In this document: one piece after another, positions 1 through 64,000 of the stretch
Position numbering within the stretch: the stretch's first letter is position 1
Layout of the letters: each line of letters opens with the position of its first letter
Assembly (NCBI GenBank): GCA_040510135.1
Contig: JBEVJN010000050.1
Location: 33,461 to 97,460 of the forward strand
DNA from: Acidimicrobiia bacterium
Lineage (GTDB): Bacteria; Actinomycetota; Acidimicrobiia; Spongiisociales; ZC4RG35
DNA length: 64,000 nucleotides
Reading direction: 5' to 3'
Translations under genes and position numbers: made by a program
Notes under the pieces: generated by a model
Told to the model about the DNA's origin: nothing
What the model saw: only the letters and a program-made list of their open reading frames with translations
Databases searched by the model: none

Positions 1-1691
1 CTGCCTTGCTCGGGGACGAGGACAACGGACACTGGCGCCTGGCCCCGGCGGGAGGACCGACCCGGGTCCGAAGGCAATACCGCCCCGGAACTCTCGTCCT
101 GGAAACCGAGATGGATGGAGCGGGCGGAACGGTCCGAATCATCGACGTGATGCCGATCAGGGGGCGCGACGGTGGCGACAACGCCGACGTCGTTCGGATC
201 GTGGAAGGGGTCGCCGGCCGGGTGGAGATGAGGATGGACCTCACCATCCGCTTCGACTACGGCCATCTCGTTCCCTGGGTGACACGCCCGGGAGCAAGGC
301 TGGGAGCGGTCGGGGGCCCGGACGCTTTGACCCTGGCAACCCCTGTCGACTTCCATGGCGAAAATCTGAGCACAGTTGCCGAGTTCACCGTGTCGAGAAG
401 CGATCGAGTTCCTTTCGTGCTCACCTGGCATCCGTCACATCGCCCGGCCCCCAAGGGAGTCGAGGCTGAAGAGGCACTCGAGGAGACCGAGAAGTGGTGG
501 CGACAGTGGACCGACGCGAACACTTACGAGGGTGAATGGCAAGAGGCCGTCGATCGTTCATTGATCACCCTCAAGGCTCTCACCTACGGCCCGACCGGTG
601 GCATCGTCGCCGCCCCGACGACCTCCCTCCCCGAAGTGATCGGCGGCGTCCGCAACTGGGACTACCGGTTCGTCTGGTTGCGTGACGCCACCTTCACCCT
701 CGAGACGCTGCTCATGGCGGGCCATCGACGTGAGGCCGTCGCGTGGCGGGATTGGCTGCTCCGGGCGGTCGGGGGCGATCCCGAGGACCTCCAGATCATG
801 TACGGGGTGGCCGGCGAGCGCCGCCTCCCGGAGCTGGAGCTCGGCTGGCTGGCCGGATATGAGGGCTCCCGTCCGGTCCGCGTCGGGAACGCGGCCCATC
901 AGCAGAGCCAGGTGGACATCTATGGAGAGCTGATGGACGCTATCTACACGGCTCGTCGCCTGGGGATGGATCACGAGGAGACGATCTGGGACCTCCAGCA
1001 GCTCCTCCTGGAGAACCTGGAAGGAAAATGGGCCGAGCCCGATCATGGTTTGTGGGAGGTGCGTGGCGATCCACGACTCTTCACTCACTCCAGGCTGATG
1101 ACCTGGGTCGCCTTCGATAGGGCGGTGAAATGCGTCGAGCAATGGGCGTTCGATGGGCCGGTTGATCGTTGGCGGGAGCTTCGAGCCGAGATACGGGCCG
1201 AGATCGAGCAACACGGTTACGACCCCGAGCGCAAGACATTCACCCAGTATTTCGGGTCGAAGGCGCTGGACGCAGCTCTCCTCCTCATCCCACAGGTCGG
1301 TTTCCTCCCTCCCACGGACGAGCGTGTCCTGGGCACCATCGACGCCATCGAGCGCGAGCTGTCGATCGACGCCAATCTGATTCGCCGGTATGACCCGGAT
1401 GAGTCCGACGACGGGTTGCCGGGGAGCGAGGGCGCCTTTCTCCTCTGCTCGTTCTGGATGGTCGACGCCCTGGCCATGGCAGGCCGATGGGACGAGGCCA
1501 GACGCCGCTTCGAGCACCTGCTTGGTCTACGCAACGACGTGGGCCTCCTCTCTGAGGAGTACGATCCGGTGTCGCATCGGATGCTGGGCAACTTCCCGCA
1601 AGCATTCAGCCATCTCGGCTTGATCGACTCCGCCTACAACCTGCAAGCCGAGGGGAGGAGCCCGGCTCGGGATAGGGCTTCCGATTCGTGA
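1..1691 (+). CDS. Glycoside hydrolase family 15 (glucoamylase/trehalase-like); 5' end probably outside the window
   Basis: ORF 6..1691 stays open to the window edge. It carries GH15 catalytic-domain motifs NWDYRFVWLRDATF, EGAFLLCSFWMVDAL and FPQAFSHLGLI. Confidence 0.85.
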   Translation, partial: ALLGDEDNGHWRLAPAGGPTRVRRQYRPGTLVLETEMDGAGGTVRIIDVMPIRGRDGGDNADVVRIVEGVAGRVEMRMDLTIRFDYGHLVPWVTRPGARLGAVGGPDALTLATPVDFHGENLSTVAEFTVSRSDRVPFVLTWHPSHRPAPKGVEAEEALEETEKWWRQWTDANTYEGEWQEAVDRSLITLKALTYGPTGGIVAAPTTSLPEVIGGVRNWDYRFVWLRDATFTLETLLMAGHRREAVAWRDWLLRAVGGDPEDLQIMYGVAGERRLPELELGWLAGYEGSRPVRVGNAAHQQSQVDIYGELMDAIYTARRLGMDHEETIWDLQQLLLENLEGKWAEPDHGLWEVRGDPRLFTHSRLMTWVAFDRAVKCVEQWAFDGPVDRWRELRAEIRAEIEQHGYDPERKTFTQYFGSKALDAALLLIPQVGFLPPTDERVLGTIDAIERELSIDANLIRRYDPDESDDGLPGSEGAFLLCSFWMVDALAMAGRWDEARRRFEHLLGLRNDVGLLSEEYDPVSHRMLGNFPQAFSHLGLIDSAYNLQAEGRSPARDRASDS

Positions 1692-2740
1692 AGACGGTGA
1701 CCGTGATCCCGGGGGATCCTGAATCGCTGCGACTCGAAGAGACGCCAGAACCGAAGCCCGATCGCGATGAATTGGTCGTCGCGATGCTGATGGCGGGGGT
1801 GTGCGGCACCGACCATGAGATCCTGGAAGGGGATCTCGGCTACCCACCGCCAGGTCGAGAACGGCTGATCTTGGGTCACGAAGCCCTCGGGCAGGTGTTG
1901 ACCGCGCCAGAAGGAAGCGACTTCTCACCCGGCGACCTGGTCGCTCCAATCGTGCGGCGGCCCGACCCTGTTCCATGCTCCAACTGCGCCGCGGGGGAGT
2001 GGGACATGTGCCGGAACGGCCGATTCACCGAGGCTGGTATTCGGGGGCTGGACGGCTATGCCGTCGAAATGCTGGCACTCCCCGTCGATTTCGCAGTGAA
2101 GGTGGGCGCCCACCCGGGGCTTCTTGGTGTCCTGGTGGAACCGGCCAGCGTGGTGGCCAAGGCCTGGGAGCATTTGAGCTTGATCGGGAGCCGGGCGCAG
2201 TGGGCAGCCAACCGGGTGCTTGTGACCGGGGCGGGCCCGATCGGGCTTCTCGCCGCTCTTTTTGCCACGCGGGTCGCCCACGAAGTCCATGTCTTCGACC
2301 GGGCCGACGACGGGCCCAAGCCGGGTCTGGTAGATGATCTCGGCGCCGTCTATCACAACGAATCACTGGACCTGATCGAGGAACGTTTCGACGTCGTGAT
2401 GGAATGCACTGGGGATGCCGATCTGATGATGGCCGTGGCCGGAGTGACCAACCCCAACGGGATCATATGCCTCACCGGAGTCGCCGACGAGGGACAGGAG
2501 GTGAGAGTCAGCAGCGATTTGGCCCGGGGCCTGGTCCTGGAGAACAGGACCGTCTTCGGGACGGTGAACGCCAACCGCCGGCACTATGAAGAGGCTGTCA
2601 GGGTGTTGGCTGAGGCGAACCAGTCCTGGCTGGGGAGGTTGGTCAATCGACAGGTATCGCTGGGCCGATTCGCCGAGGCGTATGTCCGGGAGCCCGACGA
2701 CGTGAAGACCGTCATCCAGTTCCCCGATGCCGCGTCGTAA
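1688..2740 (+). CDS. Zn-dependent MDR-family dehydrogenase, glucose 1-dehydrogenase-like
   Basis: GVCGTDHE zinc-ligand motif and LVTGAGPIGLL Rossmann motif. The GTG start overlaps the GH15 stop (GTGA). Confidence 0.8.
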   Translation: MKTVTVIPGDPESLRLEETPEPKPDRDELVVAMLMAGVCGTDHEILEGDLGYPPPGRERLILGHEALGQVLTAPEGSDFSPGDLVAPIVRRPDPVPCSNCAAGEWDMCRNGRFTEAGIRGLDGYAVEMLALPVDFAVKVGAHPGLLGVLVEPASVVAKAWEHLSLIGSRAQWAANRVLVTGAGPIGLLAALFATRVAHEVHVFDRADDGPKPGLVDDLGAVYHNESLDLIEERFDVVMECTGDADLMMAVAGVTNPNGIICLTGVADEGQEVRVSSDLARGLVLENRTVFGTVNANRRHYEEAVRVLAEANQSWLGRLVNRQVSLGRFAEAYVREPDDVKTVIQFPDAAS

Positions 2741-3365
2741 CCGTATCGACCCGTGGGGAGACCTGCATGCCGTCACTGGGCGGGGTCTATTCACCGGGAA
2801 CCGCGGCTGTCTGGTCGACGAGGGGGGTCGGACGGTCCGTCATCATCGTGGCACGCTCTGGATCACCTGCCTCCTCGAATACCAGGGGTGGAAGCACCCA
2901 CTCGACCAGCCACGAACGTGGACACCGATCTTCTTTCTCGACGACGCGGTCGCACTGGCCGCGGGACACCGTCCCTGTGGCCTGTGCCGAAGACGGGCCT
3001 ACCTCGACTACCGGGATGCCGTGTCGCGGGCCGAGGGATCGTCTCGTCGGCCCGGTGCGGGCGACCTGAACCGGCGGCTGGAACGGGAACGGCTCCGACG
3101 CGGTCGGGGATTGGAACGGGCAGGTGACCGAATCGTCTGGGTGGCACGGATCGAGTCACTTCCCAACGGGACGGTCATCGTGGGCACGAGACGAGCTCCC
3201 CTGCTGGTCGTCGAGGACCGGCTGATGTCATACAGCTTCGGCGGCTGGGCGGATTCCTCGGCTCGGCCCCGCCAAGGCTCGGTGGAGGTCATCACCCCAC
3301 CGACGTCTGTGGCAGCCATGCGCCATGGCTTCGAGCCCGTGTTGCATCCGTCGGCGAACCGCTAA
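2727..3365 (+). CDS. Hypothetical protein
   Basis: 212-aa ORF in a gap between supported genes. It has a structured-looking N-terminal half (DPWGDLHAV, WITCLLEYQGW, CGLCRR). I recognise no family. Confidence 0.5.
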   Translation: MPRRNRIDPWGDLHAVTGRGLFTGNRGCLVDEGGRTVRHHRGTLWITCLLEYQGWKHPLDQPRTWTPIFFLDDAVALAAGHRPCGLCRRRAYLDYRDAVSRAEGSSRRPGAGDLNRRLERERLRRGRGLERAGDRIVWVARIESLPNGTVIVGTRRAPLLVVEDRLMSYSFGGWADSSARPRQGSVEVITPPTSVAAMRHGFEPVLHPSANR

Positions 3366-3380
3366 ACAATTGCTCCTGCC

Positions 3381-3845
3381 ATGGAGGGACAGCAGTTCGA
3401 CGCGGTGGTGACGACCGACGAGAGGCAGCGGGTCATGGTCCCGCTGCCCTTCGATCCCGACCGAGTCTGGGGACCCAAGAACGAGCACCGGGTCCACGGG
3501 ACGGTCAATGGCATGGGAGTGCGGGCGGTCGTCGAATCACTCGGCGACGGGCACGGAATTCTCCTTGGACCAGCCTGGCGGCGTCAGTGCGGCATCGAGC
3601 CTGGGGACGAGGTCGATGTTGCACTTGCCCCCGAGGGGCCACAGCGGGTCGACCTGGCCCCCGACTTCGCCGCCGCGCTCGAGGCCGAGCCCGATGCCGG
3701 TGCCTTCTTCGACTCGCTCGCCCAGTTCTATCGCAACGCTTACCTGCGTTGGATCGACTCCACCAAGCGGAGCCCGGAGTTGAGGGCGGCTCGCATCGTC
3801 GAGACCGTGGAACTGCTGAAGGCCGGAGTCAAGCAAGGGTCCTGA
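3381..3845 (+). CDS. DUF1905 / YdeI (OmpD-associated) family protein
   Basis: N-terminal DUF1905-like beta region (VMVPLPFDPDRVWG, VHGTVNG) and a C-terminal YdeI-like helix (FFDSLAQFYRNAYLRWIDSTKRSPELRAARI). Confidence 0.7.
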   Translation: MEGQQFDAVVTTDERQRVMVPLPFDPDRVWGPKNEHRVHGTVNGMGVRAVVESLGDGHGILLGPAWRRQCGIEPGDEVDVALAPEGPQRVDLAPDFAAALEAEPDAGAFFDSLAQFYRNAYLRWIDSTKRSPELRAARIVETVELLKAGVKQGS

Positions 3846-3910
3846 GCAACTCCGGCCTTCCTAAATTCGCCCCGAGAAACGAGTGATGGTCGATACCGTC
3901 TGACGTACCG

Positions 3911-5653
3911 ATGACTGCCACGTCTCCGTCCTATCGCGCCACGCTCTCGACCTATCTCCGGCCGCACCGGGGCCGGGTTGTCGTGCTCATGCTGCTCCTC
4001 TTGGGGTCGATCGGCCTGCAGCTGGTCATCCCCCTGATTCTTCGCGATTTCATCGACTCTGCCATGGGCGGAGCGGCCGCCGCCAGCCTCACCACAGCAG
4101 GAATCGCCTACCTGGTTGCCGGGATCCTCAACCAACTACTTGATGCCGGCGCCTCCTACCTCGGAACAGACATCGGCTGGAGCGCCACCAACCGGCTGCG
4201 TGAGGAATTGACCTCTCATCTGTTCTCCCTCGACATGGGGTTCCACAACGACACGACCCCGGGCGAGATGATCGAACGCGTCGACGGCGACGTGACCGCA
4301 ATCTCTGAGTTCATCTCGCGCTTCCTGGTCAGGTTGATCGCGGCAGGAGTCCTGCTCACGGGTGTGGTGATCGTCTGCTGGTTCGAATCGCCGGCGATGG
4401 GGCTGACCATCACGCTCTACGTCGTTGCGGTCGTCGCCTTCCTGATCCGTCTCCGCAAGGTGGCGGTTGCCGCCGCAGAGGAGGAACGAGAAACATCGGC
4501 CCATCTCTACGGATTCATCGAGGAGCGGCTGGCGGGGGTCGATGACATCCGCTCGCTTGGGGCCGGCCGGTTCACCATGACCCGCTTCATACCGGTGATG
4601 CGGGACTTCTACACACGAACTACTAACGCATGGCGGAAGCGAATCGTGGTCTGGGTGTCGGCCAACACGGCTTTCTGGGCCGGGGATGCCCTCGCCCTGA
4701 TCGTCGGCGTGTGGCTCACAGTGCGCGGGTCGATAACGGTGGGGACCGCCTTCCTCATCCTCCAATACGTCCAACTCGTGCGCCGACCAGTCGAGCAGAT
4801 GACGCAGGAGCTCCAGGAGCTGCAGAAGGCGGCAGGTGGGATCGTCCGAATCGATCAGCTTCGCCATCTCGGCACTTCGATCACCGATGGTGCCGACGAT
4901 CTGCCCGCCGGACCCCTGGCGATCGAGTTCGACAACGTTTCCTTCTCCTACGAGGACCGGGGCGTGCTCGATGGGGTCAGCTTCACACTCGCTGCCGGCA
5001 AATCACTCGGCCTGCTGGGCCGGACCGGCGGCGGCAAGACCACCCTCACTCGTCTCATTGCCCGGCTCTACGACCCCGATCGGGGCATGGTGCGGCTAGG
5101 AGGCCACGACCTGCGGAATCTCCGCCCGGAGTCACTCCGTAGGTCGGTTGGCGTCGTCACACAGGACGTACAGCTCTTCGAGGCAACAGTCAGGGACAAC
5201 CTCACTTTCTTCGCCGAGCGCCCAGACGAGGCGATCCTGTCCGTTCTGGAGAGAGTGGGTCTCGGTCAGTGGATTGGGCAGCTCGGGCTGGACACCAGGC
5301 TGGGGGCGGGTGGTCAGGGGCTATCGGCCGGTGAGCAACAACTCCTCGCCTTCGCCCGTGTCTTCCTCCAGGACCCTGGAGTCGTGATCCTCGACGAGCC
5401 CTCCTCGCGCCTCGACCCGGTCACCGAGATGCTGCTCGCCACCGCGACCGAGAGGCTCTACGCGGGGCGGACCGTCGTGATCATCGCCCATCGTCTCGAG
5501 ACCGTGCGCACCGCGGACGAGATCATGGTCGTTGATGCCGGCCGAATCGTCGAGCATGGGCCTCGGCAGGCACTGGCCGCCGACCCGACCACCCGGTACG
5601 CGGCACTTCTGGCCGCCGGGCGAGGGGACCTGCTGGGAGACACGCGCCCATGA
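3911..5653 (+). CDS. ABC exporter, fused TMD-NBD half-transporter (subunit 1 of a heterodimer)
   Basis: Six-helix TMD followed by an NBD. Walker A is GRTGGGKTT, the signature is non-canonical (LSAGEQQ), and Walker B VVILDEPSS has the catalytic Glu. Confidence 0.92.
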   Translation: MTATSPSYRATLSTYLRPHRGRVVVLMLLLLGSIGLQLVIPLILRDFIDSAMGGAAAASLTTAGIAYLVAGILNQLLDAGASYLGTDIGWSATNRLREELTSHLFSLDMGFHNDTTPGEMIERVDGDVTAISEFISRFLVRLIAAGVLLTGVVIVCWFESPAMGLTITLYVVAVVAFLIRLRKVAVAAAEEERETSAHLYGFIEERLAGVDDIRSLGAGRFTMTRFIPVMRDFYTRTTNAWRKRIVVWVSANTAFWAGDALALIVGVWLTVRGSITVGTAFLILQYVQLVRRPVEQMTQELQELQKAAGGIVRIDQLRHLGTSITDGADDLPAGPLAIEFDNVSFSYEDRGVLDGVSFTLAAGKSLGLLGRTGGGKTTLTRLIARLYDPDRGMVRLGGHDLRNLRPESLRRSVGVVTQDVQLFEATVRDNLTFFAERPDEAILSVLERVGLGQWIGQLGLDTRLGAGGQGLSAGEQQLLAFARVFLQDPGVVILDEPSSRLDPVTEMLLATATERLYAGRTVVIIAHRLETVRTADEIMVVDAGRIVEHGPRQALAADPTTRYAALLAAGRGDLLGDTRP

Positions 5654-7407
5654 GCACTCTTCGCCTCGTGTGGGAGGTGATCCGCTATCGGCCAGGCAGA
5701 TGGTTCTTCTGCTTCGTCATGTGGACCTTCGTGCACGGATTGCCGCTGCTATTCGGGATCCTGATCGGTCTCGTCTTCGACAGGCTGGCCGCAGGAAGCC
5801 CCGTGGACGAGACTGCTTGGGCGCCCGCCATCGCTTTCGCGGTGCTCGCCATCGGCCGCAACCTCATCATTTGGCTTGGGGACAGGCAATGGATCAACCA
5901 CTGGATCGAGCAGTCACTTCAGCTGCGACGCAACCTGCTCCGCTGGCTGATGGAGGCTCCCGGCTCCCGGGTCATCCCGCTAGCTCCCGGACAGGCGGTG
6001 AGCACTTTCCGCGACGACGTCGATGACGTCCTCGAGTACATGGAGAACTGGGTGGACATGGGAGGCTTGGTCGTATTCGGTGTCGGAGCCGTGGCGGTGA
6101 TGGCATCCATCGATGCCGGCCTCACGGCGATCCTCCTCATCCCGCTCGTCTTGACCATGGTGCTGACCCAAGCGCTGAGCCCGCAGATCAGGAAGCGGAG
6201 GCGGTTGATGCGGGCGGCGACCGATCAGGTCACCGGGTTCATCGGGGAGACCTTCTCCGGTGTCCAGGCGATCAAGCTGGCCGCAGCGGAGCAGCCCGTG
6301 CTGGACCGTCTCCATCGGCTCAATGAGACCCGTCACAAGACGGCACTCTCCGACACCGTGCTCACCGAGATCCTGCGTGGGATCAACCGCAACATGTCGA
6401 CTATCACCGTCGCCATCGTGCTCCTTGTTGCCGCCGACTCGATCAGCGATGGGAGCTTCGGCATCGGGGACCTGGCGCTGTTTCTCACCTATCTGCCCAG
6501 GCTCACCGACTACATGGCATTCGTCGGCGACATCATCGCCCAGCACCGCCGAACCGGGGTTGCCTACGAGCGAATCCGAGCCCTGGCCGTCGATGCCCCC
6601 GACGATGAGCTGCTCGACCGGGACCGGGTGTCACTCGAAGGCGAGATCCCCGACATCGAGCTGCCCGACATCGGCATCGACCCGCTGCAACGGCTCGAGG
6701 TGCGCGGGCTCAGTCATTGGTTCCCGGACGGTGGCGAGGGTCTCGAAGGCGTCGATTTCGCAGTGGACCGTGGCTCCTTCACGGTGGTGACCGGGAAGAT
6801 CGGCTCGGGCAAGAGCACACTGGTTCGCGCCCTTCTCGGGTTGGTCCCCGCCGACGGCGACGTGTTGTGGAACGGCAAGCCAGTGCAGGATCGGGCGTCG
6901 TTCTTCGTACCGCCGCGTTCCGCCTACACCGCGCAGGTACCCCGGCTCTTCTCCGAGTCTCTCGCCGACAACATCGCCCTCGGGCAGAGAGTGGCCCGGG
7001 AGCGTCTGCGTGAGGCGGTGCAACTCGCCGTGCTCGATCCCGATCTGGAAAGGCTGGAGATGGGTGAGCAGACCCTGGTCGGGGCAAGGGGGGTCAAATT
7101 GTCGGGGGGACAGGTGCAACGATCGGCGGCGGCCCGGATGCTGGCCACCGACGCCGAGTTGCTCGTCTTCGACGATCTCTCCTCGGCTCTCGACGTCCAC
7201 ACCGAGACCGAGTTGTGGCGTCGTCTCCTCACCCAGCGCGATGTGACATGTCTCGTCGTCTCCCATCGCCGCGCCGCCCTCTCGCGGGCCGACCAGATCC
7301 TGCTCATGGACGGGGGAAAGGTCGTAGATCGGGGGGCCCTGCGCGACCTTCTCCAGCGATCGGCGCTGATGCGCTCACTATGGGCGGAAGAGGAGGAGGC
7401 GGCTTGA
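5650..7407 (+). CDS. ABC exporter, fused TMD-NBD half-transporter (subunit 2 of a heterodimer)
   Basis: ATGA overlap with the upstream subunit. Walker A is GKIGSGKST, the signature is canonical (LSGGQVQR), and Walker B LLVFDDLSS has Asp where the catalytic Glu is expected. Confidence 0.92.
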   Translation: MSTLRLVWEVIRYRPGRWFFCFVMWTFVHGLPLLFGILIGLVFDRLAAGSPVDETAWAPAIAFAVLAIGRNLIIWLGDRQWINHWIEQSLQLRRNLLRWLMEAPGSRVIPLAPGQAVSTFRDDVDDVLEYMENWVDMGGLVVFGVGAVAVMASIDAGLTAILLIPLVLTMVLTQALSPQIRKRRRLMRAATDQVTGFIGETFSGVQAIKLAAAEQPVLDRLHRLNETRHKTALSDTVLTEILRGINRNMSTITVAIVLLVAADSISDGSFGIGDLALFLTYLPRLTDYMAFVGDIIAQHRRTGVAYERIRALAVDAPDDELLDRDRVSLEGEIPDIELPDIGIDPLQRLEVRGLSHWFPDGGEGLEGVDFAVDRGSFTVVTGKIGSGKSTLVRALLGLVPADGDVLWNGKPVQDRASFFVPPRSAYTAQVPRLFSESLADNIALGQRVARERLREAVQLAVLDPDLERLEMGEQTLVGARGVKLSGGQVQRSAAARMLATDAELLVFDDLSSALDVHTETELWRRLLTQRDVTCLVVSHRRAALSRADQILLMDGGKVVDRGALRDLLQRSALMRSLWAEEEEAA

Positions 7408-7444
7408 TCGTCGGGCTTCCGCCAACGTCGGACAGCCGAACAGG

Positions 7445-8293
7445 TCAGCCGGCGTATGTCCGCACCGGGAGACCGGAGACGCCGGGCACGACGGTGAACA
7501 GAGAACCGGCTAACGGGTCGTCATCGGGCTCGAGATTCTCTCTCGAGGTGGTGATGTAGAGGCGGTCGAGGTCGGCGCCACCAAAGGCGCAGGCGGTCAC
7601 CTGTCTCGCCCCGACCTCCACCACTTCGTCGAGGACGCCCTCGGCGGTGTACCGGCGCACGGCGCTCCCTCCAAACAAGGCCACCCATACCCCGCCCTGC
7701 TCGTCGACGACGAGACCGTCGGGGCCACCGTGCTCGGCCGGGATAGCGACAAAGGTGCGGCGGCCGCTCAGGCCGACGCCGGAGTCGTAGTCGAACACCG
7801 AGACCTGGTGCGTTGGCGTGTCGACGTAGTAGGCCAGAGAGCTGTCAGGGCTCCAGTCGAGGCCGTTTGAGATGGTGACGCCGTCCAGGACGACAGTGAC
7901 CTTCCCATCCGGGTCCAGCCTGTAGAGAGAACCCGCGCCCGTTCGTTTGTCATAGGCCATCGAGCCGCAATAGAAGCGGCCGTCGGGGTCACACCCCCCT
8001 TCATTCATGCGAATGTCGCCGCCGCTCCACAGATCGCCGAGGCGGATGATGGTCCCATCCGGCTCCTCGAGGGCAAAGCCACGCTCGAGGCCCTGAACGG
8101 CACCACCGCCTCGGCGAGGCCTGATGATTGCGGCGATGTCATCGACATGACGCCGTTCGATCGCCCCGTCGGCGCGGAGAGACATGACGTCACCATCGAG
8201 CATGTCCACCCAGCGCAAACCGCCCCATGCCTCCGACCACACTGGGCCTTCGGCGTGATAACAAACGGCTTCGGTGAGTTGCTCGGCCTTCAT
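7445..8293 (-). CDS. SMP-30/gluconolactonase/LRE family protein
   Basis: Six-bladed propeller family motifs (HAEGPVWSE, RMNEGGCDPDGRFYCGSM, NGLDWSPD, PDGLVVDEQGGVW). I place the start at the internal ATG (MKAEQL); the ORF extension up to 8413 looks non-coding. Confidence 0.85.
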   Translation of the reverse strand: MKAEQLTEAVCYHAEGPVWSEAWGGLRWVDMLDGDVMSLRADGAIERRHVDDIAAIIRPRRGGGAVQGLERGFALEEPDGTIIRLGDLWSGGDIRMNEGGCDPDGRFYCGSMAYDKRTGAGSLYRLDPDGKVTVVLDGVTISNGLDWSPDSSLAYYVDTPTHQVSVFDYDSGVGLSGRRTFVAIPAEHGGPDGLVVDEQGGVWVALFGGSAVRRYTAEGVLDEVVEVGARQVTACAFGGADLDRLYITTSRENLEPDDDPLAGSLFTVVPGVSGLPVRTYAG

Positions 8294-8411
8294 CGCTTGT
8301 CGAAACCGGCCATTGGTGCCTCCGAATCCGAGTGTTGGGAAGCTAGCCAGCCGAGAGACCGGCATGCACGCCCTCGTACAGTTGGGCCTTCCCCAACACG
8401 AGGAGCCACCC

Positions 8412-8813
8412 ATGATGGACGAGACCAGCCTGCAGACTGCCCTCGAGCGTCATTGGCAGTACGCGGGCAGGGACGAGGATGTCTCCCACGAGATCTACCA
8501 CGACGACGCAGTCCTCGAGTTTCCGCAGTCAGGTGAGCGCTTCGAGGGTGTCGAGAACTTCCGGGAATGGCGTCGCCAGTATCCGGCGCATCTCGATTTT
8601 CGAATCCGCCGCATCAAGCACGACGGTGACCTGGTGGTGGCCGAGAACCTGATCAGTTACGACGGCGCCCCCTGGATGTTCGCGGTGAACATCCTGGAGT
8701 TCCGCGACGACAAGGTGGAACGGGAGCGGGTCTACATCATGGAGGGCTGGGAGGCGGCCGAATGGCGGGCACCATGGCGCTCCGAGAGGCCCGCCGACCC
8801 ACCGATGAACTGA
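8412..8813 (+). CDS. NTF2-like / SnoaL-like (ketosteroid isomerase-like) protein
   Basis: ATG at 8412 is preceded by AGGAG. Size and pattern (ALERHWQYAGRDEDVSHEIYHDDAVLEFPQSGERF) fit the NTF2-like fold. Confidence 0.7.
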   Translation: MMDETSLQTALERHWQYAGRDEDVSHEIYHDDAVLEFPQSGERFEGVENFREWRRQYPAHLDFRIRRIKHDGDLVVAENLISYDGAPWMFAVNILEFRDDKVERERVYIMEGWEAAEWRAPWRSERPADPPMN

Positions 8814-8830
8814 CCGTCAAGCCACCCAGC

Positions 8831-9463
8831 TCAGCCCAGTCGATCGTCGAGGAAGTCCAGGGTGCGTCCCCAAGCCAGGTCGAAGGCGGCCGGGTGGAAG
8901 GTGTCGCCGTCCGGCTCGGCAAACCCATGGCGGGTGCCTGTGAGCTCAAAGACCTCGACCTCGAGGTTCTCGAGACGCATGGTCGCCTCCATGAAGGCTG
9001 CCTCGTCGTCTGACACGTATTCGTCTTCCTCGGCGAGATGGATCAGGTAGGCCGCGTTGGACCCGGCAAAGTCGATCTGCTGGCTGCCATAGAACGAGAC
9101 CGCGGCGCTGACGAGGTCGGCGAGGCGCACCGATGCCCACAGGGCGAGAGATCCGCCCATCCCGAAACCGACGATCCCGATCGGGCCTTCGGTCGACTTC
9201 TCGTGGAGGAGCTTGGCCGAAGACAGCACGAGGGACGCGAGACGATTGGGGTCTGCTTTGCCTAGATGATCGAGCGCCTCCTGTTCAGAGGCGGGCAACT
9301 CGCCGAAATTGATGTCCGGGGCGAGGACCGTGTATCCGTGATCGGCGAGATCATCACAGAGGCTTTTGACCGAAGGCGTCAGACCCCAGAAGGAGTGGAG
9401 GACCATCACCCCCGGCCCCGGGCCTGAGTCGCCTGAGATGAAGTAGGCGAGGTCGCGCACCAC
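8831..9463 (-). CDS. Dienelactone hydrolase-fold protein, apparently lacking the nucleophile
   Basis: DLH-like layout (VMVLHSFWGL, C-terminal RHGF). The nucleophile elbow reads GFGMGG, with Gly (codon GGG) where Cys or Ser is expected. Confidence 0.75.
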   Translation of the reverse strand: MVRDLAYFISGDSGPGPGVMVLHSFWGLTPSVKSLCDDLADHGYTVLAPDINFGELPASEQEALDHLGKADPNRLASLVLSSAKLLHEKSTEGPIGIVGFGMGGSLALWASVRLADLVSAAVSFYGSQQIDFAGSNAAYLIHLAEEDEYVSDDEAAFMEATMRLENLEVEVFELTGTRHGFAEPDGDTFHPAAFDLAWGRTLDFLDDRLG

Positions 9464-9496
9464 GTCGCGAACCTACCGGCCCTACGCTGGTAGGAG

Positions 9497-11155
9497 ATGA
9501 CCTCGGCGGTCGCCCCTCTCCGTTATGGCTCTTTCCGCACGCTCTGGGTGGCGTCGATGCTGTCCGCTTTCGGGACATTCATCCAGGGTCTTTCCTCATC
9601 CCAGTTGATGTTCGACCTCACCGGGTCCAACACCTGGGTCGGCCTCATGGTGGCCTCGACCTCTCTCCCGCTCCTCTTCTTCGCCCTGGCGGCCGGGGCC
9701 CTCGCCGACATGTTCGACCGGACCAAACTGATGTTGGTTGCCCAGGGAATCATGGGTGCCTCGGCCCTCGCCATGGCGATCCTCACCGGGACCGGGGTGA
9801 TTACACCGGGGCTGCTGCTCGGCCTCGGCTTCATCCTCGGCACTGGGGTGGCCCTGAATCTCCCCACCTGGCAGGCATTGCTCCCCGACATGGTGCCGCG
9901 CGGCCTGATCGCCTCGGCCGTTGCACTCCAGTCGGCCGCTTTCAACGTCGCCCGCGCCGTGGGGCCGGCATTAGGCGGAATCATCTACGCCGCTTTCGGC
10001 GCCGCCGTTGGCTTCGGGATCAACGCCATCACCTACGGATTCGTGATAGCAGGGCTCCTCATGGTGAGGCATACGTTCGAGAAGAAGAAGCGGGACCCGG
10101 CGCCGTTGGGCACCGCCATCCTGCTCGGCATTCGATACGCCAGGTTCACCCCGGTGTTCCGCCGGCTCCTTCTCCTGGTCTCGTTGTTCGCGATCACCTC
10201 ATCGGTCGTGCAGTCGGTGTTGCCTGGTCACAACGAGGCCATCGGCGGTACTGCGACGACGCTCGGCATTCTGCTCGGCGCCATGGGCGTCGGCGCCCTG
10301 GTGGCGACGGTAGTGCGACAGCGCTTCATCGACCGGTTCCACCGGTGGGCCCCGATGGTGACGATCGGCCTGTTCGGCCTGGTTGGGATCGGCCTCGGGC
10401 TCTCCACCAGCATCGCGACGGCGGCCTTCTTCATGTTCTTCTCCGGTGCTTTCTGGGTGCTCACGCTGACCAACCTCAACGCCACGGCACAGCTGATGGC
10501 GCCGGAGTGGATCCGGGGGCGTGCCATGTCGCTGTACAGCTTCTCCTTCCTCGGCATCATGCCGCTCGGATCGATCCTCTCCGGCGTCCTTGCCGACGCA
10601 GTGGGCACGGGGCAGGCCATCGTCATCCTGTGCTCTGCTTCGGTGCTACTGGGCGCCCTCGTCCCCATGTTCCATTTGCCGAGTCTCGATCAGATCGAGT
10701 CACCCGAGTTCACTCCCGACCGACCCGGCCCACTCCACGAGGAAGAGACCGTGGAGGGCGGCCCGGTATTGATCCTGAATACCTGGAAGATCGATCTCGC
10801 AGACTTCGAGGAGTTCACCGCCTTGATGAACCTGGTCCGGCTCGTCCGACTTCGCACCGGCGCCTATCGGTGGCGTCTGTTGCGGAATGTCAGCGACCCG
10901 ACTCGCCTCACCGAGCTCTTTGCCACCGGGTCGTGGGAGGAGCACCTGGCTCAGCATCGCCGCATCGATGATGCCTCGGCGGACATCATCGCCCGGGCCC
11001 GGTCATTCGACCGGGCTGGTGGCCCGGTCACGAGACATCTGATCTCAGTCGACGTCGAGGACCCGCCGAACTTCGCCGAGCTGGTGAGTACCCACGAGGT
11101 GATGCACCAGACCGACGGATCGATCCCGACCATGGCCGATCAGGATGTGGACTGA
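9497..11155 (+). CDS. MFS transporter with a C-terminal ~140-aa soluble extension (ABM/dimeric alpha-beta-barrel-like)
   Basis: About 12 hydrophobic spans and an MFS loop motif (ADMFDRTKLM). The C-terminal region VLILNTWKIDLADFEEF..WRLLRNVSDPTRLTELFATGSWEEHLAQH resembles antibiotic-biosynthesis-monooxygenase-like domains. Confidence 0.85.
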   Translation: MTSAVAPLRYGSFRTLWVASMLSAFGTFIQGLSSSQLMFDLTGSNTWVGLMVASTSLPLLFFALAAGALADMFDRTKLMLVAQGIMGASALAMAILTGTGVITPGLLLGLGFILGTGVALNLPTWQALLPDMVPRGLIASAVALQSAAFNVARAVGPALGGIIYAAFGAAVGFGINAITYGFVIAGLLMVRHTFEKKKRDPAPLGTAILLGIRYARFTPVFRRLLLLVSLFAITSSVVQSVLPGHNEAIGGTATTLGILLGAMGVGALVATVVRQRFIDRFHRWAPMVTIGLFGLVGIGLGLSTSIATAAFFMFFSGAFWVLTLTNLNATAQLMAPEWIRGRAMSLYSFSFLGIMPLGSILSGVLADAVGTGQAIVILCSASVLLGALVPMFHLPSLDQIESPEFTPDRPGPLHEEETVEGGPVLILNTWKIDLADFEEFTALMNLVRLVRLRTGAYRWRLLRNVSDPTRLTELFATGSWEEHLAQHRRIDDASADIIARARSFDRAGGPVTRHLISVDVEDPPNFAELVSTHEVMHQTDGSIPTMADQDVD

Positions 11156-11227
11156 GCGGGCGCCCTCCGTGATAGGACCGGGCGGCCTATCCTCGCTCGA
11201 AGGCATCCATGGTGAGGAAGGCTTGCC

Positions 11228-12031
11228 TTGACCGAGCACGACTCGGATTCGGAAGAGTTGTGGCGGGACGTCCTCACCAACCCGAACAGCCCCATCTATC
11301 GGTACGGGCGGGTCCGAAAGCACTTTCCGGGCAACCCCAGGTGCAAGCTGTGCAAGGTGCCACTGGCCGGCATCGCCACACCGATCCTCAGGTTGAGCGG
11401 AATGGGACCGTCGAAGGGAAACCCTCGTTTCTGCAACGCCTGTGAGCTGTGGGCGAGGCATCACCCCGGCGGCGCCGAGGTCGAATTGACCCTGCTCTTT
11501 GCTGATGTTCGTGGGTCAACGGGTCTAGCCGAGGAGCTCGGGCCTCGTGACTTCGCCGCGCTGATGCAGCGCTTCTATCAGGCCAGCAACAGCGTTTTCA
11601 TCGAGAGTGACGCCTTTCTCGACAAGCCGGTCGGCGACGAGGTCATCGCGCTCTACTTCCCACTGTGGGGCGCGGATCATGCCGCCAAAGCCCTACGCGC
11701 TGCTCGGGGACTGCTGGCGAAAACAGGGTACGGCAGTCGTAATGGGGCCTGGATACCGATAGGTGCAGGTGTGCACACCGGACTCGCCTATGTAGGCACC
11801 GTCGGCTTGGAGGGGCGGGACGGGTACGACGTCACCGCGCTCGGCGATGCCGTCAACGTCACCGCCCGGCTCGCCTCCCTGGCCCAAGCCGGAGAGGTCC
11901 TGGTGAGTGAGGATGCCCACGCGGCGTCAGGGCTCGACCTTGGTGACCTCGAACATCGAGTTTTGGAACTCAAGGGTCGCTCGGTGCCGCTCGAGGTGCG
12001 CGTGCTCACTTCGGCCGCTGCGCTCATGTGA
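11228..12031 (+). CDS. Class III adenylate/guanylate cyclase with an N-terminal zinc-ribbon
   Basis: CKLC..CNAC pair, then the cyclase catalytic core LTLLFADVRGSTGLAE, VGDEVIALYF, GAGVHTG and GDAVNVTARL. TTG start. Confidence 0.85.
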   Translation: MTEHDSDSEELWRDVLTNPNSPIYRYGRVRKHFPGNPRCKLCKVPLAGIATPILRLSGMGPSKGNPRFCNACELWARHHPGGAEVELTLLFADVRGSTGLAEELGPRDFAALMQRFYQASNSVFIESDAFLDKPVGDEVIALYFPLWGADHAAKALRAARGLLAKTGYGSRNGAWIPIGAGVHTGLAYVGTVGLEGRDGYDVTALGDAVNVTARLASLAQAGEVLVSEDAHAASGLDLGDLEHRVLELKGRSVPLEVRVLTSAAALM

Positions 12032-12042
12032 CACCCGGCCAG

Positions 12043-12741
12043 TCAGCGCCGATCACCACGATCGACGAATGTCATCTCGCGATTGAACTTCTTCCAATCC
12101 GATTTCTTGGTGGACCACACGATGTCGATCGCGATCTCGACCAGGCCGATGACCACAAGGGCCCACACGACCCAGGTCGGCACCTGAGCGGCGATGGCAG
12201 CGCCGAGAAAAATGAAAGGCATCAGCTTGGTGATGATCGCTCCGGACGCATGCATCCAGGCCCGGGAGCTTGCCGGGACCCGCAGATAGGTGGCGTAGTC
12301 GAGCTTCACTCCGGGTTGCGGCTGCGCGAGTTTTCCCACGAACCAGTGGGTGAATCTCATCCCCATCAGAGTCCCCACCAACAGATGAGTCAGACCATGG
12401 GTCGTTACCAGGATGATCCCGAATCCGAGCAGGAAGGCGAGCGCCGCCCCGGTCCCATCCAGGTAATAGGCCCAACCAACGAGGGCCAAGCCGATGAGTG
12501 TGGCCCCGATGATCAGCACGTTCCCGAGCCAGATCGGTACCGCGACCAGGGCCCACGATTTGAACGCCGCCCGATCGATCCGCGCAATTCTGTCGGCGTA
12601 TTGCTCGATGAGGGCAGGGTCCCGCTTGACGGTGTCGACTGCCTTCCAGAAGCCGGTGGGGCCTACCGGGGCGCCGGTTGTGACCGCCCTCTCGGCGTCG
12701 TCCAGCGTCGCACCGACCCGTGAACTGTCCATCACCCTCAT
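12043..12741 (-). CDS. Hypothetical polytopic membrane protein (HxxxH motif in a TM span)
   Basis: Several hydrophobic spans, TTHGLTHLLVG motif and a Lys-rich C-terminus. The antisense ORFs on the other strand are Arg/Pro/His-rich artefacts. Confidence 0.65.
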   Translation of the reverse strand: MRVMDSSRVGATLDDAERAVTTGAPVGPTGFWKAVDTVKRDPALIEQYADRIARIDRAAFKSWALVAVPIWLGNVLIIGATLIGLALVGWAYYLDGTGAALAFLLGFGIILVTTHGLTHLLVGTLMGMRFTHWFVGKLAQPQPGVKLDYATYLRVPASSRAWMHASGAIITKLMPFIFLGAAIAAQVPTWVVWALVVIGLVEIAIDIVWSTKKSDWKKFNREMTFVDRGDRR

Positions 12742-12795
12742 CTAAGTACGGTGCGAAGGTGCAACCCGTGCATCTCATCTGGTGTTCTCATTGCG

Positions 12796-13314
12796 ATGGA
12801 TGATCTGACTGCAGCCCTGGCCAGGGACCTGGACGGCGCCTTTTTCACGTTGGTGGAGAGCGCCGGCCCCGGCCTCTATTGGGGGTTGCGGCGGCTCTGC
12901 GGCGACCATCAGGAGGCCGAAGACCTCACCCAGGAGACCTTCATCCGCGCGTATCGGGCGCTCGGTGATTTCGACCGTGGGCGGTTCGAGGAGCTCAGAT
13001 TGTCGCCGTGGCTGTGGACCATCGCGCTCAACCTGGGACGGAACCATCTTCGCAATCGTTCGAGGCGGCCCACGTTGGTGGAGATGCATGCGAATCCGGC
13101 GGTCGACGACCCGGAACCCCCCGACCTGGCAGCCTGGGATACCCGGCTCTCGGCACTCCCGGTCAACCAACGGAGAGCGGTTGTCCTGCGGCACGTAGTC
13201 GGGCTGGGAATCGGGGAGATCGCTGACGCCACAGGGCGTCCCGAGGGGACGGTCAAGGCAGACATCCATCGTGGACTGGACCGGCTGAGACGAGTGATGG
13301 AGCAAGAACAATGA
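12796..13314 (+). CDS. ECF-type RNA polymerase sigma factor (sigma-70 family)
   Basis: Region 2 (EAEDLTQETFIRAYRAL, WLWTIALNLGRNHLR) and region 4 (RRAVVLRHVVGLGIGEIADATGRPEGTVKADIHRGLDRLR). Start taken at ATG 12796; the ORF opens at 12751. Confidence 0.88.
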   Translation: MDDLTAALARDLDGAFFTLVESAGPGLYWGLRRLCGDHQEAEDLTQETFIRAYRALGDFDRGRFEELRLSPWLWTIALNLGRNHLRNRSRRPTLVEMHANPAVDDPEPPDLAAWDTRLSALPVNQRRAVVLRHVVGLGIGEIADATGRPEGTVKADIHRGLDRLRRVMEQEQ

Positions 13315-14066
13315 ACATCGAGGACCAACTTTCGAGCCTGACGGGCAGCCTTCCTGAGGGCATCAGCGAAGGGATTGCGCTCGGCACCGGCCTGGCGGAT
13401 GGCTACGACCTCTACCCATCACCGCTAGGCGAGGTGGTCGTGACCTTCAACATCGAGGGAGTCTCATCCCTCGATCTGGCTAATGAAGGCTACGAGAGGC
13501 GATTCGCCGGCAGACACGGGCGCCGGCTGTTTCGGGCCGACCCCCCGGCCGACTGGGGCCGGCACATCCCTGAGGCGATGGAAGCAGGGACCCCGGGCCG
13601 GCTGCCGGTCGACCTCCGCTCGAGGACTCCGTTCCAGGCCCGTGTCCTCCGGATCGCCGCTTCGATCCCGCGGGGTGAGGTCCGGCCCTATGGCTGGCTG
13701 GCGCGGGAAGCCGAGAAGCCTGGCGCTTCCAGAGCGGTCGGTTCGACCATGGCCCGCAACCCCATCCCCCTCATCATCCCTTGTCACCGTGTGGTCCGAT
13801 CTGATGGTCATCTCGGTGAGTACTCCCTGGGCGGGCCTCACAACAAATGGGAGTTGCTCACGCATGAGGGGGTGGAGCCGGCACGTCTCGTCGAGCTGGC
13901 CGAGCACCATGTCCGGGTCCAGGGCAATCCCACAACAGGCGTCTATTGCCATCCCACCTGTCACGTCATCCGGGCATCGGGGCAGTGGAACATTGTCGAC
14001 TTCGCGTCGACCGCCGTTGCTCGATCGACCGGTTTCCAGCCGTGCGAGGTTTGCCGGCCCGGTTAG
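13311..14066 (+). CDS. O6-alkylguanine-DNA alkyltransferase (Ogt/MGMT) fused to a C-terminal Ada-type Cys4 zinc domain
   Basis: ATGA overlap with the sigma gene. MGMT core TPFQARVL..RAVGSTMARNPIPLIIPCHRVV with the acceptor Cys. The C-terminus GVYCHPTC..GFQPCEVCRP mirrors the E. coli Ada N-domain GIFCRPSC..GFRPCKRCQP. Confidence 0.85.
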   Translation: MNIEDQLSSLTGSLPEGISEGIALGTGLADGYDLYPSPLGEVVVTFNIEGVSSLDLANEGYERRFAGRHGRRLFRADPPADWGRHIPEAMEAGTPGRLPVDLRSRTPFQARVLRIAASIPRGEVRPYGWLAREAEKPGASRAVGSTMARNPIPLIIPCHRVVRSDGHLGEYSLGGPHNKWELLTHEGVEPARLVELAEHHVRVQGNPTTGVYCHPTCHVIRASGQWNIVDFASTAVARSTGFQPCEVCRPG

Positions 14067-14073
14067 CCGCCTC

Positions 14074-14089
14074 CTACCGGCGCCGGTAG
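14074..14089. promoter_or_regulatory. Perfect 16-bp palindrome CTACCGGCGCCGGTAG between the ogt-like gene and tkt (terminator hairpin or operator)
   Basis: The self-complementary sequence was read directly. It sits in the 36-bp intergenic gap and has no T-tract. Confidence 0.3.
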
Positions 14090-14102
14090 CCTCCCAGGGC
14101 CT

Positions 14103-16055
14103 ATGGCCAAGAACCGGATCGAGGAGCTGGCAGTCGACACCATCAAGGCGCTGGCCATGGACGCGGTGCAGAAAGCCAACAGCGGGCATCCCGGGATGCC
14201 CATGGGCATGGCCGAGATCGCCGTGACGTTGTGGGGGCGTTTCCTCAAAGTGGATCCGACGGTTCCCGATTGGCCGGACCGCGACCGGTTCGTCCTCTCC
14301 AACGGGCACGGCTCGATGCTCCTGTACTCCATGCTCCATCTCTGCGGCTTCCCGCTCACGATGGACGAAATCAAGAACTTCAGGCAGTGGGGCAGTCACA
14401 CCGCGGGGCACCCCGAGATCGACCAGAAGCTGGGAATCGAGATGACAACGGGGCCGCTTGGCCAGGGATTCGCCACCGGGGTCGGCATGGCTCTCGCCGA
14501 GACACATCTCAGGGCCCGCCTCGGCGAGGATCTGGTGAATCACAGGACATTCGGCTTCGTCAGCGATGGCGACCTCATGGAGGGAGTCAGCGCCGAGGCG
14601 GCCTCATTGGCCGGCCGGTTCGGCCTCGGCAAGCTCATCTATCTCTACGACGACAACGACATCTCGATCGACGGCTCGACCGACATCACCTTCGCCGAGG
14701 ACGTGCCGAAGAGGTTCCAGGCTCAGGGCTGGCACACCCAGGAGATCAACGGGCATGATCTGGAGGCCATCGACGAGGCCCTGGAGGCCGCCATCAACTT
14801 GGAAGACCGGCCCTCGCTGGTCATCTGCCACACCCACATCGCCCATGGCGCCCCCAATGCCCAGGACACCGCTGCGTCCCACGGCTCCCCGCTGGGAGAC
14901 GAGGAGGTCGCCCTGGCGAAGGAGGCCATGGGATTTCCGGTGCAGCCCACCTTCCATGTGGCGCCCGAGGTCTACGAGTTCTTCGAGACGGCCATGGCCC
15001 GGGGGAAAGAGGAGCGAAAGACTTGGTTCAACCGCTTGGGGACTGCAGACGAAGACAAACGCGCCCTCTGGGAGCGGTTGCACTCGCCCGCCCCTGTCGA
15101 GTTGAAGGGCCCCGGGTTCAGTGTCGGCGAGAAGATCGCCACGCGGGCGGCGTCGGGCAAGCTGTTTGCGGAGATCGCCGAGCAGGTCCCCGGGTTCATC
15201 GGCGGCTCGGCCGATCTGGTCGCCTCGACCAAGACCGTGATCGACCCCAAACGCCGCTACTCGCAAAGTGATCGAACGGCGCGTGACATCCCCTTCGGTG
15301 TCAGGGAGCATGCCATGGGATGCATCACCAACGGGATGGCGGTCCACGGCGGGCTCAAGCCCTATGCCGCGACCTTCTTCATCTTCAGCGACTACATGCG
15401 GCCAGCGGTCCGTCTCTCCGCTCTGATGTCGGCCCCATCGATGTGGGTATGGACCCACGACTCTGTCTTCCTCGGCGAGGACGGCCCAACCCATCAGCCG
15501 ATCGAACACCTCCCGTCATTGCGAGCCATGCCCACTCTCTGGGTGATCCGCCCCGCCGATGCCAATGAGACCCTGGCCGCTTGGGAGATCGCTCTCGATC
15601 GACACGATGGCCCGGTGGGACTTCTCCTCACCCGTCAGGACGTCCCGGTGCTCGAGACCGACCCTGCCGGAGCGAAGAAGGGGGGTTATGTGCTCCAAGA
15701 TGGCGACGCCGTGACCCTCATTGCTACCGGCTCCGAGGTCCACGTGGCTGTCGACGCGGCGAGGGTTCTCCAAGACCAAGGCATATCCACGCGGGTAGTG
15801 AGTCTTCCCTGCTGGGAGCTGTTCTTCGAGCAAGCCGAGGAGTACCGATCCGATGTGCTCGGGTCGGCTCCCCGGGTGGCGATCGAGGCCGCCTCCCCCT
15901 TTGGTTGGGAGCGCATCGTGGGCCAGGACGGGCTGATCCTTGGCATCGACCATTTCGGGGAGTCAGCCCCCGACACGGTCATCGCCGAGAAGCTCGGCTT
16001 CACCGGCACGGCAGTGGCCACACGGGTGCGTGACCATCTCTCCGCCCTGAGGTGA
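14103..16055 (+). CDS. tkt: Transketolase
   Basis: N-terminal TPP-binding motif AVQKANSGHPGMPMGMAEIA, DRDRFVLSNGHGSMLLYS, GPLGQGFATGVGMA and GEDGPTHQPIEHL. Confidence 0.96.
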   Translation: MAKNRIEELAVDTIKALAMDAVQKANSGHPGMPMGMAEIAVTLWGRFLKVDPTVPDWPDRDRFVLSNGHGSMLLYSMLHLCGFPLTMDEIKNFRQWGSHTAGHPEIDQKLGIEMTTGPLGQGFATGVGMALAETHLRARLGEDLVNHRTFGFVSDGDLMEGVSAEAASLAGRFGLGKLIYLYDDNDISIDGSTDITFAEDVPKRFQAQGWHTQEINGHDLEAIDEALEAAINLEDRPSLVICHTHIAHGAPNAQDTAASHGSPLGDEEVALAKEAMGFPVQPTFHVAPEVYEFFETAMARGKEERKTWFNRLGTADEDKRALWERLHSPAPVELKGPGFSVGEKIATRAASGKLFAEIAEQVPGFIGGSADLVASTKTVIDPKRRYSQSDRTARDIPFGVREHAMGCITNGMAVHGGLKPYAATFFIFSDYMRPAVRLSALMSAPSMWVWTHDSVFLGEDGPTHQPIEHLPSLRAMPTLWVIRPADANETLAAWEIALDRHDGPVGLLLTRQDVPVLETDPAGAKKGGYVLQDGDAVTLIATGSEVHVAVDAARVLQDQGISTRVVSLPCWELFFEQAEEYRSDVLGSAPRVAIEAASPFGWERIVGQDGLILGIDHFGESAPDTVIAEKLGFTGTAVATRVRDHLSALR

Positions 16056-17404
16056 GCCGCGGGGCAGACGTCGTCGTCGTGGGAGCCGGCATTGCCGGAG
16101 TAGCCGCTGCCTATGAGCTGACTGTGAAACACGGAATCGGGAATGTCGTGATCGTCGATCCCCTCCCGCCACTGTCGCTCACCTCCGACAAGTCAACCGA
16201 GTGCTACCGGAACTGGTGGCCCAACCTCCCGATGGTCGGCTTGATGAGCCGCTCCATCGATCTCCTCGAAAAGATGGCGGCCGATTCGGGGAATGCCTTC
16301 GCCCTGAACCGGCGGGGCTACCTGTTCGTGACCGCCGACGACGAGCGGTTTCACCGGATGTTCGAGGACGCACATCACACCTCAACGCTCGGCGCCGGCC
16401 CCGTGCGCCTCCATCCTGGACCAATTCCCTACCGCGCCTCGCCGGCGGAGGGGTTCACAAGCGTTCCGGAGGGCGCCGACATCCTGGTGGGGCCGGAAGA
16501 GGTCCTCGCCCACTTTCCTTTCGTGACCAACCACGCAGTCGGGGCAATCCATGTCAGGAGAGCGGGCTGGTTCAGCGCCCAGCAACTCGGCGCCTGGATG
16601 CTCGACCAAGGCGAGGATCGGGGGCTGGAAGTGACGGTGGACGAGGTGATCGGCATCGAGGTCTCTGCAGGGGCGATCCGATCGGTGTCACTGGCGAGCG
16701 GTGGTGAGATCGCTACCGATGTGGTCGTCGACGCCGCGGGGCCAATGGCCCGCAAGGTAGCGGCCATGGCCGGTGTCGACCTGCCCTTGTTCTCGGAGCT
16801 TCACATCAAGGTCGCGTTCCGGGACCATCTCGGTGTCATCCCTCGCGACGCCCCAATGTTCATCTGGAGCGACACTCAGCGCCTCGACTGGAGCGACGAG
16901 GAGCGTGATGCCCTTGCCGCGCAGGGCAGGGAAGACCTTCTCGGCGAAATGCCCGTGTTTTGCCACGGTCGCCCCGAGGGTGGCGCCGGCTCGCCGTATC
17001 TCCTCGGTCTTTGGGAGTACCACGGCGTTGTGCAGGAACCATCATGGCCCCTGCCCGAGGATCCTCTCTACCCGGAAGTGGTGCTGCGCGGGTTGACGAC
17101 CATGGTCCCGGGATTCGACCTCTACCGGGACCGACTCCCTCAGTCGGTCGTCGATGGCGGCTACTACACCAAGACGAAAGAGAACCGACCTCTCGTCGGT
17201 CCTGCCGGCCCTTCAGGGTTCAACCTCCTCGCCGGCTTGTCTGGCTTCGGGGTCATGGTCGCCGCCGGGGCAGCGGATCTGCTTGCCGGTCATATCACCG
17301 GCGCCGAGTTGCCCCCCTACTCAGATGCGTTCCGCTTGGACCGATATGAGGACCCCGAGTACGTGTCCTCGATATCGGGCTCGCTCAGCTCCGGACAGCT
17401 CTGA
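16052..17404 (+). CDS. FAD-dependent oxidoreductase (DAO family)
   Basis: GTGA overlap with tkt. N-terminal dinucleotide fold DVVVVGAGIAGVAAAYEL. Confidence 0.85.
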   Translation: MSRGADVVVVGAGIAGVAAAYELTVKHGIGNVVIVDPLPPLSLTSDKSTECYRNWWPNLPMVGLMSRSIDLLEKMAADSGNAFALNRRGYLFVTADDERFHRMFEDAHHTSTLGAGPVRLHPGPIPYRASPAEGFTSVPEGADILVGPEEVLAHFPFVTNHAVGAIHVRRAGWFSAQQLGAWMLDQGEDRGLEVTVDEVIGIEVSAGAIRSVSLASGGEIATDVVVDAAGPMARKVAAMAGVDLPLFSELHIKVAFRDHLGVIPRDAPMFIWSDTQRLDWSDEERDALAAQGREDLLGEMPVFCHGRPEGGAGSPYLLGLWEYHGVVQEPSWPLPEDPLYPEVVLRGLTTMVPGFDLYRDRLPQSVVDGGYYTKTKENRPLVGPAGPSGFNLLAGLSGFGVMVAAGAADLLAGHITGAELPPYSDAFRLDRYEDPEYVSSISGSLSSGQL

Positions 17405-17407
17405 CCC

Positions 17408-17785
17408 TCAGTCTTCGAGGACGGAGAGGACGTTCCCAGCGGGGTCGCGGAACCAGGCGATCGGCGGGCCGAAATCGTCACGCACGATTCCCTTCTCATC
17501 CTGATTCATGCCTTCGTATCGCACCGTTTCGATCCCACGCCCGGCCAGGTCCTCCACGGCCCGATCGATGTCCTCGACCGGGAAGTTGAGGATCGTGAAT
17601 GTCGCCGGGCTGTGATCGGGCTTCGGGTAGATCATGATGTTTCCACCGTCCCGGATGTGGAGGCCGAGCATCCCGTGTTCCTCGGTGACGTTCAGGCCCA
17701 ATGCGCCTTCATAGAACTGGCGGGCCCTTTCGATGTCGTCGACCGAGAAGCCGCTGAAGGCCTTCGTCTTTTCGAACACAGCCAC
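17408..17785 (-). CDS. VOC family (glyoxalase/bleomycin-resistance fold) protein
   Basis: 125 aa with paired beta-alpha-beta-beta-beta pattern (FSVDDIERARQFYEGALGL, FRDPAGNVLSV). Confidence 0.8.
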   Translation of the reverse strand: MAVFEKTKAFSGFSVDDIERARQFYEGALGLNVTEEHGMLGLHIRDGGNIMIYPKPDHSPATFTILNFPVEDIDRAVEDLAGRGIETVRYEGMNQDEKGIVRDDFGPPIAWFRDPAGNVLSVLED

Positions 17786-17839
17786 CTCCTGTGGTCCGGA
17801 TGAGATGAGTTTCCCCGTCGCCGGGAGTCTCTAATCGCG

Positions 17840-18124
17840 TTGGATGGAGAAATCGAACCCGGTCGGCCTGCCCTGATCTGTGACGTCGGCGGGGTCAGCT
17901 CGCCCGATCTGGCCACAATCGAGGCCCTGTGCCGTTTTCGACTCGCAATCGCCGACCGGGGATATGCGGTCCGGCTGCGCGATGCCTCACCGGGCCTGCG
18001 CGAACTGCTCGGTCTATGCGGTCTCGACGCGGCCCTACCCCTCGTAGACGAGGGGCAATCCGAACAACGGGAACAAGCGGTCGGTGTCGAGAAAGAAGTT
18101 GAGCCCGGAGATCCGACCATATGA
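17840..18124 (+). CDS. Short STAS-domain protein; last 30 codons are antisense to the sigma gene
   Basis: TTG start. STAS-like core ALICDVGGVSSPDLATIEALCRFRLAIADRGYAVRLRDASPGLRELLGLCGL. The ORF runs 90 nt into the convergent gene. Confidence 0.55.
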   Translation: MDGEIEPGRPALICDVGGVSSPDLATIEALCRFRLAIADRGYAVRLRDASPGLRELLGLCGLDAALPLVDEGQSEQREQAVGVEKEVEPGDPTI

Positions 18125-19030
18125 GATCTCCAGGACCTGGAGCGACCAGGGCACGTATCCGCCGTCAGGGCCGGGCTTGTACTGGCCGAATGCAGGCAGT
18201 CCGTTGGCCGGCTCCGTGGGCACGACGACCGACCCCCGGCAACCGATGCCTGTGCCCAGGAACCAACCCCGGATGGCGACATGACCACGCAGCCAGAGGT
18301 CATACGGCGGCATCGACTGCACCACGTCGTCGTGAAGGAGGGCGACCAGAGAGTCGAGGTCGTATCTCTCGAAGGCGTCGACATAACGGCTGAGCAGGGC
18401 CTTCTGCTCATCGTCGAGGGGCCGGAAGGCATCTGATTCGGTCGGCTCGAGCTCGGCGAGCGTCGCCCTCGCCCGCTGTAGTGCGCTGTTGACAGAGGCG
18501 ACCGTGGTCTCCAATAGCTCGGCGACCTCGTCGGCCTTCCAGCGAAGGACCTCACGCAAGATCAAGACTGCCCGCTGTCGCGCCGGAAGATGCTGGAGGG
18601 CGGTGATGAAGGCGAGCCGCACGGACTCCTTCGCGATCGCTATCTCCGCTGGATCGGTGCTCGGGCCGAGGATGACGCTGTCGGGAACCGGCTCGATCCA
18701 GGTGACCTCCGGCAGGGGAGCGGGAAGGATGGTGTCGGCACTGGAGGCAGGCCCGAGGTCCATTGGGCGAGCCCGGCGTTCCCGGCCTTCGAGCATGTCG
18801 AGGCAGACATTGGTGGTGATGCGGTAGAGCCAGGTCCTCAAGGACGAGCGACCCTCGAATCGGTCGCTGGCCCTCCAAGCCCTGATCAAGCTCTCTTGGA
18901 CTGCATCCTCGGCCTCGAACGATGAGCCCAGCATCCGGTAGGCGTAGCCAGTGAGCTCGCGCCGATATTGGTCCAGATCCTCGTGCGAGGGCGTGTCGCT
19001 TCTGGTTTCGGTGGCCGTCGATTCGCTCAT
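18035..19030 (-). CDS. ECF-type sigma factor with a C-terminal NTF2/SnoaL-like domain (SigG/SigJ-like)
   Basis: Region 2 (AEDAVQESLIRAWRA, WLYRITTNVCLDML), region 4 (RAVLILREVLRWKADEVAELLETTVASVNSALQRAR), then a ~130-aa SnoaL-like tail ending FGLPLVYEG. Confidence 0.9.
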   Translation of the reverse strand: MSESTATETRSDTPSHEDLDQYRRELTGYAYRMLGSSFEAEDAVQESLIRAWRASDRFEGRSSLRTWLYRITTNVCLDMLEGRERRARPMDLGPASSADTILPAPLPEVTWIEPVPDSVILGPSTDPAEIAIAKESVRLAFITALQHLPARQRAVLILREVLRWKADEVAELLETTVASVNSALQRARATLAELEPTESDAFRPLDDEQKALLSRYVDAFERYDLDSLVALLHDDVVQSMPPYDLWLRGHVAIRGWFLGTGIGCRGSVVVPTEPANGLPAFGQYKPGPDGGYVPWSLQVLEISYGRISGLNFFLDTDRLFPLFGLPLVYEG

Positions 19031-19194
19031 GTGGCCCCCCCAGTATGGGACATCTACATCTCGAGTCGGACAGCGAATACGACCCCTGCCCGATGACCTG
19101 GCATGTCTGCCGATTAATTCTGACCTTGATTGCGGTCTGAATCGATCGGGTAACCCCCGAGCTGTCCACTCTCGCGCAATTGAGAGGAGTAACC

Positions 19195-20580
19195 ATGCAG
19201 AGCCCTGTCACAACCACCAACGCGCTGTCGATCCCCAAGCTACGCGAAGTGGTCGACGGTGAAGTGATAACACCTGACGACGATTCCTACGACGAAGCAC
19301 GGCACGTTTTCTACGGCATCGATCGCAGCCCGGCCGTGATCATCCGCCCCACCGATGCAAACGAGGCGGCGTATGTCGTTTCCATCGCTCGTGATTCCGG
19401 AACAGAGCTGGCGGTACGTAGTGGCGGTCACAGCCTCGCCGGGTATGGAAGCTCGAACGGCGGGATCACCCTCGACCTGTCGGCGATGAAGGCCGTCGAG
19501 GTCGATCCAGAGAAGCGCACCGCTTGGGCCCAGACCGGGTTGACCGCTGGCGAGCTCACCACGGCGCTCGGGGAGCACGGTCTCGCCGTCGGGTTCGGCG
19601 ACACCGGCTCAGTGGGGATCGGCGGGATCACCCTCGGGGGCGGGGTGGGATTCCTATCCCGGAAGTTTGGCCTGACCATCGACTCGCTCCTCGCAGCCGA
19701 GCTGGTGACCGCCGACGGGAAGGTGCTCGAGGTCGACGCCGAGAACCACCCCGATCTCTTCTGGGCGATCCGAGGTGGCGGTGGCAACTTCGGAGTGGCG
19801 ACCAGGTTCCAGTTCCGACTCCACGAAGTCGATGAGATGTTCGGAGGAATGCTGATTCTGCCCGCCACACCCGAAACGGTTGCCGGGTTCGTGGAGCTTG
19901 CCGATTCCGCCCCCGACGAGCTGTCCACCATCGCCACCGTCATGAAGGCGCCGCCGATGCCCTTCCTCCCCGAAGAACTGCACGGCCAGGTGATCTTTTT
20001 CACCCTCCTTGTCTACACGGGGGACCCCGATTCTGGTGAAGCCGTCGTCGCCCCGTTCCGGAAGCTGGCCACGCCGCTGTCCGACATGTTGCAGCCAAGT
20101 CGTTATGCGGGCATCTACGAGGGTGAAGAGGAGGGCGCCCCCCCAGGAGTGTTCGCGGTGCGGAATCTGTTCGTAGACAACATCGATCGGGCGGCGGCCG
20201 AGACGATCATCGACCAGGTCACCGCTTCGACCTCGGCGATGGCGGTGACTCAGATCAGAGTCCTGGGCGGAGCCATCCCGCGGGTTCCCGAGGAGACAAC
20301 GGCCTACGCCCACCGTCGGCAACCGATCATGCTCAACATCGCATCGATGTTCGAGCAGCTGGATGAAGCCGCAACTCACCAAGCATGGGTGGACGGTCTC
20401 GCCACCGCCCTAGGCGACAAGGGCATTGCCTACGTCAATTTCATCGGCGACGAGAGTCCGGAGCGGGTGCGTCAGGCCTACCCGGGCAAGACCTGGGAGC
20501 GTCTCCAGGAGATCAAGCACCGGTACGACCCGATGAATCTGTTCCGGCTCAATCAGAACATCCCGCCGGCCGGCCACTGA
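19195..20580 (+). CDS. FAD-binding oxidoreductase (FAD_binding_4 / BBE-like)
   Basis: GAGAGGAG RBS before ATG 19195. Motifs RSGGHSLAGYGS and DLFWAIRGGGGNFGVAT, plus a C-terminal BBE-like YDPMNLFRLNQNI. Confidence 0.9.
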   Translation: MQSPVTTTNALSIPKLREVVDGEVITPDDDSYDEARHVFYGIDRSPAVIIRPTDANEAAYVVSIARDSGTELAVRSGGHSLAGYGSSNGGITLDLSAMKAVEVDPEKRTAWAQTGLTAGELTTALGEHGLAVGFGDTGSVGIGGITLGGGVGFLSRKFGLTIDSLLAAELVTADGKVLEVDAENHPDLFWAIRGGGGNFGVATRFQFRLHEVDEMFGGMLILPATPETVAGFVELADSAPDELSTIATVMKAPPMPFLPEELHGQVIFFTLLVYTGDPDSGEAVVAPFRKLATPLSDMLQPSRYAGIYEGEEEGAPPGVFAVRNLFVDNIDRAAAETIIDQVTASTSAMAVTQIRVLGGAIPRVPEETTAYAHRRQPIMLNIASMFEQLDEAATHQAWVDGLATALGDKGIAYVNFIGDESPERVRQAYPGKTWERLQEIKHRYDPMNLFRLNQNIPPAGH

Positions 20581-20649
20581 TGCCGATCAGCGGACCTGGC
20601 AGCCAACCTGATACGACCGACACACCATCCCGTGACCTCCTCAACGAGC

Positions 20650-20787
20650 TCATCGAGCCATCGACACGCATGTGGTGGACCCAGTCGGTGCGGCGGCGTG
20701 GAGACCGCACCGGTGCGACATGTTCCCGGTGACGAACCACTTCACACAGACGGGACAGGTCCACAGGTCGGACGTGTCGACGTTCAT
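20650..20787 (-). CDS. 45-codon Zn-ribbon-like micro-ORF, possibly a frameshifted remnant
   Basis: The ATG lies 4 nt after the STAND gene stop. The peptide is MNVDTSDLWTCPVCVKWFVTGNMSHRCGLH... (CxxC..HxC). It is below the track's length cut-off and was translated by hand. Confidence 0.3.
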   Translation of the reverse strand: MNVDTSDLWTCPVCVKWFVTGNMSHRCGLHAAAPTGSTTCVSMAR

Positions 20788-20790
20788 AGC

Positions 20791-23397
20791 TCAGCCGGTG
20801 GCGGCCAGTTCGTGGTGGGGCTGCAGGGCATAGGCGATCGCGTCCTGGGGTGACATCTCCCCGCCGGCACGGCGGGCGTCGGCGAGAGCCGGGTGTTCTG
20901 CCTCCGCAGCGACACCTGCGGCGTCGAGCATGCCTGCGATCAACGCCCATCTGACCAGCCCGACACGGGACCGGGCCGCGTTGGCTGCCCCCAAGGCAGT
21001 CATCGCCCTGACCTGGTCGCCCTCGGCAAATGCCAGCCAGGAGACCCCGTCGAGCAGCACGGCCAGCGACTCCATGCTCCGGAGACGATCGGCGTACTCG
21101 GCCGCTGCCTCGAGAGCGGTACGAGCAGGACCGATGTCCCCGGCCGTCAGATGTGTCATCGCTACTTGGCTGTATGTCTGGCAGATGAGGGGGACGATCT
21201 CCAGGCGCTTGGCGATGTCCAGTACTTCCATGTGGTTGTCGAGACCGGTGGCCAGGTCCCCATCGAGGGTCGACATGGCCGCCTGGAAGCTGAGGGCATA
21301 TCCGAGCACGAATGGATCGCCCAACGAGCGAGCCAGAGCCACCGCCTTTGCGATCTGCTCACGGGGCTCGGGGGCGGAGGCATCGCCGAACAGGAGCGAG
21401 CCGGCAAGCATCAAACGCGACCAGGCTTCGGTATCGCGGTCTCCGACCTTCAGCGCCAGCTCGATGGCAGGGCGGGCATAACTGATCGCGGAGGAACCGT
21501 CGCCGGTCTCCATCCGAAATCCGGAAGCGACGAACAGGATTCTGGCTTGAAGCTGCTCATCGAGACCGTCGATGGCGCCAACGAACTTGCTGGTGTACTT
21601 GTCGGTGTCGTTCCAGTGGTCACCCTGCCACGCCAGTATCCAGCTGCCGGTGTAGAGCGAGCCCGCCAGCGCGATTCGATCGGTCTCGAGCGCCCATTCC
21701 GCGGCCGCCCGAAAGTTGCGCCAGTCCTTTGACAGCGCATTGATGATCTCCCTCTGCCGTGGCCCCCGAAGCAGGGGCTCGGAGCTCGCGGCCACCGAGT
21801 CGAAATGCTCGGCGTGGCGGAGCCGGGTCTCCTCCTCGTCCCCGCCCGCCTCCAGGCGCTCCACTGCAAATTCGCGCATTGCGGTGCCCATGCTCATCCG
21901 GCCGTCGGGGTCGACGGTGATCATGCTTTGGGCGGCAAGAGTCTCCAGACCGAGGAACACGTCCGGTTCGTCGCCTCCGGCAACCGCCTCGGCAGCTTCC
22001 AGTGACCAGCCGTCGACGAAGACACCCAGCCGGCGGAAGAGGGCCTGATCGGGTTCGGAGAGGAGCCCGTGACTCCACTCGATGGTGGCGCGCAGGCTCT
22101 GCTGCCTGGTGGGGAGTTCGGGGGACGTGGTGGCAAGGTCAAGGACGCCTCCCAGCCTCTTCAGGATCGCCTCCGGGGGTAACAATCGGGCCTGGGCCGA
22201 CGCCAGTTCGATCGAGAGCGGATATCCCTCGAGCCGCGCCACCAGGTCGCAGACGACCGCGGCGTTGGAGGCGTCGAGTTGGAGGTCGGGGCGAACGGCC
22301 CTCGCCCGTTCCACGAAGAGACGTACCGCCGGGGAGGCTGAGATAGCCTCGAATCCCGAGCCCCCGACGGGAACCTCGAGCGGTGGCACCCGGATCTCGC
22401 GTTCGGCCCCTATCCGGAGTGGAGCCCTGCTGGTCACCAGGACCCGCAGGTCCGGGCACTTGGTGAGAAGATCGGCGAGGTCGATCGCAGCCGCACTGAC
22501 CCGCTCGAACCCGTCGAGAACGATAAGCACATCCAGGTCGGCTAGATGGTCGATCAAAGCGTCGAGTGCCGGATGACTCGGGTCTCCAGCCACTCCGAGC
22601 TGCTCCGCGATCGAGATGAAAACCCGGTCTGGCATCGTCTCGTTCGAAACGTCCACATACCCGATGCCATCGGCAAACTCAGCGGCGACTTGTGCGGCCA
22701 CAGCAAGGGCAAGACGGCTCTTGCCGATTCCGCCCGCGCCGGTGAGGGTGACGACTCGGGCCCCTTCCTCGAGAAGGAGCCGTTCCACCGTGGCGACATC
22801 CTCCTCGCGGTCGATGAAGGAGGTGGAAGGGCTCGGCAGATCGACCTCGTGACGACGCGCCCGCACTGGAGGGAAATCCCCCTTCAGGTCGGGTCCTTCC
22901 AACTGGTAGAGACGCTCGTTCCGACTGAGGCCTTTCATCGCATACAAACCGAGCTCCCTGCATTTGATCCCGGTGTCGGTGATCAGGGACCTGGTCGCTT
23001 CCGAGACGAGCACCTGGCCACCCCAGGCCGCCGCCATGATCCGGGCCGCCCGATGCACATCGATACCCGTGTAGTCGTCGCCGATGAGGGTGGGGGTCCC
23101 GGTGTGGATGCCCATTCGGACCCTGACCTGTGCCCCGGCCGGCCATGTGGCGCTTTGGAAATCGTTCTGGCAATCAATGGCGCTCGAGACCGCCTCACCT
23201 GCCTCGGCAAAAGCAGCGAACAGACCATCACCTTCGCTGCCAAAGATGGCCCCACCTCGCCGGGTGACGACTCCCTCGGTGATCTCCCGGTACATCCTGA
23301 GGAGGTCCGGGTAGCCCGCTCCAATCCGCTCGAGCAGTCCGGTGGATCCTTCGATGTCGAGGAACAGAAAGGTGACCGTTCCGCTGGGGAGAGTCAT
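20791..23397 (-). CDS. Class III nucleotide cyclase - STAND P-loop NTPase - TPR-like repeat protein (no HTH)
   Basis: Cyclase motifs VTFLFLDIEGSTGLLE, GDGLFAAF and RMGIHTG. Walker A is LTGAGGIGKSRLA and Walker B is VLIVLDGFE. The C-terminal ~450 aa are helical repeats. Confidence 0.9.
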   Translation of the reverse strand: MTLPSGTVTFLFLDIEGSTGLLERIGAGYPDLLRMYREITEGVVTRRGGAIFGSEGDGLFAAFAEAGEAVSSAIDCQNDFQSATWPAGAQVRVRMGIHTGTPTLIGDDYTGIDVHRAARIMAAAWGGQVLVSEATRSLITDTGIKCRELGLYAMKGLSRNERLYQLEGPDLKGDFPPVRARRHEVDLPSPSTSFIDREEDVATVERLLLEEGARVVTLTGAGGIGKSRLALAVAAQVAAEFADGIGYVDVSNETMPDRVFISIAEQLGVAGDPSHPALDALIDHLADLDVLIVLDGFERVSAAAIDLADLLTKCPDLRVLVTSRAPLRIGAEREIRVPPLEVPVGGSGFEAISASPAVRLFVERARAVRPDLQLDASNAAVVCDLVARLEGYPLSIELASAQARLLPPEAILKRLGGVLDLATTSPELPTRQQSLRATIEWSHGLLSEPDQALFRRLGVFVDGWSLEAAEAVAGGDEPDVFLGLETLAAQSMITVDPDGRMSMGTAMREFAVERLEAGGDEEETRLRHAEHFDSVAASSEPLLRGPRQREIINALSKDWRNFRAAAEWALETDRIALAGSLYTGSWILAWQGDHWNDTDKYTSKFVGAIDGLDEQLQARILFVASGFRMETGDGSSAISYARPAIELALKVGDRDTEAWSRLMLAGSLLFGDASAPEPREQIAKAVALARSLGDPFVLGYALSFQAAMSTLDGDLATGLDNHMEVLDIAKRLEIVPLICQTYSQVAMTHLTAGDIGPARTALEAAAEYADRLRSMESLAVLLDGVSWLAFAEGDQVRAMTALGAANAARSRVGLVRWALIAGMLDAAGVAAEAEHPALADARRAGGEMSPQDAIAYALQPHHELAATG

Positions 23398-24146
23398 GTG
23401 CTCTCGGCGTGGACACCGATGAACTCGAGGACACGGCTCCAGGCATCTGCCGACTCTCTGGAGAACCGATCCTGCTGGCGGTCGAAGAACGAGTGGGGGG
23501 CGTCGGAATACACCACCACCTCGTTTTCGACGCCGGCATTGTCCATGGCCTGCCGGAACCCCTCGACGACCTCGTTGGGGATCCCGGGGTCATCGCCACC
23601 CATCAACGCCAGGATGGGGCACTCGAAATCCTTCACCTCCTCCATCGGTCCCTTAGGCGGGCGCAAAGGGTTCCCGTAGAACCCGATCGCGCCGGCGAGA
23701 CCGTGTCCGGCGGCAGCCTGATGCCAGGAGTTGGATCCTCCAAAGCAGAAGCCGAGGGTGAAGATCGGTCGATTCGCATCCTGGTCGCGAAGATGGCCCA
23801 CCGCGGCCGCGGTGTCGGCGGTGACACCTTTCAGAGTGGTCCGTGGGACGTGCTCTTTGTAAGCGAATTCATCGTTCCTCTTGCCCACTCCGGCAGTCCG
23901 CCCGAAGTAATCGATCGCCACCGCGTCATAGCCATGCTCGGCCAGGCGGAGGGCCAACTCCTCATAGAAGTGGTGCAAACCGCGGACATCGGGGAGGATG
24001 ACCACGCCCGCCCCTTTGCTATTGGCGCTGGTAGCCGAGAACGCGGCGAAGCGATTCCCGTCGACGGAGGCCAGCACGAGGTCGCTGCCCGAAGCACCAC
24101 CCTCGATGGGATCGACTGGCGGTAGGGCATCGCCGTTGTAACACAT
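23394..24146 (-). CDS. Dienelactone hydrolase family protein
   Basis: The GFCFGG nucleophile elbow has Cys, and the C-terminal motif is PHSFF. Its stop overlaps the cyclase-STAND start (ATGA). Confidence 0.88.
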   Translation of the reverse strand: MCYNGDALPPVDPIEGGASGSDLVLASVDGNRFAAFSATSANSKGAGVVILPDVRGLHHFYEELALRLAEHGYDAVAIDYFGRTAGVGKRNDEFAYKEHVPRTTLKGVTADTAAAVGHLRDQDANRPIFTLGFCFGGSNSWHQAAAGHGLAGAIGFYGNPLRPPKGPMEEVKDFECPILALMGGDDPGIPNEVVEGFRQAMDNAGVENEVVVYSDAPHSFFDRQQDRFSRESADAWSRVLEFIGVHAEST

Positions 24147-24267
24147 CGGAGTCTCCGGTTGGACGCGGTCGCCATGAAACTACCCGAGATGAATGAGACC
24201 AATGCCGGAGTTGAGCTGACCGTAACGGTCCCGTGACGAGTCGGAGCCATGATTTCGTGGATGAAGA

Positions 24268-25473
24268 ATGAGTGATCCGGGCCGACGACGGCTGGCCTGG
24301 GCTCTGTGGGTAGTGACGATCCTCGCCTACTTGGTCGAGGTGGCTCTGCTTTTCGCCAATGCAGACCTCCCTGCCGCAGATCCGATCGACGCAGTGGACC
24401 CCTGGCTCCAAGCTCTGGAGGACCTGGCCTTTGTGGCGGTGGGGGCGCTGGGCTTGCGTCTCGTGCTTTCGCAACCGAGGAATGCGTTCTGCTGGTGGGT
24501 CCTGGTGGCCGGTCTCTCCTTTCCGTTGGAGGGCCTCACTGTCGAATTCACCCGGTTTGGGATGGACCGCTGGGGTGCAGTCCCGATCGTGGCCCTCGTC
24601 GGTTGGATGTCGCTGTGGTTGTGGATCCCGGGCTCATTCAGCATCCCATTCCTGTTGCTGCTCTATCCGGATGGGCACCTGCCCTCATCTCGTTGGCGAC
24701 CGGCGCTTTGGTTCACCATGACCGCGGTGGTCGCCACATTCGTCGCCGCCGCTTTCCTGGTCGAGCCGGAGCCGGTCGTCGGAATGCCACCCAACCCCCT
24801 TGGCATCACCGCCCTCAGTGAGTTCATCAACGCGGTGTTCCTGTACGTGGTTGTCCCTGGACAATTGATAGCCATCGTCCTCGGCCTGCTCTCGCTGGTA
24901 GCGCGTTATCGTCGGGGAGCAGGCGTCGAGCGCCAGCAGGTCAAGGTCCTGTTGTGGGTCGGGGCAGTTGCGGTCATTTTCTTCTCCGTGGATACACAGG
25001 GCGTGGGCGGCCCGATCTGGCTCGGTTCCGTCCTCAATGTCGTGTTCAGCATCTTTGTAGGCGCCGCGGTGACTCTTGCGGTCCTCCGCTACCGCCTGTT
25101 CGAGATCGACCGTCTGATCAGCCGAACGGTCACCTATGCAGTCCTGGCCGGAGCCCTCGGGCTCGTCTACGGATTCGGGGCGATTTGGCTGCCGTCGCGC
25201 ATCGTCGGCGAGCAGACTCCGCTGTTCGTGGCCGGATCCACCCTGGCTGTGGCCGCGCTGTTCAACCCTCTCCGACGCCGGGTCATGCGATGGGTCGATC
25301 GCAGATTCAACCGTTCGTCGTACGACCTCGAGCAGATCACCGACCGATTCGCCGCCCGCTTGCGAGATCAGGTCGATACCGACCGTCTCGCCGACGACTG
25401 GGCGACTGTGGTCACCAAGACCCTGCAGCCATCGGCAGTCGGAGTATGGGTACGCGAGAGGGCTGCCCGATGA
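24268..25473 (+). CDS. Polytopic membrane protein, sensor-kinase-like input module without a kinase (paralogue A)
   Basis: About 8-10 hydrophobic spans. Motifs LLLYPDGHLPSSRWRP, RYRRGAGVERQQVKVL and LRYRLFEIDRLISRT, with a cytoplasmic tail RRRVMRWVDRRFNRSSYD. It ends with no HisKA or HATPase domain. Confidence 0.8.
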   Translation: MSDPGRRRLAWALWVVTILAYLVEVALLFANADLPAADPIDAVDPWLQALEDLAFVAVGALGLRLVLSQPRNAFCWWVLVAGLSFPLEGLTVEFTRFGMDRWGAVPIVALVGWMSLWLWIPGSFSIPFLLLLYPDGHLPSSRWRPALWFTMTAVVATFVAAAFLVEPEPVVGMPPNPLGITALSEFINAVFLYVVVPGQLIAIVLGLLSLVARYRRGAGVERQQVKVLLWVGAVAVIFFSVDTQGVGGPIWLGSVLNVVFSIFVGAAVTLAVLRYRLFEIDRLISRTVTYAVLAGALGLVYGFGAIWLPSRIVGEQTPLFVAGSTLAVAALFNPLRRRVMRWVDRRFNRSSYDLEQITDRFAARLRDQVDTDRLADDWATVVTKTLQPSAVGVWVRERAAR

Positions 25474-26612
25474 CGTGGCGACGCTGGCTCGGAGTGGTAA
25501 TGGGATTCGTTGCCCTGGCGATATTCGTCGTCGTGGGCCTTCAAGACACGGAGAGCCAAAACCCACTCGTCGACATTTTGGGGGTGCTCGCCTTCGCCTC
25601 CCCCGCTCTGGTCGGCGGGTATCTGGTGTGGAGGCTTCCCGACAACGCGGTCGGCTGGATCCTGGCCGGTTTCGGCTTGGTCTTCACACTCGGCGTCATC
25701 GGCGAGACGATCGCGATCACGGATAATCCCCTGGCGAGTTGGGGTGCATGGCTCGGCTCATGGCAGTGGGCGACAGGCATGTTGTTGATCCTCGTCCTTC
25801 TCCCGCTGCGTTTTCCCGATGGCCGGCTGCCTTCACCTCGCTTCAGGTGGGTGACCCCGGTTGCTCTCATCAGTCTGACTTCGATCATCTTCGGCAATGC
25901 CTTCAAGGATTCGACTCTGATCGGAGGTGTGGAGGTCCACATGCCAATGGGTCTGGACCTGCCATTGCCTTTGTTCGACGCGGCCGCCCTCGTCGGAATG
26001 GCGCTCATGCTGGCCGCAGTCGGTGGAGCCGTTGTCAGCGCAGTGATGCGGTTTCGACGATCCACCGGCATCGAACGTCAGCAGATGAAGGTGTTCGCCG
26101 GTGCACTGACGATCTCGATTGTGGGGATGGCCCTCAACCTCGTCCTGTACGAGACCGGAAACGAACCGGCTGCCAACGCGATGTTCGCCACATTCGTCCT
26201 CGTTCTGGTCTCCTCGATCGCGGTGGCCGTCCTCCGTTACAGGCTCTACGACTTCGACCGGGTGATCAGCCGGACTGTTTCCTATGCCTTGCTGGTGCTG
26301 ATCCTCGGAGCGATCTACGTCGTCGGAGCAATCTGGTTGCCGACGCGAATTGTCGGAGAGCAATCCCCTTTGTTCGTGGCCGGGTCGACTCTGGCAGTGG
26401 CGGCGCTGTTCAATCCAATCCGGAGGAGAGTGATGACCTGGGTGGACCGCCGTTTCTACCGCTCCCGGTATCAGATGGAGCAGCTGATCCACGAGTTCTC
26501 CTCGCACCTCCAAGATCAGGTCGACCCTGATCAGATGGCGTCGGCCTGCGTCGGTCTGATCACGGACACCCTGCGCCCGACAACAGCGGGGGTGTGGGTC
26601 AGGAGCGGTTGA
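25470..26612 (+). CDS. Polytopic membrane protein, sensor-kinase-like input module without a kinase (paralogue B)
   Basis: ATGA overlap with paralogue A. Same motif series (LPLRFPDGRLPSPRFRW, RFRRSTGIERQQMKVF, LRYRLYDFDRVISRT, RRRVMTWVDRRFYRSRYQ). The ORF extension from 24954 is rejected. Confidence 0.8.
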   Translation: MTWRRWLGVVMGFVALAIFVVVGLQDTESQNPLVDILGVLAFASPALVGGYLVWRLPDNAVGWILAGFGLVFTLGVIGETIAITDNPLASWGAWLGSWQWATGMLLILVLLPLRFPDGRLPSPRFRWVTPVALISLTSIIFGNAFKDSTLIGGVEVHMPMGLDLPLPLFDAAALVGMALMLAAVGGAVVSAVMRFRRSTGIERQQMKVFAGALTISIVGMALNLVLYETGNEPAANAMFATFVLVLVSSIAVAVLRYRLYDFDRVISRTVSYALLVLILGAIYVVGAIWLPTRIVGEQSPLFVAGSTLAVAALFNPIRRRVMTWVDRRFYRSRYQMEQLIHEFSSHLQDQVDPDQMASACVGLITDTLRPTTAGVWVRSG

Positions 26613-26621
26613 CCGGTCGAA

Positions 26622-26813
26622 CTACCCGGCTCGCCCACTGTTTTTCTCAGCCCAAACCGTGGCCTTCCCGGCGGAGGACTCAGCCTTGCTCGACGGGCTT
26701 CGGGCGCCTCCATTGTGAGACACCTCAACTCCTCGTTTGGCACTCCCTAGGGTGTTGGCAGCACGGGCAAAACGCTCCTCGGCGTACCTCAGACTCGTCA
26801 GCTTGATCGGCAT
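26622..26813 (-). CDS. Candidate small protein (63 aa), unknown function
   Basis: AGGAGG lies 6 nt upstream of the ATG (read on the minus strand: ccAGGAGGagacccATG). It sits in an otherwise non-coding 590-bp gap, and its codon bias is weaker than in neighbouring genes. Confidence 0.4.
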   Translation of the reverse strand: MPIKLTSLRYAEERFARAANTLGSAKRGVEVSHNGGARSPSSKAESSAGKATVWAEKNSGRAG

Positions 26814-27014
26814 GGGTCTCCTCCTGGCCAGTACGTCTCCTTTCCACGAACCGGCTCGAGCTCAAACCGGTTTGCACCGCAGACAGGAGGAGTTGTCACC
26901 AACACAGCTCAAATCATCTCCCGTCTGTCTGGTCGAAATGAGACGGTCACGCAACGTTCAACCACGCCGGGAAATACCCCGGCAGCTCGATCGGTTGTCA
27001 CCTAACGTGCTCAG

Positions 27015-27056
27015 GCGGTGATAGACATTGCGGACCGAAACTGTCCGCATTACCGC
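27015..27056. promoter_or_regulatory. Imperfect extended palindrome/hairpin centred on TGCGGAC-N7-GTCCGCA
   Basis: 7-bp perfect inverted repeat at 27029..27049, flanked by GCGGT/ACCGC. It lies upstream of the DrrAB-like ABC operon and could be an operator or an RNA structure. Confidence 0.3.
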
Positions 27057-27202
27057 TTAAAGTCGAGAAGGTCCACCCCAACAAAGACCTGGCTTCCAAT
27101 CGTCCTCAGGGCCGATTGGGATTCCTACTCAGGACCGATGAGTTTCGGCGGTGGCGCCGGTCTCATTGTCAGAAGATCTCGAGACAGGAAGAGGAGAAAC
27201 CA

Positions 27203-28216
27203 ATGACCAACATGATCGAGGCATCGGGCCTGGTCAAGCGGTACAAGGAAGTCACCGCGCTGGCCGGCCTCGACCTGGTCGTCCCCGAAGGCGTCGTGCT
27301 CGGCCTTCTCGGGCCGAACGGCGCCGGCAAGACGACCGCAGTGTCGATCCTGTCCACGCTGCTCGAGCCAGATGAAGGTCACGCCATGGTCGCCGGAGCC
27401 GACGTGAGGAAGGACCCGAAGGCAGTCCGCCGACTCATCGGGCTCTCTGGCCAATACGCCGCGGTCGACGAGCACCTGACCGGTTTCGAGAATCTGGACA
27501 TGATCGGCCGTCTCTATCACCTCGGAAGGACTCAGTCCCGCGAGCGCTCCCGGGAACTGCTCGACATATTCGACCTCACCGAGGCCGGCGACCGGCCGGT
27601 GAAGACCTATTCGGGTGGTATGCGCCGCCGTCTCGACCTGGCAGGCGCGTTGGTCGCCAAGCCACCGGTGCTGTTCCTCGACGAGCCGTCGTCGGGTCTC
27701 GACCCGAGGAGTCGGGTGGACCTGTGGGACACGATCCGGGACCTGGTCAAGGAGGGGGCGACCCTGCTTCTGACCACCCAGTACCTGGAAGAGGCCGACC
27801 AACTCGCCGATGACATCGTGGTCATCGATCACGGGCGTGAGATCGCCCATGGCACTGCTGATGAGCTCAAGACCCAAGTCGGTGGCGAGCGGATCGAGGT
27901 CACGGTGGCTGATCTGGACCACGTGACGCCGGCTCAGGAAGTCCTGGCGTCGTTTGCGGTGGGTGAGATCCGGATCGATCATCACAGTCGAGGGTTGACC
28001 GCCCCGATAGCCGGAGGGGCGCCGGTCCTCACTCAGGCGCTCCGCGAGCTCGATGCGCGCGGGATCGTGGTTCAGGACGTGGGTCTGCGCCGCCCGACCC
28101 TCGACGACGTGTTCCTGACCTTGACCGGTCACGTCGCCGAGGAAGAGGTCGAGTCGAACGGCGGCAGATCGAAGAAGAAGCCCAAGGAAGAAGAGCTGGA
28201 GGAGGTCAGCCGATGA
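27203..28216 (+). CDS. ABC transporter ATP-binding protein (DrrA-like, ABC-2 type)
   Basis: GAGGAGAAAC RBS before ATG 27203. Walker A GPNGAGKTT, signature YSGGMRRRLDLA and Walker B LFLDEPSSGLD, with a Lys/Glu-rich tail. Confidence 0.93.
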   Translation: MTNMIEASGLVKRYKEVTALAGLDLVVPEGVVLGLLGPNGAGKTTAVSILSTLLEPDEGHAMVAGADVRKDPKAVRRLIGLSGQYAAVDEHLTGFENLDMIGRLYHLGRTQSRERSRELLDIFDLTEAGDRPVKTYSGGMRRRLDLAGALVAKPPVLFLDEPSSGLDPRSRVDLWDTIRDLVKEGATLLLTTQYLEEADQLADDIVVIDHGREIAHGTADELKTQVGGERIEVTVADLDHVTPAQEVLASFAVGEIRIDHHSRGLTAPIAGGAPVLTQALRELDARGIVVQDVGLRRPTLDDVFLTLTGHVAEEEVESNGGRSKKKPKEEELEEVSR

Positions 28217-29028
28217 GCCAGCTAATGACCGCACTTGGCGACGGCGCCGTCGTCGCCAAGCGAAATGTGATCAAGATCAAGCGGGTCCCAGAGATCCTGG
28301 TCTTCGTCCTGCTCTCACCGATCATGTTCGTGCTGTTGTTCGCCTTCGTGTTCGGTGGTGCCATCGACGTGGCCACCGGAGCGCCGCCCGAGGTCTATCG
28401 CGAGTTCCTGATTGCGGGCATCCTGGCCCAAACCGTGATATTCGGGGCGACGTTCACCGGAGCCGGGCTGGCAGACGACATGCAGAAGGGCATCATCGAC
28501 CGGTTCCGGTCGCTCCCGATGGCGAGATCAGCGGTCCTCGTCGGCCGGACATCGAGCGACGTCGTCTACAACGCCATCTCGGTCGCGATCATGGCTCTCA
28601 CCGGCCTCCTGGTCGGGTGGGCGATCCGGACGTCGTTCCTCGAGGCGGCGTTGGGGTTCGCGCTCCTACTCTTGTTCGCATATGCCTTCTCCTGGGTGAT
28701 GGCGTATGTGGGGCTGCTGGTGCCGAGCGTAGAGGTGATCAACAACGCCTCGTTCATGGTGATCTTCCCGATCACCTTCGTGTCGAACGCCTTCGTCCCA
28801 CTCGAGACTCTGCCTCCAGCTCTGCAGACCTTCGCCGAATGGAACCCGGTGTCGTCACTGACTCAGGCGGTGCGTGAGCTGTTCGGCAACATCCCGCCCG
28901 GGGCTCCCGAGCCCACGGCTTGGTCACTGCAGAATCCCGTTATCTACACCTTGATCTGGGTCGTGATCATCATGGTCATCTTCGTCCCGCTCTCGATCAG
29001 GCAGTACAAGCGAGCCGCCCGCCGCTGA
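28213..29028 (+). CDS. ABC-2 type transporter permease (DrrB-like)
   Basis: ATGA overlap with the ATPase. Six hydrophobic spans, about 270 aa, typical ABC-2 membrane component. Confidence 0.9.
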   Translation: MSQLMTALGDGAVVAKRNVIKIKRVPEILVFVLLSPIMFVLLFAFVFGGAIDVATGAPPEVYREFLIAGILAQTVIFGATFTGAGLADDMQKGIIDRFRSLPMARSAVLVGRTSSDVVYNAISVAIMALTGLLVGWAIRTSFLEAALGFALLLLFAYAFSWVMAYVGLLVPSVEVINNASFMVIFPITFVSNAFVPLETLPPALQTFAEWNPVSSLTQAVRELFGNIPPGAPEPTAWSLQNPVIYTLIWVVIIMVIFVPLSIRQYKRAARR

Positions 29029-29061
29029 CGGCGAATTCGCCAGGTCCAGGTCCCTCCACGG

Positions 29062-29092
29062 GTCAACACCCGGTCGCCGGCCGGGTGTTGAC
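29062..29092 (+). terminator. Strong hairpin (12-bp perfect stem GTCAACACCCGG / CCGGGTGTTGAC, 7-nt loop) followed by TCTGGGTTTG
   Basis: Read directly. It lies 34 nt after the permease stop. It could alternatively be an operator for the downstream gene. Confidence 0.55.
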
Positions 29093-29130
29093 TCTGGGTT
29101 TGAATCAAAACGATCAAACAGGAGGTAGAA

Positions 29131-29586
29131 ATGGCGGATGTCGGCGGGTTCACGGAGAAGTTCGAGAAGTTCTCTCAACGGGTGACGCATGCGGTGGGCA
29201 GACCCTGGGCATTTTTCATCGCGCTGTTGGTCATCGTCGTCTGGGCGGTCACCGGGCCCCTGTTCGGATTCGGGGACACCTGGCAACTGGTGATCAACAC
29301 CGGGACCACCATCGTCACCTTCCTGATGGTGTTCCTCATCCAGCAGACCCAGAACAAGGACGGCAAGGCGATGGAGCTGAAGCTCAACGAGCTGGTGGCG
29401 GCGACCAAGGGGGCGAGCAACCGGCTGATCGACGTGGAGGCGCTCACCGAGGACGAGCTCGATGTCCTCCATGGCTACTACCGACAACTCGTGGAGCTCT
29501 CGCAGCGTGATCAGGACCTCACCGAATCGCATTCCCTCGAGGAGGCGGAGCGGCTGCACGGCGGCGAGAGCGGCGGAAAGCCGTAG
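29131..29586 (+). CDS. Low-affinity iron permease (Fet4-like) family protein
   Basis: AGGAGG RBS. Family-typical N-terminus FSQRVTHAVGRPWAFFIALLVIVVWAVTGPLFGFGDTWQLVINTGTTIVTFLMVFLIQ. Confidence 0.8.
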   Translation: MADVGGFTEKFEKFSQRVTHAVGRPWAFFIALLVIVVWAVTGPLFGFGDTWQLVINTGTTIVTFLMVFLIQQTQNKDGKAMELKLNELVAATKGASNRLIDVEALTEDELDVLHGYYRQLVELSQRDQDLTESHSLEEAERLHGGESGGKP

Positions 29587-29610
29587 CCGGCCCGCCGGTA
29601 GCCTTCGAAG

Positions 29611-30741
29611 GTGACCACGTCGCAGAGCACCGCCGAGGTGATCCTTGCCGCGATCACCGAAGCGGTAGCGTCGGGCAGGTCCCTGAAGGACGTCCTCACC
29701 AAGCTGGCGGAGACTGCCAAGCAGATCTCCGGCGCCTCCTATGCCGCCATCGGGATCCCTGAGCCGGAAGGAGACGCCTTCTCGGCTTTCATCCATGTCG
29801 GCATGAGCGATGAGCTGGTGGCCGAGATGGGGCCGCTGCCACGGACCCATGGGATGCTCGATGCGATGCTCCACGACCCCGACCCACAGCGCCTTCCCGA
29901 CATCAAACAGGACCGTCGTTTCCGGGGGTGGTGGCCACGGGCCCATCCATCGATGAGCTCCTTTCTCGGCGTTCCGATCGTGAGCGAAGGCGAGGTCATC
30001 GGCGCGTTCTACCTGACAGACAAGATCGGGACCGCCGAGTTCACCGATGACGACCAAGCTGCCATTTCCCTCCTCGCCTTTCATGCCGCCGCCGCCATCG
30101 AGGCTGCCGAGATGTTCGAGGACTCGCGGACACTGGCTATGTCCGAGGAGCGGGAGCGCCTCGCCCGCGAGCTCCACGACGCCCTGAATCAATCGTTGTT
30201 CAGCCTCACACTCACTGCGAAGGCCGCCTCGAGGCACCTGGCCACCGACCCGAACCGAGCCGCCGAGGAGCTGAGCGAGATCGCCTCTCTCTCGAGACAG
30301 GCGATGGCCGAGCTGCGGGCAGTGGTCGAGGGGCTGAGGACTCCGGATGTCGACCGCGATGGCCTCCTCCCTGCGATACGAAGCCTCGCCGACCTGCTCA
30401 GCCGGGTGCATCACATCGACATCGAGGTGGTTTCAGACGGTGACCACGCCTTGGAAGGGCGCGCTGAGCACGAGGTGTTCCGCATCGTCCAGGAGGCCCT
30501 CACCAACGCAGTCCGGCATTCCCGAGCCGCCAAGGTCACCGTGACGGTTGCCAACGGCGAAGGGCTGGCGGTGACGGTAAGGGACGATGGCCAGGGCTTC
30601 GAGCCCGACGCCCGGGTGAGTCGTGGCCGACGCCTCGGTCTCACTTCGATGCGGGAGCGAGCCTCGGTCATCGGGGGCCGCCTCACCATCGCCTCGTCTC
30701 CCGGGGAGGGGGCGACCGTTCGACTCGAGGTCCCGACATGA
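29611..30741 (+). CDS. GAF-domain sensor histidine kinase (HisKA_3 / NarL-type partner)
   Basis: GAF region (FLGVPIVSEGEVIGAFYLTDK), H-box ARELHDALNQSLFSL, HATPase motifs EALTNAVRHS and DDGQGF. GTG start. Confidence 0.9.
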   Translation: MTTSQSTAEVILAAITEAVASGRSLKDVLTKLAETAKQISGASYAAIGIPEPEGDAFSAFIHVGMSDELVAEMGPLPRTHGMLDAMLHDPDPQRLPDIKQDRRFRGWWPRAHPSMSSFLGVPIVSEGEVIGAFYLTDKIGTAEFTDDDQAAISLLAFHAAAAIEAAEMFEDSRTLAMSEERERLARELHDALNQSLFSLTLTAKAASRHLATDPNRAAEELSEIASLSRQAMAELRAVVEGLRTPDVDRDGLLPAIRSLADLLSRVHHIDIEVVSDGDHALEGRAEHEVFRIVQEALTNAVRHSRAAKVTVTVANGEGLAVTVRDDGQGFEPDARVSRGRRLGLTSMRERASVIGGRLTIASSPGEGATVRLEVPT

Positions 30742-31382
30742 GCAGGTCGGTGAAGGTCATGATCGTCGATGACCACCCTGTCGTCCGCAAAGGTCTCCGA
30801 GCCTTTCTCGAGACCCAGCCGGGCATGGAAGTGGTCGGCGAAGCAGCGGACGGCAAGGAGGCGATGCGAGAGCTGGCCATCGGTGAGCCTGACCTGGTCC
30901 TGCTCGATCTGCACCTGCCCGATGCCTCCGGGTCGGAGCTGATTCCCAAGATGAGAAAGTGGAACCCGGCAGTGAAGATCCTGGTTCTCACGGGGTTCGC
31001 CGACCGCCGAGAGGTGGTTCCGGCCATCAGGGCCGGCGCGGATGGCTATTTGCTCAAAGACACGGACCCCGACCAGCTCGCCGACGCGATCAGGGAACTG
31101 GCCGGTGGCCGGACCGTGTATGCGCAGGAAGCGGCGGCCGCTCTCTCTGCCTATGTGTCGGGCGGCGATCCCCATGAGGCTTTGGCCGACCTCACCGCCC
31201 GGGAACGGGAAGTGTTGGCGGGTCTCGGCCAGGGTTGGTCCAATGCGAAGCTTGCCGAGGAGCTTTTCGTGTCCGAGAAGACGGTCAAGACCCACGTCTC
31301 GGCGGTGCTGAGAAAGCTCGGCCTCGACGACCGGACCCAAGCCGCGCTGTTCGCGGTGAAAAGTGGGTTGGTGGAGGGCTGA
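30738..31382 (+). CDS. Response regulator, NarL/LuxR family
   Basis: ATGA overlap with the kinase. Receiver motifs VMIVDDHPVV and DLVLLDLHLPD, plus a LuxR HTH (LTAREREVLAGLGQGWSNAKLAEELFVSEKTVKTHVSAVLRKLG). Confidence 0.94.
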   Translation: MSRSVKVMIVDDHPVVRKGLRAFLETQPGMEVVGEAADGKEAMRELAIGEPDLVLLDLHLPDASGSELIPKMRKWNPAVKILVLTGFADRREVVPAIRAGADGYLLKDTDPDQLADAIRELAGGRTVYAQEAAAALSAYVSGGDPHEALADLTAREREVLAGLGQGWSNAKLAEELFVSEKTVKTHVSAVLRKLGLDDRTQAALFAVKSGLVEG

Positions 31383-31470
31383 TCGACCCGGTCTGGCTCC
31401 TCGGTCCCGAGACCTAGGGCGAATCGGGCCGGGGACCGATGACCGTGAACCCGGGCGGCCGTACCTTTAG

Positions 31471-32184
31471 GTGGTTATGAGCACTGCAATCGTCACCGGA
31501 GCGTCCCGTGGTTTCGGGCGCGCCCTGGCCGTCGAGCTGGCACGTGCCGGCTGGAGTCTGGTGATCGACGCCCGTGACGAGCCGGTCCTCGACGCGGCGG
31601 CATCGGTCATCGAAGACGCGGGCTCCGGTGACGTCATCGCCGTCGCCGGTGACGTGACCGACCCTCATCATGCAGCCCATCTGGTGGAGGCCGCGGTCGC
31701 AGCCGGCAATTTCTCGTTGCTGGTCAACAATGCCAGCCTGCTCGGGCCAAGCCCGCAGCCGACGCTGGCCGATTACCCGCTGGATGTCCTGGAGGAGGTC
31801 ATCGCCACCAATCTCCTGGCCCCGCTGCGGCTGATCCAGCTTTCCCTCCCCCATCTCCGATCCATCCAAGGGACGGTGGTGAACATCACCTCCGACGCCG
31901 CAGTCGAGGGTTACGAGGGGTGGGGCGGCTATGGGGCTTCGAAAGCCGGCCTCGAACAGTTATCCAATGTCCTGGCCGCCGAGGAGGCCGGCGTGACCGT
32001 CTACTGGCTCGACCCAGGCGATATGAACACCAGGATGCACCAGGAGGCGTTCCCCAACGATGACATCTCGGACCGGCCTCTGCCCGAAGCCAGAGTCCCG
32101 GCACTGATTTCCCTCATCGAGGGCCGTTATCCGAGTGGCCGATACCAAGCCGAAGATCTCCTGGCCAAGGAGACCAGCCCATGA
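31471..32184 (+). CDS. SDR family oxidoreductase, sepiapterin-reductase-like
   Basis: TGASRGFGRALAVELA, NNASLLG, VVNITSDAA, and YGASKAGLEQL (YxxxK). The pattern resembles the sepiapterin reductase subgroup. Confidence 0.85.
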   Translation: MVMSTAIVTGASRGFGRALAVELARAGWSLVIDARDEPVLDAAASVIEDAGSGDVIAVAGDVTDPHHAAHLVEAAVAAGNFSLLVNNASLLGPSPQPTLADYPLDVLEEVIATNLLAPLRLIQLSLPHLRSIQGTVVNITSDAAVEGYEGWGGYGASKAGLEQLSNVLAAEEAGVTVYWLDPGDMNTRMHQEAFPNDDISDRPLPEARVPALISLIEGRYPSGRYQAEDLLAKETSP

Positions 32185-33236
32185 TTGCCCCGGCGCCATT
32201 GCGAGCGACCGATGTCCTCGATGGGTTCGACGTCCCCCTCGAGCTGGAGGCGACGAGGCCGCCTGAGACCCGTGGCGTGCGGCGCGACCAGGTTCGTCTC
32301 ATGGTGACTGACAGCGATGGGATCCGGCACCGCGTCTTTCACGATCTGGTCTCCGAGTTGAGGGCCGGCGACCTCGTCGTGGTCAACAACTCGGCCACCC
32401 TGCCGGCATCGGTGGTAATCGACGGCGACCTCGTGGTCCATTTCTCGACCCAGCTCCCCGGAGGTCTCCACGTCGTCGAGCTGCGAAGACTGTCGGGGGC
32501 GAGCTCCCTCCCTCACGAGGACCCACAGGCCGGCAGACTGCAACTCCCGGGAGGCGGAGCGATCGAGCTGCTCACCACCTTTCCGGTGGATGCGGTGAGT
32601 CGTCGGCTCTGGGTCGCCAGCGCCGACCTGGGGCGCCCGCTGATCGAGTACGTGGAGACCTGGGGCCGCCCCATCCGCTACCGGCATACCGACGGGCCCT
32701 TCCCACTCGATGCCTACCAGACGATTTTCGCCACGGTTCCAGGCTCCGCCGAGATGCCGAGCGCTGGAAGGCCATTCGCCGACCGCCTGGTCACCGCCCT
32801 GACGACCGCCGGCGTCGCGATGGCCCCTTTGACCCTTCACACCGGGGTGTCGTCGCTCGAAGCGGGTGAAGACCCATACCCCGAGTGGTTCGAAGTCCCG
32901 GAATCGACGGCGGCCCTGGTCAATCACACCCGAGCCAACGGAGGCCGCGTGGTCGCCGTCGGCACCACGGTGGTCCGAGCGCTGGAGACAACTGTGGACT
33001 CGAAGGGGATGTCACACCCGGGCCGATCCTGGACCGATCTCGTCATCAGGCACGACCACGTCCTCGGCGTCGTGGACGGTCTGATCACCGGATGGCACGA
33101 GCCGGAGTCGACCCACCTCGATCTGCTGGAGGCAGTCGCCGGGCGACGCCCCCTCGCAGAGAGCTATCGCAATGCCCTGGAGCATGGGTACCTGTGGCAC
33201 GAGTTCGGTGACAGCCACTTGATTCTGCGCGACTGA
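32181..33236 (+). CDS. QueA-like protein (S-adenosylmethionine:tRNA ribosyltransferase-isomerase family, divergent)
   Basis: ATGA overlap with the SDR. QueA-family blocks YQTIFATVPGSAEMPSAGRPF, VVAVGTTVVRALET, LITGWHEPESTHLDLL and YLWHEFGDSHLI. Confidence 0.8.
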   Translation: MIAPAPLRATDVLDGFDVPLELEATRPPETRGVRRDQVRLMVTDSDGIRHRVFHDLVSELRAGDLVVVNNSATLPASVVIDGDLVVHFSTQLPGGLHVVELRRLSGASSLPHEDPQAGRLQLPGGGAIELLTTFPVDAVSRRLWVASADLGRPLIEYVETWGRPIRYRHTDGPFPLDAYQTIFATVPGSAEMPSAGRPFADRLVTALTTAGVAMAPLTLHTGVSSLEAGEDPYPEWFEVPESTAALVNHTRANGGRVVAVGTTVVRALETTVDSKGMSHPGRSWTDLVIRHDHVLGVVDGLITGWHEPESTHLDLLEAVAGRRPLAESYRNALEHGYLWHEFGDSHLILRD

Positions 33237-33267
33237 GTGGACCCTCAGCCGGTGGCGGTCTTGCTCC

Positions 33268-34011
33268 TCAGGAGAATTTCGTCTTGGGTCTCTCCCGACG
33301 GATCTCGTCGATGTAGATATCGGTCTTCTCGTTGTAGAAAGAGAGCAGGCCGCTGATCCGCTCCGACTCGGGAAACGGGTCGTCGTAGGCCCACACGATG
33401 TCTTCATACGTGACGCCATTGACTGTCGCCGACCAGTAACGCGCCGTGCCCTTGTAGGGACATCCGGTGACCTTGTCGGTGGGGGTGAGGAGGTCCATCC
33501 TGACGTCGGACTTGGGCAGGTAATAGCGCGCAGGCAGACCGGTCTCAAACAGGAAATGCCCCTTGATGCTGTCGGCGACGGTGACACCATCGATCACCAC
33601 CCGAATCCGTCGGGTCGACGGCAGGATGTCGAGACGGGTGTAGGGGTCCCGAGCGTGGACGAAGACCTCCTCGTCCTCCTCGTACCAGTGATCCATGGTC
33701 CTCCACACGAACACGTAGTGGTCGAGGCATTCGGGGATCCGGGAGTCGTGGAAGGCGTAGGACGCGCCCGAGGATTCGCCGACTTTGACCGCGTATTGAG
33801 TCGCGTCACCCCGGCTGGGATATCGCTTGACCTCACCGGTAGGGCTGAGGAACTCGGTCCGGACATCCCCGGGTGGGAAGTAATAGGTCGGGAAGTATGG
33901 AACCTCCCAAACGAGGAGGGGCCCCGTCGTGTCGGCGATCATCTCGCCGCCGAGCATCACCCGGACCCGCTTCGAACACGGTTCCACACGGACGCGGCCG
34001 GCGTCGCTCAT
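33268..34011 (-). CDS. Tandem DUF427 domain protein
   Basis: Two internal repeats, each with the DUF427 pattern (..YYFP..DV...L..T......CP.KG.A.Y..). Start taken at ATG 34011 (MSDAGRVRVEP). Confidence 0.78.
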   Translation of the reverse strand: MSDAGRVRVEPCSKRVRVMLGGEMIADTTGPLLVWEVPYFPTYYFPPGDVRTEFLSPTGEVKRYPSRGDATQYAVKVGESSGASYAFHDSRIPECLDHYVFVWRTMDHWYEEDEEVFVHARDPYTRLDILPSTRRIRVVIDGVTVADSIKGHFLFETGLPARYYLPKSDVRMDLLTPTDKVTGCPYKGTARYWSATVNGVTYEDIVWAYDDPFPESERISGLLSFYNEKTDIYIDEIRRERPKTKFS

Positions 34012-34051
34012 CACCCGAGCGTACAACCCGCAATCCGATTGCAAAGACGTG

Positions 34052-35074
34052 TCAGGCGGATAGGGAGACCAGCTCAGTCTTCCCCGCGAGCTCCATCGAC
34101 TCCCAATATGCGCCCATGCGGCCTGCCAACGCCGAGGGTGACTCGGCGTAGATGCGGCGGCCGAGAATGCGAGATGCCGTCTGAAGGTCGGCGCGGCGCT
34201 GCTCCGCCAGAGCGCTCATCAGCGATCGTTCCAGCGGGTTGGGACAGAGATCGGGCCGGTCGGCCAGGGTTTGGAGCAACTCTGCGAGATCGTGGTCCTG
34301 GCCAAGGAGCTCGGAGATCCGCTCGAGGGTGACCGCCGTCCCGATCATCACCTCCGGCCAGAGCGGGGTCAGGATCTCCATCTGATGTCTGAGGTATTTC
34401 ACCCGCTTGCGCCAGCGATGGAAAGACTCCGGGCTGGGCGCCTTATAGGCCGAGACCATTTGATAACGCCCCCGGGCATGAGTGGCTTTCAGACCCGGCT
34501 CAATCGCACGGTAATCGTGCCTGATGCCGATGCCGTAGACCGATTTTGCATCTGGGTCCGTCGGCCACGACTCATAGCGCCCACGCGCTCTCTCCAAATT
34601 CGATACGACCTGCGGGACGATCCTGGGATCCTCCATCACCCGTTGCTCGGTGCGGTCGCGAAGAATCGTCGTCCGTTCTAGGACGTCGTCGAAGGTGCCT
34701 TCTGCCAACAATGATCCATACATGTCACGGATGTCGGTGACCCCCTGGGCCATGACCGATGAGCTGCGGACCTCGGAGAGAAGTCGGGCGGTATCGCGCA
34801 TCCACGCGTTCTCGAATTGGTAGACCTGCTCGCCAACTTCATAGCGAACGAGCCGGAGCATCGCCCTGATTCTCTTGGCCGACTTCCGGGTGATGTGGAC
34901 CGCCTCACGGAACATCTCCTCCCCTTCATAAAAGCCCGAGATCGCCTCATCGATCGCCTCGACACCGAGACGCTTCAGACCCGCCCCGAGGAGCTCATCG
35001 GGTTGCAGCCGGAACGACGGCAGGGCCATGACCACGGCATCAGCGAGCCGATCATTGGCCTGAATCACAGTCAT
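34052..35074 (-). CDS. CHAD domain-containing protein
   Basis: Helical protein with basic His/Arg/Lys motifs typical of CHAD (VHITRKSAKRIRAMLRL, HRWRKRVKYLRHQMEIL). Confidence 0.8.
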   Translation of the reverse strand: MTVIQANDRLADAVVMALPSFRLQPDELLGAGLKRLGVEAIDEAISGFYEGEEMFREAVHITRKSAKRIRAMLRLVRYEVGEQVYQFENAWMRDTARLLSEVRSSSVMAQGVTDIRDMYGSLLAEGTFDDVLERTTILRDRTEQRVMEDPRIVPQVVSNLERARGRYESWPTDPDAKSVYGIGIRHDYRAIEPGLKATHARGRYQMVSAYKAPSPESFHRWRKRVKYLRHQMEILTPLWPEVMIGTAVTLERISELLGQDHDLAELLQTLADRPDLCPNPLERSLMSALAEQRRADLQTASRILGRRIYAESPSALAGRMGAYWESMELAGKTELVSLSA

Positions 35075-35088
35075 CCGGCCAGCGTAAT

Positions 35089-35550
35089 GTGGGCTGGTTG
35101 AGGTCTGCAGGTCTCCTCCCCTATCGCCTGGACGGCGAGTTACGTCTTCTGGTCGCTCATCCAGGAGGGCCGTTCTTCGCCCGCCGTGACAACGGTTGGT
35201 GGTCGATCGTCAAAGGGATCGTCGAGTCAGACGAGAGCGACGAAGAGGCCGCGGCCCGGGAATTCGAAGAGGAGACCGGCTGGCCGGCCCCGCCTCAGCC
35301 CTGGATCACGTTGGGCGAGACCACCCTCAAATCGCGCAAGATCGTGGTCGCCTATGCGGTCGAGGCCGATCTGGACCCTGACACGCTCGCCTCGAACATG
35401 ATCACGATCAGCGGACGGAGCTTCCCGGAGATCGACCGGGTCGTCTGGATGAGCGTCGACCAGGCGAGAGTGAAACTCAACCAGGCGCAGACAGTATTCA
35501 TCGACCGTCTGATCTCAGACTTGGACGATGCCCGGAACATTGTCACCTGA
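35089..35550 (+). CDS. NUDIX hydrolase
   Basis: Nudix box GIVESDESDEEAAAREFEEETGW. The GTG start is uncertain because it lies only 14 nt from the divergent CHAD start. Confidence 0.8.
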   Translation: MGWLRSAGLLPYRLDGELRLLVAHPGGPFFARRDNGWWSIVKGIVESDESDEEAAAREFEEETGWPAPPQPWITLGETTLKSRKIVVAYAVEADLDPDTLASNMITISGRSFPEIDRVVWMSVDQARVKLNQAQTVFIDRLISDLDDARNIVT

Positions 35551-35568
35551 GCGACGATTGAATCTGAC

Positions 35569-35982
35569 ATGAGCGAAGAGAGACAACCCATGTCCACCCC
35601 ACAGACAGAGGCCGAATGGCAGGAAAAGCTCACCCCTGAGCAGTACCAGGTGTTACGGCAGGCGGGCACAGAGCCTGCCTTCACGGGCAAGTACTGGGCC
35701 ACGAAGACCGGGGGCACCTATCGGTGCGCTGGCTGTGGTGAGGAGCTGTTCTCGAGTGAGACCAAATACGACTCGCGATCGGGCTGGCCCAGCTTCTATC
35801 AGGCGCTGCAGTCGGAGAGGATCGAAGAATCCAGGGACGTGTCGCACGGCATGGTCCGAACCGAGGTGAAGTGTGCCAATTGCGGCGGGCACCTCGGTCA
35901 TCTGTTCGACGACGGGCCCAATCCGACCGGTCTCCGTTATTGCATCAACTCGGCTGCACTCGAGCTGGATCCCGAGAAGTAG
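35569..35982 (+). CDS. msrB: Peptide-methionine (R)-S-oxide reductase
   Basis: Two CxxC pairs ([25 protein letters not shown]) and the catalytic RYCINS motif. Confidence 0.95.
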
Positions 35983-35983
35983 G

Positions 35984-36571
35984 TCACCGAGTCGCCGGCC
36001 ATTCCTGGCGGCACCGGTCGAGTAGATCGACGAACTCTGCCTCGTGCCGGCTGACGGGGACCGCGGAAAGCTCGATCCGGCCGGTGAGCATCCCGTCGCG
36101 CTCGTCGTGGCCGACTTCGATGCCGGGCAGCATGCGGAGCACGGTCCTGTTCCACGGCTCGATGGCGAAATGGAACGACTCGATCCCGGCGGCCCGCGCC
36201 GAGGCAGCGAGCGCGTCGAAGAGGGCGCGCCCCAGACCTCTCCGCTGAAAGCTGTCGACGACCGTGATCGCGATCTCCGCATCCACCGCTCCGTCCACGA
36301 TGTAACGGCCGACTCCCGCGGGCTCGTCGTCGATGACGGCACCCCAGGCGACGTGGCTCACCTGGTTCACATCGGTGAGATAGCGAAGTTCGGCAGTGCT
36401 CAGGCTCGCGATCCCGGAGCCGAAACGGGCAAACTTGCTCTGGGCTGACATGCGCTGGAGACCCTGGGCGAGGAGGGCCTTGTCGGCCGGCCCGATCGGG
36501 CGAATCTCGGCGATGGACCCGTCACGCAGGGTGACAGGCACGACGATTTGCTCTTGGCGGTTGTTGGTCAT
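35984..36571 (-). CDS. GNAT family N-acetyltransferase
   Basis: Acetyl-CoA motif FQRRGLGRALFDAL. Start taken at ATG 36571 (MTNNRQEQ); the upstream ORF extension is rejected. Confidence 0.85.
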   Translation of the reverse strand: MTNNRQEQIVVPVTLRDGSIAEIRPIGPADKALLAQGLQRMSAQSKFARFGSGIASLSTAELRYLTDVNQVSHVAWGAVIDDEPAGVGRYIVDGAVDAEIAITVVDSFQRRGLGRALFDALAASARAAGIESFHFAIEPWNRTVLRMLPGIEVGHDERDGMLTGRIELSAVPVSRHEAEFVDLLDRCRQEWPATR

Positions 36572-36614
36572 CGGTGGGTGCTTGCAATAGCAAGCATATC
36601 GCGAGCATTCGGGT

Positions 36615-37577
36615 ATGCCAGTACCCGTGGGGGGCCCGAAGGTAACTTCCCCGTCTATGGCGCGGCGGCGGACGGCTACGGCCACATCCCTCTTTGGTTC
36701 CGGGAAGCGCGAGTCACACGACTCGACGTCCTTCTACGACCGCTTCACCCCGCCTCTCATCTCGACGGACGAGCGGGTGGAGGAACCGATCGCGACCGAC
36801 GTGATCTGGCATGCCGACGCCCGCGAGATCACCGACGACATGATCGCCGACAGCTCGGTGGCGCTGATGGTCACCTCACCTCCATATTTCGCGGGCAAGG
36901 AATACGAGACCGACCTCGCCGCCGGTCACGTCCCTTCCTCCTATGTCGAGTATCTCGAGATGTTGACCGACTCCTTCGCCGTATGTCTCCGCAAGCTGGA
37001 GCCGGGAGGGCGAATGGCGATCAATGTCGCCAACCTGGGGCGCAGGCCCTATCGATCTTTGTCCGCCGACGTGATCGCGATCGTTCAGGATGATCTCGGC
37101 ATGCTGATGCGTGGCGAGATCATCTGGCAGAAGGCGAGAGGGGCCGGGGGCAGCTGTGCCTGGGGATCGTTCCGCTCCCCCCAGAACCCCGTCCTGCGTG
37201 ATGTGACCGAGCGGATCATCGTGGCCTCCAAGGGGAGATTCGACCGTGCGATGAAGCGGGCGATGCGGGAGACCGAAGGCAAGCCACATCAGCCGACGAT
37301 CCTCACCGATGAGTTTCTCGAGGCCACTCTCGACGTCTGGGAGATACCTTCGGAGAGCGCCAAGCGGATCGGTCATCCCGCGCCGTTCCCCGTCGCCCTC
37401 CCCCGACGCCTTATCGAGCTCTACACCTACGAGGGCGACCTGGTCTTGGATCCTTTCATGGGCTCGGGCACCACCGCGGTGGCTGCGGTCCGCACCGGTC
37501 GTCACTTCGTCGGGGTCGAGACCGATCCCGATTACGTCGATCTGGCATTGGCTCGACTCGCCGAGGAGGGTTCGTGA
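36615..37577 (+). CDS. Beta-class N4/N6 DNA methyltransferase, orphan (SPPY motif, likely N4-cytosine)
   Basis: Motif IV VTSPPYFAGKEY near the N-terminus and motif I LDPFMGSGTTAVAA near the C-terminus give beta-class order. No restriction endonuclease gene is adjacent. The start could instead be ATG 36657. Confidence 0.85.
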   Translation: MPVPVGGPKVTSPSMARRRTATATSLFGSGKRESHDSTSFYDRFTPPLISTDERVEEPIATDVIWHADAREITDDMIADSSVALMVTSPPYFAGKEYETDLAAGHVPSSYVEYLEMLTDSFAVCLRKLEPGGRMAINVANLGRRPYRSLSADVIAIVQDDLGMLMRGEIIWQKARGAGGSCAWGSFRSPQNPVLRDVTERIIVASKGRFDRAMKRAMRETEGKPHQPTILTDEFLEATLDVWEIPSESAKRIGHPAPFPVALPRRLIELYTYEGDLVLDPFMGSGTTAVAAVRTGRHFVGVETDPDYVDLALARLAEEGS

Positions 37578-38041
37578 GGATCCTTGCAGTCTGCGCGGGC
37601 AACATCTGCCGGTCGCCGGCTGCCGAAGCCGCGATCCAGGAGGCGGCAGCCGGGGCGGGAGTCGACATCGAAACCGATTCTGCCGGGACGGGGGCGTGGC
37701 ACATCGGCCAGCCTCCCCACCCCGACGGCGTGGCGGCTGGTGCACGCGTTGGACTCGAGGTTCGGGGAAGAGCACGCAAGGTGACGCCGGCCGACTTCGA
37801 ACGCTTCGACATCATCCTGGCCATGGACCGGGCCAATCTTCGCGATCTGCACGAGTTGGCTCCCTCCCGCGAAGCCCGGGCACGCATCCGGCTCTTCCGC
37901 ACCTATGACCCAACTGCGACATCGGACGAGGTCCCCGACCCATGGGGTGGGTCCGAGGAACGCTACGACGAGACTGTTCGAATCGTCCGGGCCGCGGCCT
38001 CAGGTTTGGTCGCTGAGATACTGGAGCACACCGGCGCCTGA
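37574..38041 (+). CDS. Low-molecular-weight protein tyrosine phosphatase
   Basis: GTGA overlap with the methyltransferase. P-loop ILAVCAGNICRSP and the Asp loop VPDPWGG. Confidence 0.92.
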   Translation: MRILAVCAGNICRSPAAEAAIQEAAAGAGVDIETDSAGTGAWHIGQPPHPDGVAAGARVGLEVRGRARKVTPADFERFDIILAMDRANLRDLHELAPSREARARIRLFRTYDPTATSDEVPDPWGGSEERYDETVRIVRAAASGLVAEILEHTGA

Positions 38042-38761
38042 CTAACGGGGGTGGAGGATGCGATATCCCTCCAGAAAGAACTCGAGGGCGACCCGGCCCT
38101 GGTCTTCAGCCTCGAGGAGAGCGGTAAAGGGAAGACTGGCGCCGTTGAAGTTGCGATCGTTCCAGAAGGGGTCGTCCCGGTCGATGTCCGACCACGCCGA
38201 TACGTAGAGATAGGGCTCGATGTGGTCCCTGTCTCCGGGCGAGGCGCCGTAGCTCGCCCTCCGTCCTTCGGTCTGGCTGCCCATCTCGATGGCGGGATCG
38301 AAATGCTCAGGCCACAACTGGACCTCGGACACGTCGTCCGACTCGGCGCCGTGACCTCGAAGCTCCTCGAGGATCTCGAAGCCGAAGGCGAACCACTGTC
38401 CCAGGGCGCTGGCCGGCGCCTCCTCCACCTTCAACGTGCGATCCGGGTCCATCGGCGGCAGCGGGTCCTTGAACTCGGTGAACCAGTCGACGGCGTAATC
38501 GACACCAAAGAACTGGGCGGCGGCCCGAATGGTGGTGATGGCCTGGGTGGCGACGTTCTCTCCCGTCTCGTGCACCAGGAGATTCCCTTCCACCCGTGAG
38601 ACGCGGTCGTCGTATTGCGGGGTCCCGAATCCCTCCGCAGTGGCCCGCAATCCCATCCGCTCCTCGATGGCATATCGGGCCGGGGCAAGGGCGTAGAAGG
38701 CCAGTTGATGCAGTTGATCACGTGCGAACTGGAAGTCGTCCGGCAGCGGCCCGACCCTCAA
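38042..38761 (-). CDS. Hypothetical protein
   Basis: 239-aa acidic soluble protein with genome-typical codon use. It has a 4-nt overlap with the upstream DoxX gene. I recognise no family. Confidence 0.6.
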   Translation of the reverse strand: MRVGPLPDDFQFARDQLHQLAFYALAPARYAIEERMGLRATAEGFGTPQYDDRVSRVEGNLLVHETGENVATQAITTIRAAAQFFGVDYAVDWFTEFKDPLPPMDPDRTLKVEEAPASALGQWFAFGFEILEELRGHGAESDDVSEVQLWPEHFDPAIEMGSQTEGRRASYGASPGDRDHIEPYLYVSAWSDIDRDDPFWNDRNFNGASLPFTALLEAEDQGRVALEFFLEGYRILHPR

Positions 38762-39270
38762 ACCGAGCCTCCCGCCTCACCCGGCTTTCGCCAGAACACG
38801 GCCAACTGACCGGCGGCGAGAAGGATCCCGGCACCGATGATGGCAAGGCCCACCCATTCATCCAGATTCCCGGCGATCCCGAGCGCCTCGTCCACCGAAT
38901 AACGACCCGGGCCGAGCACGGCGAGGGAAATTCCGATGATCGAGAGGGTTGCCACGTATTCCCATCCCTCATCGGGCCGGCGGAAGTTGAAGAAGCCGGC
39001 GAATCGATGAATCGACCAGAAGGCGACGAACATGGTCGCGACAACACCTGCTGCCGCCACAGACGTCAGAAGGCCGGCGATGAGGGCGAGGCCGATCAGG
39101 ATCTCATTGACGGCCGATATCCGGGCGTTCAGCTCTGGCGATCTGAACCCCTTCGAGGCGAACCACTTCGCCGTTCCCTCCTGCGTCCTGCCATGGTTGA
39201 CCCCATGAGCGATCATCACGATCGCCACCCACAACCGCAACATCAACAGGACGACGTCGATGGCTTCCAT
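38758..39270 (-). CDS. DoxX family membrane protein
   Basis: GAGGAGGAGAA RBS before ATG 39270. Four hydrophobic spans (LRLWVAIVMIAHGVNHG ...). The upstream ORF extension to 39567 is rejected. Confidence 0.82.
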   Translation of the reverse strand: MEAIDVVLLMLRLWVAIVMIAHGVNHGRTQEGTAKWFASKGFRSPELNARISAVNEILIGLALIAGLLTSVAAAGVVATMFVAFWSIHRFAGFFNFRRPDEGWEYVATLSIIGISLAVLGPGRYSVDEALGIAGNLDEWVGLAIIGAGILLAAGQLAVFWRKPGEAGGSV

Positions 39271-39378
39271 TTCTCCTCCTCGGGAACCTGCATTCTGCGC
39301 TCCCGTGACGCCACACCGGGCGCCACGCAGCTCAGGTAACCATAGGATTGCCGCCTCGATGTATACGGTTCCGGCGGC

Positions 39379-39804
39379 ATGAAAAATTGGGCCGAAGGTC
39401 TGGTGGCTCTGGGAATCACACTCCTGCTCGGAGTGGGTCTTTGGTTGTTCAGCGGGCGGCCCCTGTCCGCCGGCCCCACCGATTCGAGCTCGCCCGTCTC
39501 GTTCGACACCGAGGCGGCCGCTCGTGGGGAGGCCCTCGCCGCGGCGACCGGATGCCTCGCCTGTCACAACATCGACGACTCAGCCGGCACCGGGCCAGGG
39601 TGGGGAAATCTGGCCGGGTCAGAGGTGATGTTGGCCAGTGGCGAGACGGTTATCGCCGACGATGCCTATCTGTTCAACTCGATCGTCGACCCGGTCTCTC
39701 AGGTCGTGGCCGGGTTCGAGTCGGTGATGCCCACCACCTATGCCGACAGCCTCAGCGAGGCCGAGATCAACGACCTGGTCGAGTACATCAAGTCTCTGGG
39801 CTGA
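39379..39804 (+). CDS. Membrane-anchored class I c-type cytochrome
   Basis: N-terminal TM anchor, a single haem-binding CLACH motif, and a distal Met region FESVMPTTY. Confidence 0.85.
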   Translation: MKNWAEGLVALGITLLLGVGLWLFSGRPLSAGPTDSSSPVSFDTEAAARGEALAAATGCLACHNIDDSAGTGPGWGNLAGSEVMLASGETVIADDAYLFNSIVDPVSQVVAGFESVMPTTYADSLSEAEINDLVEYIKSLG

Positions 39805-39863
39805 TTGGGACTTTTTAGGGTTCCACACCCAGCCCGATTCGCGGGAATATGACAATGGTCGAC

Positions 39864-39896
39864 TCAGGTTGTACCATCGCAACAGACTCAACCTGA
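39864..39896. promoter_or_regulatory. Inverted repeat TCAGGTTG-N17-CAACCTGA in the dnaK 5' region, with a direct GACTCA(G/A) repeat
   Basis: Read directly, 20 nt upstream of the GGAGGA RBS of dnaK. It is not a canonical HAIR (CTTGAGT-N7-ACTCAAG). Confidence 0.3.
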
Positions 39897-39915
39897 TCGC
39901 GGAGGATCATTTCAC

Positions 39916-41748
39916 ATGGCACGTGCAGTAGGCATCGATCTGGGCACCACCAACAGTGTCATCGCGGTGCTGGAAGGCGGCGACCCGACCATCATCCCCA
40001 ACGCCGAGGGTGGCCGCACCACTCCCTCGGTCGTCTCGTTCAAGGAAGGTGAGGTGCTGGTTGGCGAGGTTGCCAAACGCCAGGCGATCACCAACCCCGA
40101 CCAGACGGTTCGCTCGGTGAAGCGTCACATGGGCACTGATTGGTCGATCGAGGTCGACGGCAAGAAGCTCTCCGCCCAGGAGATCTCGGCCCGCATCCTG
40201 ATGAAGCTGAAGCGGGACGCCGAGGCCTACCTCGGGGACAAGGTCACCGACGCGGTGATCACGGTCCCCGCCTACTTCAACGACGCGCAGCGGCAGGCAA
40301 CCAAGGAGGCTGGCCAGATCGCCGGCCTCGAGGTGCTGCGGATCATCAACGAGCCGACCGCGGCCGCGCTCGCCTACGGACTCGACAAGGAAGAGGCCGA
40401 TCACACCATCCTTGTCTTCGACCTCGGCGGAGGGACATTCGACGTCTCTGTGCTCGAGATCGGCGAGGGCGTGTTCGAGGTCAAGGCCACCTCCGGCGAC
40501 ACCCAGCTTGGTGGTGACGACTGGGACCAGAAGGTGATCGATTGGCTCGTCGAAGGGTTCAAGAACGACCATGGCGTCGATCTCGGCAAAGACCGCATGG
40601 CCCTGCAGCGTCTCAAGGAGGCGGCTGAGAAGGCCAAGATCGAGTTGTCCACGGTCGCCGAGACGGAGGTCAACCTGCCCTTCATCACGGCCACCTCCGA
40701 AGGACCCCTCCATCTCCAGCGCAAGCTGACCCGCTCAGAGTTACAGAAGCTCAGCGAAGAACTGCTCGAGCGGACGAAGCGGCCCTTCGAAGCTGCGATA
40801 AAGGATTCCGGCATCGCGGTCAGCGACATCGATCACGTCGTGTTGGTCGGTGGCTCGACCCGAATGCCTGCAGTCCAGGAACTGGTCAAGAGCCTGACCG
40901 GCAAGGACCCCCATCGCGGCGTCAACCCCGATGAGGTCGTCGCCGCAGGCGCCGCCATCCAGGCCGGTGTCCTCAAGGGCGACGTCAAGGACATCCTCCT
41001 GCTCGACGTGACGCCGCTGACCCTTGGCATCGAGACCAAGGGCGGGGTCATGACGCGAATGATCGAGCGCAACACCACGATCCCCACCAAGAGGTCGGAG
41101 ATCTTCACCACGGCCGAGAACAATCAACCGGAGGTCGAGATCAACGTGCTCCAGGGCGAACGGACCATGGTCGCCGACAACAAGAGCCTCGGGAAGTTCC
41201 GCCTCACCGGGATCCCGCCGGCACCGATGGGCGTGCCCCAGATCGAGGTCACCTTCGACATCGACGCCAACGGGATCGTCAACGTCCATGCAAAGGACCT
41301 GGCCACCAGCAAGGAACAGAAAATGACGATCACCGGCGGCACCGCGCTGGCCCAGGACGACATCGACCGAATGGTGAAAGACGCCGAGGCCTATGCGGAG
41401 GAGGACGCCAATCGCCGCGAGGCGGTGGAAACCCGCAACCAGGCAGACCAACTCGTCCATCAGACCGAGAAGCTCCTCGAAGAGCAGGCCGAGACCATGA
41501 ACGACGAGGAGAAGTCGGGTGTGGAGACCGCCCTCGGCGCGCTCCGGCTGACACTGGAGGACGAGAATGCCGAGACCAGCGAGATCAGATCCAAGATGGA
41601 CGCGTTGATCCAGGCCAGTCAGGCAATGGCTACCCGGCTCTACGAGCAGGCAGCGCAGCAGAGCCAAGCCGCTGCAAGTGGCGAAGAAGCAGTCACCGAG
41701 GACGACGATGTCGTCGAAGCAGAAATCATCGATGACGACGAGGCCTGA
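39916..41748 (+). CDS. dnaK: Molecular chaperone DnaK (Hsp70)
   Basis: [22 protein letters not shown] and [10 protein letters not shown], with an acidic C-terminus. Confidence 0.99.
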
Positions 41749-42310
41749 GGAGCATCCAGAGGTCGTCGAGGCGGAGTTGGTCGAGTCCAAGCGGCCGGCC
41801 GGCGCCGCCGCCTTCGGCATCGACCTGCCAGAGGAACCCAAGGAGGCGATCGACGTTCTCCTCACCCATCTCGAGGAGTCGCAGGAGGAGGCCTCGTCCT
41901 ACCTCGACGACCTGAAACGGGTGGCTGCCGACTTCGACAACTACCGCAAGCGCACAACCCGCGAGCAGGCAGCCACCCTGGACCGCGCGGCTGAGCGAGT
42001 GGTTCGCGAGCTCTTGCCTGTCCTCGACACATTCGACGCCGCCCTCGGCACCGATGCCGAGACCGACACCGAGAGACAACTGCTGGCGGGGATGATCAAT
42101 ACCCGTGAGCAGCTCCTCGCCGCCCTGGAGAAAGAGGGTCTGGAAGTGGTGCCCACCGTGGGCGAGTCTTTCGACCCCGAGATCCACGAGCCGGTCGGCG
42201 CCCCCGGGGGTACCAACGATCTCGTGGTGGCGTCCGAGTTGCGTCGTGGGTATCGGCTCCGGGACCGGGTCCTCCGTCCCGCAATGGTGATGCTGGAAGC
42301 ACGAGAGTGA
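41732..42310 (+). CDS. grpE: Nucleotide exchange factor GrpE
   Basis: [16 protein letters not shown] and a C-terminal beta domain [15 protein letters not shown]. The start is uncertain; ATG 41732 overlaps the dnaK end by 17 nt. Confidence 0.9.
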
Positions 42311-43434
42311 ACCGGGACTGGGTCGACAAGGACTTTTATCAGACCCTCGGCGTCGGCCCCGAAGCCACGGCCGACCAGATCAAGAAGGCTTATCGCAAGC
42401 TGGCGCAGAAGCATCACCCCGACGCCAACCCAGACGACGAACAGGCCGAGGAGAGGTTCAAGGAGATCTCCGAGGCGTACGCCACCCTCTCCAACGCCGA
42501 GCAGCGCAAGGAATACGACCAGGTGCGCCGCATGGTGGAGACCGGCGGTTTCGCCGGGTACGGCGCTCCGAGCGGCGGATACGGCGGCTTCGGCGCTCAG
42601 CAGGTACGGGTCGAGGACCTCTCCGATCTGCTCGGTGGTCTCGGCGGTCTCGGCGACCTCTTCGGCTTCGGGTCCCGGGGACGGGCCGGCCCGGCCCGCG
42701 GAGCCGATGCGCAGGCGGATCTCAGCGTCGGTTTTGACGACTCGGTCACCGGGGTGACCACCACGTTGAGCGTGCGTGGTGTCACCACATGCTCACACTG
42801 TGGCGGGAACGGAGCGGAGCCGGGCACACCAGTGACTACCTGCCCAACCTGTGGCGGCCAGGGTGTCGTCGCCCAGAACCAGGGTTTCTTCTCGTTCTCC
42901 CAGCCCTGTCCCCAGTGTCGGGGAGCCGGTCGGATCGTCGAGACTCCATGCCGGGTGTGCCGGGGGGCAGGAACCGAGACCAGGACCCGAGAGGTGAAGG
43001 TGCGCATCCCGCCGGGCGTCCAGGACGGGAACACACTTCGCATCCCGGGCAAAGGCGGCCCGGGCCGCAATGGTGGGCCCAACGGTGATCTCCTGGTCAA
43101 GGTCCACGTCCAACCGAGCCAGACATTCGGCAGAAAGGGCAATGACCTGACCCTCACCGTCCCCATCACCTATCCCGAGGCGGTATTGGGGACCAAACTG
43201 GAAGTTCCCACCCTGAATGGCGGCGTCAAGCTCAAGGTCCCGGCGGGGACACCTTCCGGGAAGACGTTTCGTGTGCGGGGCAAGGGGGTCACCCCCGACC
43301 GAGGTCGCACCGGTGATCTGCTGGTCACGGTGCAGGTCGCCGTCCCCTCCAAGGTGTCCAAGGAGGAGAAGAAGCTGCTCGAGGACCTGGCGGCCATGGA
43401 AACCGACGATGTCCGGTCCCATCTGAGAACATGA
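42307..43434 (+). CDS. dnaJ: Co-chaperone DnaJ
   Basis: J domain (DFYQTLGV, HHPD), G/F region, and four CxxCxG zinc-finger repeats. GTGA overlap with grpE. Confidence 0.97.
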   Translation: MNRDWVDKDFYQTLGVGPEATADQIKKAYRKLAQKHHPDANPDDEQAEERFKEISEAYATLSNAEQRKEYDQVRRMVETGGFAGYGAPSGGYGGFGAQQVRVEDLSDLLGGLGGLGDLFGFGSRGRAGPARGADAQADLSVGFDDSVTGVTTTLSVRGVTTCSHCGGNGAEPGTPVTTCPTCGGQGVVAQNQGFFSFSQPCPQCRGAGRIVETPCRVCRGAGTETRTREVKVRIPPGVQDGNTLRIPGKGGPGRNGGPNGDLLVKVHVQPSQTFGRKGNDLTLTVPITYPEAVLGTKLEVPTLNGGVKLKVPAGTPSGKTFRVRGKGVTPDRGRTGDLLVTVQVAVPSKVSKEEKKLLEDLAAMETDDVRSHLRT

Positions 43435-43441
43435 GGGTGAC

Positions 43442-43834
43442 GTGACCGAAACAAGAAGGGCCGTATTCGTCATCTCGGTGGCCGCCGAGCTCGCCGGGAT
43501 GCATCCGCAGACTTTGCGGATCTACGAGCGCAAAGGCCTGCTCGAACCAGCACGCACGCCCGGGGGCACCCGTCGCTACTCGCAGGAAGACATCGAGCGA
43601 CTGCAACTGATCCAGGAGCTGACCAGCCAGGGGCTCAACCTCGAAGGTGTCCGGCGGGTCCTGGCCCTCCAAGAGGAGAACCGCACCCTCAAGCGCAAGG
43701 TTGAGAAGCTGCGCGACAAGCTCGATGACATGGAGGAGGAGATGGAGCAGAGGCTCGACGAGGTTCACCGCTCATATCGGCACGACATCGTCCTCCGCTC
43801 CCAGCTCCGCCGGGTCATCGGGGAGGAACGTTGA
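43442..43834 (+). CDS. hspR: MerR-family heat-shock repressor HspR
   Basis: FVISVAAELAGMHPQTLRIYERKGLLEPARTPGGTRRYS. It occupies the fourth gene position of the dnaK operon, as in other Actinobacteria. Confidence 0.92.
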   Translation: MTETRRAVFVISVAAELAGMHPQTLRIYERKGLLEPARTPGGTRRYSQEDIERLQLIQELTSQGLNLEGVRRVLALQEENRTLKRKVEKLRDKLDDMEEEMEQRLDEVHRSYRHDIVLRSQLRRVIGEER

Positions 43835-44106
43835 TGGCCGAATCCTTCTCAGGTCCGGTTCGTGTCCTCGGCGACGACGGGATCCTTCTCACCACCGGAT
43901 CGGCGAGCCTCGTCACCGACGCCGAGATGGGAGGCTGGAGGGGCACATTGGAGACCCTCCGGGGAACGGCAGTGGCGGGCAAGGCCCTGGTCGTAGAGCT
44001 GGAGATACCAGGCGACGGACGGGGCCGCGCCCAACTCACCCCCACCGGGGTCAACGGCGATACCGCCATCTCCGAGGTGGTCAGCCTCGGCCCGCCCTTT
44101 TTCTAA
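43831..44106 (+). CDS. Hypothetical small protein (91 aa) translationally coupled to hspR
   Basis: ATGA overlap with the hspR stop. Beta-rich composition and genome-typical GC3. Confidence 0.5.
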   Translation: MMAESFSGPVRVLGDDGILLTTGSASLVTDAEMGGWRGTLETLRGTAVAGKALVVELEIPGDGRGRAQLTPTGVNGDTAISEVVSLGPPFF

Positions 44107-44115
44107 GGACCCGTC

Positions 44116-44724
44116 TTGGGGGCCGCCGCCGATTGTGAGGCCATAGGGGCGGGGTTTCTCGGGCAGCCGATCAACACCCTGACCACACTCGGGTTCGTCG
44201 TCGCTGGGATCATCGTCATCGTCGGCCGCCAGGACATGCGATGGATCGGGATCGGGCTCGTCAGCACCGGGATCGGCTCGTTTCTCTTCCACGGACCGAT
44301 GCCCCCGGGAAACGAATGGGCTCACGACGTCAGCCTGGCCTGGCTGTTGGCCATGATCGCCGGATGGGGCACTCGTTGGGAGCGGGTCTCGCGTCTTCCC
44401 GCCCTGGTCGTCATCGGTGCCGTCGTAGTCCTGGTCCCGATGATCGCCGACCCCTTTGCCGGCGTCATGGCCGTTGTTGCCGTGATGTCGATCCTCCTCC
44501 GGGACCGGTCCGCAGCCACGGTTGGCCCTTTGTTGCTCTTGGCATCGGTGGCTGTCTTCGGCCGACTCGGAGCCACCGGCGGGCCGCTGTGCAATCCGGA
44601 TTCGCTGTTGCAACCTCATGCCGTCTGGCACCTGGGGTCCGCCCTCGCCGTGACCTGGTGGGCGTTGGGGGCCGCTACCACGCCTTCGGTTAGGGTCCGC
44701 GCCCGATCGCCAAGGAGGTCGTGA
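44116..44724 (+). CDS. Hypothetical polytopic membrane protein
   Basis: About 6 hydrophobic spans with conserved-looking His residues (FLFHGP, WAHD, HAVWH). TTG start 9 nt after the preceding stop. Confidence 0.6.
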   Translation: MGAAADCEAIGAGFLGQPINTLTTLGFVVAGIIVIVGRQDMRWIGIGLVSTGIGSFLFHGPMPPGNEWAHDVSLAWLLAMIAGWGTRWERVSRLPALVVIGAVVVLVPMIADPFAGVMAVVAVMSILLRDRSAATVGPLLLLASVAVFGRLGATGGPLCNPDSLLQPHAVWHLGSALAVTWWALGAATTPSVRVRARSPRRS

Positions 44725-45074
44725 TGATCCGGGAGTTCAAGGACTTCATCAATCGAGGGAATCTCCTCGAAATCGCCGTCGCCTTCGTGATGGGCGTGGC
44801 ATTCGCCGCCGTCATCGCCAGCCTCACCAACGACATCATCAACCCGATCATCGCCAAGATCTTCGATGTCCAGGACCTGGGGGACTGGGTCGTGTGGGAC
44901 ATCAGGATCGGTGCGTTCGCGGTTGCGATCATCAACTTCCTGATCGTTGCCCTCGTCATATTCCTCGTGGTCAAGGCTTACAACCGCATGAAGCGGGCTG
45001 AGGAAGGCCTTGACGAGCCCTCCGAGGAGATCCTGCTGCTACGGGAGATCCGCGACGGGATCAGTTCCCGCTGA
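44721..45074 (+). CDS. mscL: Large-conductance mechanosensitive channel
   Basis: MIREFKDFINRGNLLEIAVAFVMGVAF..IINPIIAKIF. ATGA overlap with the upstream membrane gene. Confidence 0.95.
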   Translation: MMIREFKDFINRGNLLEIAVAFVMGVAFAAVIASLTNDIINPIIAKIFDVQDLGDWVVWDIRIGAFAVAIINFLIVALVIFLVVKAYNRMKRAEEGLDEPSEEILLLREIRDGISSR

Positions 45075-45108
45075 ACGCCACCACAATCTTGCCTCGTTGA
45101 TTTCCCGG

Positions 45109-45123
45109 CAATACCCGGTATTG
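45109..45123. promoter_or_regulatory. Perfect palindrome CAATACC-C-GGTATTG immediately upstream of padR (candidate autoregulatory operator)
   Basis: Read directly. It ends 9 nt before ATG 45132. Confidence 0.4.
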
Positions 45124-45131
45124 TGCGGGGC

Positions 45132-45482
45132 ATGGTACGTGTGGGTACCGGACAGGACCGGTCGACACAGCTCCTTCACGGGGTATTGGACATGTGTCTC
45201 ATGTCGGTCATCGAGGAAGAGGCGTCCTATGGCTACGAGATGGTGAGCAAGCTGCGCGAGCGGGGTCTCAACCTGGCCAGCGAGGGCTCCATCTACCCGC
45301 TCCTCTCCCGTCTTCAGAAACAGGGCATGATCGAGAGTTATCTCGTGCAGAGCAACGAGGGACCGGCCCGCAAGTACTACCGGATGTCCAAGCCGGGCCG
45401 GGTGGCCCTCCAACAGTGGCGCCAGGACTGGACCGGGTTCAAGGACTCGGTGGATGAGGTCCTCAACGGGGTGGGCCGATGA
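45132..45482 (+). CDS. PadR family transcriptional regulator
   Basis: LLHGVLDMCLMSVIEEEASYGYEMVSKLRE..GSIYPLLSRLQKQGMIESY. The ORF opens at GTG 45123; ATG 45132 is preferred. Confidence 0.9.
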   Translation: MVRVGTGQDRSTQLLHGVLDMCLMSVIEEEASYGYEMVSKLRERGLNLASEGSIYPLLSRLQKQGMIESYLVQSNEGPARKYYRMSKPGRVALQQWRQDWTGFKDSVDEVLNGVGR

Positions 45483-46270
45483 CTGACCAACGCACCCTTG
45501 TCGACCGGATCGAGCGCTACTGGTTGGAAACCGGAGTGCCCCGGTCTGCGGTCACCGATATGCGGTCGGAGCTCGAACAACATCTCGCCCTGGCCGAGAA
45601 GGATGGCCGTAAGGTGAGCGATGTCGTGGGAGACGACCCTGCCGCGTTCGCCGAGAGTTGGGCGGCGGCATACAGGGTCCGTCGTCATTCGACCGCCACC
45701 TGGAGTCAGGTGCAAACAGGTGAGGCCGAGGTGACACGCAAGACCAGGAGAGACCTGATCTGGTTCGGAGTGGGCATTGGCGCGGTGGTCGCCGCCGTCG
45801 CCGTTGCCGGACAAGGAGGCAACGACGTGGACAATGAGGTCTGGCGGTGGTTGTGGACCATTTTCGCCGTCGTCATGGGGATCGGTGAGATCTTCACCGC
45901 CGGGTTCTTCCTCCTCCCCTTTGCCATCGGCGCCGGCGCGGCCGCCATCCTGGCCTGGGCCGGGGCGGCGGTGATCGCCCAGTGGCTGGTGTTCTTCGGG
46001 GTATCGGTCTTCGCTCTCGCCTATCTGCGCAGGTTCATCACTCGACAGGACGAGGGGGTCCAGCCACGGATCGGAGCGAACCGCTGGGTCGGGATGCAAG
46101 GAGTCGTCATCGATGACATCGATCCGATCAGCGGCGAGGGGATGGTCAAGGTGGAACTGCAGGAATGGAGGGCGATCGCCCCGCAGCCTGTGCCGGCGGG
46201 TCAGACGATCGTCGTCACCGACGTCCAGGGAGCCCGTCTCGTCGTCGAGCCTTTGGAGACCGAGTCGTGA
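45479..46270 (+). CDS. Fusion protein: PadR-associated helical sensor domain (DUF1700/HAAS-like) - TM region - NfeD OB-fold
   Basis: ATGA overlap with padR. The N-terminus VDRIERYWLETGVPRSAVTDMRSELEQHLALAEKDG resembles DUF1700. It has 3-4 hydrophobic spans and a C-terminal NfeD-like VGMQGVVIDDIDPISGEGMVKVELQEWRAI..VVVTDVQGARLVVEP. Confidence 0.8.
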   Translation: MTDQRTLVDRIERYWLETGVPRSAVTDMRSELEQHLALAEKDGRKVSDVVGDDPAAFAESWAAAYRVRRHSTATWSQVQTGEAEVTRKTRRDLIWFGVGIGAVVAAVAVAGQGGNDVDNEVWRWLWTIFAVVMGIGEIFTAGFFLLPFAIGAGAAAILAWAGAAVIAQWLVFFGVSVFALAYLRRFITRQDEGVQPRIGANRWVGMQGVVIDDIDPISGEGMVKVELQEWRAIAPQPVPAGQTIVVTDVQGARLVVEPLETES

Positions 46271-46304
46271 CGGAGCCAGGTAAGAGTCATCTGAAAGGAG
46301 AGAC

Positions 46305-47249
46305 ATGCAAGCTGTGATCGTCCTGTTCGCCGTGCTGGCGCTGGTGCTGATCCTCACCGCCGCCGCCGGGTTCAGAGTCGTCCGGCCCTTCGAGAAGGGG
46401 CTCATCGAGTTCCTCGGTCGCTACCAGCGGACGGTGGACTCGGGTCTGCGCTGGGTGATGCCCTTCGTGAAGAGGCTGACCAAGGTCGACATGCGGGAGC
46501 AGGTGGTCGATGTCCCCCCACAAGAGGTAATCACCAAGGACAACGTGGTGGTGACCGTCGATGCCGTCATCTATTACGAGGCGACCGACCCGGTGAAGCT
46601 GCAGTACAACGTGGGCAACTTCATCCTGGCCGCGACCAAGCTCGCCCAGACCAACCTGAGGAACGTGGTCGGTGACCTCGATCTCGATTCGGCCCTGACC
46701 TCCCGTGAGGTGATCAACGCCAAGCTCCGCCAGATCCTCGACGACGCCACCGACAAATGGGGCGTGCGCGTGGTCCGGGTCGAGCTCCAGCGGATCGAGC
46801 CGCCGGCCGACGTCACCGACGCCATGCACCGTCAGATGAAGGCAGAGCGCGATCGACGAGCCCAGGTCACCGAAGCCGAAGGGGCCAAGGCCGCCGCGGT
46901 GCTCAGGGCCGAGGGGATCCAGCAGAGCCAGATACTCGAGGCCACAGGTCAGGCCGAGGCGATCAAACGCGTGGCCGACGCCGAGCAGTATCAGTTGCTC
47001 ACGGTGGCGGAGGGCGAGGGGCAGGCCATCGAACGGGTCTACGGCGCCATCCACAACGGTGACCCGACGCCGGATCTGATCGCCATCCGCTACCTGGAGA
47101 CATTGGAGAAAGTGGCCGAGGGCCAGGCGACCAAGATCTTCTTGCCACTGGACACCGCTGGTGTGCTCGGCAGCGTCGCGGTCATCGGCGAGATGTTCAG
47201 GGAAGGAGCCGGCGGGCCCGGCCAGGCCCCCGAGTCACAGGGTCAATAG
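46305..47249 (+). CDS. SPFH/band-7 (stomatin-like) protein
   Basis: N-terminal anchor, then the SPFH core [33 protein letters not shown] and [10 protein letters not shown], followed by a coiled-coil tail. Confidence 0.93.
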
Positions 47250-48257
47250 GGGTCGATCGAGAGCGCCGGCGATCCTCGCCACGGTCTCCATCGTGTCCGC
47301 GAAGCCGTCGAGGGTCAGGCTCTGCGGACCATCGCTCAGGGCCTCCTCTGGCCGATCGTGCACCTCTATCAGCAAGCCGTCTGCCCCTGCCGCCACGCCT
47401 GCCGCGGCGAGGCTCGGAACCAACGAGCGCTTCCCGGCCGCGTGGCTCGGGTCGACGATCACCGGCAGATGGGAACGCTCCTTGAGGACGGGCACCGCAC
47501 TGATGTCGAGGGTGCCCCGGGTGGCGGTCTCGAAGGACCGGATTCCTCGTTCGCAGAGCACGACGCGCGGGTTCCCAGCGCCGACGATGTACTCGGCGGC
47601 GAGAAGCATCTCCTCGATGGTCGACATCAGCCCCCTCTTCAGCAGAACCGGAGCGGGTTGCTCGCCAACGGCCGACAGGAGGCGGAAGTTCTGCATGTTC
47701 CTGCTTCCTACCTGGAGCATGTCGACATATCGGTTCATCAGGGCGATGTCCTCCGGGGCGACTACCTCGGAGACGACGCCGAGGCCGGTCTCGGTCCGGG
47801 CCCGGGCCAGCATCTCCAAGCCATCCTCCCCCAGCCCCTGGAAGCTGTACGGCGAGGTCCGGGGCTTGAAGGCACCGCCGCGCAGGAGAACGGCGCCCTC
47901 CTTGGCCACGGATCGGGCGATCGTCAGCAGTTGCTCCTCGGACTCCACCGAGCAGGGCCCCGCGATGACGGCAACACCCTTTCCCCCGATGACGACATCC
48001 CCCACCTTCACCGTGCTCGGCTCGGAGCGGGCCTCCCTGGCGACGAAGGGATAGCGCGGCGCGTCGAGGCTGACCGACTCGACACCTGGCAGGGTGCCGA
48101 TCGACTCGGCGATGCCGGGCTCTGGATCGCCGATGATGCTCACGATGGTGGTCGAGCCCGCCTCACCGACATGGACTCGAAGACCGTGACCCTCGATGAA
48201 GCGGAGGATCGCGGCCTTCTCCCCGAGTGTGCAGGCCGACGAAAGGGTGGCGATCAT
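47235..48257 (-). CDS. 3-deoxy-7-phosphoheptulonate (DAHP) synthase, type I-beta with an N-terminal ACT/ferredoxin-like domain
   Basis: [37 protein letters not shown] and DPSHAAG, preceded by a ~70-aa N-terminal regulatory-type domain. ATGA overlap with trpA. Confidence 0.93.
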
Positions 48258-49021
48258 TGGCGCAACTCTGCCACGAAAGCCACCGGGTCCCCACCAGAGG
48301 CCATGATTTCGACCAGCGCGCTGCCCACGATCACCCCGTCGCAGTGTGGGGCGAGGACCCGAACCTGTTCGGGGGAGCGAACACCGAAACCTGCGAGCAC
48401 CGGGGCCCTCGAAACCGCTCTCACCCGATCCAGGTATGCGGTGACTTCCGGTCCGGCGCCGACGCGGCCCCCGGTCGTGCCTGTCATCGTCACCGCGTAG
48501 GTGAAGCCCTCCGAGGCATTGCCCAGCGTTTCGAGACGATCTGGGCTGGTCACCGGGCTCACCAGCTGCACGAGGCCTATTCCATGCTCGCGAGAAACGG
48601 AGGCAAGCTCGTCCGACTCCTCCAGAGGCAGGTCCGGGACGATGAGGGCGGACACTCCAACCCCCGCCAGTCTGGGCAGGAGGGCCTCGTACCCGTAGGC
48701 CAGCAACGGGTTGAGATAGCTCATCACGACCAGATCCGAATCGAGTCGGCCGAGGCCTTCTATCGCGTCAATGACCGAATTGAGTGTGGTTCCATTCTCC
48801 AGAGCGACTCGGCTCGACTCCTGGATGGTGGCGCCGTCGGCCATAGGGTCGGAGAAGGGGATTCCTATCTCGACCGCGATCGACACTCCGGAAAGCGCCA
48901 GCAGCGCGTCGGCGAAGGTCGGCGACGATGGATAGCCGCCGGTCAGGTAGGGGACGATGGCGGCGTCGCCGCCGGCCAACCTCGTCTCGAGGGCTTGCGC
49001 TCCGGCTACGCCGGCGCTCAT
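48254..49021 (-). CDS. trpA: Tryptophan synthase alpha chain
   Basis: IVPYLTGGYPS, EIGIPFSDPMADG and GFGV. ATG 49021 overlaps the trpB stop (ATGA). Confidence 0.95.
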   Translation of the reverse strand: MSAGVAGAQALETRLAGGDAAIVPYLTGGYPSSPTFADALLALSGVSIAVEIGIPFSDPMADGATIQESSRVALENGTTLNSVIDAIEGLGRLDSDLVVMSYLNPLLAYGYEALLPRLAGVGVSALIVPDLPLEESDELASVSREHGIGLVQLVSPVTSPDRLETLGNASEGFTYAVTMTGTTGGRVGAGPEVTAYLDRVRAVSRAPVLAGFGVRSPEQVRVLAPHCDGVIVGSALVEIMASGGDPVAFVAELRQ

Positions 49022-50193
49022 CGGCTCAGTCCTCGAAGTATGTCGATGTCCTTGTCTCCACGGCCGGAGAGACCAACCAGGACAGTCGCGCCTGGGTGGG
49101 AGCCCAGCCACCTCCGCGCCCCGACGAGGGCATGGCTCGACTCGAGGGCAGGAAGAATCCCCTCGTGGCGCCCCAGCTCATACAGCGCTGACAGGGCCTC
49201 GTCGTCCGTGGCGCTCTCATATGTGACCCGCCCCGTCTCCGCCAACCACGAGTGCTCGGGGCCGACCCCCGGATAGTCCAGTCCAGCCGACACGGAGTGC
49301 GTCTCCTGGACCTGGCCGTCGTCGTCCTGCAAGAGGAAGGAGAAGCTCCCGTGGAGCACTCCCGGGGTCCCTCTCCCGATGGTGGCGGCGTTGTGGCCTA
49401 GCTCGGGCGATGTCCCTCCGGCCTCGACCCCGATCAGGTCGATCGGGTCCTCGAGAAGAGGATGAAACAGGCCGATTGCGTTGGAGCCTCCGCCGACGCA
49501 CGCCACGGCGGCATCGGGGAGAAGTCCGGCTCGCTCCAGCATCTGACGGCGAGCCTCGCGTCCGATGACCGATTGCAGCTCTCTCACCAGCCATGGGTAA
49601 GGGTGGGGACCGACAGCCGAGCCGAGGAGGTAGTAGGTGGTCTCGGGCCGCGTCACCCAGTCGCGCAGCGCCTCGTTGATCGCAGCACGCAGGGTGGCGT
49701 CCCCTGACGTCACCGGCTGGACCTTCGCTCCGAGAATCCGCATACGCTCGACATTCGGCGCCTGCCGTTCGATGTCCACCGAGCCCATGTAGACGGTGCA
49801 ATCCAGGCCGAGCCGGGCACAGGCGGCGGCGGTGGCCACGCCATGCTGACCCGCTCCGGTCTCGGCGATCACCCGCTCGGCACCCATCTCCCTGGCGAGG
49901 AGGGCTTGACCGATGGCGTTGTTGATCTTGTGCGCCCCGGTGTGGGCCAGGTCCTCGCGCTTCAACCACAACTCGCCACCCCAAACCTCGCCGAGGCGGA
50001 CAGCGTGGGTCAGTGCCGTCGGCCGGCCGACCCACGAGGACAGTTCCTCCTCATACATATTGAGGAAGCCGGGGTCATCGAGAAGCAGCCGGGATGTCTC
50101 CTCCAACCTGGTCAGGGCGGGCACCAGGATCTCAGGAACGTAGCGCCCCCCAAAGCGTCCGTAGCGGCCGGTCTCGTTGCGAGCAGTCGTCAC
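49018..50193 (-). CDS. trpB: Tryptophan synthase beta chain
   Basis: GRFGGRYVPE, LKREDLAHTGAHKINN and GGGSNAIG. GTG 50193 follows AGGAGG and overlaps the trpF stop (GTGA). Confidence 0.96.
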   Translation of the reverse strand: MTTARNETGRYGRFGGRYVPEILVPALTRLEETSRLLLDDPGFLNMYEEELSSWVGRPTALTHAVRLGEVWGGELWLKREDLAHTGAHKINNAIGQALLAREMGAERVIAETGAGQHGVATAAACARLGLDCTVYMGSVDIERQAPNVERMRILGAKVQPVTSGDATLRAAINEALRDWVTRPETTYYLLGSAVGPHPYPWLVRELQSVIGREARRQMLERAGLLPDAAVACVGGGSNAIGLFHPLLEDPIDLIGVEAGGTSPELGHNAATIGRGTPGVLHGSFSFLLQDDDGQVQETHSVSAGLDYPGVGPEHSWLAETGRVTYESATDDEALSALYELGRHEGILPALESSHALVGARRWLGSHPGATVLVGLSGRGDKDIDILRGLSR

Positions 50194-50810
50194 GCTGAGC
50201 CTCCTACACCCACGCTGCGCGCCGCCTCGACGAACGCGTGCATTCGCTTGGGATCCTTCTTGCCCGGAGCCTTCTCGATGCCCGAACTGACGTCGACGCC
50301 GAATGGCTTGACCAGGGAGACTGCATCCCCAACGTTCTCGGGGTCCAGGCCACCCGCCAGGATCAGACGACCGGGACTGCTGAGCCGTGCCAGCCTCTCC
50401 CACCTGGGGGTGAGACCTGTGCCGCCTCGCGCCGCCCGGTCCACCACGACCATCTCCCGGTCAGCCGAGCGCACCGCGATACCGAAGTCCCGATCGAGGG
50501 AATCTCCGTCGACGACGACCGGAAGCAGCTTGTCGGCTGAGATCCCAACCAGTGTCGACAGCTCAGACTGGAAGAGGTCGGGACCGATCTCTTCCTGTGC
50601 TCGTCGCAGCAGCTCGGGAGTCGGATCGTGGAAGACGGCCACTCCGAGAACCGATTCGGGCAGCCTTGCTTGCAGCCCGGCCGCAACCGACAGGGAGATC
50701 TGCCGGGCGGACGGGGTGAGGACGAGCCCGATGGCGTCGGCCCCCGCCTCGACGGCTGTGTCGAGATCCGCCTCGGTCGTGATCCCGCACAGTTTCACGA
50801 AGAGCCTCAT
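50190..50810 (-). CDS. trpF: Phosphoribosylanthranilate isomerase
   Basis: VKLCGITTEADL, ADAIGLV, LAGGLDPENV and GVDVSSGIE. Confidence 0.93.
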   Translation of the reverse strand: MRLFVKLCGITTEADLDTAVEAGADAIGLVLTPSARQISLSVAAGLQARLPESVLGVAVFHDPTPELLRRAQEEIGPDLFQSELSTLVGISADKLLPVVVDGDSLDRDFGIAVRSADREMVVVDRAARGGTGLTPRWERLARLSSPGRLILAGGLDPENVGDAVSLVKPFGVDVSSGIEKAPGKKDPKRMHAFVEAARSVGVGGSA

Positions 50811-51616
50811 GACGGCACGGTCACCCTTCGACGACCGGCATCCACCATCTCGCTTACCAGCAGAGCTGGATCGTCGGTTCTCATCAGCGCAGAGCCAACG
50901 AGGGCGGCGCGGTAACCGCAGCCGGCAACCCGCTCGACGTCTGCCGGCGCCGCGATGGCACTCTCGGCCACGGTCACGGCATCGCCGGGGATGTGTCCGG
51001 AGAGCGTGACGTGGCGTTCCGGTATGACCTCCAGGGTGTCGAGGTCCCGGCAGTTCACACCCGCGAGGAGGTTGCGTCGCCCGGCCATCACGTTGCGAAT
51101 CTGCTCCAGGTCATCCTCGTCGAAGGCTTCGAGAAGGGCGAAGATCCCGCTGTCGGAAACGGCATCGAGGATCCCGATCAGGGATTCCGTGCTGAGGATT
51201 CGGGCAATCACTAGCACCCCATCGGCTCCCGCCTCGCGTGCCTCGTACACCTGGATCGGGTCGACAAGGAAGTCTTTGGCCAGCACCGGGATCGACACAG
51301 CAGTGGCAACATCCCGCAGCATGTCGATAGACCCTCCGAACTCGGAAGGCTCGGTCAGCACCGAGATCATCCCGGCGCCACCGGCTTGATACGCCAGGGC
51401 GGTCTCCGCAGGGGAACGATTCGGGAAAAGACCCTCCGATGGCGAGCGAGGCTTGACCTCGGCAATTAGATCGAACAGGGCTCCGAAGCCCGACAACGGG
51501 AGCGGTTCAGGCCCGGCCAGCACCGACTCGCGGCGCAAGCGCAACGAGCGGTGTGCGGCAGCTTCTTCTGCTCGTCGGTGGGATCGAGCCACCATCGTGT
51601 CGAGGAACCTGCTCAA
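50807..51616 (-). CDS. trpC: Indole-3-glycerol phosphate synthase
   Basis: IAEVKPRSPS, ISVLTEP..FGGS, KDF and GVNCRDL. TTG start overlaps the trpD stop (TTGA). Confidence 0.93.
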   Translation of the reverse strand: MSRFLDTMVARSHRRAEEAAAHRSLRLRRESVLAGPEPLPLSGFGALFDLIAEVKPRSPSEGLFPNRSPAETALAYQAGGAGMISVLTEPSEFGGSIDMLRDVATAVSIPVLAKDFLVDPIQVYEAREAGADGVLVIARILSTESLIGILDAVSDSGIFALLEAFDEDDLEQIRNVMAGRRNLLAGVNCRDLDTLEVIPERHVTLSGHIPGDAVTVAESAIAAPADVERVAGCGYRAALVGSALMRTDDPALLVSEMVDAGRRRVTVPS

Positions 51617-52632
51617 CGTCCGGCCTCCGATGCCCCGAACTCCTCGAGAGCCTTCGCGAGACCGAGCGCCCTCCCGTCGTCGATTGCGGCGCGGGCCATC
51701 GCCACCGCCTGGTCCGGCTCGCGGGCGCGGCCGCTGACTTCCAGCGCCAGGGACGCCCCGAGAACGATTGCATCCCGATGAGGGCCATGCTCGCCTTCGA
51801 GTGCGTCGAGCAGGCGCCTGGCGTTGTGCTCCGGCGATCCTCCGGCCAGGTCATCCACCTCGCATCCGGCCATCCCGACGTCGGCCGGGTCACGGACCGA
51901 TTCCTCGATCGTGCCTGGCCTCACGTCGAAGAGGGTGAACTCACCCAGTGGCGACGGCTCGTCCCAACCCGCCGCCCCGTGGACGACGAACGCCCTCTCG
52001 ATGTCGAGACCCGAGAGAGCCCCGGCCATGAGCCTGGCCGCCGACGGGTCGAAAGCCCCGATCACCAGGTTGGGAGGCGCAGCCGGGTTGGTGAGCGGCC
52101 CCAGAATGTTGAACACGGTGCGTACCGCCAGGGCGCGGCGCACCGGGCCGACCGCCGCCATCGCAGGATGAAAGTAGGGGGCGAAAAGGAAGGTGAAGCC
52201 GGTGATCTCGAAGAGACGCCGCACCTGGCCCTCGTCCATGGGAATCGGCAGGCCAAGTGCCTCGAGCACATCAGCGCTCCCGCTCTGGCTGGTCATCGAG
52301 CGGTTCCCATGCTTGACAACCGGAACCCCGCTTGCCGCCGCCAGGATGGCCGACCCTGTGGAGAGATTCAGGCTCCCCGACCGGTCGCCACCGGTTCCTA
52401 CGACGTCGACGGCACCGGTGACGTCGACCTGGGGATCGGTGGCGAGCGCTCGCATCGCCCGAGCGAGGCCACGGACTTCCGCCGGCGTCTCCCCCTTCGC
52501 CCTGAGGGCGGCGAGAATGGCACCGGCGACTGCGCGATCGACGTCGCCGCCGGTCAGTTGGCGAAGGAGGTCCTCGGCCTGCTCTTCTGTCAGGTCGATG
52601 CCACGGAGCAGGTCCTCGAGAACCTGGCTCAT
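51613..52632 (-). CDS. trpD: Anthranilate phosphoribosyltransferase
   Basis: DVVGTGGDRSGSLNLST, VVKHGNRS and NILGPLTNP. ATG 52632 overlaps the trpG stop. The ORF extension to 53313 is rejected. Confidence 0.95.
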   Translation of the reverse strand: MSQVLEDLLRGIDLTEEQAEDLLRQLTGGDVDRAVAGAILAALRAKGETPAEVRGLARAMRALATDPQVDVTGAVDVVGTGGDRSGSLNLSTGSAILAAASGVPVVKHGNRSMTSQSGSADVLEALGLPIPMDEGQVRRLFEITGFTFLFAPYFHPAMAAVGPVRRALAVRTVFNILGPLTNPAAPPNLVIGAFDPSAARLMAGALSGLDIERAFVVHGAAGWDEPSPLGEFTLFDVRPGTIEESVRDPADVGMAGCEVDDLAGGSPEHNARRLLDALEGEHGPHRDAIVLGASLALEVSGRAREPDQAVAMARAAIDDGRALGLAKALEEFGASEAGR

Positions 52633-53210
52633 CGCTGACCCCCCAAATCGAGGAAGTTGCGCAGAAGCAGCTCGCCGTGCGGGGTGAGCATGCTCTCGGG
52701 ATGGAACTGCACACCTTCGACCGGCAACGACCGGTGACGGATCCCCATGATCACTCCATCGGAGGTGAACGAGGTAACTACTAGATCTGTCGGGAGATCG
52801 TCCTCCATCACCGCGAGGGAGTGATAGCGCCCCGCATCGAATGGGTTGGGCAGACCGGCATAGATCGACGCCGAGTCGTGATACACCGGTGACGACTTGC
52901 CATGTCTCAGCTCCATGGCGTGGTCGACGGTGCCGCCTAGGGCGGCGGCGATGGCCTGATGCCCGAGGCACACACCCAGGATCGGGACCACGTCGAGGAG
53001 TCCCGAGATCAGCTTCATCGACTCTCCGGCCGCCTCGGGACGCCCCGGGCCGGGCGAGACCACGAGGTGGGTGGGCTCGATATCCCGGGCCTCTTCGAGG
53101 CTCACGCCATCGTTGGTGCGGACCACCACGTCGGCGCCGAGAATCCGCAATGCCTGGACCAGGTTGTAGGTGAATGAGTCGTAGTTGTCGACGAGGAGCA
53201 CGCGGCTCAT
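52629..53210 (-). CDS. trpG: Anthranilate synthase component II (glutamine amidotransferase)
   Basis: VLLVDNYDSFTYNLVQ, GVCLGHQ and GVQFHPES. ATG 53210 overlaps the trpE stop. Confidence 0.95.
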   Translation of the reverse strand: MSRVLLVDNYDSFTYNLVQALRILGADVVVRTNDGVSLEEARDIEPTHLVVSPGPGRPEAAGESMKLISGLLDVVPILGVCLGHQAIAAALGGTVDHAMELRHGKSSPVYHDSASIYAGLPNPFDAGRYHSLAVMEDDLPTDLVVTSFTSDGVIMGIRHRSLPVEGVQFHPESMLTPHGELLLRNFLDLGGQR

Positions 53211-54583
53211 AGACCACCCGCCGCCGTCTCGAGGGCGCCACGCATCGCCCCGGACTTGGAGAGGACTTCCTCCCATTCGGCCGAGGGGACACTGTCGGCG
53301 ACGATGCCTGCACCTGCCTGGTACGCGTACCCGCCCTCGCTCATCACGATGGTGCGGATGGCGATCGCTTGATCCATCGTCCCGCCGTGCCCGAAATAGC
53401 CGACGGTCCCGGCATAGAGCCCCCGCGGAACCGGCTCGAGCTCCTGCAACAGCTCCAACGCCCGGATCTTCGGTGCTCCGACGACGGTGCCGGCGGGAAA
53501 CGCGGCTGCGAAGAGGTCGAAGGCATCGCTGCCCGCCTCCAGGATCCCGCTCACGCCGCTGACGAGATGGATCACGTGGCTGTATCGCTCGATGGCGCGG
53601 TACGGGTCGACCTTGATCGAACCGGGCACGGCCACCCGGCCCAGATCGTTGCGGGCCAGGTCCACCAGCATGACATGCTCGGCCGCCTCCTTGGCATCGC
53701 CGATCAGCTCTTCCTCGGCGATTCGATCCCTTTGCTCGTCGTTGTGACGGGGTCTCGTTCCGGCGATCGGACGCAGCTCGGCAGTCGCCCCTCGCAGCCG
53801 GACCAGCGCTTCTGGCGAGGATCCGATGACTTTGGTTTCGCCCAAGTCGCAGAAATACATGTAGGGCGAAGGATTGAGAAGGCGAAGCCCTCGATAGACA
53901 GTGAAGGGATCGAGATCCGTCTCACCGGTGAATCGGACCGAGGGCACGATCTGGTAGACGTCGCCCTCACCGATGTGATGACGCGCTCGCTCCACCACAT
54001 CCTCGTACTGCTGCTTGCCCATCGACCCGACGGGCGCCTCGTAGCTGCCGGCGCGGCTGGTTCCGGGCAATCCGCTCGCGAGCAACGTGATCACCTCACG
54101 CCGCAGGGCGAGGCGATCCGAATCGGGCCCGTCGTGGAGCAGGGCGGCGCGCCGGCTCAGGTGATCGAAGACGATGACACTTGGTGGCCCGTAGAGCTGG
54201 ACCTCTGGTTGCGGACTCGCAGGCGGGGCCCATCCGGCGAGACGATGCGCGACATCGAAGCCGATCGCCCCGACGAGCCCACCGTGGAACGGGATCGAGG
54301 TCGAGATCGGGCCTGGCACCGGCGCTTCCACCAGGATCTTGCGCAGCCCGTCCATGAGCCCTTGCATCGACCCGTCGGTTTCGATGCGGGTGGTCCCGGC
54401 CTGGATCGACCGCCCGTCACTGCGAACATCGAGGCCAGAGCCAAAGCCGATGAACGAGTAGCGCCCGACTTGGTCACCCTGCTCGACGCTCTCGAGAAGG
54501 AAGCGTGGGCCTAAGGGGGCGAGTTTGAGGTACACCGACGTAGGCGTGTCGAGGTCGGCCGGTATGTCGAAGATGGTGTTCAT
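53207..54583 (-). CDS. trpE: Anthranilate synthase component I
   Basis: LESVEQG, IAGTRPR, DLARNDLGRV, FPAGTVVGAPK and YAGTVGYF. ATG 54583 follows GGAGGA. Confidence 0.96.
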   Translation of the reverse strand: MNTIFDIPADLDTPTSVYLKLAPLGPRFLLESVEQGDQVGRYSFIGFGSGLDVRSDGRSIQAGTTRIETDGSMQGLMDGLRKILVEAPVPGPISTSIPFHGGLVGAIGFDVAHRLAGWAPPASPQPEVQLYGPPSVIVFDHLSRRAALLHDGPDSDRLALRREVITLLASGLPGTSRAGSYEAPVGSMGKQQYEDVVERARHHIGEGDVYQIVPSVRFTGETDLDPFTVYRGLRLLNPSPYMYFCDLGETKVIGSSPEALVRLRGATAELRPIAGTRPRHNDEQRDRIAEEELIGDAKEAAEHVMLVDLARNDLGRVAVPGSIKVDPYRAIERYSHVIHLVSGVSGILEAGSDAFDLFAAAFPAGTVVGAPKIRALELLQELEPVPRGLYAGTVGYFGHGGTMDQAIAIRTIVMSEGGYAYQAGAGIVADSVPSAEWEEVLSKSGAMRGALETAAGGL

Positions 54584-54614
54584 TGGGTCCTCCGCCGGTC
54601 CGGCGTCCGGGCTT

Positions 54615-54654
54615 CGAACGAGAAAACCCATCTGCCGGAGTCCGGAGATGGGTT
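54615..54654 (-). terminator. trp attenuator: terminator hairpin (9-bp outer stem AACCCAUCU/AGAUGGGUU plus inner CCGG pairs) followed by UUUUCUCGUU
   Basis: Read directly on the minus strand, 31 nt upstream of the trpE ATG and 22 nt downstream of the leader stop. An alternative antiterminator pairing is present. Confidence 0.75.
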
Positions 54655-54676
54655 CGCATGGATCAGAGAGCGTGAA

Positions 54677-54757
54677 CTATCCGACCGAAGCCACCTCCGG
54701 CGCGCGCCAAGCCCACCACCAGGTGCCTTCGGCAAGCGAGAGATTCCTTCGGCTCAT
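54677..54757 (-). CDS. trpL: trp leader peptide, 26 aa, MSRRNLSLAEGTWWWAWRAPEVASVG
   Basis: Hand-translated ATG..TAG. It has three consecutive TGG codons plus a fourth two codons later, immediately upstream of the terminator hairpin. Confidence 0.75.
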   Translation of the reverse strand: MSRRNLSLAEGTWWWAWRAPEVASVG

Positions 54758-54791
54758 CCTGCCGGAACGCTACGCCGGACCCGCCGATCCG

Positions 54792-55307
54792 TCAACCTCC
54801 GACTCGATTCATCCCGGCCAACGTCTGCTGCACGTCGTCGGGTGAGACCGGCGGGTAGAAAACCATCGTGTACAGGTCGCAGCGCTCACCGGGAGCCTCG
54901 AACCAACCCGCCACCCAGGTTCCATCAGGATGAGGGCCGACCACCCCCCTGGTCCCATCGATGTGCACCGCGCCCCGATCGCCCGGCCATTCCACCGCAG
55001 GGAGAGTCCCACGAATCAGGGCGAGGGCGACGACATCATCCCGACCCCAGAGCGTTGCACTGCTCCCCGGCACCGAGGTCCACACGTCCGGCTCGATCTC
55101 CTCGGGATCCAGCACTGCCGTGCCGATGCCGATGGGGAGGAAATCGAGCTCGTAGGGCGGTGGCGGGCACTCCACCGGAGGTGCGGTCGTGCTGACGTCG
55201 AGTGTGGTGGTGGTGACCGCCATGGTGGTCGTCGTGGTGCTCGAACCGGCCTCGGAACAGGCGATGAACAGCACCAGGAGGAGAGGGAGAGAGCGCTTCA
55301 TCCGCAT
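54792..55307 (-). CDS. Lipoprotein, unknown function
   Basis: Signal peptide with lipobox MRMKRSLPLLLVLFIAC, followed by a Thr-rich linker. The upstream ORF extension is rejected. Confidence 0.7.
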   Translation of the reverse strand: MRMKRSLPLLLVLFIACSEAGSSTTTTTMAVTTTTLDVSTTAPPVECPPPPYELDFLPIGIGTAVLDPEEIEPDVWTSVPGSSATLWGRDDVVALALIRGTLPAVEWPGDRGAVHIDGTRGVVGPHPDGTWVAGWFEAPGERCDLYTMVFYPPVSPDDVQQTLAGMNRVGG

Positions 55308-55329
55308 GGCGGATGATATGACGGCAGGG

Positions 55330-56871
55330 TCAACCAGGTGAGGATCGGGGCGTCGACTTCCCGTGGAGCGCGGCGAGGTCTCTAACTGCAGGACCATGGA
55401 TCACCTTGCCCTCGACGTCAAAACGCGATCCATGACAGGGGCAATCCCAGGTCTGCTCAGCATTGTTGAACCCCACCTGGCACCCACGATGAGTGCAGAT
55501 GGGCGAAACGGCGCGAACAGCGCCGTTCTCGTCACGGAAAGCTGCGGCCTTGTGGCCGTCGATCGAGACGACATCACCCGAGCCCGCGGCCACGTGCTCC
55601 AGCCCTTTCAAGGGTGACGGGAGCACTCGACCCGTGAGCAGGCTCTTGGCGAAACCGACGCCGGCCTTGAGCAAACCGGGTGCGGAGTGCTTTAGGGCGG
55701 GCCGTTTCGAATCGAAAACCCTGGCCAGCGGATTGTCCCGCCCCATGGCCTGATCGACCATGATTGCCGCCGCGATCGTCCCGTTGGCCATACCCCACTT
55801 GGCGAAGCCGGTGGCCACGAAGACCCGGCCCGAAGAACCAAGAGGGCCCACGAATGGAAGACCATCGACGCTTCGATAGTCCTGTGCCGACCACCGATAG
55901 TCGACCTCCGTAGCCCCAAACCGGTTCTGGGACCACGATGCGAGGGCCCGATAGCGATCTTCGGTGTCCGCCTCCTGTCCCGAGGGATGGGCCTCGCCAC
56001 CCACGATTGCGTAGTCATCGGCAGCGGACCGGATGGAGCGAATCGGTCGATCGACGCTGATGTACATACCCGATGGTGGGTCATCTGGGGGTCGGAAGGC
56101 GACCGCGTATGACCTGGAGGCGGTCATTCGGGCGAAATATGCACCGGTGTCGACAAATGGGATGTGGGACGCAACAACGATCACCTCGGCGGAGACGATC
56201 CCGCGATCGGTGACCACTTCCCCCGCCTTGGCGTCGAGATCCATCGCCCTGGTTGCCTCTAAGACGGCGCCGCCGTCGGCGAGGATCCCCCGGACGAGAC
56301 CTTGGCAATACTTGCGAGGATGGAACTGCGCCTGATCCTCGAGACGGGCCGCCCCGGCGATTTCGAACGGGAGGTCTGACTCCGTTGTGAAGGAGACTTC
56401 AAGGCCTGCTCTCCGCGCCGCCTCGACCTCGGCCTCGACCTTCGCGACCCCGTCTCCGCTCTCGGAGTAGGTCAATGCCGGAGCCATTTGCAGATCGCAA
56501 TCGATGTGGTCGTGGTGGACTCGATGACGGATCATCTCTAGGCCTTCGAGGTTGGCCACCGCGTAGGCAGCCGATGTCTCATTGCCCCACCGCTCGGACA
56601 GCTCGCTGTAGGTGGTGGATTGCAGGGCGGTCACTTTGGCCGTGGTCAGCCCGGTAACTCCAGAGCAGACCCGTCGGGCCTCGATCACCGCGACAGTCAG
56701 ACCTTGCTCGCTCAGGAGGCGTGCGGCGGTTAGACCTGTGATCCCCGCCCCGATCACCAAAGCCTCGACCGTCATGTCTCCTCGGAGGACCGGGTGCTCA
56801 GGCCACTCAGAGGTCGCCATCCACAACGAGGGGTTGACCAGGCCGGAGACGTCACCGTTCGCCGACTGCAT
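55330..56871 (-). CDS. FAD-dependent oxidoreductase fused to a C-terminal Rieske [2Fe-2S] domain
   Basis: ALVIGAGITGLTAARLL dinucleotide fold and a Rieske motif CTHRGC..17 aa..CPCHGS. The start at ATG 56871 is approximate. Confidence 0.88.
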   Translation of the reverse strand: MQSANGDVSGLVNPSLWMATSEWPEHPVLRGDMTVEALVIGAGITGLTAARLLSEQGLTVAVIEARRVCSGVTGLTTAKVTALQSTTYSELSERWGNETSAAYAVANLEGLEMIRHRVHHDHIDCDLQMAPALTYSESGDGVAKVEAEVEAARRAGLEVSFTTESDLPFEIAGAARLEDQAQFHPRKYCQGLVRGILADGGAVLEATRAMDLDAKAGEVVTDRGIVSAEVIVVASHIPFVDTGAYFARMTASRSYAVAFRPPDDPPSGMYISVDRPIRSIRSAADDYAIVGGEAHPSGQEADTEDRYRALASWSQNRFGATEVDYRWSAQDYRSVDGLPFVGPLGSSGRVFVATGFAKWGMANGTIAAAIMVDQAMGRDNPLARVFDSKRPALKHSAPGLLKAGVGFAKSLLTGRVLPSPLKGLEHVAAGSGDVVSIDGHKAAAFRDENGAVRAVSPICTHRGCQVGFNNAEQTWDCPCHGSRFDVEGKVIHGPAVRDLAALHGKSTPRSSPG

Positions 56872-57010
56872 GAGGCGAAGGACATACCCGATTTCGACAA
56901 CAGGCGAAACGCCAGAGCGAACCACCTTCTCTGACCGTTGGCGTCATATCGGCTATCTTCCCGTCCGCCGGGTCCCCGTATTCGATCGGCCCGGTGCCCG
57001 GAGGGGGCAA

Positions 57011-58690
57011 GTGCCCGGTGATCGCTTCATCGAGTTGGCCACTGCCGAGGATCGGAGGGTCCTCGACATACTGTTTCGTCATGCCAGCGAGGCCGTATCC
57101 GTTCAGGACCGTTCCGGCCGTTTGCTGTACGCAAATGACGAGGCAGCCCGAATTGTCGGCTTCCGATCAGGCGCCGAGCTGGTCTCGACACCTCCAGAGG
57201 ACATCGTCGGGCGCTTTGAGATGATCGACCGAGCAGGTTTGCCGTTGGCTGTGGAGAGTCTCCCCGGAAGGAAGGTCATGGCCGGGGCGCCAGTCGCCGA
57301 GGCAGTGATCGGATATCGCCGTCCGGGCTCGCCACGAGCGCGCTGGACCCGGGTTCGGGCCAGCCCGATCAAGAACGACGCGGGGGAGGTCGTCCTGGTC
57401 ATCAACTTCTTCCAGGACATCACGTCTCAATTCCGACGCGATGAGATCCGGGAGCTTCTCTACAACGTGTACGAAGCGTTGGGCTCCTCACTGGACCGCG
57501 ACGAGAACCTGCAATCGCTGGCCAGGGCGCTGGTACCGCGAATGGGGATATGGTGCTCGGTGCATCTCCTCGAAGGCGGGATTCTCACACCGGTGGCCGT
57601 TGTCTACCCGGACGAGGACGACGCCCACAATCTCGTCCAACTGGCGGGCTCGGCCGCCCATGTCTCGGTGGACGAGGACAGACTGCAGGGAAGGGTGGCG
57701 AAGAGCGGGGAACCCGAATTGATAGGCCCAATTACCGATGAGATGCTCGAGCAGGCAGAGACCACTGAGGGCAGGGAGTTGATCGAGATCCTCCGCCGAC
57801 TCCAATTGAACTCGATCGCCTGCGTACCGATCGCGATCGGTCGACGTGTGATCGGCACCCTGACCATGGCGAGGAGCGCTCCGGACCCCGAGCTGGACCT
57901 GGCCGACGTCGACGTGCTCGGCGCAGTTGCCGATCGAGCGGCAGCAGCGCTCGAGAACGCCGGCCTCTACCAACAGCAGCGGGAGATTGCGGAGACTCTG
58001 CAAGCCGTTCTGACGCCGAAATCTCTGCCCAGAGTGCCCGGGTTCCAGGTGGCGGCTCGCTACCAGCCCCTGTCGCTGGTCGGACACGTCGGTGGCGACT
58101 TCTACGATGTCTTCCCCACAGCCGACGGTCGAACCGCCGTGTTGGTTGGCGACATCGCCGGCAAGGGTGTCGAGGCGGCGGCCGCTGTCGGACTGGCCAG
58201 GTACACCCTGAGGTCGACCATCGCCCTCGACCCGAGTCCCATCACCGTGATCACAAGGATCAACGAGTCGTTGCTCGAAGAGGAGCAAATGTGCACCCTG
58301 GCCTATGCGATCCTCGAAGATCATGGTGATCAGTCCAGACTCAGCGTGACACTCGCCGGTCACCCCCCTGCGATCGTCGTAACCGCTGACGGTGAGATGG
58401 AGCGGCTCGGAGAGCCCTGCCCCCCGGTTGGCGTCATGGCGGAAGTCATCCCCATCGAAAGGGAGCGATGGCTGGCGCCTGGTGACACGATTGTCATGTA
58501 CACCGACGGGTATGCCTTTTCCGGGATGAACCCCGCCGAGAGTGTCGAGCTGGCCCTTGCGAAGTCTGAGACCGATGACCCCGATCGACTCCTCGATCAC
58601 ATGCTCGAACTGCTCCTGGCCGACCTGGGGCCGAGAGGGCCACGAGACGACATCGCCCTCCTGGCCATGGTGGCCAACCCCACAGTTTGA
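57011..58690 (+). CDS. PAS-GAF-PP2C (SpoIIE-type) serine phosphatase, RsbU/RsbP-like
   Basis: GTG 57011 follows GAGGGGG. PAS-like region (ASEAVSVQDRSGRLLYANDEAARIVGF), a GAF-like middle, and PP2C motifs GGDFYDVF, VLVGDIAGKGVEAA and MYTDG. Confidence 0.85.
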   Translation: MPGDRFIELATAEDRRVLDILFRHASEAVSVQDRSGRLLYANDEAARIVGFRSGAELVSTPPEDIVGRFEMIDRAGLPLAVESLPGRKVMAGAPVAEAVIGYRRPGSPRARWTRVRASPIKNDAGEVVLVINFFQDITSQFRRDEIRELLYNVYEALGSSLDRDENLQSLARALVPRMGIWCSVHLLEGGILTPVAVVYPDEDDAHNLVQLAGSAAHVSVDEDRLQGRVAKSGEPELIGPITDEMLEQAETTEGRELIEILRRLQLNSIACVPIAIGRRVIGTLTMARSAPDPELDLADVDVLGAVADRAAAALENAGLYQQQREIAETLQAVLTPKSLPRVPGFQVAARYQPLSLVGHVGGDFYDVFPTADGRTAVLVGDIAGKGVEAAAAVGLARYTLRSTIALDPSPITVITRINESLLEEEQMCTLAYAILEDHGDQSRLSVTLAGHPPAIVVTADGEMERLGEPCPPVGVMAEVIPIERERWLAPGDTIVMYTDGYAFSGMNPAESVELALAKSETDDPDRLLDHMLELLLADLGPRGPRDDIALLAMVANPTV

Positions 58691-58745
58691 CCCCGCCGGG
58701 AAACGGGTAATCCGTGAGAACACGCGACCCAGGAGAACCAAGATC

Positions 58746-59342
58746 ATGAAAGACGCGCAGGTGAACGAGCTTCTCTATCAAGCCCTCGAGACGGAGCTCG
58801 GAGGGGTCAAGGTCTACGAGACCGCGATCAGATGCACCATCAACGACGACCTTCGCACCGAATGGCAGGGGTACCTCGAGGAGACTCAGAACCACGTGCG
58901 AATCGTCGGCGACGTCTTCTCCCAGTTGGATCTCGACCCGGAGGTCGAGACCACGGGTCGGGCCATCGTCCGGGCCAAGGGCGAGGCGCTGATCGCAGCC
59001 ATGGAGACCGCTCTCGAGGGCGGGGACATGAGCAACGCCCAACTCGTCGCCGCCGAATGTGTCGTCGACGCAGAGATCAAGGATCATGCCAACTGGGAAC
59101 TGATCGGGGAGATCGCCCAGGAGCTCTCCGGCGACCATGCCCGTGTCTTGCAAGCCGCCTACGAGCAGGTTGAAGAGGAGGAAGACGAGCACCTGTACCA
59201 CACCCAGGGCTGGGCGAGAGAGCTCTGGCTGGAGTCGCTAGGCCTGACGGCCGTGCTGCCCCCGCCGGAGGAGCAGAAGAAGGTAAAGACAGCGATCGGG
59301 GCATCACGTGCCAAACAGTCTCGAGAGGACTACATCGACTGA
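58746..59342 (+). CDS. Ferritin-like four-helix-bundle family protein (unassigned)
   Basis: AGGAGA RBS. Paired E..H-type helices (LETELGGVKVYE, EETQNHV, AECVVDAEIKDHANWE, EEDEHLYH). Confidence 0.65.
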   Translation: MKDAQVNELLYQALETELGGVKVYETAIRCTINDDLRTEWQGYLEETQNHVRIVGDVFSQLDLDPEVETTGRAIVRAKGEALIAAMETALEGGDMSNAQLVAAECVVDAEIKDHANWELIGEIAQELSGDHARVLQAAYEQVEEEEDEHLYHTQGWARELWLESLGLTAVLPPPEEQKKVKTAIGASRAKQSREDYID

Positions 59343-59459
59343 CGACCCGCATGGTCGCTCTCTACGAGCCCTTATGCTCGGGTTTCGCACTGTCACGACG
59401 CTAATCTTTGGTTCCCCTCCCGGTCGGAAGGGTGCCAGGTTCTCAGCAGCGTCTGCATC

Positions 59460-60401
59460 GTGACCATTCAGCAAGCCCCCCAATTCCGCCATGAGGCTTT
59501 GCCCTACGAGTCGAGCGAATTGCTCTTGGAACAGGTGACGTCGTTCCTCGGTCCTGCGCTCGACCGCGAAGAGCCCGTGCTCATCGCTGCCCGGTCGGAC
59601 ACCCTGCCCGGGTTCCAAACCGAGCTAGTCGGCCATCGCGGCCACATCGACCTGGCTCCGATGGAAGAGATCGGCCGCAACCCCGGACGGTTGATCTCCG
59701 TCTGGAGCGACTTTCTCGACCGGCATGGGGCAGAAGGTCGAACCGTGTGGGGCATCGGAGAGCCCATCTACGCCGGGCGAGACCCGCTCGAGATAGAGGA
59801 GGGCGAGGTGTACGAGCAGCTGGTGAATGGAGCATTCACCGAGCCTGAGTTCACCCTCCATCTCGGTTGCCCGTATGACACCACATCACTCCCGTCCGAT
59901 GTGGTCGACGAAATGGCGGCGTCCCATCCGTTCATCGGCAGCGGTGCCGAATCGCGGGCCAATGCGAGGTTCCTTGCCGACGGCCATGCCGAGCGCAAGT
60001 TGTCCCCTGCCCTGATCCAGGACGATGCATTCGCTACGTTCACTAAGGACAGCCTGGGCGAGATGAGGAGAGAGCTCGCTGATGCCGCGCGCCGATTCGG
60101 CGTCGAGGAGGAGCGAATCCCCGACCTGGTGCTGGCCGTCAACGAGATCGCCACCAACAGCATCCTCTACACGGGCACCGGTTCCCTGGGTGTATGGCAG
60201 GCGAGCGGACGTCTGGTCTGCGAAGTTCGAGATCTCGGCTACATCGAGGATCCACTGGTGGGCCGACGTCGACCCAAGACCTCCGAGGAGCGAGGACGCG
60301 GGATCTGGTTCGCCCACCAGGTCGCCGATCTGATCCAAATGCGGAGCAACCCTTCGGGCACGACGGTTCGCATCCTATTCGACTGCGTCTCCGAGAGCTG
60401 A
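59460..60401 (+). CDS. MEDS domain - HATPase (RsbW-like anti-sigma factor / STAS kinase) protein
   Basis: The N-terminus FRHEALPYESSELLLEQVTSFLGPALDREEPVLIAA resembles MEDS. The C-terminal region LAVNEIATNSILY..ERGRGIWFAHQVADL is GHKL-kinase-like. GTG start. Confidence 0.8.
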   Translation: MTIQQAPQFRHEALPYESSELLLEQVTSFLGPALDREEPVLIAARSDTLPGFQTELVGHRGHIDLAPMEEIGRNPGRLISVWSDFLDRHGAEGRTVWGIGEPIYAGRDPLEIEEGEVYEQLVNGAFTEPEFTLHLGCPYDTTSLPSDVVDEMAASHPFIGSGAESRANARFLADGHAERKLSPALIQDDAFATFTKDSLGEMRRELADAARRFGVEEERIPDLVLAVNEIATNSILYTGTGSLGVWQASGRLVCEVRDLGYIEDPLVGRRRPKTSEERGRGIWFAHQVADLIQMRSNPSGTTVRILFDCVSES

Positions 60402-60403
60402 CC

Positions 60404-61441
60404 TCAGAGCCAGTTTCGCCGTCTTGCGACGATGAGAGTTGCCCCGGCAACCGCGAGCATCAGGCCGATTGTCACCCAGAACATCCACGACCACTCGAAG
60501 ATGGCCACTTTGAAGTTCATTCCCATGATCCCGGCCAACGCTGCGGCGGGAAGAAGCAGGACAGAGACGATGGTGAGGCGCTTCATGATGTCATTGGTCG
60601 CCTGAGACGTCCGCGTCATGAAGATGTCGAATGAGCCGACGATCATCTCCCGCGCCGTGTCGACTGCATCGATGGCCTGTTGCAGACGTCCCTCCAGCCG
60701 CTGGTATTCGCCGGCGGCATCCGCACCGACCACTGCATCGGACCTCGGATGGCTGAGAAGTCCCAGCACCTCGCGATGAGCGCTGAGTGTGTTTCGCAGC
60801 GTTCGCACCCGCCTCCGAAAGCTCTGAAGGCGCTCGAGGAGCGCGTCCTCATCGGGGGATTTTGTGAGCAGATCCTCGTCGAGACGGTCGATATCGCTCT
60901 GGAGGCCCTCGATGATCTTGAAATAGCCGGAGAGCTGCCAGTCGAGAACGAGCGACAGGAACGTAGGGCCGTCGAGATCGCCGAGACGGGTCTCTCCGTT
61001 GAAAGGCTTGTTGAACTGGTCGACCAAGTCCAGCTCGTCCTGATGCAAGGTCACCACCCAATTCGCCCCCACGAGGCAATGCAAGGTCATCGGCTCGAGA
61101 TCGGGCTCGCTGCGAAAGCCGATCACGACGAGCTGCATGATCCCGTTGTGATGGATCAGGGCCGGCCGATCCTCATTCTCGTTCAGGCCTTGGACCAGAC
61201 TCTCGATACCCAGCTGCTCCCAGAGGGGATTCAACTCGGATGCCGATTCGAGGTCGACGTCAGCCCACAACAGCTGATCCTTGCCGGGTTCAGGGAAAGT
61301 CGATCCGATCTGGACCGGGGCATCCTCGCCGTCGCGGCTGTACATCCAGATTCGGCTGCCCGGCTCATTGGAACGAGGCTGCGGCGATCCGGTACCATCA
61401 GCCGGCATGGCGCGAGAGGTTTTGGAGTCAATGGAGGTCAC
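60404..61441 (-). CDS. corA: Magnesium/cobalt transporter CorA
   Basis: Two C-terminal TM helices with the GMN motif (LAGIMGMNFKV) and a large acidic N-terminal domain. Confidence 0.92.
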   Translation of the reverse strand: MTSIDSKTSRAMPADGTGSPQPRSNEPGSRIWMYSRDGEDAPVQIGSTFPEPGKDQLLWADVDLESASELNPLWEQLGIESLVQGLNENEDRPALIHHNGIMQLVVIGFRSEPDLEPMTLHCLVGANWVVTLHQDELDLVDQFNKPFNGETRLGDLDGPTFLSLVLDWQLSGYFKIIEGLQSDIDRLDEDLLTKSPDEDALLERLQSFRRRVRTLRNTLSAHREVLGLLSHPRSDAVVGADAAGEYQRLEGRLQQAIDAVDTAREMIVGSFDIFMTRTSQATNDIMKRLTIVSVLLLPAAALAGIMGMNFKVAIFEWSWMFWVTIGLMLAVAGATLIVARRRNWL

Positions 61442-61508
61442 TGAACTAGTGACTTACCCTCCCGCCCCGAAGCACAAACCGGGGCTGTTCGGCGGGCTCG
61501 GCTGAGTC

Positions 61509-61847
61509 ATGGTTGAGCTCGGCCCGCAATTCAATCTCGAAACCACCCGCATTGGAGGGCACCATGTGGTGGTCGTCAAGGGTGAAATCGACATCGCAAC
61601 CGCCCCGATGCTGGACAAGGCTCTCGCCAAGTTCTCCAAGAAAGAAGTGTTTCTCGATCTCCGCAAGACCGAGTTCATGGACTCGGCCGGACTCAAAGTC
61701 CTGATCACTCAAAGGTCCCGCCTCGAGGAAGCGGGCGGAGTCCTGCGATTGGTTGTGGGCGAGGGACCGGTGATGCGACTGCTGGAGCTCGCCGGGGTGC
61801 GCGATGCCTTCTCGATCCGCCCCACCATCGACTCGCCCGACGCCTAG
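61509..61847 (+). CDS. STAS-domain anti-sigma-factor antagonist (RsbV/SpoIIAA-like)
   Basis: VVVVKGEIDIATAPMLDKAL, DLRKTEFMDSAGLKVLI (conserved Ser) and LLELAGV. Confidence 0.88.
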   Translation: MVELGPQFNLETTRIGGHHVVVVKGEIDIATAPMLDKALAKFSKKEVFLDLRKTEFMDSAGLKVLITQRSRLEEAGGVLRLVVGEGPVMRLLELAGVRDAFSIRPTIDSPDA

Positions 61848-61860
61848 CCAGGAGGACGGG

Positions 61861-62304
61861 CTAGCCGGCTCGCAATCTCACGTCGAGGCCGGCTCGACGA
61901 CGCAGATGGAGCAGGGCGAGCTCAGCGCCGGAAACGCGAATTTCCTCCGGTTGACCGGAGAGAACGATGTGATGGACGCGGACCGACTTATCGTCGGCGA
62001 CGCCCACGAACAGGGTCCCCACCGGGACATCCTCTTCAGGGTCCGGTCCCGCTTCGCCTGTCGTGGCGATACCGAGGTCGGAACCGAAGCGCTCTCGCAC
62101 GGATCTCGCCATCTGGCCGGCTGCTGCGGAGGTCACGATCGGGCCGGGTTCCACTCCGAGCAGATCGGTCTTCACTTCTCTGTCATAGGCCACCAATCCG
62201 CCTTTGAACCAGTCACCGGACCCGGGCGTGCCCACGATGCGAGCCATGACCAACCCGCCGGTGCACGATTCGGCGATGGCGACGCTGGGAATTGAAATCG
62301 ACAT
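61861..62304 (-). CDS. CinA-family nicotinamide-nucleotide amidohydrolase domain protein (PncC-like)
   Basis: AESCTGGL motif and GLVAYDREVK. Start taken at ATG 62304. Confidence 0.85.
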   Translation of the reverse strand: MSISIPSVAIAESCTGGLVMARIVGTPGSGDWFKGGLVAYDREVKTDLLGVEPGPIVTSAAAGQMARSVRERFGSDLGIATTGEAGPDPEEDVPVGTLFVGVADDKSVRVHHIVLSGQPEEIRVSGAELALLHLRRRAGLDVRLRAG

Positions 62305-62428
62305 CACGCACATCTTCTCCCGTGTCGGCGATCCGGAAACCAGGCGGTTTCCTCGTCAGCACGAAGTGGTAAGTGCATGTCGAAACATGAAGGCTCGATG
62401 CCTTCGACGCCAGGAAAAGGAGTGCGTC

Positions 62429-62641
62429 ATGCAGGATCCCACACAGATGAAGTGGGAAGGTCGTTGGGACCAGCTCAAGGGCAAGGCCCGGCAGGTCTGG
62501 GGCGATCTGACCGATGATGATCTCGATGTTGCCGAGGGCAACTACGAGGAGTTCGTCGGTCGCTTCATGGAGAAGACCGGTGAGTCTGCTGAGCAGATCC
62601 GCCAGCGTCTGGAAGAGGACTACGTCGATTCGGAATTCTGA
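62429..62641 (+). CDS. CsbD-family general stress protein
   Basis: AAAAGGAG RBS. The 70-aa sequence WDQLKGKARQVWGDLTDDDLDVAEGNYEEFVGRFMEKTG is typical of CsbD. Confidence 0.88.
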   Translation: MQDPTQMKWEGRWDQLKGKARQVWGDLTDDDLDVAEGNYEEFVGRFMEKTGESAEQIRQRLEEDYVDSEF

Positions 62642-62663
62642 GTCGACCTGAGACCTGAGTCGG

Positions 62664-62683
62664 AGCCACCCGCAAGGGTGGCT
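62664..62683 (+). terminator. Hairpin AGCCACCC-GCAA-GGGTGGCT after csbD
   Basis: Perfect 8-bp stem with a GCAA tetraloop, 22 nt after the stop. The T-tract is weak, as is common at high GC. Confidence 0.55.
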
Positions 62684-62728
62684 TCGGCGGTTCTCGGGTC
62701 ACATGCTGATAACCGATAGGAGCAAACA

Positions 62729-63157
62729 ATGAGAAAAAGAGCCACATCGATCGCCTTGGCCGGGCTGCTCGCCCTGGCGGCGTGTTCCGATACGACCGGG
62801 AGCACCACCTCCGAAGCGCTGACCGGCACGACCCTGACCGGCACATCCGGAGGGACCGGCGCATCCTCCGATGCCCTCGCTGCTGTCGCCGCGTTCCAGG
62901 AAGACATCCAGACATTGTCAGATGCCATCTCCGAGTCGGATTCTGGCGAGGAGCTCAGGTCGGCCTGGGACACGCTGAACGCCGAGCTCACCGCCTCCGT
63001 CGAGTCGATTCGCGAGGACGGAGCAATCGCCCGAGATGAAATCGAGGCGAGTCTGGACGCGTTCGAGCAGGAGCTGGACGAGATCGAGGTCAGCGACGAC
63101 GTCCGCACCGCATGGGACGAGCTTCGGACCAACCTCGAGCAGTTGATGACTAACTGA
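62729..63157 (+). CDS. Lipoprotein, helical, unknown function
   Basis: Lipobox ALAGLLALAAC, a Thr/Ser linker, then acidic helical repeats. Confidence 0.7.
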   Translation: MRKRATSIALAGLLALAACSDTTGSTTSEALTGTTLTGTSGGTGASSDALAAVAAFQEDIQTLSDAISESDSGEELRSAWDTLNAELTASVESIREDGAIARDEIEASLDAFEQELDEIEVSDDVRTAWDELRTNLEQLMTN

Positions 63158-64000
63158 CCTTCACGGCTGGCACGCTCGCCGGCTCCACGTCCTTGCGGAC
63201 CGCGAGCCAGGCGAGCGCCACCATCACCAGGCCATAGATCACAAGGGCCCCGGTAACCACTAGCCCCGCCGGTTGTCCCCGAAAGATCACGTTGTGGAGC
63301 CCGCTGATCCCGAAGGTTCCGGGCACCAGATACGAGACCCAACGGACGGGTACGGTGAGTTGGTCGAGGGGTAGGACAAAGCCGGTGAAGAAGATCGACA
63401 CCAGCAGTACCACCATCGAGTACTGGACGGCCTGACTGTCGGTCTTGGCCAAACCCGAAATCGCGAACCCGAGGCCCAATGAAGCGAAGATCACCAGAGA
63501 GACGGTGAGGGCCAGAGACCACACGGGTCCCTGCACCTCGACACCGAGCAAGAGCATGCTGGCCGTGAGGCCGGCGGCGAGGGCCAGACCGAGCACCAGA
63601 AACGACAGATACTTGCCCGTCATCGCTTCTCTGACCGTTAGGGGAGACACCCGGAACATCTCGGTAATCCCCAGTTGCCGCTCTCGCACCAGGGACAGCG
63701 CGGCGAAGGTGAGAGAGAGGTGCTGGACCAGCAAGATCAAGACTCCGGGGGCGTAGTACGCCGCCTGTGACGGGGGTGGTTCCGTCACCGGGCTGGTCTC
63801 TACGGTGAAAGGATTGACCAGCAGGCCCGGGTCGGCGTCGGGCACCTCCTCCAGAGCATCGGCCAGCGGGCCCTCGGCCTGGCTCAGCTCGATGCGGGCC
63901 TGCTCCACCACGGCGGTGAGCACTTCCTGGTTGATCTGATTGACCGAGAGGCGGGCGAGCAGATCGATGCTGCCCGTGATGACCGGATCGATCTCGGCGT
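63150..64000 (-). CDS. ABC-2 type transporter permease, 5' end outside the window
   Basis: The reading frame stays open to position 64000. The C-terminal half has five hydrophobic spans typical of ABC-2 permeases with a large N-terminal loop. Confidence 0.8.
   Translation of the reverse strand, partial: AEIDPVITGSIDLLARLSVNQINQEVLTAVVEQARIELSQAEGPLADALEEVPDADPGLLVNPFTVETSPVTEPPPSQAAYYAPGVLILLVQHLSLTFAALSLVRERQLGITEMFRVSPLTVREAMTGKYLSFLVLGLALAAGLTASMLLLGVEVQGPVWSLALTVSLVIFASLGLGFAISGLAKTDSQAVQYSMVVLLVSIFFTGFVLPLDQLTVPVRWVSYLVPGTFGISGLHNVIFRGQPAGLVVTGALVIYGLVMVALAWLAVRKDVEPASVPAVKVS

What the first reader, a model, noticed from the sequence alone, without database searches (positions are those of the whole stretch)
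17840..19030. 90-nt, codon-for-codon antisense overlap between a short STAS gene and the 3' end of a SnoaL-tailed ECF sigma gene
Seen: the STAS-like ORF (TTG 17840 to TGA 18124) and the convergent sigma gene (19030 to 18035) share positions 18035-18124.

The two frames are exact codon complements. The sigma strand reads ...SYGRISGLNFFLDTDRLFPLFGLPLVYEG*. The other strand reads ...PLVDEGQSEQREQAVGVEKEVEPGDPTI*.

The sigma tail is the end of its NTF2/SnoaL-like domain, so it is under protein-level constraint. The STAS frame stays open only because those sigma codons avoid TCA/TTA/CTA, and it stops at the complement of a TCA Ser codon.

From memory (unverified), short actinobacterial STAS proteins often end in a similar acidic GQ.EQRE..GVEE..PGD tail. 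A conserved overlap with a sigma gene would explain that.

Inference: STAS proteins are partner-switching components, and SnoaL-tailed ECF sigmas lack a classical anti-sigma. The pair may therefore be functionally linked. Convergent overlap also implies mutual transcriptional interference or antisense RNA.
Basis: partly seen in the sequence, partly recalled or inferred. Interest (0 to 1): 0.6.

Follow-up and report, generated by a model that had tools for sequence, protein, structure and literature searches.

The report
STAS gene overlapping its own sigma
A small regulator-like gene lies tail-to-tail with a stress sigma-factor gene, carries that sigma factor's own promoter and shares its last 90 bases with it on the opposite strand; this layout recurs across Actinobacteria and suggests an undescribed feedback partner for a sigma family whose control is unknown.

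Summary
ORF 17840-18124 (+) and the sigma gene 19030-18035 (-) share 90 nt in exact codon-complement register.

- **Sigma gene:** a full-length ECF56/SigG-type factor with a SnoaL-like tail.
- **Plus-strand ORF:** a real, conserved STAS_2-family gene under purifying selection (pN/pS 0.34). In this clade it lacks the N-terminal third of the domain.
- **Promoter (new):** the published ECF56/SigG target promoter (GATGAGTT-N15-GTCTCTA, 17804-17833) sits 6 nt upstream of the TTG start. A match with at most one mismatch is present in 41 of 44 related loci.
- **Conservation:** 38 of 44 loci keep the convergent overlap, 28 of them at exactly 90 nt, from Acidimicrobiia to Streptomyces.
- **Acidic tail:** it mirrors the sigma C-terminus (FFLDT..LFPLFGLP). 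Nocardia sigma genes without a STAS gene encode the same motif in antisense. The tail is predicted disordered.
- **Controls:** low synonymous divergence in the overlap belongs to the sigma gene itself. The only STAS-specific signal is the stop codon. Sigma Ser303 is TCA in 37 of 37 read-through loci checked and never in the 9 others.

Best reading: a sigma-driven feedback module acting through STAS protein, antisense transcription, or both. It is not classical partner switching, because the phospho-serine is absent. No strand-specific RNA or protein data exist.

The parts
17804..17833 (+). ECF56/SigG-type target promoter: -35 GATGAGTT (17804-17811), 15-nt spacer, -10 GTCTCTA (17827-17833). It points at the STAS gene. 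The expected transcript start is about 17836-17840, so the mRNA is leaderless or nearly so.
   Evidence: Exact match to CGATGAGTT-N14-GGTC and to CGATGA-N18-GTCNNTA. The window holds 2 hits against 0.09 expected. An exact or one-mismatch match lies in the same position and orientation in 41 of 44 related loci. Promoter activity was not measured here.
17840..18124 (+). Short STAS_2-family gene (94 aa, TTG start). Residues 10-66 form the C-terminal two thirds of a STAS fold. Residues 66-94 form an acidic, disordered tail.
   Evidence: Pfam STAS_2 27.3 bits; full-length relatives score 35-46 bits. 36 close homologues were found. TTG is conserved in 16 of 16 loci. pN/pS is 0.34 and changes by codon position are 35/22/80 in the non-overlapped part. 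AF2 pLDDT exceeds 90 for residues 10-70 and is about 50 for the tail. All top Foldseek PDB hits are STAS domains.
18035..18124 (.). 90-nt codon-for-codon sense/antisense overlap: STAS codons 66-94 plus stop against the sigma stop plus codons 331-303.
   Evidence: 38 of 44 loci overlap by at least 68 nt, 28 of them by exactly 90 nt. Substitutions by STAS codon position are 27/4/13, so the sigma frame dominates.
18122..18124 (.). STAS stop codon TGA, the complement of sigma Ser303 TCA. It is the one site whose conservation depends on the STAS frame.
   Evidence: TCA in 31 of 31 read-through loci and in 6 of 6 further diverse loci. The 9 loci where STAS stops earlier, is absent or lies on the same strand have TCG, GAC, GAG, ACC, GAA or AAG instead. 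It is the only invariant third-position A among 63 conserved four-fold sites. Losing it would add 104 codons.
18035..19030 (-). ECF56/SigG-type ECF sigma factor gene (331 aa): sigma-2 at 18776-18973, sigma-4 at 18458-18616, SnoaL/NTF2-like C-terminal domain at about 18038-18406, MPPY motif at residues 240-243.
   Evidence: NF006089 437.8 bits against a cutoff of 240; TIGR02960 418.1 against 264.75. locates MPPY at residue 240. The S. coelicolor orthologue is SCO4895, because a published cloning primer matches L041.
19051..19072 (-). Conserved stretch upstream of the sigma gene, TGTCCGAC-N8-TAGATG, resembling the RecA_NDp (PafBC-dependent, DNA-damage) promoter type. No ECF56 motif lies here, so the sigma gene is probably not autoregulated.
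   Evidence: Alignment of sigma upstream regions. Nocardia loci have TTGTCGGTG-N8-CACAGT. M. tuberculosis sigG is driven by RecA_NDp and is not autoregulated. The consensus tTGTCRgtg-N8-TAnnnT is quoted from memory. The match here is partial and activity was not tested.
17408..17785 (-). Divergent glyoxalase/VOC-family gene. Its start lies 18 nt from the -35 element. This family is typical of ECF56 regulons, but no ECF56 motif lies on its own strand.
   Evidence: Pfam Glyoxalase, E 6e-10. Motif search at up to one mismatch. Regulon content.

Best explanation
The window holds a conserved two-gene module of Actinomycetota. One gene is an ECF56/SigG-type sigma factor with a SnoaL-like C-terminal domain. 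It is probably expressed from a DNA-damage-type promoter and not from its own target promoter. The other is a small STAS_2-family gene placed tail-to-tail with it.

The STAS gene is transcribed from the sigma factor's own cognate promoter, as a leaderless or near-leaderless mRNA. Its reading frame runs 90 nt into the sigma gene on the opposite strand. It ends at a TGA that is kept in place by a Ser TCA codon in the sigma gene.

The 29-residue acidic tail is a by-product of overprinting. Its sequence is dictated by the sigma's conserved C-terminal FFLDT..LFPLFGLP strands, and it is disordered. It is translated, because its end point is under selection.

The wiring makes a feedback loop. Active sigma produces (a) STAS protein, which I infer acts back on the sigma factor as a non-phosphorylatable binding partner. 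It also produces (b) RNA polymerase traffic and RNA antisense to the 3' end of the sigma gene.

Shown: the anatomy, the conservation, the promoter motif, purifying selection on the STAS core, and selection on the stop codon. Inferred: promoter activity in this organism, translation from TTG, a STAS-sigma interaction, and the sign of the feedback. I favour negative feedback, by analogy with anti-sigma genes that are expressed from their sigma's own promoter.
For: **Anatomy:**

**Sigma identity:**

**Promoter:**
- Exact match to the experimentally derived ECF56/SigG motif at 17804-17833 (2 hits against 0.09 expected).
- An exact or one-mismatch match in the same place and orientation in 41 of 44 loci, including Streptomyces and distant Acidimicrobiia.
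- A start codon (ATG, GTG or TTG) lies 6-11 nt after the GTC in many lineages. Others have an SD-containing leader.

**A real gene:**
- 36 close homologues and 1264 Streptomyces homologues annotated as 'STAS domain-containing protein'.
- 2292 clusters at 50% identity with E <= 1e-10.
- pN/pS 0.34 with third-position-dominated change.
- Conserved TTG, confident partial STAS fold, and full-length relatives that pass the Pfam threshold.

**Linkage to the sigma gene:**
- The sigma gene is convergent in 41 of 43 informative loci. This excludes L020, whose STAS match is probably false.
- In L017 the same promoter drives STAS and sigma as an operon, where only a protein-level link is possible.

**Stop codon:**

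**Tail as a mirror image:** Nocardia sigma genes without STAS encode AEQREQ.VGVEEEVEPGD in antisense. Change by codon position is 27/4/13.

**Experimental hints:**
- In S. venezuelae the sigma's neighbour SVEN_4561 ('hypothetical protein') rises with b=3.70 and q=4e-36. This happens when a truncated sigma lacking codons 237-323 is overexpressed.
- Unstranded RNA contigs from pure Streptomyces cultures bridge the STAS and sigma genes.

**Terminator:** none found between the STAS stop and the far end of the sigma gene.
Against: - There are no strand-specific RNA, TSS, Ribo-seq or proteomic data for this organism. Metatranscriptome contigs gave one 152-nt fragment on the STAS core and nothing on the overlap.
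- In this clade the STAS lacks beta1-beta2-alpha1 and scores below the Pfam gathering threshold.
- It starts with TTG and has no SD. Its GC3 is atypical: 0.66 against about 0.80 in neighbouring genes.
- The tail shows no constraint of its own beyond the stop. pN/pS is 0.68.
- The low synonymous rate in the overlap is equally low in sigma genes without any overlap. The invariant GGG at Gly309 is likewise present in all of them.
- Tail-less variants exist (L015, L019, L025). Whole lineages (Nocardia here; M. tuberculosis) have the sigma but no STAS partner. The partner is therefore not essential to ECF56 function.
- In vitro RIViT-seq with full-length SCO4895 did not list the neighbour as a target. 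That experiment found no motif-bearing targets at all, so it carries little weight.
- I could not verify that SVEN_4561 is the STAS orthologue.
- No STAS-sigma binding evidence exists.
Confidence: 0.6

Rival explanations
1. The cis arrangement is the function. The sigma-dependent promoter mainly fires an antisense transcript into the sigma gene, and this lowers sigma expression by polymerase collision or by RNA duplex cleavage (excludon or cutoRNA style). The STAS reading frame, eroded in this clade, is a passenger or a relic.
For: - Convergent, zero-gap or overlapping placement is kept from Acidimicrobiia to Streptomyces.
- No terminator lies after the STAS stop.
- The N-terminus has eroded progressively: full length, then minus one third, then further truncated in L017.
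- The gene has a TTG start, no SD and odd GC3.
- RNA contigs span both genes.
Against: - Purifying selection acts on the STAS amino-acid sequence (pN/pS 0.34).
- The start and stop codons are conserved.
- The fold is predicted with confidence.
- In L017 the STAS sits upstream of the sigma on the same strand, where antisense action is impossible.
- A pure antisense RNA would not need a fixed stop codon.
Confidence: 0.2
2. STAS is simply one more regulon member with a target unrelated to the sigma factor, for example a transporter accessory protein like MlaB or SulP-type STAS, or a partner of some other anti-sigma factor. Its adjacency is historical and the overlap is a tolerated read-through.
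For: - STAS_2 is the MlaB-type family, and JGI names some members 'ABC-type transporter Mla MlaB component'.
- The profile is as close to MlaB as to SpoIIAA.
- The tail sequence is unconstrained.
- Tail-less variants exist.
- Other regulon genes cluster nearby in some loci, for example RibD_C and a hydrolase in L043.
Against: - The immediate neighbour is the sigma gene in 42 of 43 informative loci, while the other flanking genes change completely.
- No transporter is conserved next to it.
- The stop codon is under selection.
Confidence: 0.15
3. The + ORF is not a gene at all, only an open antisense frame of the kind common in GC-rich DNA that gene callers pick up.
For: - Antisense codon-complement frames stay open by default. 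In Nocardia this frame runs 84-416 codons with no STAS gene.
- The Pfam score is below threshold.
- The GC-by-position pattern (0.78/0.52/0.66) looks like that of an antisense frame.
Against: - Two thirds of the ORF lies outside the sigma gene. That part evolves with third-position-dominated change (35/22/80) and pN/pS 0.34.
- The opposite frame there contains stops.
- Full-length relatives pass Pfam and fold as complete STAS domains.
- The promoter, start and stop are all conserved.
Confidence: 0.03

Closest known systems
ECF56 / SigG-type sigma factors and their conserved regulon (M. tuberculosis SigG Rv0182c; S. venezuelae SVEN_4562; S. coelicolor SCO4895)
   Same: - Same sigma family by NCBIfam scores, SnoaL-like extension and MPPY motif.
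- Same target promoter (CGATGAGTT-N14-GGTC, also written CGATGA-N18-GTCNNTA).
- Glyoxalase-type neighbours.
- The sigma gene is apparently driven by a DNA-damage-type promoter and not by itself.
   Different: - None of the searchable papers on this family mentions a STAS partner, an overlapping gene or antisense transcription.
- In M. tuberculosis, sigG is followed by co-transcribed Rv0181c and Rv0180c and has no STAS gene.
- S. tsukubaensis SigG1 has an unrelated anti-sigma factor, RsfG.
STAS-domain anti-sigma-factor antagonists in partner switching (SpoIIAA, RsbV) and the STAS accessory protein MlaB
   Same: - Same fold. Foldseek top hits include SpoIIAA, RsbS, RsbV and MlaB.
- Profile matches: 1e-5 to SpoIIAA, 5e-5 to MlaB, 1e-4 to RsbV.
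- A small single-domain protein encoded beside a sigma gene.
   Different: - The phosphorylatable Ser aligns to Leu.
- No anti-sigma kinase or PP2C phosphatase gene is conserved nearby.
- The window clade lacks beta1-beta2-alpha1.
- It carries a 29-residue acidic disordered tail encoded antisense to the sigma gene.
- Its partner would be an ECF sigma factor, not a group 3 sigma factor held by a kinase.
Convergent overlapping transcription units: excludons (Listeria) and cutoRNAs (convergent untranslated overlapping RNAs, Streptomyces). Both are cited from my own knowledge.
   Same: Tail-to-tail genes whose transcripts must be complementary over their 3' ends, so expression of one can depress the other.
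   Different: - Here the overlap is coding on both strands in exact codon register.
- One partner is the transcription factor that drives the other.
- The arrangement is conserved across a phylum, not confined to one species.
ECF sigma / anti-sigma pairs expressed from the sigma's own promoter (the classical negative feedback design)
   Same: A small regulator-like gene next to the sigma gene and under the sigma's own promoter. In L017 the two form a true operon.
   Different: - The regulator is a STAS domain, not an anti-sigma domain.
- The usual arrangement is convergent, not co-transcribed.
- The sigma gene itself lacks the autoregulatory promoter.

Membership tests
ECF56 / SigG-type ECF sigma factor (TIGR02960, NF006089) | Sigma-70 regions 2 and 4 only (ECF core) | tested here: met
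   Pfam Sigma70_r2 3e-21 and Sigma70_r4_2 9e-15
ECF56 / SigG-type ECF sigma factor (TIGR02960, NF006089) | C-terminal SnoaL/NTF2-like extension | tested here: met
   SnoaL_2 31.8 bits against a threshold of 27 on residues 214-259; the family models cover residues 5-328
ECF56 / SigG-type ECF sigma factor (TIGR02960, NF006089) | Score above the curated family cut-off | tested here: met
   NF006089 437.8 against 240; TIGR02960 418.1 against 264.75
ECF56 / SigG-type ECF sigma factor (TIGR02960, NF006089) | Conserved MPP[FYL] motif after sigma-4 (Thompson et al.) | tested here: met
   MPPY at residues 240-243; motif definition
ECF56 / SigG-type ECF sigma factor (TIGR02960, NF006089) | Cognate promoter CGATGAGTT-N14-GGTC present at target genes | tested here: met
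   Two exact GATGAGTT-N15-GTC sites in the window, at 17804 and 27137, against 0.09 expected. Activity was not measured.
STAS domain (Pfam PF13466 STAS_2) | Score at or above the Pfam gathering threshold | tested here: not met
   The window protein scores 27.3 against 29.2 bits. Full-length relatives at the same locus score 35-46 bits, so it is a truncated member of the family by descent.
STAS domain (Pfam PF13466 STAS_2) | Complete beta1-beta2-alpha1-beta3-alpha2-beta4-alpha3 fold | tested here: not met
   Only profile positions 27-80 of 80 are matched. AF2 gives beta-alpha-beta-alpha for residues 11-59. The relative L013 folds as a complete STAS domain.
Anti-sigma-factor antagonist of a partner-switching module (SpoIIAA/RsbV type) | Phosphorylatable Ser/Thr at the start of helix alpha2 | tested here: not met
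   In the profile alignment to SpoIIAA (1th8_B...FMDSSGLG...), the first Ser after Asp aligns to the family's Leu (window D23-L24). Which Ser is phosphorylated is quoted from memory.
Anti-sigma-factor antagonist of a partner-switching module (SpoIIAA/RsbV type) | Cognate anti-sigma serine kinase (HATPase_c) and/or PP2C phosphatase encoded nearby | tested here: not met
   The genes flanking the pair in the window and in Streptomyces and metagenome loci carry no such Pfam families, and no flanking gene is conserved across these loci.
Excludon / cutoRNA-type convergent antisense regulation | Transcripts of the two genes overlap and affect each other's level | tested here: inconclusive
   No terminator was found, and unstranded RNA contigs bridge the two genes in Streptomyces. 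No strand information or effect on expression is available.

The most novel reading that the evidence does not exclude
The STAS protein is the missing trans-acting regulator of SnoaL-extended ECF56 sigma factors. Its acidic tail is not a passive echo. The tail arose by overprinting on the sigma gene and is the exact antisense peptide of the sigma's last 29 residues. In this reading it docks on that same C-terminal SnoaL segment, or on the DNA-binding surface it guards, and so sets sigma activity. That would make a self-contained switch in which a regulator's effector peptide and its target are encoded by the two strands of the same 90 bp.
Probability: 0.1. Interest if true: 0.9.

Novelty: new variant of a known kind. 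Interest (0 to 1): 0.62.

Why it matters
**An open question becomes testable.** How ECF sigma factors with SnoaL-like extensions (ECF41, ECF56 and relatives) are switched is unresolved. Reviews state that the regulatory role in ECF56 'remains to be elucidated', and the family is treated as a stand-alone one-component system. A partner gene that is phylum-wide, syntenic and sigma-dependent gives a concrete candidate. It can be tested in laboratory Streptomyces strains.

**A clean natural case of overprinting.** Tests on the close homologues, with no-overlap sigma genes as controls, found no tail constraint from the STAS frame beyond its stop codon. A conserved-looking 29-residue motif shared by a family that may run to thousands of annotated proteins therefore carries little information of its own. 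It echoes the gene on the other strand. The one frame-specific constraint, the stop codon, forces a serine codon on the sigma factor.

**A practical warning.** Profiles built from these STAS proteins will hit the antisense strand of ECF56 sigma genes. My own tblastn hits to Nocardia show this. In addition, the ATG start called for the 128-aa form of the Streptomyces protein in L041 lies inside the -35 element.

Tried and rejected
1. **Dual-coding constraint in the overlap.**
   - Sigma synonymous divergence in the last 29 codons is low: 0.284 against a mean of 0.388.
   - Gly309 is invariantly GGG, giving the tail's Pro.
   - Pro is enriched at tail positions -6 and -3 in 127 representatives.
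   - I rejected the first two signals as evidence for the STAS frame, and with Gly309 the Pro at -6. Sigma genes without any overlap show the same low divergence: Nocardia 0.263 against 0.399, and tail-less loci 0.283 against 0.425. They also show the same GGG in 8 of 8.
   - The Pro at -3 (sigma Arg306 as CGG) has no such control and remains ambiguous.
2. **Metatranscriptomes for the window**. Only fragments of relatives were found. One 152-nt contig lies on the STAS core and nothing lies on the overlap. There is no strand information.
3. **RNA runs for Streptomyces**. These are unstranded assembled contigs only. L041 could not be sent to the read tools.
4. **RIViT-seq target list for SCO4895**. 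The neighbour is not listed. The 15 listed targets are weak (about 2-fold), most are annotated only as hypothetical proteins, and at least two also appear on the SigR list. The result is uninformative.
5. **Terminator and structure after the STAS stop.** No terminator-like site lies within the sigma gene. The fold of 18100-18280 is not significant, with z = -1.2. The small hairpin around the stop is not conserved in Streptomyces.
6. **Supplement of Casas-Pastor et al.** on ECF56 genomic context is not held.
I could not count ECF56 paralogues or regulon sites in this genome.
8. **L020.** I rejected its 'STAS' match as a false positive, because it lies inside a 571-aa acyl-CoA-synthetase-like ORF.
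Full report
**Observation**

The two ORFs are exactly as described.
- The + ORF runs 17840..18124: TTG start, 94 aa.
- The - ORF runs 19030..18035: 331 aa.
- They share 18035-18124 (90 nt) with codons in exact complementary register.
- The STAS stop TGA at 18122-18124 is the complement of sigma codon Ser303 (TCA).

The sigma gene is a full-length ECF56/SigG-type factor.
- Pfam finds Sigma70_r2, Sigma70_r4_2 and SnoaL_2.
- NCBIfam NF006089 scores 437.8 bits against a cutoff of 240. TIGR02960 scores 418.1 against 264.75.
- The MPPY motif that Thompson et al. use as the family landmark lies at residues 240-243.

The short ORF scores 27.3 bits on STAS_2, under the gathering score of 29.2. It matches only profile positions 27-80 of 80, so the first third of the domain is missing.

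**Is the short ORF a gene?**

Yes, with good confidence.
- It has 36 close homologues of the same length and with the same end.
- Across 16 loci with an intact 94-codon ORF, the TTG is conserved in all.
- In the 64 codons outside the sigma gene, changes fall 35/22/80 on codon positions 1/2/3 and pN/pS is 0.34. This is the signature of a translated frame under purifying selection.
- AlphaFold2 predicts residues 10-70 with pLDDT above 90 as beta-alpha-beta-alpha.
- All top Foldseek hits in the PDB are STAS domains: BicA, TM1081, SpoIIAA, RsbS, RsbV and MlaB.
- More distant relatives at the same genomic position are full-length. They pass the Pfam threshold at 35-46 bits and fold as complete STAS domains.
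- The family is large. There are 1264 homologues of the Streptomyces member, mostly annotated by NCBI as 'STAS domain-containing protein'. A profile search found 2292 clusters at 50% identity with E <= 1e-10.

Weak points for the window's own clade:
- The N-terminus is truncated.
- The start is TTG with no Shine-Dalgarno sequence.
- GC3 is 0.66 against about 0.80 in neighbouring genes.

**The key new finding: the promoter**

A conserved stretch just upstream of the TTG first showed up as an in-frame 'DEFPRRRES'. It is the published target promoter of this sigma family.
- Thompson et al. derived CGATGAGTT-N14-GGTC from S. venezuelae RNA-seq. They showed that ECF56 factors from three distant actinobacteria drive ECF56-dependent promoters bearing it.
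- Gaudion et al. derived CGATGA-N18-GTCNNTA from the mapped Rv0887c start site in M. tuberculosis.
- The window reads GATGAGTT-TCCCCGTCGCCGGGA-GTCTCTA at 17804-17833 on the + strand, pointing at the STAS ORF.
- The window holds two exact sites where 0.09 are expected.
- An exact or one-mismatch match lies in the same position and orientation in 41 of 44 loci carrying a STAS relative. These include Streptomyces and distant Acidimicrobiia.

In many lineages an ATG, GTG or TTG follows the GTC by only 6-11 nt, which implies a leaderless mRNA. In others a leader of about 25-35 nt with GAAAGGAG-type Shine-Dalgarno sequences intervenes.

The sigma gene itself has no such motif upstream.
- Its conserved upstream region, TGTCCGAC-N8-TAGATG at 19051-19072, resembles the RecA_NDp type that drives M. 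tuberculosis sigG.
- The match is partial and the consensus is quoted from memory.

**Conservation of the pair and of the overlap**

Of 44 STAS-bearing loci (window, genome and metagenome scans, and look-ups of random family representatives), one search gives this tally:

| Arrangement | Loci |
|---|---|
| Sigma convergent, overlap of 68 nt or more | 38 |
| - of which exactly 90 nt | 28 |
| - of which 93-138 nt (longer sigma C-terminus) | 7 |
| - of which about 68 nt (frameshifted nanopore MAGs) | 3 |
| STAS ends 0-18 nt before the sigma stop (L015, L019, L025) | 3 |
| STAS and sigma on the same strand behind the same promoter (L017) | 1 |
| Contig too short to tell (L040) | 1 |
| Probable false match (L020) | 1 |

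- Flanking genes are otherwise unrelated between lineages.
- In Streptomyces the sigma is the SCO4895 orthologue, because a published cloning primer matches L041.
- The five Nocardia loci have the sigma but no STAS gene.

**What the tail is**

The acidic tail is the mirror image of the sigma C-terminus.
- STAS GVEEE reads against sigma FFLDT.
- STAS E-R-E reads against sigma F-P-L/F.
- Nocardia sigma genes, with no STAS ORF upstream, still encode AEQREQ.VGVEEEVEPGD in the antisense frame. That is why tblastn found them.
- Inside the overlap, substitutions follow the sigma frame: 27/4/13 on STAS positions 1/2/3. STAS pN/pS rises to 0.68.
- Radical STAS changes such as R/G and S/P/A/T correspond to synonymous sigma changes.
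- Both structure predictions leave the tail at pLDDT 50-69, which means disordered.

All 149 best representatives match through the tail end of the profile, and all 50 C-termini I inspected carry the motif. In 127 of the 149 the protein ends at the same position.

**Does the STAS frame constrain the overlap?**

I tested this and mostly rejected it.
- Sigma synonymous divergence in the last 29 codons is low: 0.284 against a mean of 0.388.
- Gly309 is always GGG.
- Sigma genes with no overlap show the same low divergence and the same GGG in 8 of 8. Both features therefore belong to the sigma gene.

The one robust signal specific to the STAS frame is the stop codon.
- Ser303 is TCA in 31 of 31 read-through loci and in 6 of 6 further diverse loci.
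- These include 72%-GC Streptomyces, where I expect TCA to be rare (from general knowledge).
- It is the only conserved four-fold site with an invariant A among 63.
- In the 9 loci without read-through, the position is not even serine as a rule: TCG, GAC, GAG, ACC, GAA or AAG.
- Without this stop the frame would run on for 104 more codons.

I conclude that ribosomes do read the tail and that its length is under selection, while its sequence is essentially dictated by the sigma gene.

**Mechanism**

Shown:
- A sigma-family-specific promoter motif faces a conserved, selected STAS gene.
- That gene's transcript and frame must enter the sigma gene.

Inferred: active sigma makes STAS protein and antisense RNA, giving feedback on the sigma.

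I favour a protein-level action, for three reasons.
- Amino-acid selection acts on the core.
- The most conserved segment (PDLATVEAL...LRELL.LCGL, alpha2-beta4-alpha3) is kept even in the shortest variants.
- In L017 the gene precedes the sigma in an operon, where antisense action is impossible.

Antisense or collision effects are a likely second layer.
- No terminator was found.
- Unstranded RNA contigs from pure Streptomyces cultures bridge both genes.

One experimental hint comes from Thompson's supplementary table.
- The sigma's neighbour SVEN_4561 ('hypothetical protein') is induced with b=3.70 and q=4e-36.
- The overexpressed sigma lacks codons 237-323, so the construct itself cannot supply reads over most of a STAS gene.
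- Synteny with L041 suggests SVEN_4561 is the STAS gene, but I could not verify this.

It is not a classical partner-switching antagonist.
- The phosphorylatable serine of SpoIIAA aligns to Leu.
- No kinase or phosphatase gene is conserved nearby.

**Comparison with the literature, and novelty**

None of the searchable papers on ECF56/SigG mentions a STAS partner, an overlapping gene or antisense transcription.
- Papers read.
- Targeted full-text searches.
- The detailed genomic-context supplement of the ECF classification is not held, so prior cataloguing cannot be excluded.
- Another first-stage reader of this scan noted the same arrangement in another genome. That note is unchecked and is not independent evidence.

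I rate this as a new variant of known kinds: ECF feedback modules, STAS regulators and convergent overlapping genes.

**Verdict**

- It is wrong or unproven about partner switching.
- It missed the decisive promoter.

Interest is moderate to high, because the finding gives a testable candidate regulator for a sigma family whose control is unknown.

Noticed in passing
window 27137-27162 (+), genes 27203-28216 and 28213-29028: A second exact ECF56 promoter (GATGAGTTTCGGCGGTGGCGCCGGTC) lies about 40 nt upstream of a DrrA-like ABC ATPase, which is followed by a permease. This is a likely regulon member. It lies inside the 590-bp gap flagged by another first-stage finding (e1-2854983).
   Followed up: partly
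window 19051-19072 (-): The region upstream of the sigma gene is strongly conserved in the clade (GTCCGACTCGAGRTGTAGATGTCCCATACTGGGG). It partly matches the RecA_NDp/PafBC promoter type. The Nocardia orthologues have a good match (TTGTCGGTG-N8-CACAGT).
   Followed up: partly
L041 4000-4036 (S. rubrogriseus), also L014 3850-3886: The annotated ATG start of the 128-aa Streptomyces 'STAS domain-containing protein' lies inside the -35 element (cGATGATTT). A GTG 8 nt after the GTC would give a leaderless protein of 117-118 aa. The annotated start in this locus is therefore probably 10-11 codons too long, and the other 128-aa Streptomyces annotations may share the error.
   Followed up: partly
L017 3988-5246 (Iamiaceae MAG): Here the ECF56 promoter drives a still shorter STAS remnant (86 aa, starting just before PDLATVEAL, with a Pro-rich tail). 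The sigma gene follows on the same strand. This is an autoregulated operon version of the module.
   Followed up: partly
L013 2390-2451: Two ECF56-type promoters lie back to back on opposite strands, 10 nt apart. One faces the STAS gene and the other faces the divergent gene.
   Followed up: no
L020 5307-5791 and L021/L023 5106-5131 (Nocardia): In Nocardia, which lacks the STAS partner, an ECF56 promoter lies divergent from the sigma gene. In L020 it precedes a glyoxalase-like ORF.
   Followed up: no
L043 550-1672: Next to the STAS-sigma pair lie a RibD_C (deaminase-reductase type) gene and an alpha/beta hydrolase gene. These are the same families reported for the ECF56 regulon of S. venezuelae.
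   Followed up: no
sigma codon 309 (window 18104-18106) and equivalents: Gly309 is GGG in all 31 sigma genes compared, with or without the STAS overlap, although GGC dominates at other conserved glycines. The cause is unexplained and the overlap does not account for it.
   Followed up: partly
L007, L008, L018, L002, L005: Frameshifts in the STAS or sigma ORFs occur only in MFD-labelled MAG contigs. These are most likely sequencing indels rather than pseudogenes.
   Followed up: no

What the first reader, a model, noticed from the sequence alone, without database searches (positions are those of the whole stretch)
54615..54757. Unannotated trp leader peptide (WWWAW) with a complete three-structure transcription attenuator
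Seen on the minus strand: a 26-codon ORF, ATG 54757 to TAG 54677, encoding MSRRNLSLAEGTWWWAWRAPEVASVG. It contains TGG-TGG-TGG at 54721-54713 plus a fourth TGG.

Twenty-two nt later lies a hairpin AACCCAUCUCCGGACUCCGGCAGAUGGGUU followed by UUUUCUCGUU, which looks like a terminator. It ends 31 nt before the trpE ATG.

Two alternative pairings are visible:
- Segment CCGGAGGUGG (54700-54691, inside the leader ORF) can pair over 10 positions (one G-U) with the terminator's 5' arm CCAUCUCCGG. This would be the antiterminator.
- Segment GAAGGCACCU, just before the Trp codons, can pair 9/10 with AGGUGGCUUC, which overlaps the antiterminator strand. This would be the protector.

This is the classical ribosome-stalling attenuation logic known from E. 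coli and reported for Corynebacterium glutamicum. The ORF is below the track's size cut-off and would be missed by standard annotation.
Basis: seen in the sequence. Interest (0 to 1): 0.6.

Follow-up and report, generated by a model that had tools for sequence, protein, structure and literature searches.

The report
Tryptophan leader-peptide attenuator before trpE
A tiny 26-codon gene rich in tryptophan codons, followed by a switchable transcription stop signal, sits in front of the tryptophan-synthesis operon of an uncultured soil actinobacterium (class Acidimicrobiia); it is a well-conserved but textbook-type "attenuator", so real and ordinary.

Summary
On the minus strand a 26-codon ORF (54757-54677, MSRRNLSLAEGTWWWAWRAPEVASVG) is followed by a bulged 14-bp hairpin plus a U-rich tail. 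That tail ends about 31 nt before trpE, the first gene of trpE-G-D-C-F-B-A plus a DAHP synthase gene.

The element is conserved upstream of trpE in about 50 Acidimicrobiia-type genomes (all MAGs, TrpE 63-99% identical):
- The ORF is 25-26 codons, with at least 3 Trp codons at positions 13-17.
- Terminator and antiterminator pairings are kept in 96-97% of cells, with compensatory changes.
- Folding with a ribosome mask gives the antiterminator when the ribosome is parked on the Trp codons (37/37) and the terminator when it sits at the stop codon (37/37).

Two points change:
The conserved 1:2 structure folds the whole ORF back on itself, with the Trp codons near the tip.
- A TTGACN-17-TAnnnT promoter ends 8-10 nt before the leader ATG and there is no Shine-Dalgarno, so the leader peptide is probably translated from a leaderless mRNA, as reported for Streptomyces lividans trpL1 and Sinorhizobium trpL.

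Related leaders precede the orthologous trpE in Gemmatimonadota, with weaker model matches in Gammaproteobacteria. Verdict: a new member of a known kind, of modest interest. No experimental evidence was available.

The parts
54790..54795 (-). -35 hexamer TTGACG of the predicted leader promoter. It overlaps the TGA stop (54794-54792) of the upstream 201-aa ORF.
   Evidence: sequence. TTGACN-17 nt-TAnnnT in 36/36 sequences (window plus 35 relatives). Function is inferred, no TSS data.
54767..54772 (-). -10 hexamer TAGCGT (actinobacterial TAnnnT type). It ends 9 nt before the leader ATG, so the predicted start of transcription is about 54760-54757.
   Evidence: the -10 ends 8-10 nt before the ATG in 36/36, and 0/36 have a Shine-Dalgarno-like tetramer. 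The generic sigma-70 scan did not call it.
54677..54757 (-). Leader ORF trpL, 26 codons plus stop: MSRRNLSLAEGTWWWAWRAPEVASVG.
   Evidence: Conserved in frame and at 25-26 codons in about 50 relatives.
54707..54721 (-). Regulatory Trp codons: UGG UGG UGG (54721-54713), GCU, UGG (54709-54707). These are codons 13-15 and 17.
   Evidence: At least 3 Trp codons at positions 13-17 in all relatives.
54714..54725 (-). Segment 1b, CACCUGGUGGUG (ORF nt 33-44). It pairs with nt 54-66, so the 1:2 hairpin has the Trp codons in its stem and tip.
   Evidence: RNAalifold. (98.3% of cells paired, 11 pairs). (-10.9 kcal/mol).
54739..54753 (-). Segment 1a (ORF nt 5-19, GCCGAAGGAAUCUCU). It pairs with nt 60-74 and closes a long hairpin over the whole ORF.
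   Evidence: ORF hairpin -37.3 kcal/mol; compensatory changes at pairs 5:74, 7:72 and 10:69.
54684..54704 (-). Segment 2 (ORF nt 54-74). Its core CCGGAGGUGG (54700-54691) is the antiterminator strand.
   Evidence: 97.3% of cells paired with segment 3, with two compensatory pairs in L060 and G-U to G-C in 10 sequences.
54661..54686 (-). Small hairpin GGUCGGAUAG...CUCUCUGAUC that contains the UAG stop codon. It lies in the loop between segments 2 and 3.
   Evidence: 100% of cells paired in the close clade, replaced by other local hairpins in other clades.: -9.5 kcal/mol alone; it lowers the antiterminator fold from -15.8 to -25.7 kcal/mol.
54642..54655 (-). Segment 3, the 5' arm of the terminator (GAACCCAUCUCCGG). 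This arm is shared between the antiterminator and the terminator.
54617..54638 (-). Segment 4, the 3' arm of the terminator (CCGGCAGAUGGGUU, with one bulged C), plus the U-rich tail UUCUCGUU.
   Evidence: 95.7% of cells paired, with U-A to C-G covariation in 9 sequences.: -16 to -22 kcal/mol. The generic terminator scan did not call it.
54588..54593 (-). Shine-Dalgarno GGAGGA of trpE.
   Evidence: conserved GAGGA before the trpE start in the alignment.
53207..54583 (-). trpE, anthranilate synthase component I. It is the first gene of the regulated operon.
47235..53210 (-). Rest of the operon: trpG (53210-52629), trpD (52632-51613), trpC (51616-50807), trpF (50810-50190), trpB, trpA (ends 48254) and a DAHP synthase gene (48257-47235).

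Best explanation
This is a classical ribosome-mediated transcription attenuator of the trp operon.

Inferred steps:
1. Transcription starts about 0-3 nt before the leader AUG, from a TTGACG-17-TAGCGT promoter.
2. A ribosome translates the 26-codon leader while RNA polymerase moves on.
3. When charged tRNA-Trp is scarce, the ribosome stalls on codons 13-15 or 17. It then covers or sterically blocks the upstream half of the ORF (segment 1) and leaves CCGGAGGUGG (segment 2) free.
4. Segment 2 pairs with CCAUCUCCGG (segment 3) as soon as that is made. The terminator cannot form and trpEGDCFBA plus the DAHP synthase gene are transcribed.
5. When Trp is plentiful, the ribosome runs to the UAG, which starts 12 nt after segment 2, and masks segment 2. 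If the ribosome has already left, segment 2 folds back on segment 1.
6. Segments 3 and 4 then form the hairpin with its U-tail, and transcription stops about 31 nt before trpE.

Shown here: the sequence elements, their conservation and covariation, and the thermodynamic feasibility of the switch. Inferred: the transcription start, the stalling, and Trp-dependent termination.
For: - Anatomy read.
- The operon behind it is trpE-G-D-C-F-B-A plus DAHP synthase. Only about 31 nt separate the U-tail from the trpE ATG, so trpE must be transcribed through the hairpin.
- The leader ORF is conserved at 25-26 codons, with at least 3 Trp codons at positions 13-17, in about 50 Acidimicrobiia-type genomes with TrpE 63-99% identical. 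Its first 12 codons vary freely but stay in frame.
- The leader stays with trpE where the upstream gene differs. It is never seen before another gene.
- Terminator: 95.7% of cells paired, with a U-A to C-G covarying pair.
- Antiterminator: 97.3% paired, with two compensatory pairs in L060. The U-to-C change in segment 3 stays pairable with both partners.
- 1:2 pairing: nt 33-44 with 54-66 is 98.3% paired. Nt 5-19 with 60-74 shows compensatory changes at three pairs.
- Masked folding: with the ribosome on W15, the antiterminator forms in 37/37. With the ribosome at the stop codon, the terminator forms in 37/37. Free RNA gives the terminator in 30/37.
- Energies: terminator -21, antiterminator -15.8 (-25.7 with the loop hairpin), ORF hairpin -37.3 kcal/mol.
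- Promoter conserved in 36/36 and no Shine-Dalgarno in any.
- Known precedents: classical trp attenuators in Corynebacterium and Streptomyces (PMC1262725), leaderless trpL1 MFAHSTRNWWWTAHPAAH in S. lividans (PMC8079986), and leaderless rnTrpL in S. meliloti (PMC6614838).
Against: - There is no experimental evidence. The RNA data are assembled contigs only, from soil metatranscriptomes of relatives. They show the region is present but give neither 5' nor 3' ends, and some extend upstream of the predicted promoter.
- The U-tract is short and interrupted (UUUUCUCGUU).
- The generic promoter and terminator scans call neither element.
- With the whole transcript present, the terminator fold is usually a few kcal/mol more stable than the antiterminator fold even under the stalled-ribosome mask. 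The switch must therefore be kinetic, as in E. coli.
- Most paired columns are invariant, so covariation rests on few independent events.
- The 5'-proximal segment 1a lies behind a ribosome stalled at the Trp codons. Whether it is really prevented from re-pairing with segment 2 is an assumption about steric hindrance.
Confidence: 0.85

Rival explanations
1. The leader works mainly at another level than intrinsic termination. For example, the hairpin might only stabilise or pause the transcript, and the mini-ORF might tune trpE translation (reinitiation or coupling) or Rho access rather than a terminator/antiterminator choice.
For: The U-tract is weak and interrupted, and the generic scan does not call a terminator. 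Leader peptides without obvious terminators, and a reinitiation role, have been proposed for Actinobacteria (PMC1262725, PMC4833913).
Against: The hairpin plus U-run is kept in all 37 aligned sequences and the further relatives. The antiterminator strand is conserved and compensated. trpE has its own strong GGAGGA Shine-Dalgarno 75 nt after the leader stop codon and outside the hairpin.
Confidence: 0.06
2. The hairpin is simply the terminator of the upstream 201-aa gene (54792-55397), and the Trp-rich mini-ORF is a chance reading frame.
For: The hairpin lies 140 nt after that gene's stop codon on the same strand.
Against: Only about 31 nt remain before trpE, so there is no room for a separate promoter. 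A conserved promoter lies between the upstream gene and the mini-ORF. The leader and hairpin stay with trpE in relatives whose upstream gene is different. The ORF frame, length and Trp codons are conserved while its N-terminal codons vary. WWW leaders also precede the orthologous trpE in other phyla.
Confidence: 0.02
3. The same terminator is controlled by a trans factor, such as a T-box or uncharged tRNA, a TRAP-like RNA-binding protein, or a riboswitch ligand, and not by the translating ribosome.
For: None specific. It is considered only because these are the other known ways to attenuate trp operons.
Against: No Rfam family (T-box, riboswitches) matches 53500-56000 even at E <= 10. The conserved elements are fully accounted for by the ORF and the three pairings. 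The Trp codons are the feature conserved across phyla.
Confidence: 0.03

Closest known systems
Escherichia coli trp operon leader (trpL; Rfam Trp_leader RF00513)
   Same: A short leader ORF with adjacent Trp codons and four segments giving 1:2, 2:3 (antiterminator) and 3:4 (terminator plus U-run). The stop codon is placed so that a terminating ribosome masks segment 2. The Trp codons lie about 13-15 nt before segment 2.
   Different: There is no sequence or covariance-model match (no hit at E <= 10). The ORF has 26 codons with WWWxW, against 14 codons with WW in E. coli (own knowledge). There is no 5' UTR or Shine-Dalgarno for the leader. Segment 1 extends to the very 5' end of the RNA. Whether a TrpR-type repressor exists could not be checked.
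Streptomyces trpL1 upstream of trpE (S. venezuelae attenuator; S. lividans TK24 trpL1, MFAHSTRNWWWTAHPAAH)
   Same: Same phylum (Actinomycetota), three consecutive Trp codons, a leader reported as leaderless, and a Rho-independent-type hairpin plus U stretch before trpE (PMC8079986, PMC1262725).
   Different: The Streptomyces leader has 18 codons and precedes a monocistronic trpE. Published actinobacterial attenuators share a GGCC-type motif (PMC1262725), whereas this one uses GGAGGUGG/CCAYCUCC. Here the leader gates a full eight-gene operon.
Corynebacterium glutamicum trp operon leader
   Same: An actinobacterial trp operon (trpE first) preceded by a leader peptide with three consecutive Trp codons. 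It is an experimentally supported attenuator (PMC4046766; PMC4833913 citing Heery and Dunican 1993).
   Different: The peptide and RNA sequences are different. No similarity was detected here, and no direct comparison of structures was made.
Sinorhizobium meliloti trpL / rnTrpL
   Same: A leaderless leader transcript before trpE(G) that is regulated by ribosome-mediated attenuation (PMC6614838).
   Different: In S. meliloti the released attenuator RNA also acts in trans on trpDC. Nothing here tests such a role, and here the operon is complete and in one piece.

Membership tests
Classical ribosome-mediated trp attenuator (functional class) | Short translatable ORF with clustered Trp codons immediately upstream of Trp biosynthesis genes | tested here: met
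   Conserved in about 50 genomes.
Classical ribosome-mediated trp attenuator (functional class) | Intrinsic terminator (GC-rich hairpin plus U-run) between the leader ORF and the first structural gene | tested here: met
   The hairpin is -21 kcal/mol and 95.7% of cells are paired across 37 sequences, with one covarying pair. Caveats: the U-run is short and interrupted, and the generic scan does not call it.
Classical ribosome-mediated trp attenuator (functional class) | Antiterminator pairing that shares a strand with the terminator (mutually exclusive) | tested here: met
   97.3% paired, with compensatory changes in L060; it forms in 37/37 when segment 1 is masked and segment 4 is absent.
Classical ribosome-mediated trp attenuator (functional class) | Anti-antiterminator (1:2) pairing that includes or adjoins the regulatory codons | tested here: met
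Classical ribosome-mediated trp attenuator (functional class) | Geometry: a ribosome stalled at the Trp codons leaves segment 2 free, and a ribosome at the stop codon masks it | tested here: met
   The first base of the third UGG lies 15 nt before the start of segment 2, with 12 nt between them. Segment 2 ends 11 nt before the first base of the UAG. In one clade the stop lies 6 nt closer.
Classical ribosome-mediated trp attenuator (functional class) | Trp- or tRNA-Trp-dependent premature termination in vivo or in vitro | not testable with these tools
   Only assembled metatranscriptome contigs were available.
Rfam Trp_leader RF00513 (enterobacterial sequence family) | Match to the family covariance model at or above its gathering score | tested here: not met
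   no match to any Rfam leader family in 53500-56000 at E <= 10.
Leaderless leader peptides of Actinomycetota (as in S. lividans trpL1) | Transcription start at, or within a few nt of, the leader start codon, and no Shine-Dalgarno | tested here: inconclusive
   a conserved promoter whose -10 ends 8-10 nt before the ATG in 36/36, and no Shine-Dalgarno in any. No mapped 5' end exists, and some RNA contigs of relatives run further upstream.

The most novel reading that the evidence does not exclude
The terminated leader RNA of about 135 nt, and/or its 26-residue peptide, may have a second, trans-acting role, as shown for rnTrpL in Sinorhizobium meliloti. This would help explain two observations. 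A roughly 50-nt core (CACACCUGGUGGUGG...GCGCGCC.GGAGGUGG.UUCGGUC..UAG) and the ...PEV(A/G)S.. tail are kept almost unchanged between Acidimicrobiia and Gemmatimonadota, although their TrpE proteins are only about 60% identical. The ORF length is also held at 25-26 codons. My evidence does not exclude this reading, but nearly every conserved base is already explained by the attenuator pairings.
Probability: 0.07. Interest if true: 0.6.

Novelty: new member of a known kind. Interest (0 to 1): 0.3.

Why it matters
It adds a well-supported, unannotated regulatory element to an uncultured, soil-abundant actinobacterial class, and it shows how that class controls its whole trp operon plus a DAHP synthase gene.

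It also shows that one recognisable attenuator type travels with one trpE lineage across several phyla. That type has WWW codons, a GGAGGUGG antiterminator strand and an ACCCAYCUCC terminator arm, and the leader is probably leaderless.

This is useful for genome annotation (a covariance model can now find it) and for studying how attenuators evolve. It does not change the understanding of attenuation itself.

Tried and rejected
- Rfam scan of 53500-56000 at E <= 10: no leader, T-box or riboswitch family, only two chance-level hits elsewhere.
- Generic promoter and terminator scan: nothing called. The -10 is of the TAnnnT type, and the stem has a bulge and a short U-run. This is taken as a limit of the scan, not as evidence of absence.
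- The genome search was shut. I therefore could not look for TrpR, a second leader before trpS, or the genome's own taxonomy.
It is replaced by the 33-44:54-66 and 5-19:60-74 pairings.
- Public RNA runs: only Logan contigs, from relatives at 88-95% identity, with no usable ends. In run X23 two of three contigs on 14 kb lie on the leader, which is suggestive but far too sparse, and the run's RNA status is a guess.
- Peptide-level versus RNA-level constraint on the C-terminal half of the ORF: I inspected the alignment by eye only. The variable third positions are also the covarying RNA positions, so the two could not be separated.
- Search for the leader in front of genes other than trpE: none found among 44 pattern matches.

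Full report
**Observation.** On the minus strand the window reads ATG (54757) AGC CGA AGG AAT CTC TCG CTT GCC GAA GGC ACC TGG TGG TGG GCT TGG CGC GCG CCG GAG GTG GCT TCG GTC GGA TAG (54677). This encodes MSRRNLSLAEGTWWWAWRAPEVASVG. TGGTGGTGG occurs three times in the 64-kb window against 0.6 expected, and only this copy lies in a mini-ORF before trpE. Twenty-two nt after the stop comes AACCCAUCUCCGGACUCCGGCAGAUGGGUU, followed by UUCUCGUU. The trpE ATG is at 54583.

**Context.** Behind the hairpin lie these genes:
- trpE (54583-53207)
- trpG (53210-52629)
- trpD (52632-51613)
- trpC, trpF, trpB and trpA
- a DAHP synthase gene (48257-47235)

The nearest public records are soil MAGs. The 99%-identical one is labelled 'Acidobacteriota', but most relatives at 81-92% TrpE identity, from independent studies, are labelled Acidimicrobiia or Actinomycetota. 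I take the organism to be an Acidimicrobiia bacterium. The genome search was shut, so the genome itself could not be searched.

**Conservation of the ORF.** I examined 36 loci with TrpE 66-99% identical, and 15 more found with a DNA pattern (TrpE 63-79% identical). In all of them the same mini-ORF precedes trpE wherever the contig reaches it.
- The ORF has 26 codons in the first 36 loci and 25-26 in the others.
- Codons 2-12 vary freely but never lose frame. Codons 13-17 keep at least three Trp (WWWAW, WWWGW, WLWAW, RWWAW, WWWRW, WWWKW).
- In several relatives the upstream gene is a different one, yet the promoter, leader and hairpin stay with trpE.
- No copy precedes any other gene.

**Structures.** These were counted on the 37-sequence alignment A1.
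- *Terminator:* 95.7% of cells are paired, with a U-A to C-G exchange in nine sequences.
- *Antiterminator* (CCGGAGGUGG, nt 58-67, with CCAUCUCCGG): 97.3% of cells are paired. In L060 both strands changed together (CUCGAGGUGG with CCACCUCGAA). The U-to-C change in the shared strand stays pairable with both partners.
It shows 67% paired, no better than controls.
- *Conserved 1:2 pairings:* RNAalifold and pair counts show that CACCUGGUGGUG (nt 33-44, including the Trp codons) pairs with nt 54-66 (98.3% paired). The 5' end of the ORF (nt 5-19) pairs with nt 60-74, with compensatory changes at three pairs.
- *Whole-ORF fold:* in this window the whole ORF folds into one long hairpin of -37.3 kcal/mol with the Trp codons at the tip.
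- *Loop hairpin:* a small hairpin that contains the stop codon sits in the loop between segments 2 and 3. It lowers the antiterminator fold from -15.8 to -25.7 kcal/mol. The terminator is -21 kcal/mol.

**Switch test.** I folded each of the 37 leaders under ribosome masks.

| Condition | Result |
|---|---|
| 5' part masked up to 12 nt past the third Trp codon, RNA ending after segment 3 | antiterminator forms in 37/37 |
| Ribosome at the stop codon | terminator forms in 37/37, antiterminator in 0/37 |
| Free full-length leader | terminator in 30/37, with segment 2 paired to the 5' half |

With segment 4 present, the terminator fold is usually a few kcal/mol more stable even under the stall mask. 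The choice must therefore be kinetic, as in the E. coli model.

**Promoter.** All 36 sequences that include upstream DNA (the window plus 35 relatives) carry TTGACN, a 17-nt spacer and TAnnnT (here TTGACG 54795-54790 and TAGCGT 54772-54767). The -10 ends 8-10 nt before the leader ATG, and none has a Shine-Dalgarno-like tetramer. The leader peptide is therefore probably translated from a leaderless or nearly leaderless RNA. This is inferred, because no 5' ends are available.

**Wider family.** A covariance model built from the Acidimicrobiia leaders finds full-length matches at the equivalent place, just upstream of trpE, in other phyla.
- Gemmatimonadota: E from 6e-8 to 2e-4.
- Gammaproteobacteria and a Cryosericum MAG: weaker, E about 1e-3 to 0.3.

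These loci also carry WWW mini-ORFs, ACCCAYCUCC-type terminators, and a -10-like hexamer about 8-10 nt before the leader ATG. The exact Acidimicrobiia core motif occurs in 44 stretches of the species-level genome collection, all of them MAGs labelled Acidimicrobiia, Actinomycetota or (Microflora Danica MAGs) Acidobacteriota.

**RNA data.** Only assembled contigs were available. Soil and rhizosphere metatranscriptomes contain the leader of relatives, but they give no ends, and some contigs extend upstream of the predicted promoter. This is inconclusive.

**Comparison with what is known.**
- Classical trp attenuators with two or three UGG codons were predicted for Corynebacterium and Streptomyces, and have experimental support in C. 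glutamicum and S. venezuelae (PMC1262725, PMC4833913).
- S. lividans trpL1 (MFAHSTRNWWWTAHPAAH) is leaderless and is followed by hairpins and a U stretch before trpE (PMC8079986).
- S. meliloti rnTrpL is leaderless (PMC6614838).

The present element works like these. It is not a member of the enterobacterial Rfam family, and its pairing motif differs from the GGCC-type motif described for other Actinobacteria. I found no description of it for Acidimicrobiia in the papers searched, but that search is not exhaustive.

**Rivals.**
- A chance ORF plus the upstream gene's terminator is excluded by linkage to trpE, the conserved promoter and the lack of room for another promoter.
- T-box, TRAP or riboswitch control has no support.
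- A mainly translational or Rho-based role cannot be excluded without experiments. It is less economical given the conserved terminator/antiterminator pair.

**Verdict.** This is a real, strongly conserved, unannotated trp attenuator of the classical kind, with a probably leaderless leader peptide. It is a new member of a known kind. Confidence in the mechanism is about 0.85 and interest is 0.3.

Noticed in passing
window 47235-48257 (-): A DAHP synthase gene (DAHP_synth_1 with an N-terminal ferredoxin-like domain) is the last cistron after trpA. The first step of the common aromatic pathway would therefore also be under the Trp attenuator.
   Followed up: partly
L037:536-647, L038:2837-2948, L054, L055, L051, L034 (Gemmatimonadota); L040, L044, L045, L049 and others (Gammaproteobacteria): The orthologous trpE of other phyla is preceded by related leaders, for example ...AHTWWWWYSARPEVGSVK and RRWWWRHS. 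They have the same GGAGGUGG/CCCACCUC logic and a -10-like hexamer about 8-10 nt before the leader ATG. The nucleotide core is nearly identical between Acidimicrobiia and Gemmatimonadota although their TrpE is only about 60% identical. This points to either very old conservation or transfer of the operon together with its attenuator.
   Followed up: partly
window 54792-55397 (-): The upstream 201-aa ORF has no Pfam or NCBIfam family. Its tail ...GERCDLYTMVFYPPV...GMNRVGG is conserved in many relatives, and its TGA stop lies inside the -35 hexamer of the leader promoter.
   Followed up: no
L001, L002, L003 and other Microflora Danica MAG records: The closest records are titled 'uncultured Acidobacteriota bacterium', whereas relatives at 81-92% TrpE identity from other studies are titled Acidimicrobiia or Actinomycetota. 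The phylum label of the former looks wrong.
   Followed up: no
L019, L021, L023, L033: Some relatives have replaced one of the three tandem Trp codons (UGG to UUG or CUG giving WLW, or UGG to CGG giving RWW) but keep three Trp codons among positions 13-17.
   Followed up: no
window 54509-54723, run X23: In a small run of uncertain type ('RNA?'), two of the only three contigs that lie on 46000-60000 fall on the leader. One is a 74-nt insert (54723-54650) flanked by adapter sequence, at the highest depth. This might reflect an abundant short leader RNA, but the data are far too sparse to say.
   Followed up: partly
L086, L089, L104 and L081, L093, L115: Two further clades have 25-codon leaders. 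In one the stop codon lies 6 nt closer to the antiterminator strand (...APEVAS*). In the other there are 11 rather than 12 codons before WWW. The loop hairpin between segments 2 and 3 is rebuilt from different sequence in several clades.
   Followed up: partly
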